DNA of 64,000 nucleotides, from assembly GCA_965205605.1 (NCBI GenBank), contig CBDBHE010000007.1, forward strand, positions 160,001 to 224,000. The letters are read 5' to 3'. Positions 1 through 64,000 of this stretch are shown one piece after another. Each line of letters begins with the position of its first letter. Position 1 is the stretch's first letter. The translations under genes were made by a program, and so were the position numbers. The DNA is from Spirochaetota bacterium. Lineage in GTDB: Bacteria > Spirochaetota > UBA12135 > COTS27 > CBDBHE01. Below the pieces are notes generated by a model. The model was not told where the DNA came from. It searched no databases and saw only the letters and a program-made list of their open reading frames with translations.

Positions 1-777
1 AGTCTTTTTGAAAATGAAATCTCTCTTAAAAAAGCAGTTTTATCAAAAAAAATCGAGTTTCCTTTTATTCAAAAACTTAGAAAAATGGGATACGATGGTA
101 AAGGAGTAAGACTCATTAATTCAAAAAAAGACCTTAAGCAAATCTTAAAAGGAAGTTGCTTAATTGAACAAAAAATAGAGATACACAAAGAATTTTCAAT
201 GATTGTTGCAAGAAACAACAAAGGTGAAATCAAAATATTTCCAGCTGTAGAAATGATTTTTGATCCCAAAGCCAACCTTTTAGATAGCCTTTTTTGTCCT
301 GCTTCATTAAAAAAAAAAACGTTAAACAAAGCCTCTCAAATCGCCTCTAAGCTTGCTAAATCTCTTAAGCTAAACGGCATCTTAGCCATCGAATTTTTTT
401 TAGACCAAAAAGAAATCATCTATGTCAATGAAATCGCTCCAAGGCCTCATAATAGTGGTCACCACACCATTGAAAGCCTCTACACTTCTCAATATGATCA
501 GTTGTCAAGAATTCTTTTAGGTTTTCCACTCGGTAATACAGGCATCAAAATGCCTTCTGTTATGATTAATATTTTAGGCAATCAAAAAAAAAATCAAAAC
601 TATTTCCTTCAAATTGCCTCTAAACTTTCTTCTATTTCAGGGTGCTATGTCTATCTTTATGGAAAAGAAAATGTGCCTTATCGAAAATTAGGCCATGTTA
701 CACTAATAGATAAAAATATAAAAAAATTAAAACAAAAAACTAATCTAGTCAAAAAAATTTTAAACCAAAATAAATGA
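1..777 (+). CDS. purK: 5-(carboxyamino)imidazole ribonucleotide synthase (5' part outside window)
   Basis: Frame 1 is open from base 1. ATP-grasp motifs [18 protein letters not shown] and RKLGHV; overlaps purE. Confidence 0.95.
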
Positions 778-1289
778 AACAAAAACAACTAGAAAAAAAA
801 GTAGCCGTTATTATGGGAAGTGAGAGTGATTATCCAATTATGAAAGAGAGCGCAAAAACACTAAAAGACTTTGGTGTTAAAGTAGAAACCACCATCGTTT
901 CAGCTCACCGTACACCTGATAGAATGTTTTCATTTGCAAAACAAGCTTGTAAAAAAAGATTTTCTGTTATCATTGCTGGAGCTGGCGGAGCGGCTCATCT
1001 ACCGGGTATGATCGCTTCATTAACCCCTTTACCGGTCATTGGAGTCCCAATTAAGGCAAAAGCTTTAGATGGTTTAGATTCTCTTCTTTCAATGGTTCAA
1101 ATGCCAAAAGGCATTCCAGTTGCAACGGTTGCTATTAATGGTAGTGTAAATGCTGCTTACTTGGCTCTTAGAATCCTCGGAACTCAAGACCTTGAAATAA
1201 GAAAAAAAAATGAATCTTTTTTAGAAACTCAAAAAAAACAAGTCGAAAAAGCAATTCAAAAAATAGAAAAAAAACTTAATCTCGATTAA
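774..1289 (+). CDS. purE: N5-CAIR mutase
   Basis: [36 protein letters not shown] motifs. Confidence 0.97.
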
Positions 1290-2460
1290 TTCGTATTTCA
1301 ACGCGTCTGTTTTTTTCTCGACCTTCTACTGTGTCATTGCTAGCAAGAGGAACACTTTCCCCCAACCCTTCATAATAAATCCTCAACTTTCCCCCTGAAA
1401 TCTTGTCAATCGCTTGCACCACTGATAACGCCCTCTTCGTTGAAAGTCTTTGATTATAATCATCCCCCCCTTCTCCGTCAGTATGCCCTATCACCGAAAT
1501 TTGATAATGCTTATACTTAAGTAAAATAGGGACTAAGTCTTCTAAAACTTTATAAGTCTTTTTATTTAATTTGTAATCATCGTGATCAAAAAGAATATTT
1601 TTTAAGCGAAATAAGATCCCTTTTTTATCATAAAGACTTTCAACTTGCTTCTTAGCAGAGGCATTTAAAGTAAATGCTTTAGAGACATCTTTGAGTGTTT
1701 GCTGCATTTGTTTATCTGTAATAGGAACTGTCACTTGATACGTGGCCGTCGATTGCATCACAATGGATTCAACTTGATCATCGTCTTTAAGATAAGTTTG
1801 ATGGTAATAACGAAGCTCATAAAGAGGAACCCCTTGATCCAAATCCCATTCTATGGTCCCTTCACAAGTAATAAGAATCTTCTTAATCCCAAAAGGATGT
1901 TTGATTTTCAGCTGATTTCCTACCTCTTCACTTAATTGATATTCATATCCAATGATGGCAACCTGCTTGTTATTTTTTTCAATCGTTTTTTTATAACGGT
2001 AATTAGCCATCCCTTGTATCGTAAGCTTAGGAGTGGTTTTTGAATAATGAATTTGTAAAGGAGCTTGCCAAGTACTCCCTTCCTCCACAGCTTGATTTGG
2101 AAAACTAGGAACCGATCTCACGTTAGGTTGCTCGGTTTCTTCTTCTACATAAAAACGACCCCGCTTATCAATAAAAAAAGAAGATTCTTTCGTTTGAATT
2201 AATTTAGAAGGGCTAAAAGGACTCCCTTCTAAAACTTTAAAAATACCTTTTAATCCGAATTTATTTGAAACTTCTTTAAAAACCTTCAGTTTAATATTGT
2301 TTTTTTCCCACCAATGTTTCTGGTAAAACCCATTGGTTTCAACCGTAACATAGCCCACAAGATCAATATCTAAAGCACTTCCCTGAGATAAATTCCACGT
2401 TAACTTTTTAGCATCACAAAAAACTAAAATTAAAAGAAGAAAAATGATAAAATATTTCAT
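1276..2460 (-). CDS. OmpA/MotB C-terminal domain exported protein
   Basis: Signal peptide; C-terminal [27 protein letters not shown] motifs. Confidence 0.88.
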
Positions 2461-2576
2461 TCAAAACCTATTTTTTAGGCTAACATTTTTTTTACTTAAA
2501 GTCGATGGTATAATATAGAATCATTCCATTTTTACGATAAAAAGTTATAATAAAGATTATAAATGTATTCAAAAAA

Positions 2577-3599
2577 ATGAAAAAAAATCTTTATAAAACA
2601 AAATTAACCTTTACTTGTGTTATTTTTACCTCTGCTTTTATTTTCAATGCTTGTACCAATTCTTTTTTAGGTCCCGCACAAGTTAATAGCTACAACTATG
2701 ATAGTATGAGCACTGAAGAGCTTTTAGAACTTGCCCAGTCTTATTACTTATCAGCCCACAACCGAAACAATGAACAAGAAATCAGACTGTCTTCATCTAG
2801 ATCGATTTATGACTATCTTTTAGAAGAACGAATTGGCACTTTAAGAGAAAATAAAGCAAGCTTACATAAAACCGTAGATGGGTATGTTGCTGTTACTAGT
2901 GAAATTTTCATTGGTAACAAAAGTTTCATTGCTCTTTTATTTTCTGCTTTTGAAGGCTTTGATGAAAATAGCCTGTCATTTACCAATGAAAAAGCAGCCG
3001 ATTTTCAAAATTCAATAAAGGGTTTACGGCCTATTTTTCATCGCGATATTTTAAAAGGAGCTCTTTACCAGATCCCACTACAAGATCGTACTGAAGGGAT
3101 TTTTGCTTTTATTAGCTTGTTCAACGCGGCTGTTTTAATATCTGATTTTATTAGTTTCTTAAATTTTATTGAAGACATCCCTTCAAGGGTCCAAACAGTC
3201 CTATCAAATGTCACTCGCCTCAATGAGATTGTAGCCGAAATCAATGGACTCCCAGCTATGGTAATGTCAATGATGATTACTCTTGACGAATCAACCATGA
3301 TGGCAACAAGACTTAGAGAGGAAGGCACTCCTTTACTGGAAACCACTCAAAGTGAAATCACAGATATTAATGATATTATTACAACAGAGATTGATGAGCT
3401 CCTTGATAACATCAATGAAATCATCACTGAAATAGAAAATGAAACAACAGGCGCTGATAATCCAATCTCCTCAGCAATTAATAGTGCCCTCGAGCCTTTA
3501 AAAACAACGCTTCAAGATATAAAAACACAATTAGACACGGTTTCAACCACTGCTTCAAGTGACCTTGCTCAAATCATGCTTCCTGTAATTCCTCAATGA
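2577..3599 (+). CDS. hypothetical lipoprotein with helical/coiled-coil C-terminus
   Basis: 340-aa ORF; hydrophobic N-terminus ending FNAC (lipobox-like); overlaps the next gene. Confidence 0.6.
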   Translation: MKKNLYKTKLTFTCVIFTSAFIFNACTNSFLGPAQVNSYNYDSMSTEELLELAQSYYLSAHNRNNEQEIRLSSSRSIYDYLLEERIGTLRENKASLHKTVDGYVAVTSEIFIGNKSFIALLFSAFEGFDENSLSFTNEKAADFQNSIKGLRPIFHRDILKGALYQIPLQDRTEGIFAFISLFNAAVLISDFISFLNFIEDIPSRVQTVLSNVTRLNEIVAEINGLPAMVMSMMITLDESTMMATRLREEGTPLLETTQSEITDINDIITTEIDELLDNINEIITEIENETTGADNPISSAINSALEPLKTTLQDIKTQLDTVSTTASSDLAQIMLPVIPQ

Positions 3600-4834
3600 T
3601 ATCGCTTAATTTTTCTAAATATTTTTTTATTCTGTTTTTTTATATTTTCACTTCATTTCTAAATGGTCAATTATATCGACACCGAAGCCCTGAAATTTTA
3701 TCCCCTAGAGATAAAGGCATGGGTGGCAGTCACACAGCAACAGGAAATGATTTTTATCTTCTTTGGGCAAATCCAGCTCTTATCGCTAATGAAAAACGGC
3801 TTCTGAAAACTCGCCCTAAAGAAGCCATTTATCAAATTTTTAATCTAGAATTAGGGATTCCTTATAGTTTTATACCTGCTTTAACCGAAATCTCTTCGGT
3901 TTTTGAAGGACTTTCTACTACCGAAAATAGTTTTTTAGAGCTTACAAAAACAACCCGTATTATTGATCGTTTACCTTTAGGACTTTACACCCAACCTCCT
4001 TTGAGCTTTGGAGTCATTGGTCATCGGTGGGGATTTTCTCTGGCAAGCCATAGTGAGTTTTTTTTGACCGCCTCTGGAGGACTACTACCTTCTATTTATT
4101 TTGATATTTCTGCTGGGTTTGATGCAAAGCTTGGATTTTCACCTTTAATTTTATCATTATTTGAAAAAGATGACTTTAAAACAGGGATAGCTGTAAAAGG
4201 ATTAGGGTTTGTTTTTTCTAAGCCTAATCTATCTACTATAGATTTACTTTCTTTTTTTCCCGATCTTCAAATCGATATTCTAGTAGAAGCTGTTTTAGAA
4301 ACACAAACAACTGGTTTTGGATTTGGTTTAGATACAGGGATTCTTTTTGATTTTTTTAAAAATTTCACCCTTGGGGTTGCTATTATTGATATCTTCACTC
4401 CTTTTTATTCAATCGAAAGAGAAGATATCAAAAGTATTAATGTCCTCCCTTCTACTCATACCTTTTCATTTCTATATCCTAACCTCAAAATGGGTCTAGC
4501 CTATCGTTTTCCCGAGCATCCTTTTTTCTTATTTAAAAATGGGGTCTTATCTTTTGACCTCCATCATTTATATGATGATACCTATACAATAGGAAAACAA
4601 TTACATATTGGAACATCTGTAGATATCTTTGATATTGGTCTTATAGGGGCAAATACAGCCGCTGGTTTCAATCAAGGCTACTTTACCTTTTCAACAACTT
4701 TAAAACTACCTGGTTTCCTTTTTTTAATCCCCCCTTCTTACTTCAGCTATACATTCTATCAAAAAGAGCTCGGTCGTTACGCTAATAGTTACGCTAGATC
4801 TCTCCATATCTTAAGTTTTTCTATGAAATTTTAA
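3596..4834 (+). CDS. outer-membrane beta-barrel protein (PorV/FadL/TraF-like N-terminal motif)
   Basis: SPRDKGMGG...ATGND...WANPAL plug motif, amphipathic strands, terminal Phe. Confidence 0.65.
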   Translation: MISLNFSKYFFILFFYIFTSFLNGQLYRHRSPEILSPRDKGMGGSHTATGNDFYLLWANPALIANEKRLLKTRPKEAIYQIFNLELGIPYSFIPALTEISSVFEGLSTTENSFLELTKTTRIIDRLPLGLYTQPPLSFGVIGHRWGFSLASHSEFFLTASGGLLPSIYFDISAGFDAKLGFSPLILSLFEKDDFKTGIAVKGLGFVFSKPNLSTIDLLSFFPDLQIDILVEAVLETQTTGFGFGLDTGILFDFFKNFTLGVAIIDIFTPFYSIEREDIKSINVLPSTHTFSFLYPNLKMGLAYRFPEHPFFLFKNGVLSFDLHHLYDDTYTIGKQLHIGTSVDIFDIGLIGANTAAGFNQGYFTFSTTLKLPGFLFLIPPSYFSYTFYQKELGRYANSYARSLHILSFSMKF

Positions 4835-4884
4835 ATAAAATATAGTACCCTTAGTAATTAAAAATTTTCATACAAGGAAGCAAA

Positions 4885-6077
4885 ATGAATCATAATAAAT
4901 TATTTTACATTTTAACCCTTTGTTTTTGTGGTTTTATTCTTCTTTTAGGCTGCTTCATTGTGGATCAAATCATTGCTAAAAGAAGACCTTTTTTACTAAG
5001 CAACAGCGGGTCTAAATTTTCAACTTATCATCGCATTGCTACCTTGCGTGAACGTAAAATCAACACAACGTTTGAATATAAAATCTATCAAGACGAGTCT
5101 GAAATCCCTATAGACAATAAAATAAACTTTCTCACAACCGACTCCAATGGAATGCAAGTCAATCCTTATAATCAAACACTTGAAAAAACCAACCCAAAAA
5201 GCAAACTGATGATTTTTTTTGGCGGATCCACAACAGAATGTGTTTTTGTACAGCAAAAAAATAGATACCCTCGACTCATTTCTAAAATTCTTACCGAAAA
5301 ATACAACCTCCCCATACGCACCATCAATGCAAGTGTCAGCGGAGCAACAACACGAGGCTCCATTATTGCTCTATACGCCAAAGGCATCCCTCTAAAACCA
5401 AAATATGTTGTTTTACACCTGCCGTTAATGACGCTACTTTTTTATTGGCTAATGACCATTACTGGAGTAAGAATGCCCAGGATCGTTCTCTGATCAAAGA
5501 AGCACCACTATTAAAGAAAAACCGTGCTACTTTTAAAGAAACTTATCAGGTTTTTATAAGAGCCACTTTCCCTTTTTTACATAAAAAAATCAACCTTGTG
5601 ATTAAAAATCTCATCCATGGTAATAAACCCAGATCCACTGAAAATTATGGGCCTTTAAAAAAAAAAAAAATTATTCGTTCTAATGATACCCAAAGGTTTA
5701 TTGAAATATACCGAAAAAATGTACTTACTTTTATTGCCATAGCAAGAGCTAATGAAATCAAGCCTATTTTAATGACTCAAGCCAATCGATACACCCTTTC
5801 TACATCAAAATGGGTCAAAAATTTCACCATAAAAGAAATCGCTGAAAAAAATATCAAAATGTCTTATGAGCAATGGGTGAGTTTTTACAAAAAGATCAAT
5901 CAAACAACCCGTCAAATAGCCCTTAAAGAAAATATCCTGTTACTTGATATGGATAAAAAATTCACTAAAGAAGATCCATCACTTATTTATGATGGGATAC
6001 ACTATACAAGCAAAGGCTCTAAAATGGCTGCAACGATCATTGCTAAAGATCTCGCTCAAGGGTTATTGGATTATTAA
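4885..6077 (+). CDS. SGNH/GDSL hydrolase family protein, split by one frameshift near 5420
   Basis: Block I FGGSTT in ORF 4885-5493; AVND after the shift and DGIH (DxxH) in ORF 5445-6077. Confidence 0.75.
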
Positions 6078-6098
6078 AAAAAATAAAATTGGATGATT

Positions 6099-8010
6099 TT
6101 AATCTAAGGCAAATGTTTGTTGCCATTTGTCTTTTTCACTCCATTTTTTTTGATCTTCTTTAAGAAAAATAAGGTCTTCAATCACCAAAATATCCATTTC
6201 CGTACGCATAAAACATCGATAGCTGTCTTGTGGGGTCAAAACTATGGGTTCTCCTCTTACATTAAAAGAAGTGTTGATTACAATAGGGCAGTGTGTTTTA
6301 TCTTTAAAGGTTTTAATAAGAGCGTAGTAAAATGGATTTGTTTTTTGATCAACTGTTTGTATTCTAGCAGAATAATCCACATGAGTGATCGATGGTAAAG
6401 ACGAACGCTTTTCCTTTAATAAATCAATCCCAAAAAGATGTTTGTTTTTCTGTAAAGCAAGACGCTGTTTTTCATGAATTGGAGCCACAAACAACATATA
6501 AGGCGAGGCGTATTCATAATTTTTTTTTGTATTTTTTCGACAAAGATCAAAATAAGCACTAACATCTTCTTCTAAAATACTAGGAGCAAAGGGTCTAAAA
6601 CTTTCTCGATACTTAATTTTTAAATTTAAAATAGATTGCATTTTTTCATTACGAGGATCTGCGATAATACTTCTAGCCCCCAAAGCACGTGGTCCAAACT
6701 CGGCTCTTCCTTGATGCCACCCAATTACTTTGCCTAAAGTAAGGTAATCTGTGATTTTATCAAGTAATTCTTTTTGATTCTTTGCCTTAGAATAAACAGC
6801 TTGATAAGATTTTAATTGTTTGATAGCTTGCTTGGGAGTAAAACTAGGCCCTAAATAAGAACCTTCCATCGTATCCTCATTTTTAAATAATTTTCTAGGG
6901 CATTTGAGATGATCATAATAAGTAGCAAGCGCAGCTCCTAAAGCTCCCCCTGCATCACCTGCAGCCGGCTGGACCCAAATAGAATCATAAATATTTTCAA
7001 ATAGTAATTTTCCATTAGCAACACAATTAAGCGCCACTCCCCCTGCAAGACAAAGATGTTTTGCTTTTGTTTTTTGATACGCATGTTTTGCTATTTTGAT
7101 CAAAATTTCTTCAATAACTTTTTGTACAGAACAAGCCAAATCCATTTCTTTTTGGGTAATAGGGCTTTCTAATTTTCTTGGATTTCCTCTAAAAAGACGA
7201 TGAAATTTTCTAGAAGTCATCTTAAGGCCTGTTGTATAATCGAAGTAGGTCATATCAAGCCTAAAAGATCCATCTTGCTTAATATCAATAAGATGTTTTT
7301 TTATCGTTTCTACATAAACAGGCCTCCCATAAGGAGCAAGTCCCATGACTTTATATTCTCCACTATTAACTTTAAAGCCTGTGTAGTAAGTAATGGCACT
7401 ATATAAAAGCCCAAGTGAATGAGGAAAAGTAACTTCTGATAAAAATTCTATTTTATTGTCTTTTCCATAAGCTAAAGAAGTCGTCGTCCACTCTCCCACT
7501 CCATCAATGGTTAAAATAGCTGCTTTTTTATATGGGGAAGGGTAAAAAGCAGAAGCTGCATGAGAGTGATGGTGTTTTGCAAAAAGTAGCTTTTCTTTTA
7601 GATTATTTTTGTATTTTTCAGTTTCTTTTTTTAGAAGAAAAAATCTTTTGAGGCTCTTTTGTCAAAGCAAACAAGTGATCGATTAAAATTTTTTTTAAAA
7701 ATAACTTTTCTTTAATCCATATAGGAATCGCTTTTAAAAAACTTTTGTATCCTTTTGGAGCTTCTGTTAAATAAGTTTCTAATAGCCGTTCAAATTTCAA
7801 AAAAGGTTTTTCATAAAAGGTAATATAATCTACTTGAAAAAGAGAAATATTTGCTTGCTTTAAACAATAATTTATTGCATTTTTTGGAAACTGAAGATCA
7901 TGTTTTTTACGTGTAAAGCGCTCTTCCTCAACGGCTGCAATAATTTTTTCGTCTTTAATGATACACGCAGCACTATCATGATAATAAGCAGAAATTCCTA
8001 AAATAAACAT
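6099..8010 (-). CDS. carbamoyltransferase (NodU/CmcH/SxtI family), frameshifted near 7570-7630
   Basis: ILGISAYYHDSAA, EEERFTRKKH, HHHSHAASAF, GRAEFGPRALGARS, INTSFNVRGEP motifs across ORFs 7618-8010 and 6099-7499. Confidence 0.92.
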
Positions 8011-8023
8011 CTAAAAAAAAATA

Positions 8024-8185
8024 TTAAAATAGGGTGTATATAAAAGGGGCCAAAGCCGAGCCTTCTGATAAAACAAGAATAACCCCTAATAAAAGCATTA
8101 TGATAATAATAGGAGCAAGCCAAATCTTTTTTCTAATTTTTAAAAAAAGCCAAAAAGGCGAATTTGAAACACTTGTTATTCTCAA
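8024..8185 (-). CDS. DUF5989/SxtK-like small membrane protein (not in the ORF track)
   Basis: Manual translation: ...FWLFLKIRKKIWLAPIIIIMLLLGVILVLSEGSALAPFIYTLF*; directly upstream of the carbamoyltransferase; start codon (TTG) uncertain. Confidence 0.85.
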   Translation of the reverse strand: MRITSVSNSPFWLFLKIRKKIWLAPIIIIMLLLGVILVLSEGSALAPFIYTLF

Positions 8186-8293
8186 TGAATCATTATACTT
8201 TTAAAGTAATTTTTTTAACAAAAAATAAAAAAAAAATTGATTTGAATTTCATGAGTCTAAATGGTATATTTATAAAACTTTAGGAGGATTATT

Positions 8294-9295
8294 ATGTTAA
8301 AAAAAATTATTTTTATCCCTGTTTTACTTATTTCTATTTCTTTTGCTGGGCCTAGGGAAGATGCTGAAAAAAACTTATCTTCTTTTCTAGGAGGAGTGGA
8401 TCAATTTTTTGCTGATTCTCTTTTTGAACAACTGCCAAGTGCTTCTAGTGTAGGGGCTCTTTCAAGTATTGAGTATGGGATCAATCCTATTTTTAATTTT
8501 TCTCTTCGCTTTCCCCTTTACATTTCATTTTCCAAAATAAATACCGACAGACTTTCAAAAAGCCTCGGAGATGAGCTTTATAATTCTCTTTTAGACACAG
8601 GAGATATCGATGAAGAAATTCTAAAAAACATTCCTTTTCCTTTATTTAATTTTTATGGAGATTTCCATGTAAAATTAGGCAATCTTTTCCCCATTCCTTT
8701 CTTAAAAAAAATGGATTTTGGCTTTAAACTTTCTTATCTTTTTCTTCCATTACCCTTACTCAATGAAGGAAGTGATAATATTAACATCAATATTACTGGG
8801 TTAAATTTTGGACCTTCTCTTCGTTATAAAATATTCAAATCACCTCTTCTCAATATTGCTTTAAGAGGCTCTTATAATATTCTCAAAGGAGCCATTGATC
8901 AATCTTATGCTTTAGACAACTTTTCTCTTGAAGATGGTTTCAAAGCAAGCTTTGAAACAACGATTAAAAATGATTTTAATTTAGATACTCTTGATTTTAG
9001 CGTCATAGGAGAAGTCGACCTCAAAGTTATTAAAGGATTTATAGGAGTGGGGAATATTTTTATTATTAATCACAACTACCAAAATGAAAGAAAATCAATT
9101 GAGTTAAGCTATACAGGGACTGGCAACATTAGTGGAAAAACAGATTTTTTTATTGACCCATATGATCCAAAAATCGATGAAATTTCCATTGCTAAATTAA
9201 TGTTGGGGGTTTCTCTTTTTGGCTTTGAGCTTCATGGAGAAATCGATCAAAGATCAAACATTGCTTTTGGGGCTTTTTTAACAATTGCTATTTAA
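8294..9295 (+). CDS. exported hypothetical protein, probable outer-membrane beta-barrel
   Basis: AGGAGG RBS, signal peptide, beta-strand-like C-terminal half. Confidence 0.6.
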   Translation: MLKKIIFIPVLLISISFAGPREDAEKNLSSFLGGVDQFFADSLFEQLPSASSVGALSSIEYGINPIFNFSLRFPLYISFSKINTDRLSKSLGDELYNSLLDTGDIDEEILKNIPFPLFNFYGDFHVKLGNLFPIPFLKKMDFGFKLSYLFLPLPLLNEGSDNININITGLNFGPSLRYKIFKSPLLNIALRGSYNILKGAIDQSYALDNFSLEDGFKASFETTIKNDFNLDTLDFSVIGEVDLKVIKGFIGVGNIFIINHNYQNERKSIELSYTGTGNISGKTDFFIDPYDPKIDEISIAKLMLGVSLFGFELHGEIDQRSNIAFGAFLTIAI

Positions 9296-9310
9296 TTTGA
9301 CACTCTTTTT

Positions 9311-10497
9311 TTAAGTAAAAAAAAATTGATCTAATAAACACTGACTTAAGTGCAAATTGTTTTGAGTTTCTTGGTAAAAATCTTTTTCACCCAACACATA
9401 TGCCCTAGGAGCTTTTTTTAAAACAAGGTCTTCTTTTCTGTTTAAAATGATTCCTTGATAACCTTTTTTTAAATAGAGTTTGCCTTTTTGAAGTAAAGCT
9501 TGCTTTGAAAGACCTACTTCATACTTAAAAACGAGCATGTTTAATTTTGAATAACGTGATCGAATCTTATCAATAATTTTTTCTGTTTTTGTTAAAGAAA
9601 GCGTGATTTTATCAGAAGAAATTTTTTCTTTTAATGAAGCGTCTTTCCACTCGTAATCACTTACGGCAGCAGAAAAAATACTCAAATCAAAAGAATAATT
9701 TTGAAGATAGTGAGAAACTTTTTTAAAATAATCATCATAATCTTCAAAAAAAATAGGTTTTAAATAAGAATAAGGACAATCTATACTTTTATGCAACAAC
9801 AAAAAAACATCCGCTCCCTTACAATAAGCTTTTTGAGCAATTGTAATCGCTGTTGTACCTGAGCCTTCATTTGAAAGAAACCTTACTCCATCAATAGGGG
9901 TAGGGACAGCTCCTCCTGTAATGAGTATTTTTTTTTCCATTTTTTTATAAGAAGATAAATGATGACAAAGTAGAGCTGTAATAAAGTCAGGAGTTGGTAT
10001 TTTTTGTTTATCTTCTGCTTGTTGTCCTTCGATAAAAATAGCTCCCTTTTCTTTAAGAGTTTGCAAGTGATCAATATAAAAAGGATTTTTAGCAAGACTA
10101 ACATGCATCGCGGGAACAAGAAAAAGAGGTTTTTTCATTCCTATGGCACTAGCGGCTAAAGTCATTAAAAGGCTATCCATAATGCCATGGCTTATTTTAC
10201 TAGCCGAATTAGCCGTTAAAGGAGCTATTAACAACGCATCTTCTCTAAGAAGATGCTCTGCTAACCCTGTAAAGTTAGAAACAACTTTTTGAGCAGTTGC
10301 CCATTCTAAAGCCATTTTTCTAATAAAAAAGCAATGCTTTTTTAGAAGGATACGCCTTTACTAAAGCTCCGTGCCGTCTTAATTCTCTAGCTATTTTAGG
10401 GCTTTCAATCGCTGCAATACTGCCACAAACTCCTAAAGCAATTTTTTGTATCAATTAATTCATTACCCAATAGATCTACACTTAAATCATCTTTCAT
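9311..10497 (-). CDS. coaBC: phosphopantothenoylcysteine decarboxylase/ligase, N-terminus frameshifted in homopolymers
   Basis: IALGVCGSIAAI upstream of ORF 9311-10315; IAPLTANS, PAMH, ILITGG, IDGVRFLSN, AAVSDY motifs. Confidence 0.88.
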
Positions 10498-10518
10498 GGG
10501 AGTGAGCGTAAGTAAAGC

Positions 10519-11578
10519 CTAAAAAGATAAAAGCTTCAATTTTGGACGAAGCCGACTTTTATAAACACTAAGTGAATTTTCTTTTTTTTTTCCTTTTCTA
10601 CATTGACGCTGGACTTCTAAAGGAAGATTGATGATGTTAACACAATTTTTTGAACAACATCCTTGGTTTTTTTTTTCACAATCAGCACACTGAATAAAAA
10701 AGCAAATGACAATCATCATTACTACAATTAACATGACGATCACATAAACAATCACATTGATGACAATGACTGATAATGTCTTGTGTGATTCGCTCCCCCA
10801 TTCGCTCATCAAAAACAAAGTTTTTCCCTACAAACTTAGAAGTCATTTTTCTTTCTTTCATAAAACGAGCATATTCAATAATTCCCCCATAAAGCTGTTT
10901 AACATTCTTAAAGCCTCTGTGTTGTAAATACGCTCCTACTTTCTCACAGCGTATCCCTCCTGTGCAATAAAGCAAAAATTGTTTATTTTCTTTTTTATAA
11001 GGAGTTAATCTTTTATCAATCAAACTAAAAATTTCTCTAAAAGTATCAATATCAAATGAAATCGCATTTTTAAATTTCCCAACTTCTGTTTCATAATGAT
11101 TGCGAACATCCACAACAACCGTCTCTTGCTCATCGATTAATTTATTAAAAGACTGAGCGCTTAGATAATCACTCTTATAGTCTTTCATTTGAAGCTCTTT
11201 TTCTAAAAAATCATCTGCAACAATTTTCTTTCTTACCTTAATTTTAAGTTTATAAAAAGATCTCCTATGATCTTCAATGCCTTGTTTGATATAGATGTCA
11301 GAAAAACGCTTATCTTGCTTAAAGCTTTGCTTAAAAAAAGTAAGTTGATTTTTCGGAACACTCAACTGAGCATTAATGCCTTCTTTTGCTAAATAAATAC
11401 GTCCAAAAATATCACATTCAATCCAATTTTTATATAAAAAATCTCTTAATTCTTTTGGATTTTCAATAAAAACATATTTATAAAAAGAAAGAGTGATTCT
11501 TTTTATATCATCTAGTTTGGCTTTTTCTTTTAAAATTTTTTTATCAATTTGATTATATAAAGGACGTTTTTTTTTCAT
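10519..11578 (-). CDS. trhO: rhodanese-domain tRNA U34 hydroxylase (YceA family), 1-bp shift in a T-run near 10700
   Basis: GRIYLAKEGINAQ, DVRNHYE, YCTGGIRCEK, FVFDER; the Cys-rich tail continues in the frame of ORF 10519-10818. Confidence 0.9.
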
Positions 11579-11586
11579 TAGTGATT

Positions 11587-12240
11587 TTAAAAGTTAGTAT
11601 AGAAATCTTTTTTTTTTAAACCTTGTGAATAAAAAATATTTTTAATATCTTCTTCAAACTGCTTAGGACCACATAAAAGAAGAGAAAGATTAGGAAGGTA
11701 ATGAAAATAATTTTTTAAATAATTTTGAACTCTTCCTTTACTTTCTCCCCATTTTAAACTTGGTTTTGTTAAAGTTATTTTGACATCAATGAGATTTTTT
11801 TCCCACTTTTTTAAGTCTTCAAAATACAAAATATCTTCTTCAGATTGGCAACTATAAAGAAGGCTTATTTTTTGCTTGTTTTGAAAACAACCCCAAAGGC
11901 AATCGTAAAAAGAAGTGATCCCAATACCCCCTGCAATAAAAAGAAGATGCTTTTTACTTGCTTTTTTAATTTCATACCCTCTCCCCATTGCTTCACTAAT
12001 TGCTATAAAGTCACCTACTTTAAAAGATGTCATTTTTTCTTTATTTTCTTTACTTGCTTTAAAGAAGAAATCCCAAGAATCATTATTTTTTTTAGAAGCA
12101 ATGGCAGCAATAATTTTTTCATTATTTTTTAAATAAAGGGAAACATATTGCCCCCCTTGAATATAAGTATCTTTTTTTTCTTTTGGGTCAACTTTAATTT
12201 TAATGAAATTTTTTATAATTTTTTTTTCAATAATATTCAT
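11587..12240 (-). CDS. FAD/NAD(P)-binding oxidoreductase (ferredoxin-reductase family)
   Basis: GQYV, IAGGIGIT, LLCGP motifs. Confidence 0.85.
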   Translation of the reverse strand: MNIIEKKIIKNFIKIKVDPKEKKDTYIQGGQYVSLYLKNNEKIIAAIASKKNNDSWDFFFKASKENKEKMTSFKVGDFIAISEAMGRGYEIKKASKKHLLFIAGGIGITSFYDCLWGCFQNKQKISLLYSCQSEEDILYFEDLKKWEKNLIDVKITLTKPSLKWGESKGRVQNYLKNYFHYLPNLSLLLCGPKQFEEDIKNIFYSQGLKKKDFYTNF

Positions 12241-12347
12241 GACAATAATCGTAGCAAGAAATTTATTTTTTTTATTTAACTATTTAAAGCTTTAGAATTT
12301 ATGATAAAATGAGTTAAATTTAAAATAAATTAATTTCTTCATTAAAA

Positions 12348-13523
12348 ATGAAAAACACTCTCTCTTTTCATATACTTTCCTATCATATTATTACTTATGG
12401 GTGCCAGATGAATAAGAATGATTCCGAAAGAATGGCGGGACTTTTAGAAAATATTGGCTATAAAAAAGCCGTAGGTTTCGAAGTTGCAAATCTTGTGATT
12501 TTAAATACTTGTTCTATTAGAGATAAGGCAGAGAGAAGAATTATTGGGAAATTTCACGAATTAAATCATTTTAGAAAAGAAAAGAAAAAATCAATGAAAC
12601 TAGCGATCATGGGATGTATGCCTCAGCATGCTAAAAAAATGATTGTTGAAAAACTTGATTTTATTGACTATGTTGTAGGGGTTAATAACATGGAAATACT
12701 TCCCAATCTTTTAGCTGAAAACATCTCTTTAAAAAAACAGATCGATTTAATGAAGCCAAAGAGAAAAATAAAGGATGTTGAGAATTTTGAAACTATTTTA
12801 AATTCTCAAAAAAGAGAAGAAACTCACAAAGCATGGGTTTCGATTATGTTTGGGTGTGATAAAATGTGTACGTTTTGCATTGTTCCTTTTACTCGAGGAA
12901 GGGAAATTTCTAGAAAAAAAGAAAACATTTTTAAAGAAATTGAAAGCTTACAAGAAAAAGGCATTAAACAAGTGGTGCTTTTAGGTCAAAATGTAAACTC
13001 TTATGGAAAAACAACTTATTCAGATTATGATTTTTCTCACCTCTTAGAAGATATTGCCACTCAATTTTCATGGCTTACAAAAATTGATTTTCTAACTTCC
13101 TACCCAACTGATGTCACTGATCGCCTCATTGATGTGATTGCAAATTACGAAAATATTACTAGAAATATTCATTTTCCTCTCCAACATGGAGATAATGAAA
13201 TCTTAGAAGCAATGAAACGACATTATACTGTAGAAGCTTACAAAGAAAAAGTCCTTAGACTTAGAAAAAAAATCCCAGATGTCAAAATCGGGACCGATTT
13301 AATTGTTGGATTTCCAGGAGAAAAAGAAAGTCATTTTGAAAATATGTTAAAAACTTTACACGAAATCCAGTTTGATTTCGCTAACACCGCAGCCTACTCT
13401 AGTCGTCCAAGAACCCCTGCTTCACGCCTCAAATCCCATGTCTCTGGGCAAACAAAAAAAAAAAGACTCCTTTACCTAAATCATACCCTTCAAGAAATTT
13501 ATCGTCAAAAAAAAATAGCCTAA
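12348..13523 (+). CDS. miaB: tRNA i6A37 methylthiotransferase lacking the C-terminal TRAM domain
   Basis: TYGCQMNKNDSE, NTCSIRDKAE, CDKMCTFC, LLGQNVNSY, DLIVGFPGE; only 391 aa. Confidence 0.9.
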   Translation: MKNTLSFHILSYHIITYGCQMNKNDSERMAGLLENIGYKKAVGFEVANLVILNTCSIRDKAERRIIGKFHELNHFRKEKKKSMKLAIMGCMPQHAKKMIVEKLDFIDYVVGVNNMEILPNLLAENISLKKQIDLMKPKRKIKDVENFETILNSQKREETHKAWVSIMFGCDKMCTFCIVPFTRGREISRKKENIFKEIESLQEKGIKQVVLLGQNVNSYGKTTYSDYDFSHLLEDIATQFSWLTKIDFLTSYPTDVTDRLIDVIANYENITRNIHFPLQHGDNEILEAMKRHYTVEAYKEKVLRLRKKIPDVKIGTDLIVGFPGEKESHFENMLKTLHEIQFDFANTAAYSSRPRTPASRLKSHVSGQTKKKRLLYLNHTLQEIYRQKKIA

Positions 13524-13526
13524 ATA

Positions 13527-14519
13527 ATGAATGACCCCTCCAATCCCTCCAAACAAGGCTTGAGTTTCATTATCCCCTACCGAGCAAATGAAGTCCCTAA
13601 AAAGCTTATTCAAGCAATTGAAGAATATTTAATTGACTTCCCTTTTCCAAATGAAATCTTCCTTATCTCAGGCAACCACCCTCCTCTTCAAAGAAATAAA
13701 GCCATTAAAAAAAGCACCCTTTCCCATCTTTATTTCCTAGATAACGATTCTATTGTTAATAAAAAATCTTTAGATCTCATTTTAAAAGAAATTAAAAAAA
13801 ATAATTTTGATGTTTTAGGAGGCCCTTCGATACTCCCTAAAAAAGAAAAAAATAAATGGCAACATCTTCAAGATGCGATTTTATCAAATCCCTTCGCTGT
13901 AGGAAAAATCTCATGCCGATATCGACCTCGAGGCAAAAAAAAAAAATGCTTTAATGACCTTTCTCTTATCCTTTGCAATCTTGTTGTTAAAAAAAAAATA
14001 TTTAATGAAGTAGGTCTTTTTAATGAAAAACTTTACCCTAATGAGGAAAATGAATTTTTCAATCGGGTGATAAAAAAAAAAAAAAAAATTATTTATGACC
14101 CAAATCTCTTTGTTTTTAGAAATTACCGCCATACCTTTAAAGCATTTATTAAACAAATGCTTTTTTATGGAAGGGGGAGAGCAGAACAAATTAAAATTAA
14201 AAAACGTAGTTTTAAAATTGTTTTCTTAGCCCCTATTTTACTTACCACCATCATCATTTTTTTCCCCTTAGTTCTTTTTCTTTTTTTTATTAACGAAAAT
14301 GTCATTTTTTTCTTTCTTCCGTTCTTCCTAAGTTATTTCATCCTTCTCATCATTGCTTTTTTAGAAGCTACCATTAGAAAAAAAAAAAATTTTATTTTTT
14401 TTCCTATTATTTTTATTTGCTGTCATTTTTTTTATGGTTTTGGAATGATTAAAGGATTTTTAACAAAAAAATATTCTTACGAAAATAAAAAAATTCATTG
14501 GAAAATAACAAAAATTTAA
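13527..14519 (+). CDS. glycosyltransferase family 2 with C-terminal TM helices
   Basis: FIIP, FLDND (DxD), QMLFYGRGRA; hydrophobic C-terminus. Confidence 0.85.
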   Translation: MNDPSNPSKQGLSFIIPYRANEVPKKLIQAIEEYLIDFPFPNEIFLISGNHPPLQRNKAIKKSTLSHLYFLDNDSIVNKKSLDLILKEIKKNNFDVLGGPSILPKKEKNKWQHLQDAILSNPFAVGKISCRYRPRGKKKKCFNDLSLILCNLVVKKKIFNEVGLFNEKLYPNEENEFFNRVIKKKKKIIYDPNLFVFRNYRHTFKAFIKQMLFYGRGRAEQIKIKKRSFKIVFLAPILLTTIIIFFPLVLFLFFINENVIFFFLPFFLSYFILLIIAFLEATIRKKKNFIFFPIIFICCHFFYGFGMIKGFLTKKYSYENKKIHWKITKI

Positions 14520-14550
14520 AATAACATGGTTTTAAAGGATTATTATTAAA

Positions 14551-15612
14551 TTGTCATTAATCAATAAAATAGAGATGACTTCTACTTTGATCAAGTCTAA
14601 AATCACAAAAAAACCCTTCCCTTTTTTGGTCAATTGGGCCATTACAGGCAAGTGCAACCTTCGTTGCAAGCACTGTTACGGAGAATATGGTGAAAGTCAA
14701 ACAGATGAAATTTCTTTAGACATTATTAAAAAAACAATCATTCAACTAAAAAAAATGGGAACAAAAAGAATTAATATTGAAGGAGGAGAACCCCTTTTTA
14801 GAAAAGATGTCGAAGAAATCCTCTACACTTTAAAAGAGCAAAACATTGAATCAAGTCTTTGTACTAACGGCATCTATATTGAAAATCATATCAAGACATT
14901 AAAAGAATGTTGTGATTTAATTATTTTTTCAATGGACGGTCAAGAAAAATACCACGATGCTCTTAGAGGTAAGCACACTTTTAAAAAAACAATCGATGCT
15001 TTAAAGATTGCAAAAAAGCACCATATGCGTACTTTGCTCTTTACTTGCCTTATCGATGACAATATTGAAGATATCGATGCTTTAATTGAAATCGCTTATA
15101 AATACCAAACGTTTATCACTTTTAATATTGCTGTCTCCAAACTAACTAAAACAGGGACTCGAGAAGAGTTAAACAAGGTCCAAGACCAAAAATATAAAGA
15201 AGCGATTCAAAAAATTATTAATTACAAAAAAAAAGGAGCTCCTATTTATTATTCCCACACCAATCTCAAACAAGCTCTTAATTGGCCTACTTTTAAAAAA
15301 GAAACTTTTAATGAAGATGCTCTTTTTACGATTTCTAAAAAAGAAAAAAAAACCATGATTCCTTGTCAAGCAGGTAAAAAATGGATTTATATTGAATGTG
15401 ATGGCAACGTGTATCCTTGTTATCAGCTTGTTAAAACGATTCAAGTTAAAAACATTGCCAAAGATGGCATTGAAGAAGCTTTCAAACACCTTTCTAAAAT
15501 TAATTACTGCACACGTTGCTACAACCTTACTTTATCCGAACTCAACTTGCAAACAAACCTCAATTTAGAAAGTCTCAAAGAAGCCTTTTCTAACTATTTT
15601 ATTAAAAAGTAA
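14551..15612 (+). CDS. radical SAM protein with SPASM/twitch domain
   Basis: CNLRCKHC, GGEP, CQAG...DGNVYPC...CTRC. Confidence 0.9.
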   Translation: MSLINKIEMTSTLIKSKITKKPFPFLVNWAITGKCNLRCKHCYGEYGESQTDEISLDIIKKTIIQLKKMGTKRINIEGGEPLFRKDVEEILYTLKEQNIESSLCTNGIYIENHIKTLKECCDLIIFSMDGQEKYHDALRGKHTFKKTIDALKIAKKHHMRTLLFTCLIDDNIEDIDALIEIAYKYQTFITFNIAVSKLTKTGTREELNKVQDQKYKEAIQKIINYKKKGAPIYYSHTNLKQALNWPTFKKETFNEDALFTISKKEKKTMIPCQAGKKWIYIECDGNVYPCYQLVKTIQVKNIAKDGIEEAFKHLSKINYCTRCYNLTLSELNLQTNLNLESLKEAFSNYFIKK

Positions 15613-15626
15613 TTGCTTAATAAATA

Positions 15627-16961
15627 TTAAAGATTTTTCATGACCACTTTAATACTATCGACCATCACCATTTCAACGATTTCTAAATCTTTTGAAGTAA
15701 TATTGTAAGGAGGTAATAAATAAAGCGTATCTCCTAGAGGACGTAGCAAGACTCCTCTTTTTACAGCTTCTTGATAAACTAAATAACCTGCTCTTTTGCT
15801 TGGATCAATTGGTTGGTTTTCTCTCATTAAATCACAAGCCGCCATAAACCCTAAAGAACGAACCTTGCCAACACAATTTGTTTTAGATTGGACACTGAGT
15901 AAAACATTTCTTAAAAGCACTTCTCTTGCTTCAACTTTTTTAAACCAATTTTCTTCTTCATAAATTTTAAGACACTCTAAAGCCACCCTCGCCCCAAGAG
16001 CATGCCCACAAAAAGTATTAGAATGCATAAACGCTCTCTTCGTTTGATAATCATCATAAAAAGCATCAAAGACTTTTTTCGAAGCTAATACAGCACTAAA
16101 AGGAGACCACCCTGCTGTAAGTCCTTTCATAAGGCAAACAATATCTGCTTCAATACCAGCATGTTGACAAGCAAGCGCTTTTCCCGTCCTACCAAGTCCT
16201 GTCATAATCTCATCAGCAATTAAAAGGATTCCTTTTTTACAAGACCAATCTCTCAACTTTTTTAAAAACATCGGACTATAAATTTTCATCCCACCTGCAC
16301 CTTGCACAACCGGCTCGACGATAATAGCGGCTAAATTAGCTTGATTTTGATTTAGACGTTTTTCAATTTTTTCCCATTCTCTTTTAGGAATTTCTTTCCA
16401 TTTAGTATCAAACTTCCCTAAAAGATCATTAGAAATGGGAAGGCAAAGATTATTTTGACACAAAGATAAAAAAGGGTTTTTATAAAGACCTAAATCACTA
16501 ACACTATAACTTAAAATATTTTCTCCATGATAGGCATCTTTCAAATAAGCAAATTGCTTCCTTTTAACAAAGCCTAGCTGATACTGATATTGTAAACTCA
16601 TCTTAAGAGCAATTTCTATAGCCGTAGACCCATCTCCAGCAAAAAAAACTTTTTTAAAAGATTTTCCTAACGAAGTAAGGTGATAAGCTAATGACTCAAT
16701 TAAATCCGAAGTAGTATTGGCTAAAATAACATGTTCAAAAGATTTTGCTTGTTGAATAAGAACTTTTTTTAATCTAGGGTGTCCATGGCCCAAAGATTTA
16801 CACCACCAACTACTAATAATATCAATAATTTTTGTTCCATCGGCTAAAATAAGCTTAGAACCAATGGCTTTCTTAATTTTTAAAGGAGGGAAGGATTGAT
16901 AGTCCTTCATTTGAGAACAAGGATGCCAGACACAAGAAGACTGGTTTTTATGATTCATCAC
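15627..16961 (-). CDS. bioA: adenosylmethionine-8-amino-7-oxononanoate transaminase
   Basis: WHPCSQM, SSWW, EPVVQGAGGM, IADEIMTGLGRTG, KGLT, LRPLG. Confidence 0.95.
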   Translation of the reverse strand: MMNHKNQSSCVWHPCSQMKDYQSFPPLKIKKAIGSKLILADGTKIIDIISSWWCKSLGHGHPRLKKVLIQQAKSFEHVILANTTSDLIESLAYHLTSLGKSFKKVFFAGDGSTAIEIALKMSLQYQYQLGFVKRKQFAYLKDAYHGENILSYSVSDLGLYKNPFLSLCQNNLCLPISNDLLGKFDTKWKEIPKREWEKIEKRLNQNQANLAAIIVEPVVQGAGGMKIYSPMFLKKLRDWSCKKGILLIADEIMTGLGRTGKALACQHAGIEADIVCLMKGLTAGWSPFSAVLASKKVFDAFYDDYQTKRAFMHSNTFCGHALGARVALECLKIYEEENWFKKVEAREVLLRNVLLSVQSKTNCVGKVRSLGFMAACDLMRENQPIDPSKRAGYLVYQEAVKRGVLLRPLGDTLYLLPPYNITSKDLEIVEMVMVDSIKVVMKNL

Positions 16962-17014
16962 ATTATTTTTTTTAAAACTAGATTGATATTAAAAAAAAAT
17001 TATTAGAATAAACG

Positions 17015-17059
17015 AAAAAAAAGACCACTAAATAGTTTATCACTACTTAGTAGTCTTTT
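17015..17059 (-). terminator. intrinsic terminator downstream of flaA
   Basis: Minus strand AAAAGACTACTAAGTAGT-loop-ACTATTTAGTGGTCTTTTTTTT; both stem mismatches are G:U pairs in this orientation. Confidence 0.7.
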
Positions 17060-17122
17060 CTTTATATATATCTATCTAATTAGATGTATATTATTAGATT
17101 GATTAATTAAATATTTTTTAAA

Positions 17123-18046
17123 CTACTGACCACCTGCTGCACCTGCATTATTATTTTGCTGTGTTTTTTCGCCGTCTGCTTGATTCATTTTTCTAAGTTC
17201 AAGCTCTTTAAGTTCAGTACTTAAATCCAGACGCTTTTTTTCTTGATTTGCTTTAGTATCAAAAAGAGTTTTCTTAATTTCCCAAACAGCTTCATCATCA
17301 ATCTCTTCTTTTTTATCATCCATGACTGCTTTGTCATAATTAATCTTAATCCAACTAATATACGTAACAAAATCACCTGCATAATTCCCTCCATGACGAA
17401 ACACCGTAAACGAATCTATTTTTACAAGAGGATTTAATTTTAAATACTTTGGATACACCGCTAATGCTCTATCTCGAACATTTTCAAGATATGTTTGGTT
17501 GTTCCAAATAAGTTCTTTCCATCCATCATATCTTAAGTGACCCAAAAAATAAGTTGACTTTTCATTATGCTGATTTTTTAAATTGAGGTATATCGTATGT
17601 GGAAAATTTCGACCTTTCACATAAGACCTAATCGACTTAATCGTACCCACATTTTTTAAAACGCCTTTCTTTTCAAGCAAATCAGTTGCTGCAAAAGCTC
17701 TAATTTCAATCCCTGGGCTAATAACTGCATACGCATTATAATAACTATCAGGAAAGTTAATCCTAATCCCAAGAACTCTATTTTGAGCTCGTTTAGCAAG
17801 GAAAAGTCTATCATCTGCTGTTTCTCCTACTAAAACATTTTTTGCATAACTTAATTTTTTATTAAGAATAAAGTCAGCCGATGAATTTAACTTTACTTTC
17901 CATCGATCATTTCTTAACGGCTTCACTAAATCACCTTCTAGCTCAGCATCATCTCCCAAAGCATTAAAGTCTATCAAAGTTCCTTCAAAAGAAGAGAATA
18001 ACAATGTAGAAATCATTGCTAAACTTAAAATAGTTTTTATAAACAT
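17123..18046 (-). CDS. flaA: flagellar filament outer layer (sheath) protein
   Basis: Signal peptide, LIDF, VLGIRINFP, GVLKNVGTIKSI, GWKELIWNN, as in spirochete FlaA; AGGAG RBS. Confidence 0.9.
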   Translation of the reverse strand: MFIKTILSLAMISTLLFSSFEGTLIDFNALGDDAELEGDLVKPLRNDRWKVKLNSSADFILNKKLSYAKNVLVGETADDRLFLAKRAQNRVLGIRINFPDSYYNAYAVISPGIEIRAFAATDLLEKKGVLKNVGTIKSIRSYVKGRNFPHTIYLNLKNQHNEKSTYFLGHLRYDGWKELIWNNQTYLENVRDRALAVYPKYLKLNPLVKIDSFTVFRHGGNYAGDFVTYISWIKINYDKAVMDDKKEEIDDEAVWEIKKTLFDTKANQEKKRLDLSTELKELELRKMNQADGEKTQQNNNAGAAGGQ

Positions 18047-18159
18047 CCAACCACTCCTAAATTCTTAATGAAAATATAGATTTATTTACCTATATTATAT
18101 TTATTTTAAGTCATTTTATAACTATAAAAAATAGAAGTCAAGTTTTTAAATATCTTTTT

Positions 18160-18749
18160 TTAATTAATAAGTAAATTTTCTAAAAATAAAGACCTTTTAT
18201 AAGAATAAGCCCCTTTAATCTCAGAAATCACTTTTCCATTTACAAGAATTTGAATTTTTTTAATCTCTTGAAAACTATCTTTAACACTAAGCGAAAGACT
18301 ATTCATCAAGATTTGCTCTTCTTTAATGCTAAGCTTCAAAACGTCTTGATTAAAATTAACCACCAATAATTCTTTAAAAAGCACCACTTCAAGGCATCTT
18401 ACTTTTGCGACCTGATTCCGCCTAAGATGAAAACTCACTGGATCCAAAAGAATCGTATCAATGATTTTTTTAAGTTTATTCACTTTTGTTTCTTTTTTTT
18501 TTTGATTAAAAATTTTTTTCTCTGCTATCGAAGTCCCTGCTTTAGGATCAAAATAATAAATATTTGCTTCAAAATGAGTTAAAGGATAATTAATAAAAAC
18601 ATGTACTATTTTGAAAACAACAATAAAAACAAAACCATAGATTAAAAAATAAATCATTGGAGCACTCACTTTTCGTTTCATTAAAAGTACTTTAAGATGA
18701 AACGATAAAAACCAAACCTTATAGCGAGTATACAAAAAAAATTGACGCA

Positions 18750-18750
<1 letters not shown>
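18160..18750 (-). CDS. GerMN-domain membrane-anchored protein
   Basis: TM helix, IYYF, LVVNFN, IKKIQILVNG; the start may be downstream. Confidence 0.7.
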
Positions 18751-22501
<3,751 letters not shown>

Positions 22502-22709
22502 TTAACAAAATATCCAAAATATCCAAAATATCTATTGAATCTGTTTTAAAACCTTTCCCTTTAGAACTCTCAAGTGTAATATAAAATGAAGGATGATTTT
22601 TTAAAATAAAAAACCCAACAAAAAAAATCTAAGAAGGCTTCATCCTTTAGCAAAAAACCTAATCCAAAATTTGATTTTTTTATTAAAAAAAGTTACAATT
22701 TGCTTTTAT

Positions 22710-22782
22710 TCCCCGATAGCTCAGTTGGTAGAGTAGGTGGCTGTTAACCACTTTGTCGTAGGTTCGAATCCTACTCGGGGAG
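22710..22782 (+). tRNA. tRNA-Asn (GTT)
   Basis: TCCCCGA/TCGGGGA acceptor stem, D-arm AGCTCAGTTGGTAGAG, anticodon loop CT-GTT-AA, T-loop TTCGAAT; CCA not encoded. Confidence 0.96.
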
Positions 22783-22899
22783 CCTAATCTTTCCATAGAT
22801 AGAACTGCTCTATCAAGTACTTTACACCCTTGATTAAACAGGGGAAAAGTATAAACCACTTTAATTTTTAAATCATTTGATGTGATGCTCTTGATGAAA

Positions 22900-23255
22900 A
22901 ATTGTAAAAATGTTTTCCTGATTTTGCAGAACTTCCTATCATTTTAGTGCCGCACTTTCCACAGTAAATAAACCCACTTAATAAATAAGGGCTGACTATT
23001 TCGAGTAAAGCGCGAATGTTTCCAAATTAAAATGGCATCAAATGGCTTTTGTTTTTTCTTAGCATCAAAAATCATTTCTTGAAAAGCAAGACGATTCGCT
23101 GAGCGAGCACTTTCTGCTTTATCAATGAATTTTCTACAAATAGTAAATCCCTTTTGTTTAGCATAATTCCTAAGAGATTTTAACTGAACAGAAATCGATA
23201 AATCATTTTCAGCTTGTTTTTCAGAAGAAACTCGAGCATATAAAACAACTTTCAT
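22900..23255 (-). pseudogene. large serine recombinase remnant
   Basis: VLYARVSSEKQ catalytic motif; after SRFTRN an internal deletion joins, out of frame, to PYLLSGFIYCGKCGTKMIG (zinc ribbon). Confidence 0.88.
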
Positions 23256-23990
23256 TTAAGAAACTCTTTAAAAAAATAATTTTGAGAATCTTCTAACTTA
23301 AGAAGGATAAAAACATTGCTATTATGATAACAGTATTCTACTTTATAAACGATATTTTTTGATGATCCAAAAGTCGATGCGTGTATTTCTTCAGTAACTG
23401 TTTCTTTTTTTTTGATAACATTCGTCAATTAAGCTTCCATCTCTGATTTCCGTATTTGCCTTAATGAAATGAGAAAACAACTTAGAACAAGAGCAATATT
23501 TAACTTTTAAAAAATCTCTTGATTGATAGTATCTTGATTTTCGAAAAAATCAGATAAGAAAGACTCTTTTTCATTTTGATTAATTTCAAAAGAGTCTTCC
23601 CTTGATGCGTCTGAGCATATCGAATACAAGTTGCTTCAAAAGAAGCTTTATATTTCTCTGCCATTTTTTTAATAGATTCAAAATTGCTAGGAAAATCTTG
23701 AGAGCCTTCAACAAAAGATTTTAAGGGAAACAATGTCATTCGCTTTCGCTCTGGTCTAAAAATAAGAATCTCAGAAAGACGTATTTTATTTTCCCCTGGC
23801 AGTAAAATACATCACTCTTCAGATTCAAAAATTGAAGTTGTGTTTCCAAAAAAATCATCAAACTCAACTTCATAGCCAAAAAAATCAAGAACTTCAAGCT
23901 CATCAATATAAACTTCATTCTCTTTTCCCATATCTTTTAACAACTTGCGATCATAAACAAATGGCTTATGAATCGTTTCATAAATCATTT
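23256..23990 (-). pseudogene. ImmA/IrrE (DUF955)-like metallopeptidase remnant
   Basis: LFP...KYKASFEATCIRY; broken by stops and deletions; no HExxH visible. Confidence 0.6.
23392..23734. repeat. left arm of a long inverted repeat (partner 57573-57955)
   Basis: Near-identical to the reverse complement of 57573-57955, apart from a ~40-bp deletion and a few substitutions. Confidence 0.93.
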
Positions 23991-24121
23991 CAAGTGGTTA
24001 CATTTCACAACTGATGTGTAGCACAAGAAATCCTTCCCCTAGTTTGAGAAAAAGAATTTTAGAACTTTTTCCAGAAAATAAATTTGAAGACTTATTCTTT
24101 TTGAAAATAGAAGAAGAATAA
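23985..24121 (+). pseudogene. XRE/Cro HTH regulator C-terminal remnant
   Basis: Manual translation SSGYISQLMCSTRNPSPSLRKRILELFP...FEDLF; no start found. Confidence 0.55.
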
Positions 24122-24124
24122 AAG

Positions 24125-26240
24125 ATGTCTCTTGTCAAAAATTTTCAAGATAAAGAAAACAAACATTTAAATCAAGGGTTTAAGGTTTTGGCAAAGATTA
24201 TTATTCGAGAGTTGTCTCAAAAAAAACCATTAGAAGAAATACCCAAAAAAGAAAAATATGATTTTAATCTCGGACACTCAAAAAATAACAATGTAGAAAA
24301 TGATAAAAATAAATCTTTTTACATGCTTTCAGAAGAAAAATCAAACAAAGTCCATCCCGCACAAGACTTTATAGAAGAAACGATGAGTTTTGGTGTTTTA
24401 ATACAAGAAAATCCTTGTTTGATTACTTCAAGCCAAAAATTATTTTCATTTGAAAATACCAAAGAAAAAGAAGTAATTACCTTGAAACACTAAAACATCA
24501 ATCAATCGAAATTTTCTTCAAAAGGAATAAGTGCTTTTATAAAAGCAAATACACCCATAGATATTCCTCAGTTATACAGAGATATATTTAATTACGTGAA
24601 ATGTTTTATTCATTTTCTAAGTAAAAACTATTTGTATTTTATTTCTCTTTGGGTGATTGGGACGTATTTTTTCATGGTATTTCGTTACTACCCGTATGTG
24701 CGGCTCAATACAGAAAAAGGTTCGGGGAAAATACTTTTAATGAAAGCTCTTTCCAAAACAAATTATTATGGGGGTTCTAACCAAGGATTTATCACTGTAT
24801 TATACAAAGACATCTAAATGAAAATACAAGTTTACATCCTTTCAATTAGCTTATTTGCTTTAATATTTTCCTGTAAAAAAAATCCAACATCACCTATAAC
24901 ACCAAAATTAGGAAAAAACTATACTCTGCAAGAATTTATAGATGCCAGTCCACACTTAGTTATAGTTAGGAATGAATTATTAGCATGTGCGGCTGGAGGT
25001 CAATCCGGTATCCTAACAAATGACTCTATTTCTATTTTTTATTATCCGCTTCCTGGTGCGGAACAAGTACGTTATTTTGAAAGTTCCACAGTAGATATTA
25101 GCGAAAGTGATCTTTCATATTACCGGATTAAAGAGCTTCCAATTAAACCGATCTTTAACGGTAAACTGGAAAGAATGCCCAGAGGTTCAATTAGGGAGGA
25201 TATTTGGTCACTGGTCACCTATCAAATTGACAATAAACTTTATATTTGTGATCCTATTAGATTAAAATTAGCAACAAAACCAACGCAATTTGCGCCAGAA
25301 TTATTGAGTATAGACTTAACTATTCCTACCGAACCAGTATTCAGCTGGACGGATGGGGCTATTGCTGAAAATGTAATTTATTTTGAAGTTGTTTCGGATT
25401 TATCGGAAAATATTGTATCTGGAACATATACGACGGATAGGTTTTGGCAATTTTACAAACTATCAAATGTGACTATCAATATACATAATATAAGTCCAAA
25501 CCCTACACTAATGCCAAACCAGAATTACACATTTACCTTAATGGGTGTTAGTGAAGATAATTGGGTGAACCTAATCATAAGTACCAATTTCACCACCAAG
25601 AATGAGTAGAAATTAGTATAATAAAAGTCCCTCGACGTTCTTCAAAACCAAACTATTCGCATACCACTGCTTCGAAAAAAAGAAGGTGAAGTCATTTGTC
25701 GATACAAAGAAACTTCTAAAATCTTAGCCATACAACAAAACATCTGTGATCGTTTTTATCAGTTTGCTCTCCAGTATGCTGACGAAATTTCTCGTATTTA
25801 CCACAATGAAAATCTTTTATTGCAACATACCAATCATTGCTCAATGGCGAACTCGACATATGGAAACCTATCTTTACAATAGCTCACCTCATCGGTGAAA
25901 AAGCTAATAACAACAAACTCACAGTAACAATGCAACCCATTAGTAAAAAATCTATTGAAGAAAAACAAAAAGAAAATATTTCAAGAAATGATCAATGAAA
26001 ATGAGGTTCTTCCCTTAGAAGAAAAGCCTTTCTGGTTTTTTGATGCACAAGAGATTTTAAAATACTTTCAATCTACAGAAGAGTTTGAATGGATTCAAAA
26101 AACGAATGTACTCACCATAAGGCTTAAAAAAATTAAGATTTTTTCCGAGCAAAAGCACCTTGATGGAGAAAAAAAACGTGTTTATATATAGAATGAATTT
26201 TTTAGAATTCCAAGACCTTTGTGAAAGATTTAAAATATGA
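24125..26240 (+). pseudogene. mobile-element replication (primase/helicase-like P-loop) gene remnant, interrupted by a lipoprotein gene
   Basis: YPYVRLNTEKGSGK Walker A at ~24690-24730; sequence resumes after 25630 (DVLQNQTIRIPLLRKK...IWKPIFTIA); multiple stops. Confidence 0.55.
24818..25609 (+). CDS. hypothetical lipoprotein
   Basis: Intact 263-aa ORF, lipobox IFSC; less Lys/poly-A biased than its neighbours. Confidence 0.75.
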   Translation: MKIQVYILSISLFALIFSCKKNPTSPITPKLGKNYTLQEFIDASPHLVIVRNELLACAAGGQSGILTNDSISIFYYPLPGAEQVRYFESSTVDISESDLSYYRIKELPIKPIFNGKLERMPRGSIREDIWSLVTYQIDNKLYICDPIRLKLATKPTQFAPELLSIDLTIPTEPVFSWTDGAIAENVIYFEVVSDLSENIVSGTYTTDRFWQFYKLSNVTINIHNISPNPTLMPNQNYTFTLMGVSEDNWVNLIISTNFTTKNE

Positions 26241-26381
26241 AACTTAAAAATAATGCTTTTATTGTTTAGAAGTTTTAAATTTAGTCAAATAATAACTATA
26301 AATATAAACGTCAAAATGTGTTTTTTTTAATACTTCTTAGGATTAAAAACACAGTACTTAAGATTAATGTATTGGTAAGCA

Positions 26382-26807
26382 ATGAACCAAAAACAAAAGC
26401 GGTTTGCTAGGGAATACACAAAAGATTTTAATGCAACAAAGGCATCGACTAGAGCAGGCTATTGTAAAAGATCAACGAGTATACAAGGGAGTCGAATGTT
26501 AAGAAATAATAAGGTTTTAAAAGAAATCGATAAGCATGTTCAAGACTTAAAAAGTTTAAACAAAAAAGGAATAGCCAACACCTATAAAGAAATTGTCGAT
26601 TTGATTGAAGGGGCAAAAAAAGAAAATAATGTTCAACTCTTAATCCTTTCTCTTAAGATGAAAGTCGACATTGAGCTTAAATTAGAAAATTATCGAGTAA
26701 GGCTTTTACAAGCTGGGAAAACTTATCAAAATCCGATTCAAAAAATGATAGAAAAAATTTGCATGGAAAAGATTATAGCAGAATATTTTGAAAAGCATCT
26801 TTCTTAG
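26382..26807 (+). CDS. phage terminase small subunit
   Basis: KQKRFAREYTKDFNATKASTRAGY...GSRML...V motif typical of Terminase_2. Confidence 0.85.
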   Translation: MNQKQKRFAREYTKDFNATKASTRAGYCKRSTSIQGSRMLRNNKVLKEIDKHVQDLKSLNKKGIANTYKEIVDLIEGAKKENNVQLLILSLKMKVDIELKLENYRVRLLQAGKTYQNPIQKMIEKICMEKIIAEYFEKHLS

Positions 26808-27383
26808 GGATAAACAAAAGGTTTTTTTCTTACTCAAAGTCAGACCCTGTCAAAGACCCATGTTAAAAATAGAATAAAAATTTAAAAGTTCAATATAAAG
26901 CTAATCAAACTTTATATTCCTTAATCTTTTGGGCATTCGTTATAGAAGATTCCTAAAAGATTCCTATAAAAAAATAGCGTATCAAAACGCTAAAAGTTCT
27001 AAAAAAAGAAAACATCTTTTCTCAAACAAAAGAGAAAACAAGTATCGCCAAATAACAAGGAGAAATTTTATATCTGTCATCGAAACCGTCCACAAGCAAT
27101 TTTACAGGAAACTAATTCGGCTGACCAATGATCATGAAGAGGAAGATTAAAAAAATAAATACTTTGAAAGAAGGTTAAATGTGTTTTAAGATTCATACGT
27201 GGAGATTAACTTAACTACTTTACAAGCTTCTTATCAAATGGTTCAAGTTGCTAAGAAAGAAGATAAATAGAAAAGTAATCCATGGGAGCTTAAAGCTAGA
27301 AAAGATGCCAATATCAAAACAGCTGATGATTTAGAACGTTATTTTAAGAAAAACAAATATCGAATAGAAATGAGCGGGATACT

Positions 27384-27419
27384 ATCTACATAAAGTAGAA
27401 ATTATAGTGTCTCCTAAAC
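27384..27419 (-). CRISPR. single type V-A direct repeat (no array)
   Basis: Minus strand GTTTAGGAGACACTATAATTTCTACTTTATGTAGAT, 36 nt with the Cas12a handle AATTTCTACT-N4-GTAGAT, ~150 bp after cas2; no second copy found. Confidence 0.92.
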
Positions 27420-27568
27420 TCGATTGACACAATTTAAATCCATGCTGAGGAGAAAAAAAGCTCTTTTCAGTTTAAAATGACACATCTTACTTTAAGATAT
27501 CATCTAAATCTCAATTTTTTATTTTTTTTTCATCTTTATTTTAAAATAAAGACCTTGGTTTGCAAAAA

Positions 27569-27838
27569 TTAAAAAAATAAAATTTCTTTTTCTTCGTTTT
27601 CTAAATAACCATATTTCAAAATATTTTTGTTTTCAATTTCAAAAATTAAAATACTATCTCTCATAGAAAAATATTTTTTAAAAGTATTTTCTATCTCTAA
27701 TTTAATAATACCAATCATTCTCTTCGAATAATCAAGCTCGTAAACTGAATATTGTAAACGACGTCCATATTTTTTTAGATATTTTGATAATTTGCTTCTC
27801 AGTTTATTATCTGTTATATCATAACTAATCAACAACAT
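27569..27838 (-). CDS. cas2: Cas2 (type V-A locus)
   Basis: LISYDI, YGRRLQYSVYE. Confidence 0.93.
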   Translation of the reverse strand: MLLISYDITDNKLRSKLSKYLKKYGRRLQYSVYELDYSKRMIGIIKLEIENTFKKYFSMRDSILIFEIENKNILKYGYLENEEKEILFF

Positions 27839-27874
27839 TTAAATTGTTTCTCACTTCGAAAATAGGGTAATCTT

Positions 27875-28750
27875 CTATTTTTTCTCTTGCATAAAAGCAC
27901 GGTAATAACTTTGAATATAGGTGAAAATTTCTTCTTTTCTTTTTAATAAAGATTTAAAAAAAACTTTTGTATACTTTCTAACTTCTTCTTTCTTTAACAC
28001 ATATTCTTCTTTACGTTTCTCAAAATCTACTTCTTTAAACTGTTTTAAACCAAAAGAACTGACAATTTTTTCATCAATAAGGCATCTAAAAGGTTCTACT
28101 AAATCACAAACAAGAGATTTTCTTTGATAAAACAACTTATGGTATACGCCAACGTAAATATCAAATCCATAAAGCCTCATTAAACATTCAATAAAGTTAA
28201 ACAAATAGGTATATCCTATGTCTAAAGTTATATTTAATGGATCTTTTTTAGTACGTGGTCTTCTTCCTTGAAAATTCAACTCTTTAAAAACATGCTTAAG
28301 ATATTGTTTACTACAATTACCTTCTATTCCCAAGAGTGATTTTTCTTCTTCGATAATATTCACTTGCTTTAAAGATTGTTTTAGATTCAAAATGGTACTT
28401 TTTAAGTCATTTGATTTATTACGAATCAATTTAAGCAAATTCAATTGATTGTTAATTTTGTTTTTGACAATATGTTGAGACAGGGCCAATGTTTTAGAAA
28501 AATGATATTGCTTTAAACGCAATAAATAATTTCCCTCTGCTTCTGAGCCTATTGTTCCAATATAGTGAAAATTATTATTCATAAAAATAATAGAAAATCC
28601 ATACTTTTTACTTCGATCAAATAAAACAGAAGTTAAAGTGCTGTGCCCAACTATAAACAAAGCAAATACTTTATAAGCAGAAACTTGGTTAATGATTTTA
28701 TAAGAATCTTTTTCTTGCAGAACAATATTTTCATTTTTACTAAGCAAACT
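27875..28750 (-). CDS. cas1: Cas1 (type V-A), apparently 5'-truncated
   Basis: LLGIEG, RRPRTKKDPLN.TLDIGYTYLF, RKSLVCDLVEPFR; homology begins at SKNENIVL with no credible start (the ORF-track N-terminus overlaps cas4). Confidence 0.85.
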   Translation of the reverse strand, partial: SLLSKNENIVLQEKDSYKIINQVSAYKVFALFIVGHSTLTSVLFDRSKKYGFSIIFMNNNFHYIGTIGSEAEGNYLLRLKQYHFSKTLALSQHIVKNKINNQLNLLKLIRNKSNDLKSTILNLKQSLKQVNIIEEEKSLLGIEGNCSKQYLKHVFKELNFQGRRPRTKKDPLNITLDIGYTYLFNFIECLMRLYGFDIYVGVYHKLFYQRKSLVCDLVEPFRCLIDEKIVSSFGLKQFKEVDFEKRKEEYVLKKEEVRKYTKVFFKSLLKRKEEIFTYIQSYYRAFMQEKK

Positions 28751-29363
28751 AATTCTCTTTTTTTGAAATATCACACAAGTCACTATAAACACATTGATTA
28801 CACTTGTTTTTGTTGGGAATGACAAAATCTTCTAATTTAAAAGTACGAATGGCTTCTAGAATAGATTCAAAATATTTACGATTATCTGGACTAGGGGGAG
28901 GATAAAAATAATTTTTGTTATCTTCAAGGGAGTGTAATTTAAGTTTTTGAATTTCATACCCCATTTCTTTTAAACAAAAATATTGTACATATAATTGTAA
29001 AAGATATCCTTCATAAACAAACGATATTCTATTTTTTCTTTCAATTAATATTTTTTGATCATAGATATCAATTTTCCCACATAATTGATAGAGTTCACTG
29101 TAAACAGAAATCCCTGTCAAATATTGATTTGAAGAAGAATATTTTTGCTTATCTATATTTTTGTGAGCTTTTTTCCCTCGAACTTGTGAAGCATTGTGGT
29201 AAAAGAAAGAAGAAAGTGTCCCAAAAAGTTTATGAAAATAAATAGATCTAGGACAAAAAATAAAATCGTTAAGTAAGGTTCCAAGTAATTTTTTCAACAA
29301 TAGTAAAGATACCCTTATAATCGAAACTAATCTTGACAAAAATAAGTTTAGAAAATCAATCAA
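28749..29363 (-). CDS. cas4: Cas4 (type V-A)
   Basis: LNDFIFCPRSIYFH, GKIDIY, ERK, QLYVQ, CNQCVYSDLC; true start uncertain. Confidence 0.9.
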   Translation of the reverse strand: MIDFLNLFLSRLVSIIRVSLLLLKKLLGTLLNDFIFCPRSIYFHKLFGTLSSFFYHNASQVRGKKAHKNIDKQKYSSSNQYLTGISVYSELYQLCGKIDIYDQKILIERKNRISFVYEGYLLQLYVQYFCLKEMGYEIQKLKLHSLEDNKNYFYPPPSPDNRKYFESILEAIRTFKLEDFVIPNKNKCNQCVYSDLCDISKKEN

Positions 29364-32274
29364 ATATTATTTTTTTTATCTTGAATAAATTCATACCAAG
29401 CTTTATTTGAAAAATCAGCTTTTCCACTTTTTCTCATTTGTTTAATAAATAATAATCCTTTTAAAGCAATGTGATAAGCCCCATTATCATCTGTATTTTG
29501 TGGCAACCTTTCATCTGATTTTCTTGAATCAAAAAAAGATTTATTATCATCTTTAACTGGAGAAATTAAATAGTCTTCTTCTTCTCCTATCTTGCTATTT
29601 CTCATTTGTAGTGTATGACGGAGGGACTTGATTAAGTTTTCAAAAAAGTCTTTTTCTGTTTTTTTGCAAATTAAGTCTTTTAAACAAAGAGTCTTTTCAA
29701 AATCAAGATCATATTTTTGAAATAAATTTTTAAGATTTTTTGTTGGCGAAACCATTTTTGTATCCCACTGATTATTTTTCTCTGAATTTCTAAAGTTAAT
29801 TAGGCGATCTCCATAACTACAAACAACCCATTCTTTTTTTGACCCTTGGGCTTTTGTCGTAAAATCAGAATAGTCAATATGAAATTCGAAATAATCTTCT
29901 TTTTTATTAAAGCAAATCTTTTTAAATGCTTGAAAAAAGATTTGTGCTTTTTTAACGGTTTCGTATTTAGGGTATAAAAGATTTACAAATCCTGTTGTAG
30001 GACAGACTTTAGAAGTGTGATAAGCAGAAACGTAAAAAATAAACCCGCTTTGTTTTCCTAGTTTCTGAAAACTTTGAAAAGGAGCTGTCAGTTGTAAAGC
30101 GTTTAAATATCCCCCTATTTCTTGTGGTTTTTTATTTTTAAAAACTAAGAAATTAAGTTTATCAATTAACATTTTTTCTAATTTTTGATAAACTTGTTTT
30201 TCAATTTTAAAGCGTCCTCTTTTAAACCCAAAGTTTAAATCTTCAAAAACAATCATGGCGTTATGTTCAATCATTAAAGTAGTTAGTTTATGAACTACTT
30301 ACTTGAGACAAGTAACCTGCTTTTAAATCTTTAATTTTTTCAATAGTATCCCAATTTTTTCTAGCCTCAGAACGGTTTTTTTTCTTTTTCGTCTAAAAGT
30401 TTTTGATAATCTTTATTATTACCCAAAGGATTATTAAAGCTCCCTTTTAGATAACGACCTTCTTTGTCTTTTAAAATTTCTCCTTTTTGGTTGATAACAT
30501 TATAGTAGGCTAAATGACATTCTCCGCGATCAATTCCAATGAGGTTAATCTCTTTATTTTCTTTAATATAGTCTCGAACTTTTTGATTAAAATCAAATTT
30601 GTTTTTAGCTTTAAAATTACAAGAAATTGAAACATGGAATAAAAACGTATCAACAGCATACCTGCGATCTTTAATAATAGGGTGTTTTTGTTTCTTTTGA
30701 GATTCGTTTGAATGATGCCCTTTATCCCAAATATCTTTTTCATATTTTATAGAAGCTTTTCTGTAAAAAAGCTCCCCTTGACCATTGAGTTTATAAATCA
30801 CATTTTTTAAGTTTTCTTCCTTAAATAAAGCTTTCCAATAAAGGGTCTGCAAGTTAGGCCTCCCTGTAGACTTAGGAGAAAAATCTTTACTATAAATTTC
30901 AAAAAGATACAGTTCCCCTTCTCTCACACAATCATTAATATAGCTTTCTGGAATATCTCTAAAAATTACTTTATAACCAACATCACTAATTTCTTTGTAA
31001 AATTCATCAATACTATTATAAGTTTTAGATTTTAAATCAAAGCCAAATATTCTCCATTCAGAGTGTTTTTCTAGACTTTGTTTATAAAAATCAATCATTT
31101 TATTTAGATCTTCTTTATTAAAACCTTTTTGAGGGTCTCCGTTTTTTGTAAAACTTGAATGATTTCTGATACAGTGGATTTCTTTAGAAGGAGAATAAGT
31201 ATTCAAGTTTTTTTCACTAAAAAAAACTTTTGGTAACATCAAATAAGGGTCTGGTAAAAAATGATAGTCCATTTTTTGATAACATTTTTTTTCGTTAGGA
31301 AAATTTTTTTCAAAAAATAATCGATTATCGTTTTTATCCATAACCCCAAGATAATATTGGTTGTCTTTTATAAAAATAAGACTCGTATTGAGAGTTTCTT
31401 TACTTTTAGCCCAACCATTAGCAAGGCTTTCATTGTCAAAATTAAGTTTATATTTTTCGATACTATACGATTTTTTTGTTAAATAATTACGTGATTTATT
31501 ATAAAGAGGAATTATCAAACTAATGACCTCATAAAGGTCATCAAAATCACTATAAAACGCATTATCTTTTTCATAGACTTCAACACCTTTTTTTTCCTGA
31601 ATTTTAAAATGCAAGGGTTGTAAAAATTCTTGAAAACGTTTTAAAGCATCGAGATAATCCTTAATGAGTGGTTTTTCTTCTTTATCTAGTTTTAGGTTTT
31701 CTTCATCTAAGTGTTTTTTTAAAACATCTTTTGCCTTTTTATAAGTTGTTGTAATATCATCGAGGTATTTTTGAAGATATTTATTTTCTACATCCCATTT
31801 AAAATAATTAAAAAGAGATTTTTGATGAGCTTTTTTTGCTAATTCTTCTGATTTTTCTTCCTCAATAAAACGATGCTCCAAAGCTTCATGAATGACATAG
31901 AAAGACAAATAAGATTGCTTAAGATATTTTTTTCTCAGGAGCTAATTGCTGAGAATAAAGATTGATTTTTTCATTAATCCCTTGTTTTTTTTGACCTTCT
32001 TTTCCTTGTCTTTTTTAAGATCAGAATAAATTTCTGAAATTTCTTTTAAATCATTTTCTTCAAAATTAAAAGAATCAAGCGTTTGGGATATAAGTTCCTT
32101 ATGATAGCCATCAATTATCTTCTTAGCTTTTTTGTATTTTTTTGCAATATCTTCATCTTTAATTAAACAATTTTTCTCATTGATGTTCTTTAAAGTTTCT
32201 TTACAAGGCTTTAATCTAAAACGAATTGTTTTTGATACTGAATATTGATTGGTAAATCTTTCAAAACTTGACAT
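29360..32274 (-). pseudogene. cas12a: Cas12a (Cpf1), three fragments with internal REC-lobe deletions
   Basis: FTNQYSVSKTIRFRL, KLNF...GW...KE, MLPKVFFS, KLNGQGELFYR, IGIDRGE, IVFEDLN, DNGAYHIALKG. Confidence 0.93.
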
Positions 32275-32779
32275 TTTATTGTTATCCTTTTAAAAAGTTA
32301 AATTAATGCCTAAAAACATTTTTAGTCATTTTCTGCTTATTTCAAAAATAAAAATCAGTTTAAAAACAAAACTAGATTAGTATTTTCTTGTATCATTTTT
32401 TTCTCCTTAAAACTTTTTTAGTGCTTTCTAAATAAAGAATTTGACAAAATATATTCCTTTAATATGTATTAAAAAGCAATAGAAAAAATGAATGTTTTTC
32501 TAGCTGAGTGCATGATAAAAAGAAATATCTTCAATAGAACTAGGTAAAAGAAGTAGTTTAAATAACTTAAAAATATTTGTTATTTTAAGGGTGCCAAGGA
32601 CTTGAAAAGAGACATAGCATTCATATTGTTGCGAAAATTTTCTGTATCTTCTGTGTCAAAAACTTAAATATTAATGAAATTTGGAAAAGTAAAGAATACT
32701 TATTTTTTCAATTTAACGGATTAAACAAGGCTTTTATTAAAAAAGCCGATGTTTAAAAGACGGCTTTAAATACTTTAGA

Positions 32780-34392
32780 AGTATTAGGGATACGTTACCA
32801 AATTTCTTTTTTTTGTCTTCATCTACATTATTTTTAAAGTCAGGTAATGCTTTATTATCTCTATTTAGTAACTTTTCTTTACCCATTCTGTAAAAGAACC
32901 TGATTCCTTTTTGTAAAAATTGATGAGAGGTATACCAACTTCTTAATCTAGTCGCTTGACCTTCATTATTTGTGTGAATGTTTTGTGATAAAGCCGTTTT
33001 TTGTTAATTCGATAACATCACACTTGATTTGATCTGACTTACTGTTATCAAGTGAGCTTAAGAATAAATACAATTTTCTATAATTTGAAATATTTCCAAA
33101 ATTCCCATATTTTATAAGCTCTGAATCTTTACCAAATTCTTTTATAAAGTAGGTCATTTTTAGCGTGAAATTGATTGGATAGTGGAAACCATGCCTTTCC
33201 TTTATTTTTTGTTAAAAATTTTTTCCACAACGGTTTATAAAACTTGATTATATATCCCTTTACTCTCTCTCCAGTGATTCCTTTTAATGATAATTGACTT
33301 TACGGGTATCTTTTTATTGTCATGGTAAATAATTTCAAGTTTTATTGGTTTTGTTAATAAGCCTTCTGTCATATTTAGTAGCAATACTTTTTTCTTTATT
33401 TTCTTCGTCTAGCCCACTGATTAATCGATAAATTTCTTTTTTTTAAATATTGATTAAATAGCTCAGCATTTGCAACATCAAAAAGGTATTTTATCTGTGT
33501 TTTTGAGTATGGTTTCTCTAAATTTTTTTTTCAAACTTGATGTTCTTCCCAATAATCAAACCCTGTTTTTTGACTTAAGGGTTTTTCATTGACTTCGTTA
33601 TAATTTTTAGAACTTTTTTTTTGATTTACTTGAGTAAAATCATCACTAAGAATTTCTTACCTTCATTTTTCTTTTGTATCGATTGGATACCTAGTAAAAT
33701 CCTTTGAAAATTATTAACGTGATCGAGGATGTAAATCCTTTTAAAAAGAGAATCATGATGGTCTATTTTTTTCTTGTCATCCTCAGAAACTTCTTTTGTT
33801 AAAACACTTGAATACATCTTTTTAGCTAGGAACTCCTTAAGCCGTTCATCTAACGAATAGATAATCGCAATCGTGTCATCGTTTGCCCCTAAGATGACTT
33901 GATAAAACCTGTCGTGAACATCGTTTTACCACTTGAAGCGTTCCCTTCGATTGGTAATAAGTCCCATGGTGAGATAGTCTTTAAAGTGACGATAAGGTTC
34001 TTTGATTTTGATTTATTTTTCAAACTTCAAAACCGCTTTTTTTAGTTTTATGATTAGTTTAGGGGTGTCTTTTTCAATTAAAGCTTTTTTTAAGATATCT
34101 AACTTAGAAAACAATGTCCAGTTGGCCATAAGGGGTTAATTTCTTCTTGACTCATCCCAAGATTTTTTAATTTGTTAATGATTTTAGCTTTACTTAAAGG
34201 CTCTTCTTTAAAGGGGGGTTTTTCGTCGCCTCTATTTTTTTGAGTCAATGTTAAAGCTTCTTCTAGCATCGTCTTTTCAATTTTGGAAACATTAGAGAGG
34301 AGGAAATCTTTATCTATTTTTCTTATTTCATAAACTAGAGATAGCTTCTCTCCAATTTCATTTATTTTATCTAATTTTTCTTCTTGATTCAT
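32780..34392 (-). pseudogene. decayed phage-like replication region with a RecA/DnaB-like P-loop NTPase fragment
   Basis: Walker A GNASSGKT at 33922-33945 followed by AIIYSLDE; many short broken ORFs. Confidence 0.45.
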
Positions 34393-34417
34393 TTATAAAA
34401 ATCTCTTTTTTAATTTA

Positions 34418-34720
34418 TTAAGAAAACCGATCGACTTTTGTTTGATCTCTTAAACCTAAAATATTTTTAAGAAACCCTTCTTTTTTTTTAGAAACCATAG
34501 CACTAGATTTTACGTTTTTTTTCTTTTGTGGACTTACTTTTTTAAGCATAAAATCATTTATTAGAAAGTTTACACTTTTCTTTCTTTTCATTGCTAATTT
34601 CTTAAACTTTTCAAATGTTTCATTATTTACCAAAAGGCTAATTTTTTTTTCTAACTTTCCAATACGTTTATTGATTGGACGCCCCATTTTCTTTTCTATT
34701 TTTGTTTTCATTGTTTTCAT
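34418..34720 (-). CDS. small basic DNA-binding protein (ribbon-helix-helix/CopG-like)
   Basis: MGRP AT-hook-like motif, then ISLLV...FEKFKKLA...SVNFLINDFM pattern. Confidence 0.55.
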   Translation of the reverse strand: MKTMKTKIEKKMGRPINKRIGKLEKKISLLVNNETFEKFKKLAMKRKKSVNFLINDFMLKKVSPQKKKNVKSSAMVSKKKEGFLKNILGLRDQTKVDRFS

Positions 34721-35098
34721 CTAATTAAAAAAAGCGACTTTCACCAGCAAACTTAATATCAAAAACAAAACAGCGATAACCCATTTGTTAGAGGTCTTTA
34801 AAACGGTGATATCATTTTTCACTTCGCTTATCTCTTCTCTTAAAGCATTTTTCACTTCGCTTACCTCTTCTCTTAAAGCATTTTTCACTTCGCCTATCTC
34901 TTCTCTTAAAGCACTTTTCACTTCGCTTATCTCTTCTCTTAAAGCACTTTTCACTTCGCTTACCTCTTCTCTTAAGAACCCTATGTCTTCTTTAGTAACA
35001 AGACCACTTTTGCCATTAATCGCTTCTGCTAGCTTGATAGCTTTTTTATTACTAAAGCCTTGCTCTTCTAATATTTCTACAATTTCCAATGTATCCAT
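34721..35098 (-). CDS. Bdr/DUF1640-like coiled-coil repeat protein with C-terminal TM
   Basis: MDTL...GFS...A..LA...VTKEDI head, five 11-aa repeats, C-terminal TM. Confidence 0.75.
   Translation of the reverse strand: MDTLEIVEILEEQGFSNKKAIKLAEAINGKSGLVTKEDIGFLREEVSEVKSALREEISEVKSALREEIGEVKNALREEVSEVKNALREEISEVKNDITVLKTSNKWVIAVLFLILSLLVKVAFFN
34813..34975. repeat. 33-bp tandem repeat, ~5 copies
   Basis: Unit ~CATTTTTCACTTCGCTTATCTCTTCTCTTAAAG, encoding LREE(V/I)SEVK(S/N)A. Confidence 0.95.
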
Positions 35099-35112
35099 CT
35101 TTCTTCCTTTTT

Positions 35113-35155
35113 TTTTATCTATATAAAAGTATATATTTATATAGATAAAAGTAAA
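35113..35155 (-). promoter_or_regulatory. sigma70-like promoter overlapped by a 15-bp perfect inverted repeat (operator-like)
   Basis: TTTTATCTATATAAA-N8-TTTATATAGATAAAA; minus strand TTTACT-16-TATACT. Confidence 0.65.
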
Positions 35156-35430
35156 CTACTTTTTTTATTTTAATTTTTATTCTTTTTACCCATTCTCAAA
35201 TCTCTTTACATAAATCATTCAAATACGGCTCTTTTCTATTAAAACGATTTAAAAAAATTCTTCACTATAAAACGCCTCTATGCACTTAAAAACAATCTAT
35301 TTTAAGCTCCTAAATTAAAATCAAATGATACCATATTATCTTTAGAATGCTGTTTATAAGAATTGCTTCTTTTATTTAAACTCTTCGTATTCTTTAATAT
35401 TTAGTTGTAAATAATGTTTTTTCTTAGTCT

Positions 35431-35800
35431 TTATTTCTTTCTTTTAACCCGACATCTCCCATAAAGAAGCAAGTGTCTCATCTTTTTTACAACCTTTAAA
35501 AAACCCGCCAAACTATCGGGTGCATCATCGTGCTTAATCGTTTCTCGATATTCTTTTATTTGATTCATATACGTGATGTCTGTATTTCTATCAAAATAAA
35601 TCTTACCCCTGTCTTTATACACATTGGATATAATCCGATTATGCTTATTTCCTACTGCCCTATCCTTCTTCATCGTTGGATATGATTTTGCCATTTGCTC
35701 AAACATTATCCCTTGATCCCCGTTTGTTTCAATAGATAAAGAACCACATTTAAAGGAGTTGGCAATTTGTATAATCGTGTCTTCTAAATCAACAAAAGGT
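35431..35800 (-). pseudogene. phage terminase large subunit, C-terminal nuclease fragment
   Basis: SIETNGDQG and HDDAPDSLAG motifs; ATPase domain absent. Confidence 0.75.
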
Positions 35801-36094
35801 TTGCCCCTCCTCTAGCACCTCCATAAATGGTGATATCCGATGATGATTTAATAAACTCTAATTACTTACCTTCGTGGGCGGTTTCAACGATTTCAAGAGT
35901 TTTCATTTTTTTTCTCTTTCCCTTTCCTATTTACCTAACAATGTATTTTGTGGTCTCTTCACCAAATCCAACCGATGACTTCGACTTTCCATAGACTCGA
36001 TCAATGAGTCATAAAACACTTGATAGAAAAAACTAAAAAGTTGTTATTTTGTTACTATAGTAGCAAAGCTTTGTTAGATTACCCATAAGATATT

Positions 36095-38140
36095 TTACAA
36101 CTTACCAACAGAAAACTCGACAATGATTTTGGTGTTAGTAACGTCTAATAAATGAATGGCAATTTTTTTGTAGTCAACGTTAGATCTCTCTTTTGGATGA
36201 GTGGGTGGAGAAGTCGACAATTTAATGGCATCCATCAAAGTAAAGCGAGCTTCACTAGGGGCGATTAACTTTAAGGTGAGGTGTTTGCCATTTTTCTCTA
36301 AAGTAATAGTTCGTTTTGATGCGTCAAATTGTACCTTTGTGCTACTTAAAATGTGAGCAAACCACCACACTTCTTTTGAAGGGGTTGTGTCCGAAAGCTT
36401 GATATTGTCAGTTAAAATAAGCTTTTTTCTTTGTGGCAAAGTAAAAGTTCGGTGAACTTTTACAGCATCTTTGTGAGCATAAGTAGGGGTTAAATCCAAG
36501 GCAGCAGTAGGGGAAGTCTCGGCTACAAACCCTTTTTGTGAATTTTGCTTTTTGGGAATATCTGCTTGCCATTTAATAAATTTAGCAACGCTTTTAACTT
36601 TTTGCTCACCTGCAAGAGAAGGGCCTATTATTAAAGTGTTGTTACCTTCTGCACGATTACGGTAATACTTCCAACGTGGGCTTTTTTCTCTTTTGCCACT
36701 CCAAAAAGAAGGCAAGCTATAATTTTCTTGTGGTAGCATGGTGATCCATCGCTCGCCTAAGGCATCCAGCACAAAACTACCCACATCCATCGTGCCGTGT
36801 GCCACTCTAGGGGTACCTCCTTTAAAAGCTACAAAAAATGCATTGGATGTCCAGTCACTTCTAAACGAAGCCACTTCTACGCGTGCATATTTTTTATCTC
36901 TACTTAAAAGAGAAGGGTTAAAATAAGATCCAGGCATCGAATATTCTTTAGGTAACCAAAATAAATGAAGTGCTTCGTGTCGATTGATTTCTATTCTGTT
37001 TTCTCCATAAGCTTCAATCAAGTCGCTCGAGTAGTGTGCTTTGTAAAAAAGGGTAGGATTTTTATACTTATCTGCCATCCACCACAAAATAGGATGGTTT
37101 TTATAAATAGGCCTACAATCAGAGTAGTTAAATATAAGGGAAGAGGGGCCCTCCATGTAAAGTGGGTACAACACCGAACGCTGAAACCCTTCAAAAGCAA
37201 AATCCAAGCCAAAATTGCTATTGAGTGCTGTCTGCAAGCTTGCTAACATTAAAATGTTGTAGCCCATACTATAATACCAATAAATAGGGCCTTCTTCACT
37301 AGCACCTTCGGGGTCAAACTTCTCCATGGCTTTACCGATGGTTAAAACACTATCTCGCACAGCAGAGTATGCCTCTTTTGTATAAGCTTCACTTACATCG
37401 CCAATGGCCAGTGCTGCCATCACCAGACCGCCATTACACACTGGGTTCCAATTGTTACTTCGACGATAAAATCCTCTTAATTTTTTTTTCTCAACATTAG
37501 AGTAGCGTTTCATCAGTGCTTTGTTAAATAAGGCAGCTTCTATTTGCTTTTTTTGTGCTTCACTCCATTTGCTATACAGCCAATCATAAGCAATCGCCAC
37601 AGCAGAGGCCATTTCGGCTGTAGAAAGAAATAATCTATCATACCAATGCGGATAAGCACACACAGCTTCTACTTCAAGAGCCAAACGATTAAAGTATTTT
37701 TCATCTTCGGTTAGTAAGTACAACACAGAAAGAGTGTTAAGTCGCCATGAAATGTAGCGTGTCTCTAAAAGAAAAAATTTTTCTGCTTTGTCAATCACAT
37801 AAGGAGTTGTCGGCATAATATACTTGTCCGCTTTGGTGCGTAATTTCACAAAGGTGTCTCTAAGTAAGCCTTTTTGCTTTATGTTTTCTCTAGCAGTTTT
37901 TAATTGATTCTCATCGATTAAAAGACGAGGATGCGATTTTTTTATTTGACGCAAAAAGGCAGAAGAAGTGGCTGGAAATTGCTTGTTTACTTTTTTCTTA
38001 ACCCACGATAGCTTTTTTTTTTTAGACCAATTAACTGAAGCCGTATCCTTAGTACAGCTCACCAATAAAAAAAATAGCATCAAAACAATGCCGACTACAT
38101 AACTTATTTGTTTACTGTGGTAAAAATATTTTTTTATCAT
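36095..38140 (-). CDS. heparinase II/III-family polysaccharide lyase, lipoprotein
   Basis: Lipobox LVSC; AIAYDWLY, NNWNPVCNGG, EGPIYWYY, FNYSD, HGTMDVGSFVLDALGERW. Confidence 0.85.
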   Translation of the reverse strand: MIKKYFYHSKQISYVVGIVLMLFFLLVSCTKDTASVNWSKKKKLSWVKKKVNKQFPATSSAFLRQIKKSHPRLLIDENQLKTARENIKQKGLLRDTFVKLRTKADKYIMPTTPYVIDKAEKFFLLETRYISWRLNTLSVLYLLTEDEKYFNRLALEVEAVCAYPHWYDRLFLSTAEMASAVAIAYDWLYSKWSEAQKKQIEAALFNKALMKRYSNVEKKKLRGFYRRSNNWNPVCNGGLVMAALAIGDVSEAYTKEAYSAVRDSVLTIGKAMEKFDPEGASEEGPIYWYYSMGYNILMLASLQTALNSNFGLDFAFEGFQRSVLYPLYMEGPSSLIFNYSDCRPIYKNHPILWWMADKYKNPTLFYKAHYSSDLIEAYGENRIEINRHEALHLFWLPKEYSMPGSYFNPSLLSRDKKYARVEVASFRSDWTSNAFFVAFKGGTPRVAHGTMDVGSFVLDALGERWITMLPQENYSLPSFWSGKREKSPRWKYYRNRAEGNNTLIIGPSLAGEQKVKSVAKFIKWQADIPKKQNSQKGFVAETSPTAALDLTPTYAHKDAVKVHRTFTLPQRKKLILTDNIKLSDTTPSKEVWWFAHILSSTKVQFDASKRTITLEKNGKHLTLKLIAPSEARFTLMDAIKLSTSPPTHPKERSNVDYKKIAIHLLDVTNTKIIVEFSVGKL

Positions 38141-38666
38141 GACACGACCTTTTTTTCCTTTAAATTCTTTGCTCCCATTAAAAGCTATCTAATAAAGCTA
38201 TCTAATCGGCTTGCCTCCCTGTTTGTTCAAACATAAGCATCGTTGGTCTTAGATTAGATGGCTTGCAGTTCCTCTAAAATGACGTTGATTTACTTACAAA
38301 TAAGTTCATTTTCGTCCCAATTCTAACAGTAGTATACACTTTTTTTATATTTTTTTCTTAAATTAATAAATTTTTTAGTTTGGTTTTTAAGGGAATAATT
38401 TCTAAATTATTATTATTTCGTTTTATTCTTTGTATTTCTACTATAATGAAGCAAGACAAAGCGGTTTGAAATAAACATAATTTAAATAAATCGACATAAT
38501 AGCTAGCGTGTATAAGAATTAGAAAATGATTTATTTTAATAAGCTAACGGATGTAATGTTTTTAAATCAAAGTAAAGGATATAGAGAAAAAAATTAGTAA
38601 CAATGATTCTCTCGATTGGCTGTAAGATTTTTTTTTAATTTAGCTTAAATCCAACGTCTAACCTTA

Positions 38667-41456
38667 ATGTCAGAGATTATCTCCAACCCTATTTCCTTTC
38701 AAATTATTATTTGGTTATTTACGTGTATTCTATTAGTATTTTTAATGCAAGGGGGTTTTCTTTTATTAGAAACAGGATTAGTTCGCTCTAAAAACAGTAT
38801 TAACGTTGCTACCAAGAATACGGTCGACTTCGTCATTGCGATGTTGATTTTTTGGATAGTTGGCTATGGTCTCTTTGTAGGCGAAAGCTTTTATGGTTTC
38901 TTTGGTACGAGCTACTTTTTATTTAGAGAAGTAGATAATTATAAAATGGTTTTACATTTTATTTATCAAAGCACTTTTTGTGCCACAGCAGTCACCATTG
39001 TTTCGGGAGCTTTGGCGGAAAGAATCTATTCTAATGCTTATATTAAAATAATATTTTTACTTACAATCTTTGCATATCCGGTGATGGCTCACTGGGTTTG
39101 GAATGAGGCAGGATGGCTTTATCTATTGGGATTTAAAGATTATGCAGGCTCGACTGTGGTGCATAGTGTTGGAGGTTGGGCATCTTTAATTTTCTTAATG
39201 CAGATAGGTTATAGAAAAGGCCGATTCGACAACCGACAATCAAAATTACAAGCGTCTAACATTCCTCTGGCATGTTTTGGCTGTTTTATCTTGTGGGTAG
39301 GATGGTTTGGTTTTAACGGTGGTGGTGCTAGTGATAATTTTAAAAACATTCCTTTGATTTTATTCAATACACATTTATCGGGAATTTTAGGGGGGGCAGG
39401 TGCATTAGCTATCTACATGTTACGCTATCGACATGTCGACCCTATTTCACTCATTATAGGAACTTTGTCAGGTTTAGTAGCCGTTACGGCTAGTTGTAAT
39501 TTAATGGACCCCTACAATGCGGCTATGATTAGTTTTATTTCTGGTGCTCTGTCTATGTTGGGAGTTTGGTTTTTTGAAAAATGTAAAATAGATGATCCTG
39601 TATCGGCAATAGCGGTTCACTTAATTGGAGGGGTTTGGGGAACTCTTGCCTTAGCCTTGTTTGGAGATACCGCTTTATTTCCAAATGATAATTCTCGCCT
39701 GTTACAACTAGGAATACAAGCCATAGGTGTTGGAGCGTGTGGCTTATTTACCATTATTATTTCCTACATTGGCTACAAAATATTTAATTTCTTTACCCCC
39801 ATGCGTGTAACAGAACAAGAAGAGGACACAGGTTTAAATATTACAGAACATAAAGTTTCTACAGAAATCTACGACTTTTATCGCGTGTTAAACCAACAAG
39901 CCGAAGAACAAGAAAATCATGTCGTCTATACAGAAATAGGAGCGCTCGCTAAAAATTATAAAAATAGACTAGAAAGAGATCTCAACGAAAAAACACAATC
40001 ACTACGTAATTTTTTACAATTAACCCAACAAGGATTTTTGTCCTTTGGCAACGATTTTAGTATCGACATTGGATACTCTGAAGAATGTAAAAAGATTTTT
40101 GAAATAGGAGAATTAGAAGGCATGCATTTTGGAAAACTTCTTTATTCCAACAATCAACTGAAAAAGAAAGACTGGATAAATAGCTTAAACTTATTTTTTC
40201 ATAGCAATAAAAAATCTAAAATTATTTTTAAATTACTAGACGATACGCTTCTTTGGGAAAAGGATACTCCCCAACAAAAAGAATTGCAACTTCAATACAA
40301 AGAAATCAGCGAAAAAAAAGTCTTATGTATCATCACTGATCTTACTGCTAAGAAAAAACTCGAAAAACAAGTACAATCTTCTACCGACTATCAAAAAAAA
40401 TTATTGAAAGTGGTTTGTAATAATCGATTTTTTGGTCAATTTTTTGACAACGCAAAAGATTTATTGCTTTTTTATAAAAAAAGTATCCAAGATGAGCAAT
40501 TTTTAGCCCAACCGAAAAACCTTTCTAACCTTTATTTACGCACTCACGATTTAAAAGCTAATATGGGATTTTTTGGTTTTGATAATAGCCTGCTTCAACT
40601 CCATGACATGGAAAGCATTGTACTTAATGTGATAGAAAAAAAAAGCCCTCTCAATAAACGCGTGTTTAATCAACAAGCAAAAAATATTGAAGCAACTTTC
40701 AACAAAGAAATGAATTTCTTTAAAAACTCTCTAGGCGAAGAGTGGTTTGAAAATTTTGACTCCTTAATCATTTCTACAGAAAATGTAAAAGCGTTACAAA
40801 AGCTAGTAAAAGATGCTTACCCTAAAGATAAAAAACTTTTTCAAAAAATATCTTTTCTCAAAATTAAACCTTTTATAAAACTGGTTAGTTCCCTGAAACA
40901 ACTAGCTCTGGACGTAGCCTATCAATTAGATAAAAAAATCAAACCTCTTTCTGTGAAAATCTCAAAGGATTTAGTCGTGTCAAATGAAATCGCTAAACCA
41001 TTGTTGCGTATTTTCCCTCATATTATTCGAAACATGGTAGATCACGGGATCGAAAAACCTGAAAATCGAATAGAATTGAGAAAAGAAATGCACGGACAGC
41101 TTACTTTTTCCGCCGAAGAACAAACTCTAGTAAACAACAATGAAAGCAGATCTTATTACTTATTTACCTTTTCAGATGATGGGAGAGGCATTGATTTAGA
41201 AAAAATCAAAGAACTTTCTATTAAACGTGGATTACTAAAAGAAAATAACAATCCACCTGATCCCAAAGTGCTAATCTCTCATATTTTTAATGAACGATTT
41301 TCTACCAAAGAAAAAGAAACCACCATCTCCGGTAGAGGAGTTGGACTCTCTAGCTTAAAAAAAGAAGTCTATAATCTACAAGGGAAAATTAGCATCAAAA
41401 CTAAACTTGGTCATGGGACTACTCTTTTTATTAAAATACCTCAACTCATTTTTTAG
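38667..41456 (+). CDS. ammonium transporter (Amt) fused to a PAS-like linker, Hpt and CheA-type HATPase
   Basis: Amt: LETGLVRSKN, IVSGALAER, DYAGSTVVH, GWFGFNGG, DDPVSAIAVH. Hpt: RTHDLKAN. Kinase: HIIRNMVDHGIE, DDGRGID, SGRGVGL. One 929-aa ORF. Confidence 0.93.
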   Translation: MSEIISNPISFQIIIWLFTCILLVFLMQGGFLLLETGLVRSKNSINVATKNTVDFVIAMLIFWIVGYGLFVGESFYGFFGTSYFLFREVDNYKMVLHFIYQSTFCATAVTIVSGALAERIYSNAYIKIIFLLTIFAYPVMAHWVWNEAGWLYLLGFKDYAGSTVVHSVGGWASLIFLMQIGYRKGRFDNRQSKLQASNIPLACFGCFILWVGWFGFNGGGASDNFKNIPLILFNTHLSGILGGAGALAIYMLRYRHVDPISLIIGTLSGLVAVTASCNLMDPYNAAMISFISGALSMLGVWFFEKCKIDDPVSAIAVHLIGGVWGTLALALFGDTALFPNDNSRLLQLGIQAIGVGACGLFTIIISYIGYKIFNFFTPMRVTEQEEDTGLNITEHKVSTEIYDFYRVLNQQAEEQENHVVYTEIGALAKNYKNRLERDLNEKTQSLRNFLQLTQQGFLSFGNDFSIDIGYSEECKKIFEIGELEGMHFGKLLYSNNQLKKKDWINSLNLFFHSNKKSKIIFKLLDDTLLWEKDTPQQKELQLQYKEISEKKVLCIITDLTAKKKLEKQVQSSTDYQKKLLKVVCNNRFFGQFFDNAKDLLLFYKKSIQDEQFLAQPKNLSNLYLRTHDLKANMGFFGFDNSLLQLHDMESIVLNVIEKKSPLNKRVFNQQAKNIEATFNKEMNFFKNSLGEEWFENFDSLIISTENVKALQKLVKDAYPKDKKLFQKISFLKIKPFIKLVSSLKQLALDVAYQLDKKIKPLSVKISKDLVVSNEIAKPLLRIFPHIIRNMVDHGIEKPENRIELRKEMHGQLTFSAEEQTLVNNNESRSYYLFTFSDDGRGIDLEKIKELSIKRGLLKENNNPPDPKVLISHIFNERFSTKEKETTISGRGVGLSSLKKEVYNLQGKISIKTKLGHGTTLFIKIPQLIF

Positions 41457-41465
41457 GAGAAAATA

Positions 41466-41951
41466 ATGATACAAGAAAACAACATCGATTACATTGCAAC
41501 ATTTATAAAAAGTAGTGCTTACATTTTTAAAGAAGAACTAAACATTCGAAAACTAAAGCGTAGAGATTTGTCTATTTCTCAAAAACCATATTTAAGCTTT
41601 CCTATTTTAGGCTTGATTGGGTTTTGGGGACAAAATTTAAAAGGACAAATTATTTATTCTGTGGCAATGCCTTTTGTGAAATGCATTACCGCCAAGATGC
41701 TACCGAATAAATTGCCCAATGATAGAAAAAAATTTGAGCATAGCTGTCTGGGAGAATTAATTAACATGATCTCAGGTCATGCAACGATTACTCTTGCCGG
41801 ACAAGATAGTATCATTCATATGACTCCCCCGGTGATTATCAATCAAGTGGAAAAATCCACAAAAATTGATTATTTAGATGCCAAAAACTTAGTGCTTTTA
41901 ATGGACTCATCGATTGGATCGATTGAAATAAATATTGGAATTAAAAACTAA
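41466..41951 (+). CDS. cheX: chemotaxis phosphatase CheX
   Basis: GLIGFWG.LKGQII, SCLGELINMISG (ExxN), MTPPVII. Confidence 0.88.
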   Translation: MIQENNIDYIATFIKSSAYIFKEELNIRKLKRRDLSISQKPYLSFPILGLIGFWGQNLKGQIIYSVAMPFVKCITAKMLPNKLPNDRKKFEHSCLGELINMISGHATITLAGQDSIIHMTPPVIINQVEKSTKIDYLDAKNLVLLMDSSIGSIEINIGIKN

Positions 41952-41953
41952 AG

Positions 41954-42310
41954 ATGAAAAAAATACTAGTTGTTGATGATTCGATGATGATGCGAGAACG
42001 CATTAAAGAGATTGTGACAAAATGTGGCGAGTTTACTATCACTGAAGCCGGTGACGGTGAGCAGGCAATTGCTCTTTATAAAGAAAATAAGCCCAATTTA
42101 GTGACCTTAGATATTTCCATGCCAGGAAAAAATGGCATAGAAGCTTTAACCGAAATCATGCAGATTGATACCAACGCTAATATAGTTATTATTAGTGCTG
42201 TAGCACAAAAGCAACTAATCATTCAGGCTATTTCTATTGGAGCAAAAGACTTTATTAACAAACCTTTTAACGAAGAAGAAGCGACAAACTTTATTAAAAG
42301 TCACCTATAA
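41954..42310 (+). CDS. cheY: single-domain response regulator, CheY-like
   Basis: ILVVDDS, LVTLDISMP, IISA, KPF; 118 aa with no output domain. Confidence 0.88.
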   Translation: MKKILVVDDSMMMRERIKEIVTKCGEFTITEAGDGEQAIALYKENKPNLVTLDISMPGKNGIEALTEIMQIDTNANIVIISAVAQKQLIIQAISIGAKDFINKPFNEEEATNFIKSHL

Positions 42311-42406
42311 AGAAAAGTACGATATCTTTTTTTTGAAAAAGTCAGGCAATATTTCCAGAAATAACCGTTTCTCAAATATCCCATTTCCGATTGTTTTCAT
42401 TTTTTA

Positions 42407-42748
42407 TTAAATGACTATTTTATTTAGAATAAAAACTAGTAAAGTTATTCCTATACTAAAACCAATACTCATTATTGCTAGTATCCATTTTCCAGACAAA
42501 TCTATTTTTGTTTCTATCCTTATTATGTCTTCTCTTAAAACACTTTCTACTTTATTTATCTCTTCTCTTAAATCGCTTTCTACTTTATTTATTTCTTCTT
42601 TTAAGAACCCTATCTCTTCTTTTAAGAACCCTATGTCTTCTTTTGTAGCAAGACCACTTTTGCCATTAATGGCTTCAGCAAGTTTGATGGCTTTTTTATT
42701 ACTAAAGCCTTGCTCTTCTAATATCTCTACGATTTCTAAGGTATCCAT
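42407..42748 (-). CDS. Bdr/DUF1640-like repeat protein, paralog of 34721-35098
   Basis: First 42 aa differ at one position; 7-aa and 11-aa repeats; different TM tail. Confidence 0.78.
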   Translation of the reverse strand: MDTLEIVEILEEQGFSNKKAIKLAEAINGKSGLATKEDIGFLKEEIGFLKEEINKVESDLREEINKVESVLREDIIRIETKIDLSGKWILAIMSIGFSIGITLLVFILNKIVI

Positions 42749-42760
42749 CTTTCTTCCTTT

Positions 42761-42804
42761 TTTTATCTATATAAAAGTATAGTATTTATATAGATAAAAG
42801 TAAA
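42761..42804 (-). promoter_or_regulatory. second copy of the operator/promoter
   Basis: TTTTATCTATATAAA-N9-TTTATATAGATAAAA; TTTACT-17-TATACT. Confidence 0.65.
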
Positions 42805-43720
42805 ACTTTTTTGAAGCTCTTTTTTTTGAAAATAATAAGAATTCCAATAATGATTATTTGTGCCTCAAGAATAGTTGGAAATGCCATAGAATATTTTCCC
42901 CTTTAGTAATAACTGTCTTTTTAGGACAAATAGAGCTTGCATGGGGCTTAAAGTGCCCTATAATAAATCAAAAACCGTTTTATTGGTTCTTCTTGATTTA
43001 ATTAATTGGTTTTCAACCCCCGAATTGACATTCCCAAGCCCTCTTTTTACAGCGGTGGAAAGCTCTATACTTGTTTTCCTATCAAAAATTTTTACGGTCT
43101 TAACGCCCTTAATAAATTCACCTTTCTTATCAGGATTTTCAATTTGTTATGAGATGGTTTTTTTTAATGTCTTTAACTTTTTTTAAAACACTCGTTAAAT
43201 TTTTATCAGAGGTTTTTAGATTTTTAAGGCTTTTTTTTAGAAGCTTTTTTGATATCAACTAAGTTTTTTTTTACCCCTTTATCCCTATCCCTTAAGGGAG
43301 TCCGCAAGTCCTCCCCCTTGATCTTGAAAACGACATCACCCTATAGAGATTGCCATTTTGTTTTTTTCCTTTCCTTTCTTGATTTGTAGCAATCTTCTAG
43401 TAAATCATTAAAGTCATATTTATCTTTTACAATATCTATTCCTTTGCTTTTTGCGATTTTCTTCATTGAGACGACATAAATCTTTTTACTTTTTTCATAA
43501 AATTTATTATGAAAACATTTGAAAAAAAAAAAACAGAAGAAGCAAGCATCAACAATGCCACCACTCACGTTTGCTTTGTGTCAAATCAAACTCTAGATGA
43601 GTTAGATCATAAAACAATTTGTTGAGTTGTATCAATGGTTGTGTGAAAAATAGGAAGCTTTAAAAAAAAGGGGGGTTGATGAATATAAAGCTGAAGATAG
43701 ATCTTTATTGTAAAAAATCA

Positions 43721-44239
43721 CTAAAACCTTTGATTGATATCAAACTCTTCTCTAGTGACATCCCCATTATCATCCTTAAACTCGAGGATGACTTTTTCAA
43801 TACTAAAATTTGTGTCCGTATCTGAGGAGTCCATTTTTGCCTCACGAAAGACAAATAAGCTGCTCTTTGCTCCAATATAATTACCACCCGCTGTAAAAAG
43901 ACTTTCACCACCGAGTTGAACATCCAGTATCTTATCAAAAACAAATGAACCCTTATTATCCATCAGGACCAAAGAGCTTAGATCTCTTTTTAGATTTAAT
44001 GTAATCTCATGAGAAAGCCGCAAAGAAGGACCATAATTTACGGCATTCCTAAAATTCGCGAGAATGCGGGGTTGTATAATTTCTAAATACTCCGCTAGTC
44101 TCATTGCTTCGGCTACGGAATCGGGCCCAGTCATTTTATCATCCTCACTACTAGTAGGATCCATGCAAGAAGTAGAATTCATACAAGAGACTAAAATCAA
44201 TAAACTTGTCATTAAAAAGATAGATGAATAATTTTTCAT
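43721..44239 (-). CDS. hypothetical lipoprotein (paralog of 58471-58929)
   Basis: GAGG RBS, lipobox LVSC. Confidence 0.7.
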   Translation of the reverse strand: MKNYSSIFLMTSLLILVSCMNSTSCMDPTSSEDDKMTGPDSVAEAMRLAEYLEIIQPRILANFRNAVNYGPSLRLSHEITLNLKRDLSSLVLMDNKGSFVFDKILDVQLGGESLFTAGGNYIGAKSSLFVFREAKMDSSDTDTNFSIEKVILEFKDDNGDVTREEFDINQRF

Positions 44240-44453
44240 GTTTTACCTCTTTCTTTCTTTTAAAAAAAGAGACGATACTGTAGTATACATCATTAATTTT
44301 TAAAAAAAAGAAGTCAGTTTGCTTCTTTATTTTTTAATTGAAGAAATTCATTAAAAATAGAGAAAAAACAAGAGAATTAAAGAGATAAATGATAATATTG
44401 ATGTTAAAATGAAACTATAGGTAAATATAGGTAGATTTTTATTTAATTACTCA

Positions 44454-45281
44454 ATGAAAAACCATTTTTTTTTATTCTCGCTTTTTCTAATAATGCTTCA
44501 ACTAATGCTTCAACAAATGGTCTTGGGAAGTGGAGCAAGAGGTTCTAAGCCTAACGAAGTTTATTTTCAGACATCTTATGTTCCTGCTATTACAACAGCC
44601 TATATTAATCCAGAAGGAGAGTTTGAAAGAAGCGACGTCGTATACACAAAGAACAACATAAAGTTATATTTGAGTTACGGACTTTTTCATGAGTCTCTTT
44701 CTCTTAATGTGAGTACAGGGTTTTTGGCTCATTCTCTTCATGGAGGGGATTCAACAGATGAAAGATCAGGCATCACGGATACCGTGATAGGATTGGATTA
44801 TCGCTTTTATCAGTTTGGAGCTCTGAGTTTTGCTCTTGGGTATGATATGGGGATTCCAACAGGTGCTTTCGAAGAAGGTAGTGAGCTTAGCCTAGGAGAT
44901 GACGAGTATGATTATGCTCCCAAACTTTACACCAGCTATTATGGATGGGATTTTGTTCTGTGGTACCGATTTAGGACAGAAGGTTATACAGAAGACCTAA
45001 ATGTGAAACTGCAATACGGTCATAGTCCTTTGAAGAAATTATGGCTTACTTATGGACTTTCAGCTCAGTTTCAATTGACGAGTCTAAATCAAAGCAAACT
45101 CACTAGGTATTTAGACTTTGGAGAAGGGGTTTCGTACTTCACCCCATTTTTGTCAGTATTGTATTCGATAAGCCCCAACTTTCACATAACGTTTAATTTT
45201 GCACCTGGGTCGCTTCCTGCCCTTAATCGAAATCAAGCCGGGATTACTTACTTTAGCCCCGGTGTTGCCATTACGTTTTAA
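44454..45281 (+). CDS. outer-membrane beta-barrel protein (MetA/phenol-degradation transporter-like)
   Basis: Signal peptide; YLSYGL, SGITD, IPTG, LGD.EYD motifs; terminal Phe. Confidence 0.65.
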   Translation: MKNHFFLFSLFLIMLQLMLQQMVLGSGARGSKPNEVYFQTSYVPAITTAYINPEGEFERSDVVYTKNNIKLYLSYGLFHESLSLNVSTGFLAHSLHGGDSTDERSGITDTVIGLDYRFYQFGALSFALGYDMGIPTGAFEEGSELSLGDDEYDYAPKLYTSYYGWDFVLWYRFRTEGYTEDLNVKLQYGHSPLKKLWLTYGLSAQFQLTSLNQSKLTRYLDFGEGVSYFTPFLSVLYSISPNFHITFNFAPGSLPALNRNQAGITYFSPGVAITF

Positions 45282-45698
45282 TTTTATAAGAATACTAAAT
45301 AAAAAAACTTAGAGGTGTGTTGTATACGCTTAGTTTTCCAAGAGAATTAGCTTCATCGTGATGAGGACAGACAAAAATTCTAATCTGTTTATCATTTACT
45401 TCTCTTTTAGGGATACCTTACCAGTGCCATTGTTTAAAAAATCCTTTACCGTGTAAAAGGCATTTTCTTTTAGTTGAAACATTTAATTTTCCCTTTTTAT
45501 TATTTTTATAAGGTGTTTATTTAACAAGCCTTTAAGTTCACGAGCGATTAATTGATAGGCCTTTTTGTCATTAAAAAACAAATTAATAGGTTTATTTTTA
45601 CGCTTTACATTGATTTCACCAATGAGAATTTCTTTTACATTTAATTTAATGTCTTGTGTTCCTGTACGATTATTGATTTGTTTTAACAAGTTTAGACA

Positions 45699-45802
45699 GT
45701 CATAGGCACTTAACAGAGTGCTTTATGATATAATAAAAAATACTTTCACTCAAACATGTTGTGATGGTCATAGGCACTTAACAGAATGCTTTATGATATA
45801 AT
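45699..45802 (+). CRISPR. type II-C mini-array: 2 repeats, 1 spacer
   Basis: GTCATAGGCACTTAACAGA(G/A)TGCTTTATGATATAAT at 45699-45734 and 45767-45802; 32-nt spacer at 45735-45766. Confidence 0.93.
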
Positions 45803-45803
45803 A

Positions 45804-45846
45804 GATCCTTTGAAAATTCCCTTAAATGGGTGTTTTCAAAGGAATC
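45804..45846. terminator. hairpin between the array and cas2 (leader or bidirectional terminator)
   Basis: GATCCTTTGAAAA...TTTTCAAAGGAATC inverted repeat. Confidence 0.5.
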
Positions 45847-45902
45847 GCTTCGAAAAAATTGTTTAAAAGTATTAATTAATAAAATAATTTCTCAAAAAAA
45901 AT

Positions 45903-46235
45903 TCAGAAAAAACACAGCTGCTTAGTTCCAAAAATCTCATTTTTACTAAAATCGCCTAAAAAAATTTTCATTTTTGAATACTGTTTATCGGTTATTTTTA
46001 ATGCTCGCACACTTCCCTTTCCTGGTAAAAATTTTTCTAAACGTTTCAAATGTTTTTCAGCCGATTCATTCCCTCGACATGGTCTTGCATAGATAGAAAA
46101 TTGTACCATGGTGTAACCATCTTTAATCAAATTTAAACGAAAACCACTTGCCCTTTTTCTTTCTAAATCCGTTCCCACAGGTAAATCAAACAAAACCATC
46201 ACCCACATAAATCGAATCTCCTCGTTAGCTGGCAT
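45903..46235 (-). CDS. cas2: Cas2 (type II)
   Basis: RFMWVMVLFDLP, DGYTMVQFSIYAR, ITDKQY. Confidence 0.95.
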   Translation of the reverse strand: MPANEEIRFMWVMVLFDLPVGTDLERKRASGFRLNLIKDGYTMVQFSIYARPCRGNESAEKHLKRLEKFLPGKGSVRALKITDKQYSKMKIFLGDFSKNEIFGTKQLCFF

Positions 46236-46238
46236 CGC

Positions 46239-47117
46239 TTAAAGCATCTTCACACAAATACAAGTCGTTTCATTTCGAATTGTTCTGTAAAAATATTCGG
46301 CAATTTTTTCGCACGCATTAATTAAAATTAAAGTTTCACCATTTAGATCACACGAAACTTGCAATACTTCCACAAGTTTTTGTCGATTTTTACGACTGAG
46401 TTCATTTTCATCTAACTGCGATTGCATCCCATAAACAAAACAATCCACAAAGGGTCTAAAAGGTTCGAAAAGATCGTCCACTAAATTAAAAGGATTAAGT
46501 TTGTTTTTGTGATGCACTCCAAGAGGTAAATAATATCCCGCTGCTGCCAAACTTCGTGCGAGTAGCGAACGAACAAGCGAGTAAACGTAGTTTAATGCTG
46601 CATTTTTTACGGTGTCTTCTGAGCGTATAAAATCTTTTCCAAAAAGAGCTTTCCAGTATCGTTTAGCTCCGATCGCTTCTAAATTTCCTTGGTCACCACT
46701 GGTTACTTTTTTGCTGAGCTTCAAAAGAAAATCTGCATCGCTGAGGTCAAGGAGTGATAAGACACAAGATTGATTGTAAAGTTTTGTTTTAACAATCTCT
46801 CGCCAAAGTTGTTTTTTTTGGGGAACGGTTAAGGCATTTTGCGCTTCGTAACTTTGAAGAGGACGAGAGTACCCTAAATAAGGAAGATAAAGCCCAGAAG
46901 GTAGATGATCTTTTGTACAAACCAGCAGCGGGACTTTGTTTTGGGCAAGCTCGCTCAATAAAGGCACTGTAAGACTAATCTGAGGATGATCGACTACCAC
47001 ACAGGCAAGGTCTTCGACTGCAAAAAAAAAACGGGTTTCTTTTTGAAAAATGCTTAGCTGTTTATTGTTTAGTCGCAAAGAAGAAGGGTTGGTTAAATGT
47101 AAAACACGCCATGCCAC
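46239..47117 (-). CDS. cas1: Cas1 (type II)
   Basis: MAWR start, SGD.GN.EA, NAALNY.Y, FNLVDDLFEPFRP. Confidence 0.95.
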   Translation of the reverse strand: MAWRVLHLTNPSSLRLNNKQLSIFQKETRFFFAVEDLACVVVDHPQISLTVPLLSELAQNKVPLLVCTKDHLPSGLYLPYLGYSRPLQSYEAQNALTVPQKKQLWREIVKTKLYNQSCVLSLLDLSDADFLLKLSKKVTSGDQGNLEAIGAKRYWKALFGKDFIRSEDTVKNAALNYVYSLVRSLLARSLAAAGYYLPLGVHHKNKLNPFNLVDDLFEPFRPFVDCFVYGMQSQLDENELSRKNRQKLVEVLQVSCDLNGETLILINACEKIAEYFYRTIRNETTCICVKML

Positions 47118-47137
47118 TTTTGACTTTTAATCCTAAG

Positions 47138-50100
47138 TTAAAGTTCTTGTCTACGGCTTAAAGGCTCTTGATGATGTTTTTTAATGGGATGCACTTCTCC
47201 CAAAGGATTAACCTCAAATTTTTTAAAAACTTTAAAATGTTGTATCCCAATACCCTCCATAATACCTTTATTGACTTTGGGTTCTTTTCTAATTTGATTA
47301 AGAGCGATCTCTTCAAAGATATTTTCTTTTTGATTGGCTTCATACGATTTATTCTCATCATAAGGCTTACGATGAAGATGATACCCATCATGTCCTTTAA
47401 CACTAATAGCATTAGTACTAATATTAAAATCATTGTAATACATTCGATATAAATAAAGCTGTTTTTTTCCTTGTTCTTTTGTATCACCCATACGAGTAAA
47501 CTCAATTAAATCACCTCGATACAAGCTAAAAAAAAATGTATACCCTGCATCATCTGTTAACTCGATTTTTCTTTTTATTTCTTTTCGTGGCAGCTTAAGC
47601 TTAGAGACATCACTCATGTAAAGAGGAGCTGCAAAGTATTCGTTTTTTGAACTTGTATAAACATCGATTCGAAGCATTGTAGCTGTGGCATAGCGACCCA
47701 GTATCTTTTCTTTTCCACTTTTTTGGAGGCGTTTATCCCGTACCTCAAAGCGTGGTTTTTTTTGTGGAAGAGGAATGCGTATCGCGTAAATAAGTGTTTG
47801 TTTTTTACCAATTTTCACAAAGAGTCTATTATCTTGGATTTCATTTTTATCAATCCCTGGAGCTTTATTTCCTGTTTCATCTTTTTTTTTGGATTTTTTT
47901 TTTATTTCACCAAAAGATTTTTGAAATGCTTTTTTATCCGTGAGATTTATCGGATCAAACCCTCTTTCTTCAAGTCGCTCGAAAATCGCCTTATAAATTA
48001 AATACTGAGGATGTGTTTGATTGTATTTTTTTGACTCTTTTGTAAAATTTTCCCAAAAAGGTTTTGTTAAGTTTTTTATGTCTACACGATGCCAAACAAT
48101 TTTATTTTTGTACGAGTAAAGGGTTTCTTCGTGTACCTGCCCTCTTCGTCGTCTTCTAACAAAACGAGAAACAAAAATTTTCCTAACCTGATTAACAAGA
48201 TCTTTAGCAAAGGCATCCCAAGGAAGTAAAAACTCTTTTTTCTGCTCAGGAGTCAGTTTATTTAACTCACTCGCTTGATAAAAACGAGTAATCTTCTGTA
48301 CCATCGAAGGATTAGTCAATGCGACAATTGTTGCATCAATGGCATGGTGTTTGTCGCTGCCTTCTCGATTTTTAGTGATGGTTTCTATCTCTTCTTTAGT
48401 CGCACTAAGGCCAGCTTTACCAGCATCAGCAGCTTTTTTGAGAGATCCAATCCATCGTTTTCTTAGAAATCCTGTTACCTGTCCATTTGTAGTAAAAACA
48501 CGTTGTTTTTTTTTACCATTAAGCAAAGGTTCTTCATTATAAAGACATTTAAGATAGTTCATTACAAATCGAGCAATGTAACGTGTATCATTGATATTAC
48601 GTTCAAGAAAGCCCTCATTATTGTAATTTTCTCTAAGAAGGCGTTTAACTTTTACTTCTTTTATTTTATTATTTTTTTGAAACCCAAGGATAAAATTGCT
48701 AAATTTTTCCCAACGTTCTTTATCTTGCCCAAAATATTCATAAGGAATTCTATTGCCTTTATTTTGGTTTTCAGAAGTATAAGAAAGCACTTTATTGTTT
48801 AAACTGTCATCTTGACTGCGACTTAAAGGCAAGATGTGATCAATTTGAAAATTCTCAATATTATTTACAAACTCTTGGCTTTCAATTCTCTTCATCGAAT
48901 AAATACAATGTTGATCTTGCTGTTCTTTCCAGAAACGATATTTTAAAAGCTCTTCTCCTCTAGGCTGTCGCTGAAAAAGACTTTTAAAATTTTTAACAGC
49001 GTCTGCTTGAATCTCTCGAAACTTTTTTTGTCCCTCTTCGATTTTTTTTCTCTCAATAGCTCCCTTGCCAATCTCTCGTCCAGTTTCAATTTTAATAAAA
49101 TCTGGTCTACCATGTTTTTTGATGATCGCATTAACAACTTTACGAACCTGTGTCACTGATCGAAACGCTACTGGATTCATTGAGATAGCTTCGGCTTTAG
49201 GATCATTTTGATCGACAACTGGTAAATTGCCTTTTTTATCCAATTCCCAATCTTTCAAAATACCACCAGAAGAATACCCTGCTTTACGACATGCCTTTGT
49301 ATACACTTCACCTGCTTCAAGATGTGGCAAAATCTTTTTCATTGCCTTAAAAGAAAGATTTAAAACCTTATCAAAATCAAGTAGATTGGTTAACTTAATT
49401 AAATCTTTATCTTTAATACCCCTTTTAGAAAGTTCTTTTTCTACACTTATAGGATTTTTATAATAAGTGGCAACCTCGGCAAGTGTGTCTAAAGTTTTAA
49501 TATCAGTTTTTAAAGATTCCCAAATGATAGAAGGAATTTCTTCAGTAATAACATCTTTTATTTGCCAATAAGCAGGCATTTTAGCAAAAATTTCTTTTTT
49601 TTCATTTTTTTTTTCTACCTCTTTAAAAAGTAAATTTTGATCTAATTTTAATAATTTTCGAACTTCTGAATACTTAATTTCTTTTTTTTCATTTAAAAGA
49701 CAATTTTTAATCTTTTTTTTATCTTCTTTTGAAAATGATTTTTCTTCTTCAGGCGAATAGGCACTAAAACGAACATTATTCAACCTTTGATACAACGTTA
49801 TCAGTTCGGCTGTTGGAGAACTTTTAGGAGCTCTTTTTTCTTTTGGCTCATGCACACAATATCCAACCATGTTATAAATATCTTTCATGGGTGTTTGATG
49901 AAAAAAAATATCATTTACGTATTCTTTTTCAAAGGCATCACTTAAGATTTCTTTATTGCCAAAATCTCTTTGTTTGCTAAAAATGACTTCCAGTTCTTCT
50001 TTTAGAAGCTTTCGAAAAGGTGTTCGAGTATAGTGTCCTTTTTTATTGCGTTTAGCAAAACGATACGCCTCATCCTTATCAAAAAGATCGCCGAGTGTTT

Positions 50101-50623
50101 GATAATTTTTAATTTCGATGGATGCCTCTATTTTTTCACCCGCTTTTTTTATCTCACCTATTTCTTCCTTTTTTTCTTTAGGCTCATGTTTGCGATTTGA
50201 TAAAAATCCACGATGCTTAACAAAATAATAAAAAAGGACTATCAATTCTTTTTTACTAAGTTTTTCACTTAATGCTTTTACTCGGAGTTTCCATGGGTTG
50301 TCTTTTTTTTCGTCGTAAGATTCACGAAGTTCATCAAATAAAAAAGACTCTTTATCATTTAGGAAGCCATGTTTGATTAAAAGTTTTTTTGTTTTTTCAA
50401 GGCGTTGTCTTCGTCTCTTAAGTCGTCTACGAGCAAGACGTTTTTCTCGACGATTTTTATTGAGTGATTCTTTAGTTTTAGAGTCTTCGAGAGCTGGAAA
50501 ATGACGAACTCCCATATCAATGATGCTTTTATTATCTTGCTCATTTTTACCTTGCTCATTTATAAGACTCCAGCCGATAGAAGTAATCCCTAAATCCAAT
50601 CCTAAAATTTTTTTCGAATTCAT
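47138..50623 (-). CDS. cas9: Cas9, type II-C, 1161 aa, catalytic motifs intact
   Basis: LGLDLGITSIGW, Arg-rich bridge helix, IETGRE, IDHILP...NNKV...N..K (HNH), HHAIDA; no csn2 or cas4. Confidence 0.97.
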   Translation of the reverse strand: MNSKKILGLDLGITSIGWSLINEQGKNEQDNKSIIDMGVRHFPALEDSKTKESLNKNRREKRLARRRLKRRRQRLEKTKKLLIKHGFLNDKESFLFDELRESYDEKKDNPWKLRVKALSEKLSKKELIVLFYYFVKHRGFLSNRKHEPKEKKEEIGEIKKAGEKIEASIEIKNYQTLGDLFDKDEAYRFAKRNKKGHYTRTPFRKLLKEELEVIFSKQRDFGNKEILSDAFEKEYVNDIFFHQTPMKDIYNMVGYCVHEPKEKRAPKSSPTAELITLYQRLNNVRFSAYSPEEEKSFSKEDKKKIKNCLLNEKKEIKYSEVRKLLKLDQNLLFKEVEKKNEKKEIFAKMPAYWQIKDVITEEIPSIIWESLKTDIKTLDTLAEVATYYKNPISVEKELSKRGIKDKDLIKLTNLLDFDKVLNLSFKAMKKILPHLEAGEVYTKACRKAGYSSGGILKDWELDKKGNLPVVDQNDPKAEAISMNPVAFRSVTQVRKVVNAIIKKHGRPDFIKIETGREIGKGAIERKKIEEGQKKFREIQADAVKNFKSLFQRQPRGEELLKYRFWKEQQDQHCIYSMKRIESQEFVNNIENFQIDHILPLSRSQDDSLNNKVLSYTSENQNKGNRIPYEYFGQDKERWEKFSNFILGFQKNNKIKEVKVKRLLRENYNNEGFLERNINDTRYIARFVMNYLKCLYNEEPLLNGKKKQRVFTTNGQVTGFLRKRWIGSLKKAADAGKAGLSATKEEIETITKNREGSDKHHAIDATIVALTNPSMVQKITRFYQASELNKLTPEQKKEFLLPWDAFAKDLVNQVRKIFVSRFVRRRRRGQVHEETLYSYKNKIVWHRVDIKNLTKPFWENFTKESKKYNQTHPQYLIYKAIFERLEERGFDPINLTDKKAFQKSFGEIKKKSKKKDETGNKAPGIDKNEIQDNRLFVKIGKKQTLIYAIRIPLPQKKPRFEVRDKRLQKSGKEKILGRYATATMLRIDVYTSSKNEYFAAPLYMSDVSKLKLPRKEIKRKIELTDDAGYTFFFSLYRGDLIEFTRMGDTKEQGKKQLYLYRMYYNDFNISTNAISVKGHDGYHLHRKPYDENKSYEANQKENIFEEIALNQIRKEPKVNKGIMEGIGIQHFKVFKKFEVNPLGEVHPIKKHHQEPLSRRQEL

Positions 50624-50671
50624 TTTTTTTATATAAGTTTAATTTTTTTAAAGTAAATGTTACAATGTAAC

Positions 50672-50802
50672 CCTGTTAAGTGCTTGTGATAATTGTTAAA
50701 TTATTAATAAGCAAGGTATACCGTATCCTTATCCTTATCCTTTGGCAAAAGAGACCGGTGGCATGCCATTCTTGTGATGTCGTCTCTTCTGCCTTTTTTT
50801 TT
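50672..50802 (+). ncRNA. tracrRNA
   Basis: Anti-repeat CTGTTAAGTGCTTGTGAT (50673-50690) pairs with the first 18 nt of the repeat, with three G:U pairs. TGnTACAAT promoter at 50658-50666; 3' hairpin plus T9. Confidence 0.85.
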
Positions 50803-50968
50803 CAATTAAATTTTAAAAGACTTGGCAAAAAAAAAAGAAGTGAAAATAAACGAGTCTTGTTTATTTTCCAAGATTTTTTTTTGTTTATAAAAAGACAAAC
50901 TCATAAAGATTTTACAAATTTTTTTAAAGGTATGCTAGGGTTATTTAATATCATTATAAGGAAAGTCT

Positions 50969-51718
50969 GTGTTTAAAATCCCATTAAAAATTACAGATCA
51001 ATTTAAAAAGAATTATAATAAAATTAAAAAAATACTCGAAATGTATCTAGCTGAAGATAAAAATGAAGCCGATACCGTCAGAGTTGTGATTAGTATTTTG
51101 GTGGATATGTTGGGCTATGATAGATATAGTGAAATTACAGAAGAGCAAAGAACCAGTAGGGGGTATTGTGATTTAGCGATTAAACTTAACGATAAAATTA
51201 AATTACTTATTGAAGTCAAAGCTATTGGGGTAGACTTGAAAGAAGCTCATCTTAGACAAGCAGTGCAATATGGTGCAGAAGAAGAAATTAATTGGATCAT
51301 TCTTACAAATGGAAAAGACTGGCAAGTGTATAAGTTGCCAGGTAAAAAATCAATTGATCGGGAACTAGTGATGAATTTTTGTTTTTTAGATATCTCTTTA
51401 AAAAAAGAAGAAGATCAAGAAAAATTATTCATTCTTTCCAAAAGTGGTATCGAAAAAGGCCTCTTGAAAGAATTTAATGATTATTCTCAAGTCGTCAATA
51501 AATATTACATTGGAACGATTATTAGAAGTGATTCGTTTGTAAAAAGTATTGCTAGAGAATTTAAAAAATTTAGTATAAAAAATAAAATCGCAGATTCTAA
51601 AATAAAAAAAATCTTAGAAAATGAAGTTGTAAAAAGAGATATTATTGAAAGTAATAAAGGCCAAGAAGCCATTTCTAAATATAATAAAATCTTAAAAAAA
51701 AAGCTACTATCTATCTAG
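50969..51718 (+). CDS. stand-alone HsdR N-terminal (PD-(D/E)xK) domain protein
   Basis: NEADT, LGYD, CDLAI...LIEVKA, QAVQY, ILTNG..W; no helicase domain. Confidence 0.85.
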   Translation: MFKIPLKITDQFKKNYNKIKKILEMYLAEDKNEADTVRVVISILVDMLGYDRYSEITEEQRTSRGYCDLAIKLNDKIKLLIEVKAIGVDLKEAHLRQAVQYGAEEEINWIILTNGKDWQVYKLPGKKSIDRELVMNFCFLDISLKKEEDQEKLFILSKSGIEKGLLKEFNDYSQVVNKYYIGTIIRSDSFVKSIAREFKKFSIKNKIADSKIKKILENEVVKRDIIESNKGQEAISKYNKILKKKLLSI

Positions 51719-51941
51719 TAAGACGTTTTGTTTGAGTGTCTTTTCACTTAAACAAAGGTGATACTTAAAATTAATCTTTCTTAAATTAGGATTTTTTAGT
51801 TTAGGAAAGCTTGAAAAACACTAATTATTTTTTTTCATAAAATAGCTTAATGTCTTTAAAAGAAGTATAATTATTTGATACTTTTACAAAGAAGTGTTAA
51901 AAAAAATTACCTGATTATTTTTGTTAAAGATTTAATGATTA

Positions 51942-54900
51942 ATGATTGAAAAACTGATTTCTTGGTTTGAAAGTCGGCATTTACTGGTTAACTTTATCTT
52001 TATTGGTGTTATTATTAGTGGTTTAATTGCTTGGAATAAAATAGGGAAAGAAGAACTACCCAATGTTACTTTTGAAAATTTTCGCATTGGTGTTAGGTGG
52101 TCGGGAGCTTCTCCAGAGGACGTTGATCGGTTTATTATTATTCCCATTGAAAAAGAAATCAAGGGATTGGATGATATTGAATCAATAAAAAGTATTGCTC
52201 AATTAGGTTCTGCTTCTCTTAATTTATCGATTTCTGCTGACTCAGAAAAACTAGAAGATGTGGTGGAAGACATTAAAGAAGTTGTCAATAATGTTTCTTT
52301 ACCTTCCGATGTTGATGATCCAACATTTAGGCAATTTAAGACTTCAAAAAAAGCAGTAATAGATTTGTGGTTTTATTTTGAAGGAAAAAGTCTTCTCGAT
52401 GATGTGTCTAGGGAACAAGTTCAAAAACGGGCAAGGGCTTTAGAAAATCAGTTGATTTCTTTGCCTTCGGTTAGTGGTGTTAATCGATCGGGTTTTTTAC
52501 AAAAAAATGTATCTATTTGGTTAAACCCTGATAAACTGATAAAAAATGGAATTTCTATTTCCGAAGTTAGTAGTGCTATTAAGAAAAATCACAGCAGAAC
52601 TCCCGCAGGAACCATTCGTGCTGATTGGAACAGAAATGAGTTTACAGGTAAAGGAAAAAAACAAAAAGAAAACAGAAGAAATAAAAAGGAAAAAAGAGCT
52701 TTCCAAAGAGAGGATAACCATACCAAGTCGACCAAGTCGAAAAACATAAAAATTATTGAAAACACTAACTTTCGAGGAAAAAGAGAAATACGTAAAATTC
52801 GTAGGAAAAGTCCGGAAGCAAAAAATATAAAAGTCGTCATCAATGCTGAATTTCAAACCATTGACGAATTAAAAAATTTAGTCATTCGTTCAGATTTTGA
52901 GGGGAATTCAATTTTATTAAAAACGCTAGGGAGCGTTAAAAAAGGATTTGAAGAAAAAAAAAGTATTTTTAAAATGAACGGTTGTGAAGCAGTCCGAATG
53001 ACAATAACAAAAACTTCAAAGACAGGAATCATTGAAGCAGTAGAAGAAATTAAAAAAAAAGTAAAACAATTTAGAAAATCAAACTCCAAAGACAAGCCAA
53101 TTAAAATAGTCCTTGTCGATGACGAATCAAGGGATGTAAAAAATAGACTTTCATTAGTTATCTCTAATGGGGCTATAGGATTTGGATTAATTTTGATTTG
53201 TTTGCTTTTATTCTTAAATTGGAAAGCTGGATTTTGGGTAGCTATGGGACTACCTTTTTCTTTGTGTTTTACTTTATTTTTTACTTGGGTATTTGGTTAT
53301 TCTATTAACAATATTACTTTATCGGCAATTATTGTTGTTCTTGGGATGGTTGTAGACGATGCGATTGTTGTTTCTGAAAATATTGTCCGCTATGAGGAAA
53401 TGGGAATGAATAACAGGGAAGCATCAATAAAAGGTACCAAAGCTGTTTTTTTACCGATTTTTGCTAGTATTACAACCACTTGTGTTGCGTTTGTGCCTTT
53501 ATTTTTTTTTGGTGGAAGAATGGGAAAAATGGCGAGCTTTATGCCAATGGTTATTTTCCTAATGCTTTGTGGTAGTCTTTTTGAATCACTTTTTTTACTT
53601 CCTGCTCATATGTCCAATAAAATTCCAAAATGGAGCCTTGGGATTCTTTCTTTTGGTCTTTTACCGCTTGTTCAAACACTTATTGCTAAGAAAAAAAAAC
53701 AAAAATCTTCTCAATCAAAACATTGGTTTTTAAAAGTTGAAAAAAATTACGAAATATTTTTAATTCATTTACTTAATCAAAAAAAGTGGGTTGCTATAGG
53801 AGCGGTGATAATGACTCTTGTGACATTTTATCTTTTTGAAAATAAAATGAAATTTCAAATGTTTCCTCGAGAAGAAACCACTCAATTTCGCCTTTCTGGA
53901 CAAATCCCAACAGGAGCCAATAAAATAACCACTTCGAAGATGACTCAAAAAGTAGAAAACATTTTTAAGTCTTATTTGGGAAAAGAAGTCATTGCTTATG
54001 AAACAAGAATCGCCCAAAGTAGAAGAGGAAATGCTGCAAGAGACAATGCTTTTTCCATAAGAATCGAGATTACCCCCAAAGAAAAAAGAAAAAAATCATC
54101 TTCACAACTTAAAAAAGAATGGGAAGAAAAAATCGCTAAACTCGAAGGATTTGAAAAGATATCATTTTCTCGATCTTGGTTTGGAGCTTCTAGTGGAAAT
54201 CCTATAGAAATCTTAGTACAAGAAAATAATGACAATTTAAGAAAAGTATTAACTGAAGAACTTTATAAAAAGATGCTCGCCTACCCTCATTACACAAACT
54301 CAGAAATTGAAAGAGAACTCCTCGATCCAGAATTCACAGTAACCATCGATCGAAACATGGCTTCTCGCTTAGGCATTAGTCCTTCTTCAATTATTGAGTT
54401 GTTTAGAACTATTGTAAATGGCAGCACTTTATTTGAAATCCCTTCCGATGATGATGAAGATATTCCTTATATTTTGACAGTGAATCCAAAAGAAAAAAAT
54501 AACATAGAAAAAGTATTAAATATTCATATTAAAAACAATAGTCGTTACTTAGTGCCAATTAAACAAATGGTGCAAGTAAAAACCAATATGTCAGCAAATA
54601 CTTTGAACCGTATTAACTATAAACGCACTAGTGTCGTTTATGCCGATATTAATTCTAAAGGTGGAAAAACACCTGTAGAAACAGCAGAATATTTTGAAGA
54701 AAATGTTTTTCCAAAATTATTAAAAAAATACCCTTCTTCTGCATTGGTTTTTAAGGGAGAAGTCGAAGATACTAGAAAAGCCGGAAATGAATTTAAGTTT
54801 ACGATTTTAATCGTTATTGCCATGATCTATGTGATTTTAGCCTTACTGTTTAATTCTCTTTTTAAACCTTTAATTATTATGATCACGATTCCATTTGGTT

Positions 54901-55319
54901 TTGTAGGAGTAATTTTTGCCTTGTTAGCACATGGAAACACCGTTTTTGGGTTTTTTACCGTTATTGGAATATTGGGATTATCGGGAGTTGTCATCAATGA
55001 TGCCATTGTCATGTTGACTAAACTAGATGCACAATATGATCACTCTAACAAAGATTTAAAAAAAGTGCGCCTTCAAATTGCTTCGATTGGAAGCTCGAGA
55101 TTACGGGCTGTTTTATTAACAACTATCACAACAGTGGTCGGATTATTTCCAACAGCTTATGGCATCTTAGGATTTGATTCTTTGCTTTCGGATATGATGT
55201 TAGCGATGGCTTGGGGATTGTTGTTTGGAACCCTAATTACTTTAATTTTAATCCCATGTCTTTATTGTTTTATAAAAGAGTATCACTTATCTGTGAAAAA
55301 TTATTTTAAATTTCGCTAA
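51942..55319 (+). CDS. RND efflux permease (AcrB family)
   Basis: GASPEDV, LGMVVDDAIVVSEN, GVVINDAIV, RLRAVLLTTITT. Confidence 0.93.
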   Translation: MIEKLISWFESRHLLVNFIFIGVIISGLIAWNKIGKEELPNVTFENFRIGVRWSGASPEDVDRFIIIPIEKEIKGLDDIESIKSIAQLGSASLNLSISADSEKLEDVVEDIKEVVNNVSLPSDVDDPTFRQFKTSKKAVIDLWFYFEGKSLLDDVSREQVQKRARALENQLISLPSVSGVNRSGFLQKNVSIWLNPDKLIKNGISISEVSSAIKKNHSRTPAGTIRADWNRNEFTGKGKKQKENRRNKKEKRAFQREDNHTKSTKSKNIKIIENTNFRGKREIRKIRRKSPEAKNIKVVINAEFQTIDELKNLVIRSDFEGNSILLKTLGSVKKGFEEKKSIFKMNGCEAVRMTITKTSKTGIIEAVEEIKKKVKQFRKSNSKDKPIKIVLVDDESRDVKNRLSLVISNGAIGFGLILICLLLFLNWKAGFWVAMGLPFSLCFTLFFTWVFGYSINNITLSAIIVVLGMVVDDAIVVSENIVRYEEMGMNNREASIKGTKAVFLPIFASITTTCVAFVPLFFFGGRMGKMASFMPMVIFLMLCGSLFESLFLLPAHMSNKIPKWSLGILSFGLLPLVQTLIAKKKKQKSSQSKHWFLKVEKNYEIFLIHLLNQKKWVAIGAVIMTLVTFYLFENKMKFQMFPREETTQFRLSGQIPTGANKITTSKMTQKVENIFKSYLGKEVIAYETRIAQSRRGNAARDNAFSIRIEITPKEKRKKSSSQLKKEWEEKIAKLEGFEKISFSRSWFGASSGNPIEILVQENNDNLRKVLTEELYKKMLAYPHYTNSEIERELLDPEFTVTIDRNMASRLGISPSSIIELFRTIVNGSTLFEIPSDDDEDIPYILTVNPKEKNNIEKVLNIHIKNNSRYLVPIKQMVQVKTNMSANTLNRINYKRTSVVYADINSKGGKTPVETAEYFEENVFPKLLKKYPSSALVFKGEVEDTRKAGNEFKFTILIVIAMIYVILALLFNSLFKPLIIMITIPFGFVGVIFALLAHGNTVFGFFTVIGILGLSGVVINDAIVMLTKLDAQYDHSNKDLKKVRLQIASIGSSRLRAVLLTTITTVVGLFPTAYGILGFDSLLSDMMLAMAWGLLFGTLITLILIPCLYCFIKEYHLSVKNYFKFR

Positions 55320-55333
55320 AGACAAGACAAAAA

Positions 55334-56749
55334 ATGCGATTGTTCCTCTTAAGTTTATTTTTTTTGATCTTCTTTCTTCTGTCAGTTTTTTCTGAAAACA
55401 ATACCTCAGTAAACATCCCAAACCCTACCAATGGTTCAGTCTTAAATCTAAATGAATACATTCAATTAACAGCAAGCAATTCTTTTTTTGAAAAGTTTTT
55501 AATCGAAGAAATGAAAATCAAGTATCGTTTGATTTTAAAAATAGATCCTTCTGACTTTATTCTTTCTAGTAAAGGCGAATATATTCTTTCTTCTCCCAGA
55601 CCAGGGACTACTTATCAAAATAGTGAAATTGGAATTTCTTTAAGCAAACTGTTTTATCTTTCAGGAACAAAAGCTTCAATCGATTTAACTAAGGGACTTC
55701 CTTCGCTTTCATCAACGGAAAGTCATTCTAAAGCAAGTTTTCGAATATCACAGCCTATTATAAAAAATGCTTTTGGTAAAATTAATCAAGTCAAAAAACA
55801 AATTGCAGGAAGAGAAGTTGATATTGCTCGCTATCAAGTAGTAGAAGCTTATGAGGATTTTTTTTCTGCTCTAATAAAACAATATTACAATTGGTATTCT
55901 GCTAGTGAAGCATGGTTACTTGCAATTAGATCTTTAAAAGAAACCCAGTTAATATTAAAAACAATGAAGAAAAGATTTAAATTAAATGTCGCTGATAAAA
56001 GCGATATTAATAAACTTTTGTTGCAACAAGCCAATAAAAAAGCATCGATACTTCAAGCTAAAAATAGATATAACGAAATCAATTTTGAAATCCATAAAAT
56101 GTTGAGTCAAAAAAATAACAAGTCTTACTTTCCAAGTTTTGAAAATTTTGAACTTTATCAGGTGGAAAATCTAGAACTAGATAAAGATAATTTTTTAAAA
56201 AAAAGCAGAACCATTAAAATCTTAAAAAAATTAGAAAAAAATAGTGAAAACAGTCTTCTCATTGCAAAAAACAATCTTCTTCCTTCAACAGAGCTTTACA
56301 TGGCTTTTCAAACTTTAGGTGATGATTATTCTTTTTGGGGAAATGCTCAAAACATTCAAACAGGAGTTTCTTTAAATTGGCCCACTTGGAGCAAGCAAGA
56401 TAGAGCTAAAGAAAAAATCGCACAACTCAATCTGCAGCAAGTCAAACTCAATTCTTATAATACCAAACAAAATCTTAAAACTTCTTTAAGCAAATTAATA
56501 AGTGCCATAGAAACAAAAAAACAAATTATTATTCTTGAAAAAAATAAAGAACAATTAGCAAAAAGTGTCTTGATCGAAGAAGAAAAACTTTATCGACAAG
56601 GACGATCATCTATTAATGATTTACTTCAAGCGATTAACCAGCTCAATTCAATTCAATTTAACAATATTAATAGCCAAGTTGATCTCGAAATTTTAAAAAT
56701 TGAATGGCTACGAATCACCGATCAGTTAGTTTTAAAAAAAATTAATTAA
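55334..56749 (+). CDS. TolC-family outer-membrane factor
   Basis: Signal peptide; ISQPI, LLP..L, LY..GRS..DLL helical repeats; follows the RND gene. Confidence 0.8.
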   Translation: MRLFLLSLFFLIFFLLSVFSENNTSVNIPNPTNGSVLNLNEYIQLTASNSFFEKFLIEEMKIKYRLILKIDPSDFILSSKGEYILSSPRPGTTYQNSEIGISLSKLFYLSGTKASIDLTKGLPSLSSTESHSKASFRISQPIIKNAFGKINQVKKQIAGREVDIARYQVVEAYEDFFSALIKQYYNWYSASEAWLLAIRSLKETQLILKTMKKRFKLNVADKSDINKLLLQQANKKASILQAKNRYNEINFEIHKMLSQKNNKSYFPSFENFELYQVENLELDKDNFLKKSRTIKILKKLEKNSENSLLIAKNNLLPSTELYMAFQTLGDDYSFWGNAQNIQTGVSLNWPTWSKQDRAKEKIAQLNLQQVKLNSYNTKQNLKTSLSKLISAIETKKQIIILEKNKEQLAKSVLIEEEKLYRQGRSSINDLLQAINQLNSIQFNNINSQVDLEILKIEWLRITDQLVLKKIN

Positions 56750-57486
56750 TTAAATTGATTCGACGAAATACACTTAATCAAAAAAATAAAGATGATAGAG
56801 ATCAAACAAGCGATAAGCGTATTGCAACTATCAATGAGCTTAAGAAGGTTGTAGATAAGTTAAAAGAAAATTTTAAGATGATATATGAATACAAAAATTA
56901 CTTCATAGACGTGAATTCATACAAGCTTCTATTAAAAGAAGGAAGCATTTTTTTTGATACGGTATCTTTTTTTTAAAAACTAAAGTATCATGACGTTTTT
57001 TTTATTATAAAAGGACTAAAAGTCTTTTTCTTTAAAACAAGTCTCTTTTTTTCTAAGAAAACTTGATTATCTGTTAAGGCTTCTAACTTCATTTTTCGAC
57101 TAGATTTTTTTGATTTCAACTAAAATAGCAAAATTGGAGTCATTTTCTTTTAAATGATTATTTATTTTTTGAGTTAAATAGTATTGTCTAGTTTTGAGCT
57201 CGAGACTGGTTTTTGTATACTCACCCATTAGTAATTCTCCTTGTATCAGCTTCACTGGATTCTCTGCTTTGATAATATTCAATGTTGGATTCATATTTTT
57301 AAACTAGCGCTTTAAGCTTATTAAGTCTTTCATTATAGTTCTTTTGGAAGAAAAATAGTTTGAAGAAGTGAAGCAAAAAAACAACTCAATAAAGTAACCT
57401 TTGAAAATAATTTAATTTTTCTTCATTATATATCTAATATACCTAAAATTAATATTAATTTCCTAAGAAAACATCATTCCTATACT

Positions 57487-57955
57487 TTGACTAGTACAGA
57501 AAATAGAAATGATCCACTTCCAAAAATTTCTAAAAAAATAGAAAGAGAAGCTTTTGAAGCGGGTGCAGAGTTATTGTTTCCCTTAAAATCTTTTGTTGAA
57601 GGCTCTCAAGATTTTCCTAGCAATTTTGAATCTATTAAAAAAATAGCAAAAAAATATAAAGCTTCTTTTGAAGCAACTTGTATTCGATATGCCCAGACGC
57701 ATCAAGGAAAAGTAGGAATGATGGTTGTTATTAGAAATGATGACAGGAAAAACTCTTTTGAAATTAATCAAAATGAAAAAGAGTCTTTCTTATCTGATTC
57801 TTTCGAAAATCAAGATACTATCAATCAAGAGATTTTTTAAAAGTTAAATATTGTTCTTGTTCTAAGTTGTTTTCTCATTTCATTAAGGCAAATACGGAAA
57901 TCAGAGATGGAAGCTTAATTGACGAATGTTATCAAAAAAAAAGAAACAATTACTG
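57487..57955 (+). pseudogene. ImmA/IrrE-like remnant, containing the right arm of the inverted repeat (57573-57955)
   Basis: EREAFEAGAELLFP...KYKASFEATCIRY; inverted copy of 23392-23734. Confidence 0.7.
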
Positions 57956-58335
57956 GGGAAAGTGCGGTGCTAAAATGATAGGAAGCTCTGCAAAATCAGG
58001 AAAACATTTTTATTACGCTTGCCATAACTACATTAAAAAAGGCAAAAATGTCTGTGACACTAGGTTTATCAATAAAAAAGAAATAGAAACGCTCATCATT
58101 AGCAATCTTAAAACTCATGTTTTCACAGAAGGAAATCTGAGCAAACTTTTGAAAATTATTAAACAGGAAAAGAAGGGGCATCAAGAAGAATCTGTTTTAC
58201 AAATACAAACATTAGAGAAGCAACTAGAAACTTTACAAGCGAAATTAGACAAACTTTACTAAATATTAGAAACAGGAAAACTTGATTTAAATGCTCTTGC
58301 TCCTCGAATTAAAGAATTCAAACATCAAACATGGG
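57956..58335 (+). pseudogene. large serine recombinase zinc-ribbon/coiled-coil remnant
   Basis: GKCGAKMIG...YYAC...C; 57957-58012 matches the reverse complement of 22905-22960; internal stop at 58260-58262. Confidence 0.85.
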
Positions 58336-58470
58336 TTTATTTTTAAATAGTTTATCTTGAAGAAATAGCCATCATTTTTTTTAAATTTAATAGAAAAAAA
58401 AAACTCATGTAATTGATCAAAGTTCTACTATTCTTAATAACAAATCTTTTAAAAAAATTGAGGACGTTAT

Positions 58471-58929
58471 ATGAATACCTATTATTTTTATTTTAAAAAA
58501 TTAATCTTGATGCCAATTTTGCTCATCTTAATCTCTTGTTCTGAGATGGTAGAGCCTGAAATTTCTGAACTGAGTGATTTTATTGAAATCGGAGAAGCCG
58601 AAGTAGGTAATTTTCAAGTTATTTTTAAACGTGTTTCCCGAGATGCTACTCATAGAGTTAAAATAAAAATAAAGGAAGACCTGAGTGTTATCATACTTCA
58701 AAATGATGAAAATTTTTTATTTTCTCTTATAAGTGATCATGTTATGAATTTCAATTCTTTGAATCCGATTGAGAAAGATCAAGAAGTATTTATCTATCGC
58801 CAGAAGGTAATGGGTTCAATGTTTGACACATTGAGAGATTTTAAAATTAAATATGCCGAAATAAGTTTTTATGATAATAACAGATTAGTTCGTAAAAAGT
58901 TTATACTCAATAAAAAGTATGAATTATAA
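58471..58929 (+). CDS. hypothetical lipoprotein (paralog of 43721-44239)
   Basis: GAGG RBS, lipobox LISC. Confidence 0.7.
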   Translation: MNTYYFYFKKLILMPILLILISCSEMVEPEISELSDFIEIGEAEVGNFQVIFKRVSRDATHRVKIKIKEDLSVIILQNDENFLFSLISDHVMNFNSLNPIEKDQEVFIYRQKVMGSMFDTLRDFKIKYAEISFYDNNRLVRKKFILNKKYEL

Positions 58930-59339
58930 AGCTCCCTACCTTTTTAAAGCTTGGTATTTTAACGTCCCTTATCGATAAAAAAACTCGGTGTTTTAGTTTA
59001 GAGAAAATGCACCTAAATCGAAATGGACTCACTCAAGACTTTTTTTAGGTAACCTTTCATTTGAAAATGACAAAATCAGTGAAAAGAAAAAAATTAAAAC
59101 ACTCCGTCGTTATTAGCACACGCAAGTGCCGCAAAGACAACCCATGACGATGTTTCAAAAGAATTAAAACCGAATTATAAGGTGATGGTTTTCATTTTAT
59201 CAAACTTCTGAAAACATGATTCCTTTAGCTAACACGCCAGACTACTTCCATTATTTTTAGCAAAATTGCTTGATGTTCCAATATTCTAGCGGAGTAACCA
59301 AAAAAGAATCCCCAATGCAAATTTGATCATTATTTTCTA

Positions 59340-59950
59340 CGTACTTTTTAACCATCCACTTCCACTTTACGGTCTTGGAGAAAATTTTTAAACCTTCCTA
59401 AAAATTCAAGTTGCTGATCAATCTCAACCTTACTTTTAGAATCAAGAAGGGTGAAATATTCCCCATATATAATAAATCGCTTGGCAATTTTAATACCTAC
59501 CTCTATGGATAAACACGGTTTTATAAAAACCTCTGATTTGTTAGCAGTAACTCTAAAAAAATTTTCTTGATTAATTTTAAAAACATATTCAGGAAAAATA
59601 AACTGAAGAAAATTCACACCTCCTTCTAAGGTAACAAAAAATCCTACAGATTCATCAAGTTGAAGACCTGCCGTAAATCCAAAAAAAATGAGAATATTCA
59701 CATAATAAAAACCACCCTTGATGTTGACATCAATTTCATTATTTCAAAACGCAATAGAAGTATTTTCTTCTTCAGGGCTTAAGATATCGTCAGCTCCAAC
59801 ATTAATCAAAAAATAAGCTTCTTGAGGTTTTATTGGAATGAGTAAATATTGATACCTAATCCCAACATTAAACCCCGTTAAAATATTTAAAGGATAGCCC
59901 AAACGACTGTTTTAATTTGCCTTCATCTTCTGAATGATTGGTTTTTATCA
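59340..59950 (-). pseudogene. fragmented exported/outer-membrane beta-strand protein
   Basis: Beta-strand-like ORF 59348-59701 plus upstream out-of-frame pieces. Confidence 0.35.
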
Positions 59951-60705
59951 CAAGTTAATAAACTCATGATTCTTTTTTATTAAAATTGTTTTTGAAGTTC
60001 AACCATTAGTTTTCTGTTACCATTCCCAACAAGATTCCCCTCTGTTTTATAATCACTTGTTTCTTCCGTATAAGAATCCCAAGCAACTTTTATGATTCCA
60101 AATCCAAATACTAATGTGTAAACACCTATGCTGAGTACTGGATCTAGATCATCACGAAAGAGAGTGGCATCTTCATCGCTGAAGCCTATTTATTACTAGC
60201 CCTGTTACGGACAAAATTAGCCCAAATAATAAAAAGAAATCTGTCAGAATAAAATGCGTTTCTGGTAACAAACCAAAAAAATCCCACATTATTCCATCCT
60301 CCATTAGTTTATAAAAATCACTTTCATTCATCAGTTTTGTGCTTCCAAAAGCAGCCCATTTTTCTATAATCTCCTTCTCTTAAAAGCGGTTTCAAATTTA
60401 TTTTTTATTTGTTGTATTCTACAATTTGTTTTCTATCTAGTTCTTAACTAAAAATAGGGATTGTAATCAAGCAAATCGATACAAATATATATTGATGATT
60501 GTTTTCATTTTTTTCTCCTAATTTTTATGATTTTTTTAAAAATCAAAAATAGGGTCTTTATATTAAATTGATATCTGCTATAAGATCATGGTTTTTATTT
60601 AATTTAAAGAAGCTTTCCAAATTGCCAAGCAAATCAACTGTCTCGTTGTCAATAAAAATCGAAAAATATTGATGTTATAATTTATTTTAATTAAAAAACA
60701 AAATC

Positions 60706-61098
60706 ATGGAAAATCGATTTATTACTTGTCTCAATTGTATTGATGGTCGCACTCAAATCCCACTTTTGGGATGGCTCAAACAAGAAACAAAGATAGCGTA
60801 TGTTGATTTAATCACCGAACCTGGTATCAACGGATTACTAAGTAAAAACGATGCTTATCAAATAAAAAGTGTTTTAAAACGAATTGATATTTCTATCAAG
60901 ATGCATGATTCAAAAAAAATTTTTATTGCAGGGCATTCTGATTGCAAAGGGTATGTGGCAAATGAAAAAGAGCATAAAAAAGCCATTACAGATTTAAGCA
61001 AGTATCTTAAAAAAAAATACCCCTTTATGGAAATAACAGGTCTTTGGATTTCTCTTTTAAAAGAAAGTACTCCTATTGAGAAAGTGATGATTCTTTAA
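60706..61098 (+). CDS. putative small beta-class-like carbonic anhydrase
   Basis: NCIDGR (CxDxR) and GHSDC (HxxC) Zn-ligand motifs, ITEPG. Confidence 0.75.
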   Translation: MENRFITCLNCIDGRTQIPLLGWLKQETKIAYVDLITEPGINGLLSKNDAYQIKSVLKRIDISIKMHDSKKIFIAGHSDCKGYVANEKEHKKAITDLSKYLKKKYPFMEITGLWISLLKESTPIEKVMIL

Positions 61099-61407
61099 TT
61101 TTTTTTTAATCTCTTTTGACATCAAGTTTAAAGTAATCAGCATTGCTGAAAAAAAATCAAAGAAAGTGAAAAGCTCTTCATCAGCTTTATTCTAATACAC
61201 AATTTTTGTATGAAGATGAACAAGAGCTTATTATTTTCTTACAAAATATAAAATTAATAGATACAGGCTGATTTTCAAAGAAGTAAGCAAAAATCTGACA
61301 ATATCCTTTTCTTTAGATATTTATGACTCCTTTTTGTAAAGAGACCTCTTTTAAAAAAAATAAGAAAGCACGGACAGACTATCCAAAGAAAGATAGATTA
61401 TTATTTA

Positions 61408-63735
61408 TCATAATAAATTAAAATCCTTTGATTGGTTCCCAACTCTGATAGTAAAATCTCCTTCTTCAAGAATTAAATTTCCTTTTTCGTCTGGAAAGGA
61501 TAAATCTTTTATAGGATTAATAGTGAATTCGATTGTTTTATTTTCATTGGGTTTTAAAAATATTTTTTGAAAATAAAAAAGCTTTTTAAAAGGTCGATTA
61601 TAAATAGTACTAACCTTATCAGAGATAAAAAACAACACATTTTCTTTTCCTTCTTGTTTGCCAATGTTTTTAATATTTACAGTTCCTTTGATAACTTCAT
61701 TTTTTTTTATGTCATTTTTTTCAAGAGTTAAACTAGAATAATTAAAGTCAGTGTAACTTAATCCATGCCCAAAAGAATAAGCAATTGCCTTATGATAAAA
61801 ACGTTTTTTTATATTTTTATGGACTAGAATAAAGTCTTCTTTTTTTTGTTTTTTCTTAACATTATAAGGAAGATAACTCCTTGCATGACTTGGATAGCTA
61901 AAAGAAAGTTTTCCACTGGGGTTAATACGACCTCTAATGATATCCGCTATAGCATCTGCTCCATATTCTCCTGGTAAACCAGCAAACAAAACTGAACGAG
62001 GCTCTAGTCCATCTCTTATAATATAACCATAAGTGTTAGGTCTCCCTTCAATAAGAAGTAGAATACAATTTTTATTAGCTCTAGAAGCAAGTCTAATAGT
62101 GGTTTGTTGCTCTTTAGTTAACTCAAGATCATAAGTATTACCCTCACCTTCAGCATATGGTTCATCTCCAGAGGCAAGGATCACATAATTTGCCTGTTTA
62201 ACTGCCTTTAAAAAATTTTGCTGTTCTAATTTTGTACTAACTTTAGGCTTGTCTAACAATCGAACTTTCGACTGCTTAAACCTATCTTTTATTGCTGTAT
62301 AAACGGTGTGCATGTCACTAGAAAAAAATCCTTCAGGTCCTCCCTGCCATTTTAGTGCCCAACCACCACATAAGTTTCTTTTGGAATTAGCACTAATCCC
62401 AGTGACTAAAATAGTTTGACCACGTTTGTCATTAATCGGTAACAAACTACCATTGTTTTTAAGTAAAACAATGGACTGATGAGCTGCTTCTAATGCTTTT
62501 AGTTCATTTTCTTTAGTACCAATTCTGTAATGAAATTTTTTATTGGGATACGGATTTTCAAAAAGTCCTAATTTAAATTTTAACCTAAGAATACGCTCTA
62601 CAGAGGCGTTGATACGTTTTTCTGAAATAACACCTTCTTTAACAAGAGTGAATAAGTCTCTCCCAAAAGAATCGCTATAAGGGACCATACTCATATCGAT
62701 CCCTGCTTTAATAGCAAGTGTTACTGCTTCGAGATTATTTTTGGCGAAACCATGTTTATTATGTAGCTGAATAATGTCTTTCCAATCAGTGAGAACAACC
62801 CCTTTAAATTTCATTTGTTTTCGTAGCAAGTCAGTTAAAATTGCCTTTGAAGCATGAACAGGAACTCCATTAATACTACCACTATTGATCATGACCGTTT
62901 CTAATCCCGCGTCAAAAACTGCCTGAAAAGCAGGTCTATGAAATTCCTGTAAATATTGTGGGCCTATGTAAGCTTCCTCTCTATCAAAACCTGTCCTTGG
63001 TACAGAATACCCGAGAAAGTGTTTGGCAGTTGCCGTCAAACGAGTAGTCACTAGTTTATTACCAGCTTCTATTCCTTTCACATAACCTACTCCCATTTTA
63101 CTAGTTAGGTAAGGATCCTCTCCAAATGTTTCATAGGCACGTGACCAATAAGGCTCTTGCATCAAGTCAAGAAGTGGGGCAAAATTCCAATGTGTCCCTA
63201 AGTGAGATGTTTCTAACACGGTCACTTTAGCCATTTCAAATGCTAATTCAGGATTAAAGCTATTTGCTAATGCATTTGCTTGGGGAAACATCGTCCCCCC
63301 TCTCACATAAGAAGTCCCATGGATGTTATCGATCCCAACGATAAGTGGTATCGATAAGCGAGATTTTTCCATCGCTATTTTTTGTAATTCATACAAAAAA
63401 GTTACAAGTTTATCGGGGGTAGATGAACCAGCTACCAAAAATGAGCCAACCTTTTCTACAAGAATCCTTTGTTCTGCTTTTTTGAAGTCCACTTTGTATT
63501 CGCCTTTTTTCGAACCAGCTTTTTTCAAATGAATGGTTCGATGGCTTAATTGAGTCATTTGCCCTATTTTTTCCTTTACAGTCATTTGTTTTAATAGATT
63601 GTTTACCCGTTTTTCAATCGAAATTTTGGGATCTTTATAAAGAAATTTGTTTGATTTTTTATTAAGCGGAATCGATGCACTATGTAATAAACCAATAAAC
63701 AAAAAGCCACTAGTAATGATATTTTTTGTACTCAT
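61408..63735 (-). CDS. exported glycoside hydrolase family 3 beta-glucosidase
   Basis: EKIGQM, GIDNIHG, ETFGEDP, AKHFLG, VLTDW, NPSGKL, FGHGLSYT, FN3-like tail. Confidence 0.93.
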   Translation of the reverse strand: MSTKNIITSGFLFIGLLHSASIPLNKKSNKFLYKDPKISIEKRVNNLLKQMTVKEKIGQMTQLSHRTIHLKKAGSKKGEYKVDFKKAEQRILVEKVGSFLVAGSSTPDKLVTFLYELQKIAMEKSRLSIPLIVGIDNIHGTSYVRGGTMFPQANALANSFNPELAFEMAKVTVLETSHLGTHWNFAPLLDLMQEPYWSRAYETFGEDPYLTSKMGVGYVKGIEAGNKLVTTRLTATAKHFLGYSVPRTGFDREEAYIGPQYLQEFHRPAFQAVFDAGLETVMINSGSINGVPVHASKAILTDLLRKQMKFKGVVLTDWKDIIQLHNKHGFAKNNLEAVTLAIKAGIDMSMVPYSDSFGRDLFTLVKEGVISEKRINASVERILRLKFKLGLFENPYPNKKFHYRIGTKENELKALEAAHQSIVLLKNNGSLLPINDKRGQTILVTGISANSKRNLCGGWALKWQGGPEGFFSSDMHTVYTAIKDRFKQSKVRLLDKPKVSTKLEQQNFLKAVKQANYVILASGDEPYAEGEGNTYDLELTKEQQTTIRLASRANKNCILLLIEGRPNTYGYIIRDGLEPRSVLFAGLPGEYGADAIADIIRGRINPSGKLSFSYPSHARSYLPYNVKKKQKKEDFILVHKNIKKRFYHKAIAYSFGHGLSYTDFNYSSLTLEKNDIKKNEVIKGTVNIKNIGKQEGKENVLFFISDKVSTIYNRPFKKLFYFQKIFLKPNENKTIEFTINPIKDLSFPDEKGNLILEEGDFTIRVGNQSKDFNLL

Positions 63736-64000
63736 TGCAATATTTTAACATCTATTTTTTATACAAAACTCTTTTTTAAAAAAAATTTTCTACATCTTCT
63801 CTATTTTTTTAATAAGATCGGAAAAATTAATTTTAAGTTCTTTAAAAATAGTTAATAAAGTAAAGATGCCGTGATTTTTTTTAAACCCCTTTGATCCTTC
63901 CAACATAGAGATTTTAGAATGACTGACGTTAGTTCTTCTGGCTAACTCTCTTTGAGAGATATTTATTTTAGATCGATGCTTGCCTATTTCTTCGGCAATT

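Follow-up and report, generated by a model that had tools for sequence, protein, structure and literature searches.

The analysed stretch of DNA (hereinafter, the window) comprises 64,000 nucleotides of a Spirochaetota genome available as a reduced, AT-rich draft (1.69 Mb, 8 contigs, 91% complete). It contains a long open reading frame in which an Amt domain is joined to a CheA-type kinase, followed by cheX and cheY genes; a degraded Cas12a gene is also present in the window. The features of the three-gene locus, with the evidence in parentheses, are as follows.

38667..41456, + strand: Amt-kinase fusion ORF, 929 aa (ORF call, domain matches, full-length relatives)
38712..39857, + strand: Amt domain, residues 16-397 (Pfam Ammonium_transp, E 3.9e-104)
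39831..40004, + strand: Amt C-terminal region and short HAMP-like helices, residues ~389-446 (profile, alignment, AF2)
40005..40343, + strand: PAS-fold domain, residues ~447-559 (AF2 and Foldseek)
40422..40733, + strand: Hpt/CheA-P1-like four-helix bundle, residues ~586-689 (family profile)
40755..40931, + strand: P3-like helical segment, residues ~697-755, low confidence (profile, Foldseek)
40932..41453, + strand: CheA-class P4 ATP-binding domain, residues ~756-929 (PDB, profile, Foldseek)
41466..41951, + strand: cheX, 161 aa, CheC/CheX-family CheY-P phosphatase (Pfam CheX)
41954..42310, + strand: cheY, 118 aa, single-domain receiver (Pfam REC)

In the ORF list of the window, the kinase gene is separated from cheX by 9 bp, and cheX from cheY by 2 bp, exactly as given in the original prediction; these gaps indicate that the three genes form one transcription unit. 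The predicted fusion without a P5 domain is real as well, and the histidines named there, H166, H318 and H627 (the latter in the LRTHDLK context), were all found in the protein. The domain order is Amt, short HAMP-like helices, PAS fold, Hpt/P1, P3-like helices, and the CheA-class P4 ATPase; P2 and P5 are absent from the 929-aa protein, and the ORF stops directly after P4.

By sequence comparison, the Amt domain is nearest to the two ammonium receptors of known structure, Sd-Amt1 (8qj3/8qpf, E 7.6e-91) and Ks-Amt5 (6eu6, E 1.6e-79), and much less close to the transport Amts, which yield weaker matches (Af-Amt1, E 2.5e-48; E. coli AmtB, E 3.6e-37). In an ungapped alignment, the ligands of the N1/N2 receptor site, an internal site for two NH4+ ions by which these receptors are defined, correspond, as listed in the available text of PMC11152129, to Q28, F31, E35, N51, D54, T110 and S113; these seven are conserved in 14-16 of the 16 representatives of the family. 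The selectivity path of Amt proteins is retained in full as well. A separate amtB-glnK pair is situated elsewhere in the genome and would serve assimilation, which we count in favour of a receptor role of the fused Amt; the available text of the Sd-Amt1 paper argues likewise from the amt2 gene of its organism (PMC11152129). We consider the 929-aa protein most likely to be a membrane ammonium receptor-kinase.

In the segment between the Amt and PAS domains, the family profile matches residues 394-449 of Sd-Amt1 (E 1.2e-5). This segment is 7 residues shorter in the subfamily of the window protein than in the family consensus, and AF2 places helices in it, but with pLDDT under 50. The AF2 model of residues 446-700 has pLDDT 80.5, and its PAS region was matched by Foldseek to the PAS domains of FixL, LOV and DosP (E 1e-4 to 3e-3, TM on target 0.66-0.69), so that the PAS-like linker suggested earlier is backed by both the model and the structural matches. 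The Hpt bundle contains the putative phospho-acceptor H627 (codon 40545-40547), K630 and E649, all invariant in 16/16 representatives. The family profile aligns with the CheA P1 structures 1i5n (E 4e-10) and 1tqg (E 3.4e-8), the phospho-histidines being aligned; the match from the single window sequence is weak (E 0.04), and Pfam Hpt, detected in 12/16 representatives, is not detected in the window's fusion protein. For the P3-like segment (pLDDT 35-52), the profile match to 4xiv, a P3P4 construct of T. maritima CheA, begins at residue 37 of the construct; 4xiv is also the best Foldseek match, and Pfam H-kinase_dim is found in 0/16 representatives.

In the P4 domain, Pfam HATPase_c covers residues 785-926, the NCBIfam CheA models match residues 728-925 (E 1.3e-31), and the match to CheA P4 domains from PDB has E about 1e-22 with the sequence and 7e-48 with the profile; Foldseek gives TM on target of 0.8-0.87 for 1i58 and related entries. 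The N box (HIIRNMVDHGIE), the G1 box (DDGRG) and the G2 box (GRGVG) are invariant in 16/16 representatives, and the CheW/P5 domain is found by Pfam in none of the 16. The earlier assignment of an Hpt domain and a CheA-class ATPase lacking the CheW-like P5 is thus upheld by the P1 profile match, the NCBIfam models and the missing P5.

The full-length fusion was found in 18 of 401 sampled Spirochaetota genomes, with two more members cut by contig ends; 1,003 genomes from three further phyla yielded none. At 50% identity, the architecture recurs in about 20 representative clusters. In a cluster of ESM Atlas (945 aa, 66 members, mostly Spirochaetota), PF00909 is present in 100% of the members, and Hpt and HATPase_c in 95% and 94%, respectively. 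The window protein belongs to a divergent subfamily, being 30-32% identical to the sampled spirochaete members and 37-40% to P0003-P0005. As regards novelty, which the original prediction left for a search to verify, we found no published description of an Amt/CheA-class kinase architecture in the literature, but the protein is not unique: an unnamed Ammonium_transp, Hpt and HATPase_c family of the same architecture already exists in public databases, where we found automatic labels and no functional description (e.g., P0009, in a Rarispira pelagica NCBI record, carries the label 'ammonium transporter' or 'histidine kinase').

The cheY gene adjoins the fusion in 17/17 full-length relatives, as well as in L113 and the Treponema MAG L060, and the ORF between cheY and the kinase gene is Pfam CheX in 10/10 tested cases. 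Hence, the linkage with cheX and cheY, whose conservation had been proposed as a check, is a property of the family, although the gene order differs: it is cheY-cheX-kinase in all these relatives, L113, L060 and the sole genome of the same order having the module included, compared to kinase-cheX-cheY in the window.

Matches to MCP, CheW, CheR, CheB and P-II in the whole genome were confined to contig C4 and the position C7:442710, both outside the window, in line with the absence of these genes from the window reported initially. The claim of a self-contained three-gene circuit is supported only in part: the unit of the fusion, CheX and a CheY-family receiver is indeed a conserved module, but a second CheX is encoded in the genome, as is an MCP-CheA-CheW-CheB-CheR cluster at another place. 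There are only three single-domain receivers in the genome, although, as it is 91% complete, a further CheY could be missing.

As an Amt receptor domain is fused to a CheA-type kinase and is encoded beside CheX and CheY, ammonium signalling may bypass the chemoreceptors that are usually required. We consider it probable, with some reserve, that the locus encodes an MCP/CheW-independent ammonium-to-CheY phosphorelay with reset by CheX and, as the favoured output, the flagellar switch, each signalling step being deduced from homology and synteny. Occupancy of N1/N2 would be transmitted via the Amt C-terminal region, the HAMP-like helices and the PAS fold to the CheA-class core, consisting of P1/Hpt with H627, the P3-like helices and the P4 ATPase. 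Since this core has neither the CheY-docking P2 nor the CheW/receptor-coupling P5, its input would be the fused Amt module rather than an MCP/CheW array. P4 would phosphorylate H627, from which the phosphoryl group would be transferred to D53 of the adjacent CheY, and CheY-P would be hydrolysed by the adjacent CheX, allowing for a fast reset. By binding to the flagellar switch, CheY-P could then bias swimming by ambient ammonium, through taxis or kinesis; given the reduced genome, this CheY may also receive phosphoryl groups from the canonical MCP-coupled CheA. The sole CheR and CheB being in the MCP cluster, there are no adaptation enzymes for such a receptor, and hence classical temporal gradient sensing is not obviously available.

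The motor output, i.e. ammonium taxis, is plausible from sequence. We count as hints the similarity of the window CheY to T. maritima CheY, the presence of only three single-domain receivers, the N-terminal peptide LSQDEIDKLL of the encoded FliM, and the canonical-pair type of CheX. Counted against the receptor-kinase and phosphorelay reading as a whole are the N269 to Ile and Ser to Gly replacements in Amt (see below), with which the domain may still transport, the weakly predicted HAMP- and P3-like segments, the lack of a Pfam Hpt match, the position of CheY outside the module clade, the possibly missing CheY, and the cyclase and phosphatase genes downstream of the fusion in relatives.

The cheX and cheY genes could instead be a general chemotaxis pair, used mainly by the MCP-coupled CheA of the C4 cluster and brought behind the Amt-kinase gene by a lineage-specific rearrangement; the fusion would then be one more input to a CheY in common use, or would lack a partner of its own. 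This is a real possibility, albeit not the likely one. It would explain the differing order in the window, which is the X-then-Y order of the canonical cheX-cheY pairs in four relatives, and the genome yielded no further CheY of the motor-like kind. The window CheX (Pfam CheX, E 6.7e-9, 36.1 bits vs the cut-off of 27; NCBIfam CheX_Thtogales, 3.1e-13, below the model's cut-off) groups in the tree with CheX of the canonical pairs rather than with the module type (support 99/95), but the two CheX proteins of G000 sit on very long branches, making the placement unsafe, and the AU test does not reject module ancestry (p 0.13). Moreover, the second CheX of the genome is closer to canonical CheX (70-74 vs 46-47 bits). 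The window CheY falls outside the clade of module CheYs, but the AU tests are compatible both with this clade (p 0.48) and with the canonical one (p 0.62). Finally, the short gaps argue for a single transcription unit with the kinase.

Alternatively, the same kinase, CheY and CheX could have a non-motor output, CheY-P regulating another effector through direct contact, for which a partner-switching phosphatase of the PP2C type and a cAMP-forming class III cyclase are candidates, so that ammonium would tune physiology or gene expression and not swimming. We regard this as rather doubtful. In relatives, the gene directly 3' of the fusion, often overlapping it, encodes a PAS-class III cyclase in 4/9 tested cases and a CBS-SpoIIE (CBS-PP2C) phosphatase in another 4/9, and these 8/9 genes hint at non-motor outputs. 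The CheYs encoded in the modules of relatives cluster in a clade distinct from CheYs of the canonical cheX-cheY pairs (93/89), and these spirochaetes have many CheY paralogues. The studied genome has a homologous cyclase gene next to the other CheY of the C4 cluster; in the catalytic domain, this cyclase is 42% identical to the module-linked cyclase of L096 (E 2e-57). However, no cyclase or PP2C gene adjoins the module in the window, a dedicated CheX would argue for a fast, motor-like time scale, and its type is that of the canonical pairs. The window CheY (Pfam REC, E 4.1e-28; key residues D8, D9, D53, S81 and K103 read from the sequence, F100 corresponding to Y106 in E. coli) is most similar to motor-type CheYs, the best solved relatives being T. 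maritima CheY (1tmy, 1.5e-31, 112 bits) and 3hzh 'CheY-3' (6.8e-21, 78 bits), whereas CheY of the C4 che cluster scores 66 bits with T. maritima CheY and best matches 4hnr/4h60.

It is unlikely that the fused Amt is a working transporter (transceptor), the kinase reporting transport flux, or a signal from inside the cell perceived by PAS, and not external ammonium at N1/N2. The pore residues W145, F104/F216, H166/H318 and D158 are intact, the Asn that constricts the cytoplasmic exit in Sd-Amt1 (N269) is replaced by Ile (N in 12/16 representatives), and a PAS fold is inserted between the receptor and the kinase; besides, according to the available text of PMC11152129, transport does occur in some proteins that have the N1/N2 motif. 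On the other hand, uptake is already served by amtB-glnK, the Amt domain resembles the two receptors that do not transport much more than it resembles the transport Amts, N1/N2 is conserved family-wide, and no cofactor-binding PAS family was detected by Pfam among the 16 representatives (0.0049 in 1/16).

That the fusion stems from an error of assembly or annotation, or is a pseudogene in decay, as a reduced AT-rich draft in eight contigs and the degraded Cas12a gene might suggest, is ruled out for practical purposes by the single open frame of 929 codons with all catalytic motifs intact, an ungapped 96%-identical copy of the same length from another assembly, the multiple clusters sharing the architecture, and contigs from two public runs of one sample (possibly the window's own source) that span 39730-40735 and 41277-42030 jointlessly and bridge both junctions, with no sign of the stop or misjoin between Amt and the kinase that was named originally as a refutation.

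Returning to the favoured phosphorelay, its termination would have known parallels, as CheX terminates CheY signalling in T. maritima (CheX and CheY) and Borrelia (CheX-CheY3). As in these systems, the phosphatase is CheX and not CheZ, and the window CheY is nearest to T. maritima CheY and 3hzh. The cheX-cheY order is that of the canonical pairs of relatives, but the genes follow the Amt-kinase gene instead of cheA-cheW.

With CheA of T. maritima and E. coli (4xiv, 1i58, 1i5n, 6s1k), the fusion shares the P1 phospho-His motif, a part of P3, the P4 boxes, and a CheY-family receiver and CheX phosphatase as partners. It differs in having its own membrane sensor and no P2 and P5/CheW, and hence cannot be incorporated into MCP/CheW arrays by the known route. 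In the available text of a CheA survey (PMC10782961), the four core domains invariably co-occur and CheA has no sensor domain; the window fusion is outside the definition given there.

Ks-Amt5 of 'Ca. Kuenenia stuttgartiensis' (6eu6, PMC5764959) is likewise an Amt receptor with the N1/N2 site and a histidine kinase, a trimeric sensor being joined to a normally dimeric kinase. Its kinase is of the classical DHp+CA (HisKA) type, attached directly with no HAMP according to the available text of PMC5764959, and no response regulator is known for it; in the window fusion, the phospho-His is on a separate Hpt/P1, HAMP-like helices and a PAS fold are situated in between, and CheY and CheX are encoded alongside. 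Sd-Amt1 of Shewanella denitrificans (8qj3/8qj4/8qpf; PMC11152129, available text) has an N1/N2 set (Q, F, E, N, D, T, S) identical to that of the fusion, a C-terminal transducer attached via a HAMP-like segment, and a second, ordinary Amt in the genome, while its N269 and outer-vestibule Ser are Ile and Gly in the window. Its transducer is a GGDEF cyclase with c-di-GMP as the output, whereas the window fusion combines a PAS fold with CheA-class P1-P3-P4, a predicted phosphorelay to CheY, and CheX.

The original prediction placed three co-directional genes at this locus, an Amt/kinase fusion followed by cheX and cheY, and the ORF listing agrees with it exactly, including the 9-bp and 2-bp gaps:

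38667-41456, plus strand: fusion ORF, 929 aa
41466-41951, plus strand: cheX, 161 aa (Pfam CheX), 9 bp after the fusion ORF
41954-42310, plus strand: cheY, 118 aa (Pfam receiver domain), 2 bp after cheX

The source genome (1.69 Mb in 8 contigs, about 30% G+C), of which the window is C7:160001-224000, is 91% complete. Another assembly encodes a protein of equal length (929 aa) that aligns to the fusion at 96% identity with no gaps. In two public runs from one sample, contigs cross both positions 39730-40735 (the Amt/linker junction) and 41277-42030 (the end of the kinase, cheX and the start of cheY) with no joints, although this sample may be the window's own source; the contigs leave 38400-39069 uncovered, which carries no weight either way. 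Thus, the join between Amt and kinase is real and does not result from a misjoin. The whole architecture is common to about 20 representative clusters at 50% identity, and, together with the near-identical copy and the spanning contigs, this rules out an artefact or a pseudogene. A scan of 38100-42800 gave 17 promoter-like elements (18.7 in shuffled sequences) and five terminator-like ones (2.7 in shuffles); as these counts do not differ from those in shuffles, the scan is uninformative on the operon.

Several other features were observed in the window. Divergent from the fusion gene, and 526 bp away from it, is a gene (36095-38140, minus strand) in the G+C-richest 2-kb block of the window (0.38 versus about 0.30); its product is heparinase II/III-like and has an N terminus of the lipoprotein type. 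Two genes at 34721-35098 and 42407-42748 (both minus strand) encode small coiled-coil proteins, each matching the CCDC90-like family (PF07798) weakly; one of the two genes follows cheY directly, on the other strand, and a KEEIGFLKEEI-type peptide is tandemly duplicated within its product. Cas12a (Cpf1) fragments at 30367-32274 (minus strand) are spread over at least two ORFs, of 512 aa (REC2, PI and the start of RuvC) and 109 aa (REC1), and resemble a type V effector in decay. At 45685-50623 there is a type II CRISPR-Cas locus, with Cas9 (1160 aa, 47138-50623, minus strand), Cas1 (46239-47117, minus strand) and, next to Cas1, a 110-aa ORF (45903-46235) that may encode Cas2; at 45685-45803, a direct repeat of about 51 nt occurs twice at a spacing of 68 nt, which could be a minimal CRISPR array.

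The Amt half of the fusion (Pfam Ammonium_transp, residues 16-397, 3.9e-104) has the solved ammonium receptors Sd-Amt1 (8qj3/8qpf, 7.6e-91) and Ks-Amt5 (6eu6, 1.6e-79) as its best solved relatives, whereas the matches to the transporters Af-Amt1 (2.5e-48) and E. coli AmtB (3.6e-37) are far lower. In the text of PMC11152129, ammonium receptors are defined by the internal two-ion N1/N2 site, whose ligands in Sd-Amt1 are Q22, F25, E29, N45, D48, T104 and S107. All seven have equivalents in the fusion (Q28, F31, E35, N51, D54, T110 and S113; ungapped alignment to 8qj3), and these are kept in 14-16 of the 16 full-length family representatives compared. Two other positions differ: the exit-narrowing N269 of Sd-Amt1 is replaced by Ile in the window's fusion, although Asn is found in 12 of the 16 representatives, and the outer-vestibule Ser, present in 14 of them, is replaced by Gly. 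The testable features of an ammonium receptor, namely the Amt fold, the N1/N2 signature and a fused C-terminal transducer, are all recognizable in the predicted protein. Alternatively, the Amt domain could be a transceptor that both senses and transports. The pore residues W145, F104, F216, H166, H318 and D158 are present in the fusion and kept in 15-16 of the 16 representatives. The genome's one other Amt has glnK directly behind its gene and carries His and Ile at the positions of Q28 and D54; a receptor Amt beside a separate ordinary one is the division of labour that the text of PMC11152129 argues for in the Sd-Amt1 host from its amt2.

The transducer fused to the Amt domain is formed by residues 398-929, which comprise HAMP-like helices, a PAS fold and the kinase. 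Pfam HATPase_c is located at residues 785-926, and NCBIfam CheA models match residues 728-925 (1.3e-31). In a phmmer comparison of residues 399-929 with PDB sequences, CheA P3/P4 reached 1.6e-24, and CheA P1 was matched weakly (0.04), with the CheA phospho-histidine opposite H627; a PDB CheA P4 entry matched the fusion at about 1e-22. A profile of 17 family C-termini (A3) matched CheA P3P4 (4xiv, 1.1e-48), CheA P4 (7e-48), CheA P1 (1i5n, 4e-10; 1tqg, 3.4e-8; the histidines being aligned) and the part of Sd-Amt1 described as its HAMP segment (residues 394-449, 1.2e-5). For an AF2 model of residues 389-929 (pLDDT 68.6 overall, 82-95 in P4) the best Foldseek matches were T. maritima CheA P3P4 and P4, with a TM-score on target of 0.8-0.87 for P4. 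A second AF2 model, of residues 446-700 (pLDDT 80.5), comprises a five-stranded alpha/beta domain and then a four-helix bundle, and its first part matched the PAS domains of FixL, LOV and DosP, which backs the PAS-like linker proposed originally. In the P3 region, the A3 alignment starts at residue 37 of 4xiv and the AF2 helices have pLDDT 35-52.

Pfam identified both Amt and HATPase_c in all 16 full-length representatives and Hpt in 12 (the fusion considered here is not one of the 12); CheW, H-kinase_dim and HAMP were each identified in none. H627, K630, E649, the N box, G1 and G2 do not vary in any of the 16, and the residues that the original prediction had singled out, H166, H318 and H627, are all found in the fusion. 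The domain and profile matches thus give the order Amt, HAMP-like, PAS, P1, P3-like, P4, with P2 and P5 absent, and the P1/Hpt and P4 features of CheA are in place. As predicted, there is no CheW-like P5: the ORF stops after P4, and hence the fusion is CheA-class but not strictly a CheA.

Of 401 Spirochaetota genomes searched with a profile, including the source genome, 18 have the full-length fusion, and in two more it is cut at contig ends; the matches cover at least 11 family codes, and only one of eight same-order genomes has the fusion. The phylum was recognized as Spirochaetota from members with 87% DNA identity to a Leptospira record and from a Treponema MAG in which the fusion occurs. 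It was not found in the genomes searched from the phyla of Vreelandella (401), a Myxococcota MAG (301) and a Desulfocurvus MAG (301) at E <= 1e-230, these being sparse samples with two to three candidates scored per genome, so that this does not amount to absence from those phyla. The closest relatives (representatives P0003-P0005) are encoded on NCBI/ENA contigs, and six other representatives (P0011, P0013, P0015, P0020, P0028 and P0135) have only 33-40% identity to any sampled spirochaete member. A contig scan with alignment A1, whose patterns derive from the Amt domain, accordingly gave ordinary or otherwise-fused Amts at 79 of 80 loci, the exception being the full fusion at L060, in a Treponema MAG (G405). 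When metagenomes were scanned with A4, an alignment of the subfamily's linker, none of the 113 pattern matches was confirmed.

In the ESM Atlas, Amt, Hpt and HATPase_c occur together in a cluster of 66 members, mostly from Spirochaetota, and there are sibling clusters in which the same Hpt and HATPase_c core is combined with PAS, CBS, 7TMR-DISM, cNMP-binding, MASE6 or HAMP inputs. The Treponema MAG also encodes two proteins with no Amt that match the HAMP/PAS-Hpt-P3-P4 profile:

G405:C32:21220-22629: frame of 849 aa, profile match 1e-117
G405:C23:7072-8469: frame of 727 aa, profile match 1e-115

The P5-less CheA-class core appears, therefore, to be reused with other sensors.

The original prediction had also named conservation of the cheX-cheY linkage as a check. 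In all 17 full-length relatives, as well as at L060 and a further locus, L113, cheY is located just upstream of the kinase gene on the same strand, and the ORF of about 148 aa between them was assigned to Pfam CheX in 10 of 10 cases tested and was CheX-like by BLAST in two further genomes. Thus, the family order is cheY-cheX-kinase, unlike the kinase-cheX-cheY order in the window. Directly downstream of the kinase in nine relatives tested, we observed a PAS-class III cyclase in four (L096, L100, L060 and L107), a CBS-SpoIIE (PP2C) phosphatase in four (L097, L098, L099 and L102) and an unrelated gene in one; the stop and start codons often overlap, and the cyclase and phosphatase genes may be further module members.

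The window's CheX scores 36.1 bits with PF13690 (cut-off 27). The catalytic Glu and Asn of CheC/CheX proteins lie in an S/D-x3-E-x2-N motif, and residues 93-100 of the window's protein read SCLGELIN. The window's CheY is a stand-alone receiver of 118 aa (REC, 4.1e-28) with D8, D9, D53, S81 and K103 read from the sequence, and its best PDB matches are CheYs (T. maritima CheY, 112 bits; the CheY-3 entry 3hzh, 78 bits). Only three single-domain receivers are encoded in the whole genome, along with two CheX proteins. The other CheX gene has no cheY beside it:

L126:4201-4680, minus strand (= G000:C7:670200-670682): second CheX, between greA and a 3-dehydroquinate synthase gene

In trees that include the CheYs and CheXs adjoining the fusion gene in relatives (module proteins), the module CheYs form one clade (93/89) with the window's CheY outside it; in AU tests, neither its placement with them (p 0.48) nor with the clade of canonical cheX-cheY pairs (p 0.62) was rejected. 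The module CheXs likewise form a separate clade (100/98*), while both CheX proteins of the genome group with canonical-pair CheX proteins (99/95*), on very long branches; with these branches, the AU test for uniting the window's CheX with the module CheXs gave p 0.13. Compared with the relatives' canonical cheX, the second CheX scores 70-74 bits and the window's CheX 46-47 bits. These placements suggest that the three-gene unit may have arisen when, specifically in this lineage, the kinase was newly combined with a cheX-cheY pair of the canonical type.

At the level of sequence, the fusion thus combines a defined architecture, intact catalytic and phospho-acceptor motifs, a receptor-type ammonium site, the loss of any array-coupling domain and a conserved linkage to CheY and CheX. 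Ammonium bound in N1/N2 would modulate, through the HAMP-like and PAS modules, autophosphorylation of H627 by P4; D53 of CheY would then receive the phosphoryl group from H627, and CheX would reset the signal. We favour the flagellar switch as the output. FliM is encoded in the genome and starts MTEILSQDEIDKLL, with the N-terminal peptide LSQDEIDKLL; a predicted complex of the window's CheY with FliM residues 1-45 scored 0.06 against a mark of 0.34, which is evidence neither way. That the kinase directly phosphorylates the only motor-type CheY of this 1.7-Mb spirochaete is conceivable, though we consider it less likely than not. The output could instead be a cyclase or PP2C effector, of the kinds encoded downstream of the kinase in relatives.

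The fusion and the MCP pathway may also converge on one CheY that both use. The genome has a single MCP-type chemosensory cluster (L001, G000:C4:24000-37000), and this is unusual. It comprises single genes for a class III cyclase and CheY, with which it opens, Hpt (a separate 170-aa gene), CheA, CheW, CheB, CheR, the sole MCP of the genome and a TPR protein; its CheA (648 aa) has no P1 and two CheW-like matches, and its CheB has no receiver domain. The CheY of this cluster scores 66 bits with T. maritima CheY and matches best 4hnr/4h60, which we take to be a non-motor Vibrio CheY.

If the fusion does signal to the flagellar switch, an ammonium receptor would be wired straight to it, with no MCPs, CheW arrays or methylation-based adaptation, forming a minimal, transporter-derived chemotaxis or kinesis pathway by which ammonium could guide the motility of spirochaetes independently of MCPs. 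As such a circuit has no methylation-type adaptation route, we would expect kinesis or a band-pass response and not the classical, adapting form of chemotaxis. More generally, CheA-class kinases that lack P5 and carry fused sensors would represent a second, array-free mode of CheY control in Spirochaetota. As the likely regulator and phosphatase are encoded by the neighbouring genes, the pathway is open to study in vitro in its entirety. A CheA-type core with its own membrane sensor in place of P5 also casts doubt on the view that CheA lacks an input domain, and a trimeric receptor driving a dimeric kinase poses a structural puzzle.

Database labels of family members read 'ammonium transporter' or 'histidine kinase'. 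The original prediction knew of no characterised example, and the literature likewise yielded no paper on an Amt/CheA-type fusion or its CheX/CheY linkage; this concerns the text of the papers, and Fig. 7B and the supplement of PMC11152129, on fused-Amt domain organisations, may include the architecture. The main texts of PMC11152129 and PMC5764959 mention neither CheA, chemotaxis nor Hpt, that of PMC10433425 does not mention chemotaxis, that of PMC12918730 mentions neither CheA nor chemotaxis, and that of PMC10782961 mentions neither ammonium, Amt nor transmembrane.

Judging from the predicted proteins, the family is a real, conserved and uncharacterised variant within the ammonium-receptor class, its transducer being of the chemotaxis type; it would add a third transducer type to the two characterised Amt-fold ammonium receptors. 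On the input side the fusion resembles both of these, Ks-Amt5 and Sd-Amt1, whereas its output side resembles CheA/CheY/CheX. A strict CheA has the P5 receptor-coupling domain, which this family lacks, and the fusion falls outside the CheA definition in the text of the architecture survey PMC10782961. Sd-Amt1 has a diguanylate cyclase as its transducer, while the fusion family has a CheA-class kinase; Ks-Amt5 has a classical histidine kinase with no known partner, while the likely response regulator and phosphatase of the fusion are encoded next to it.
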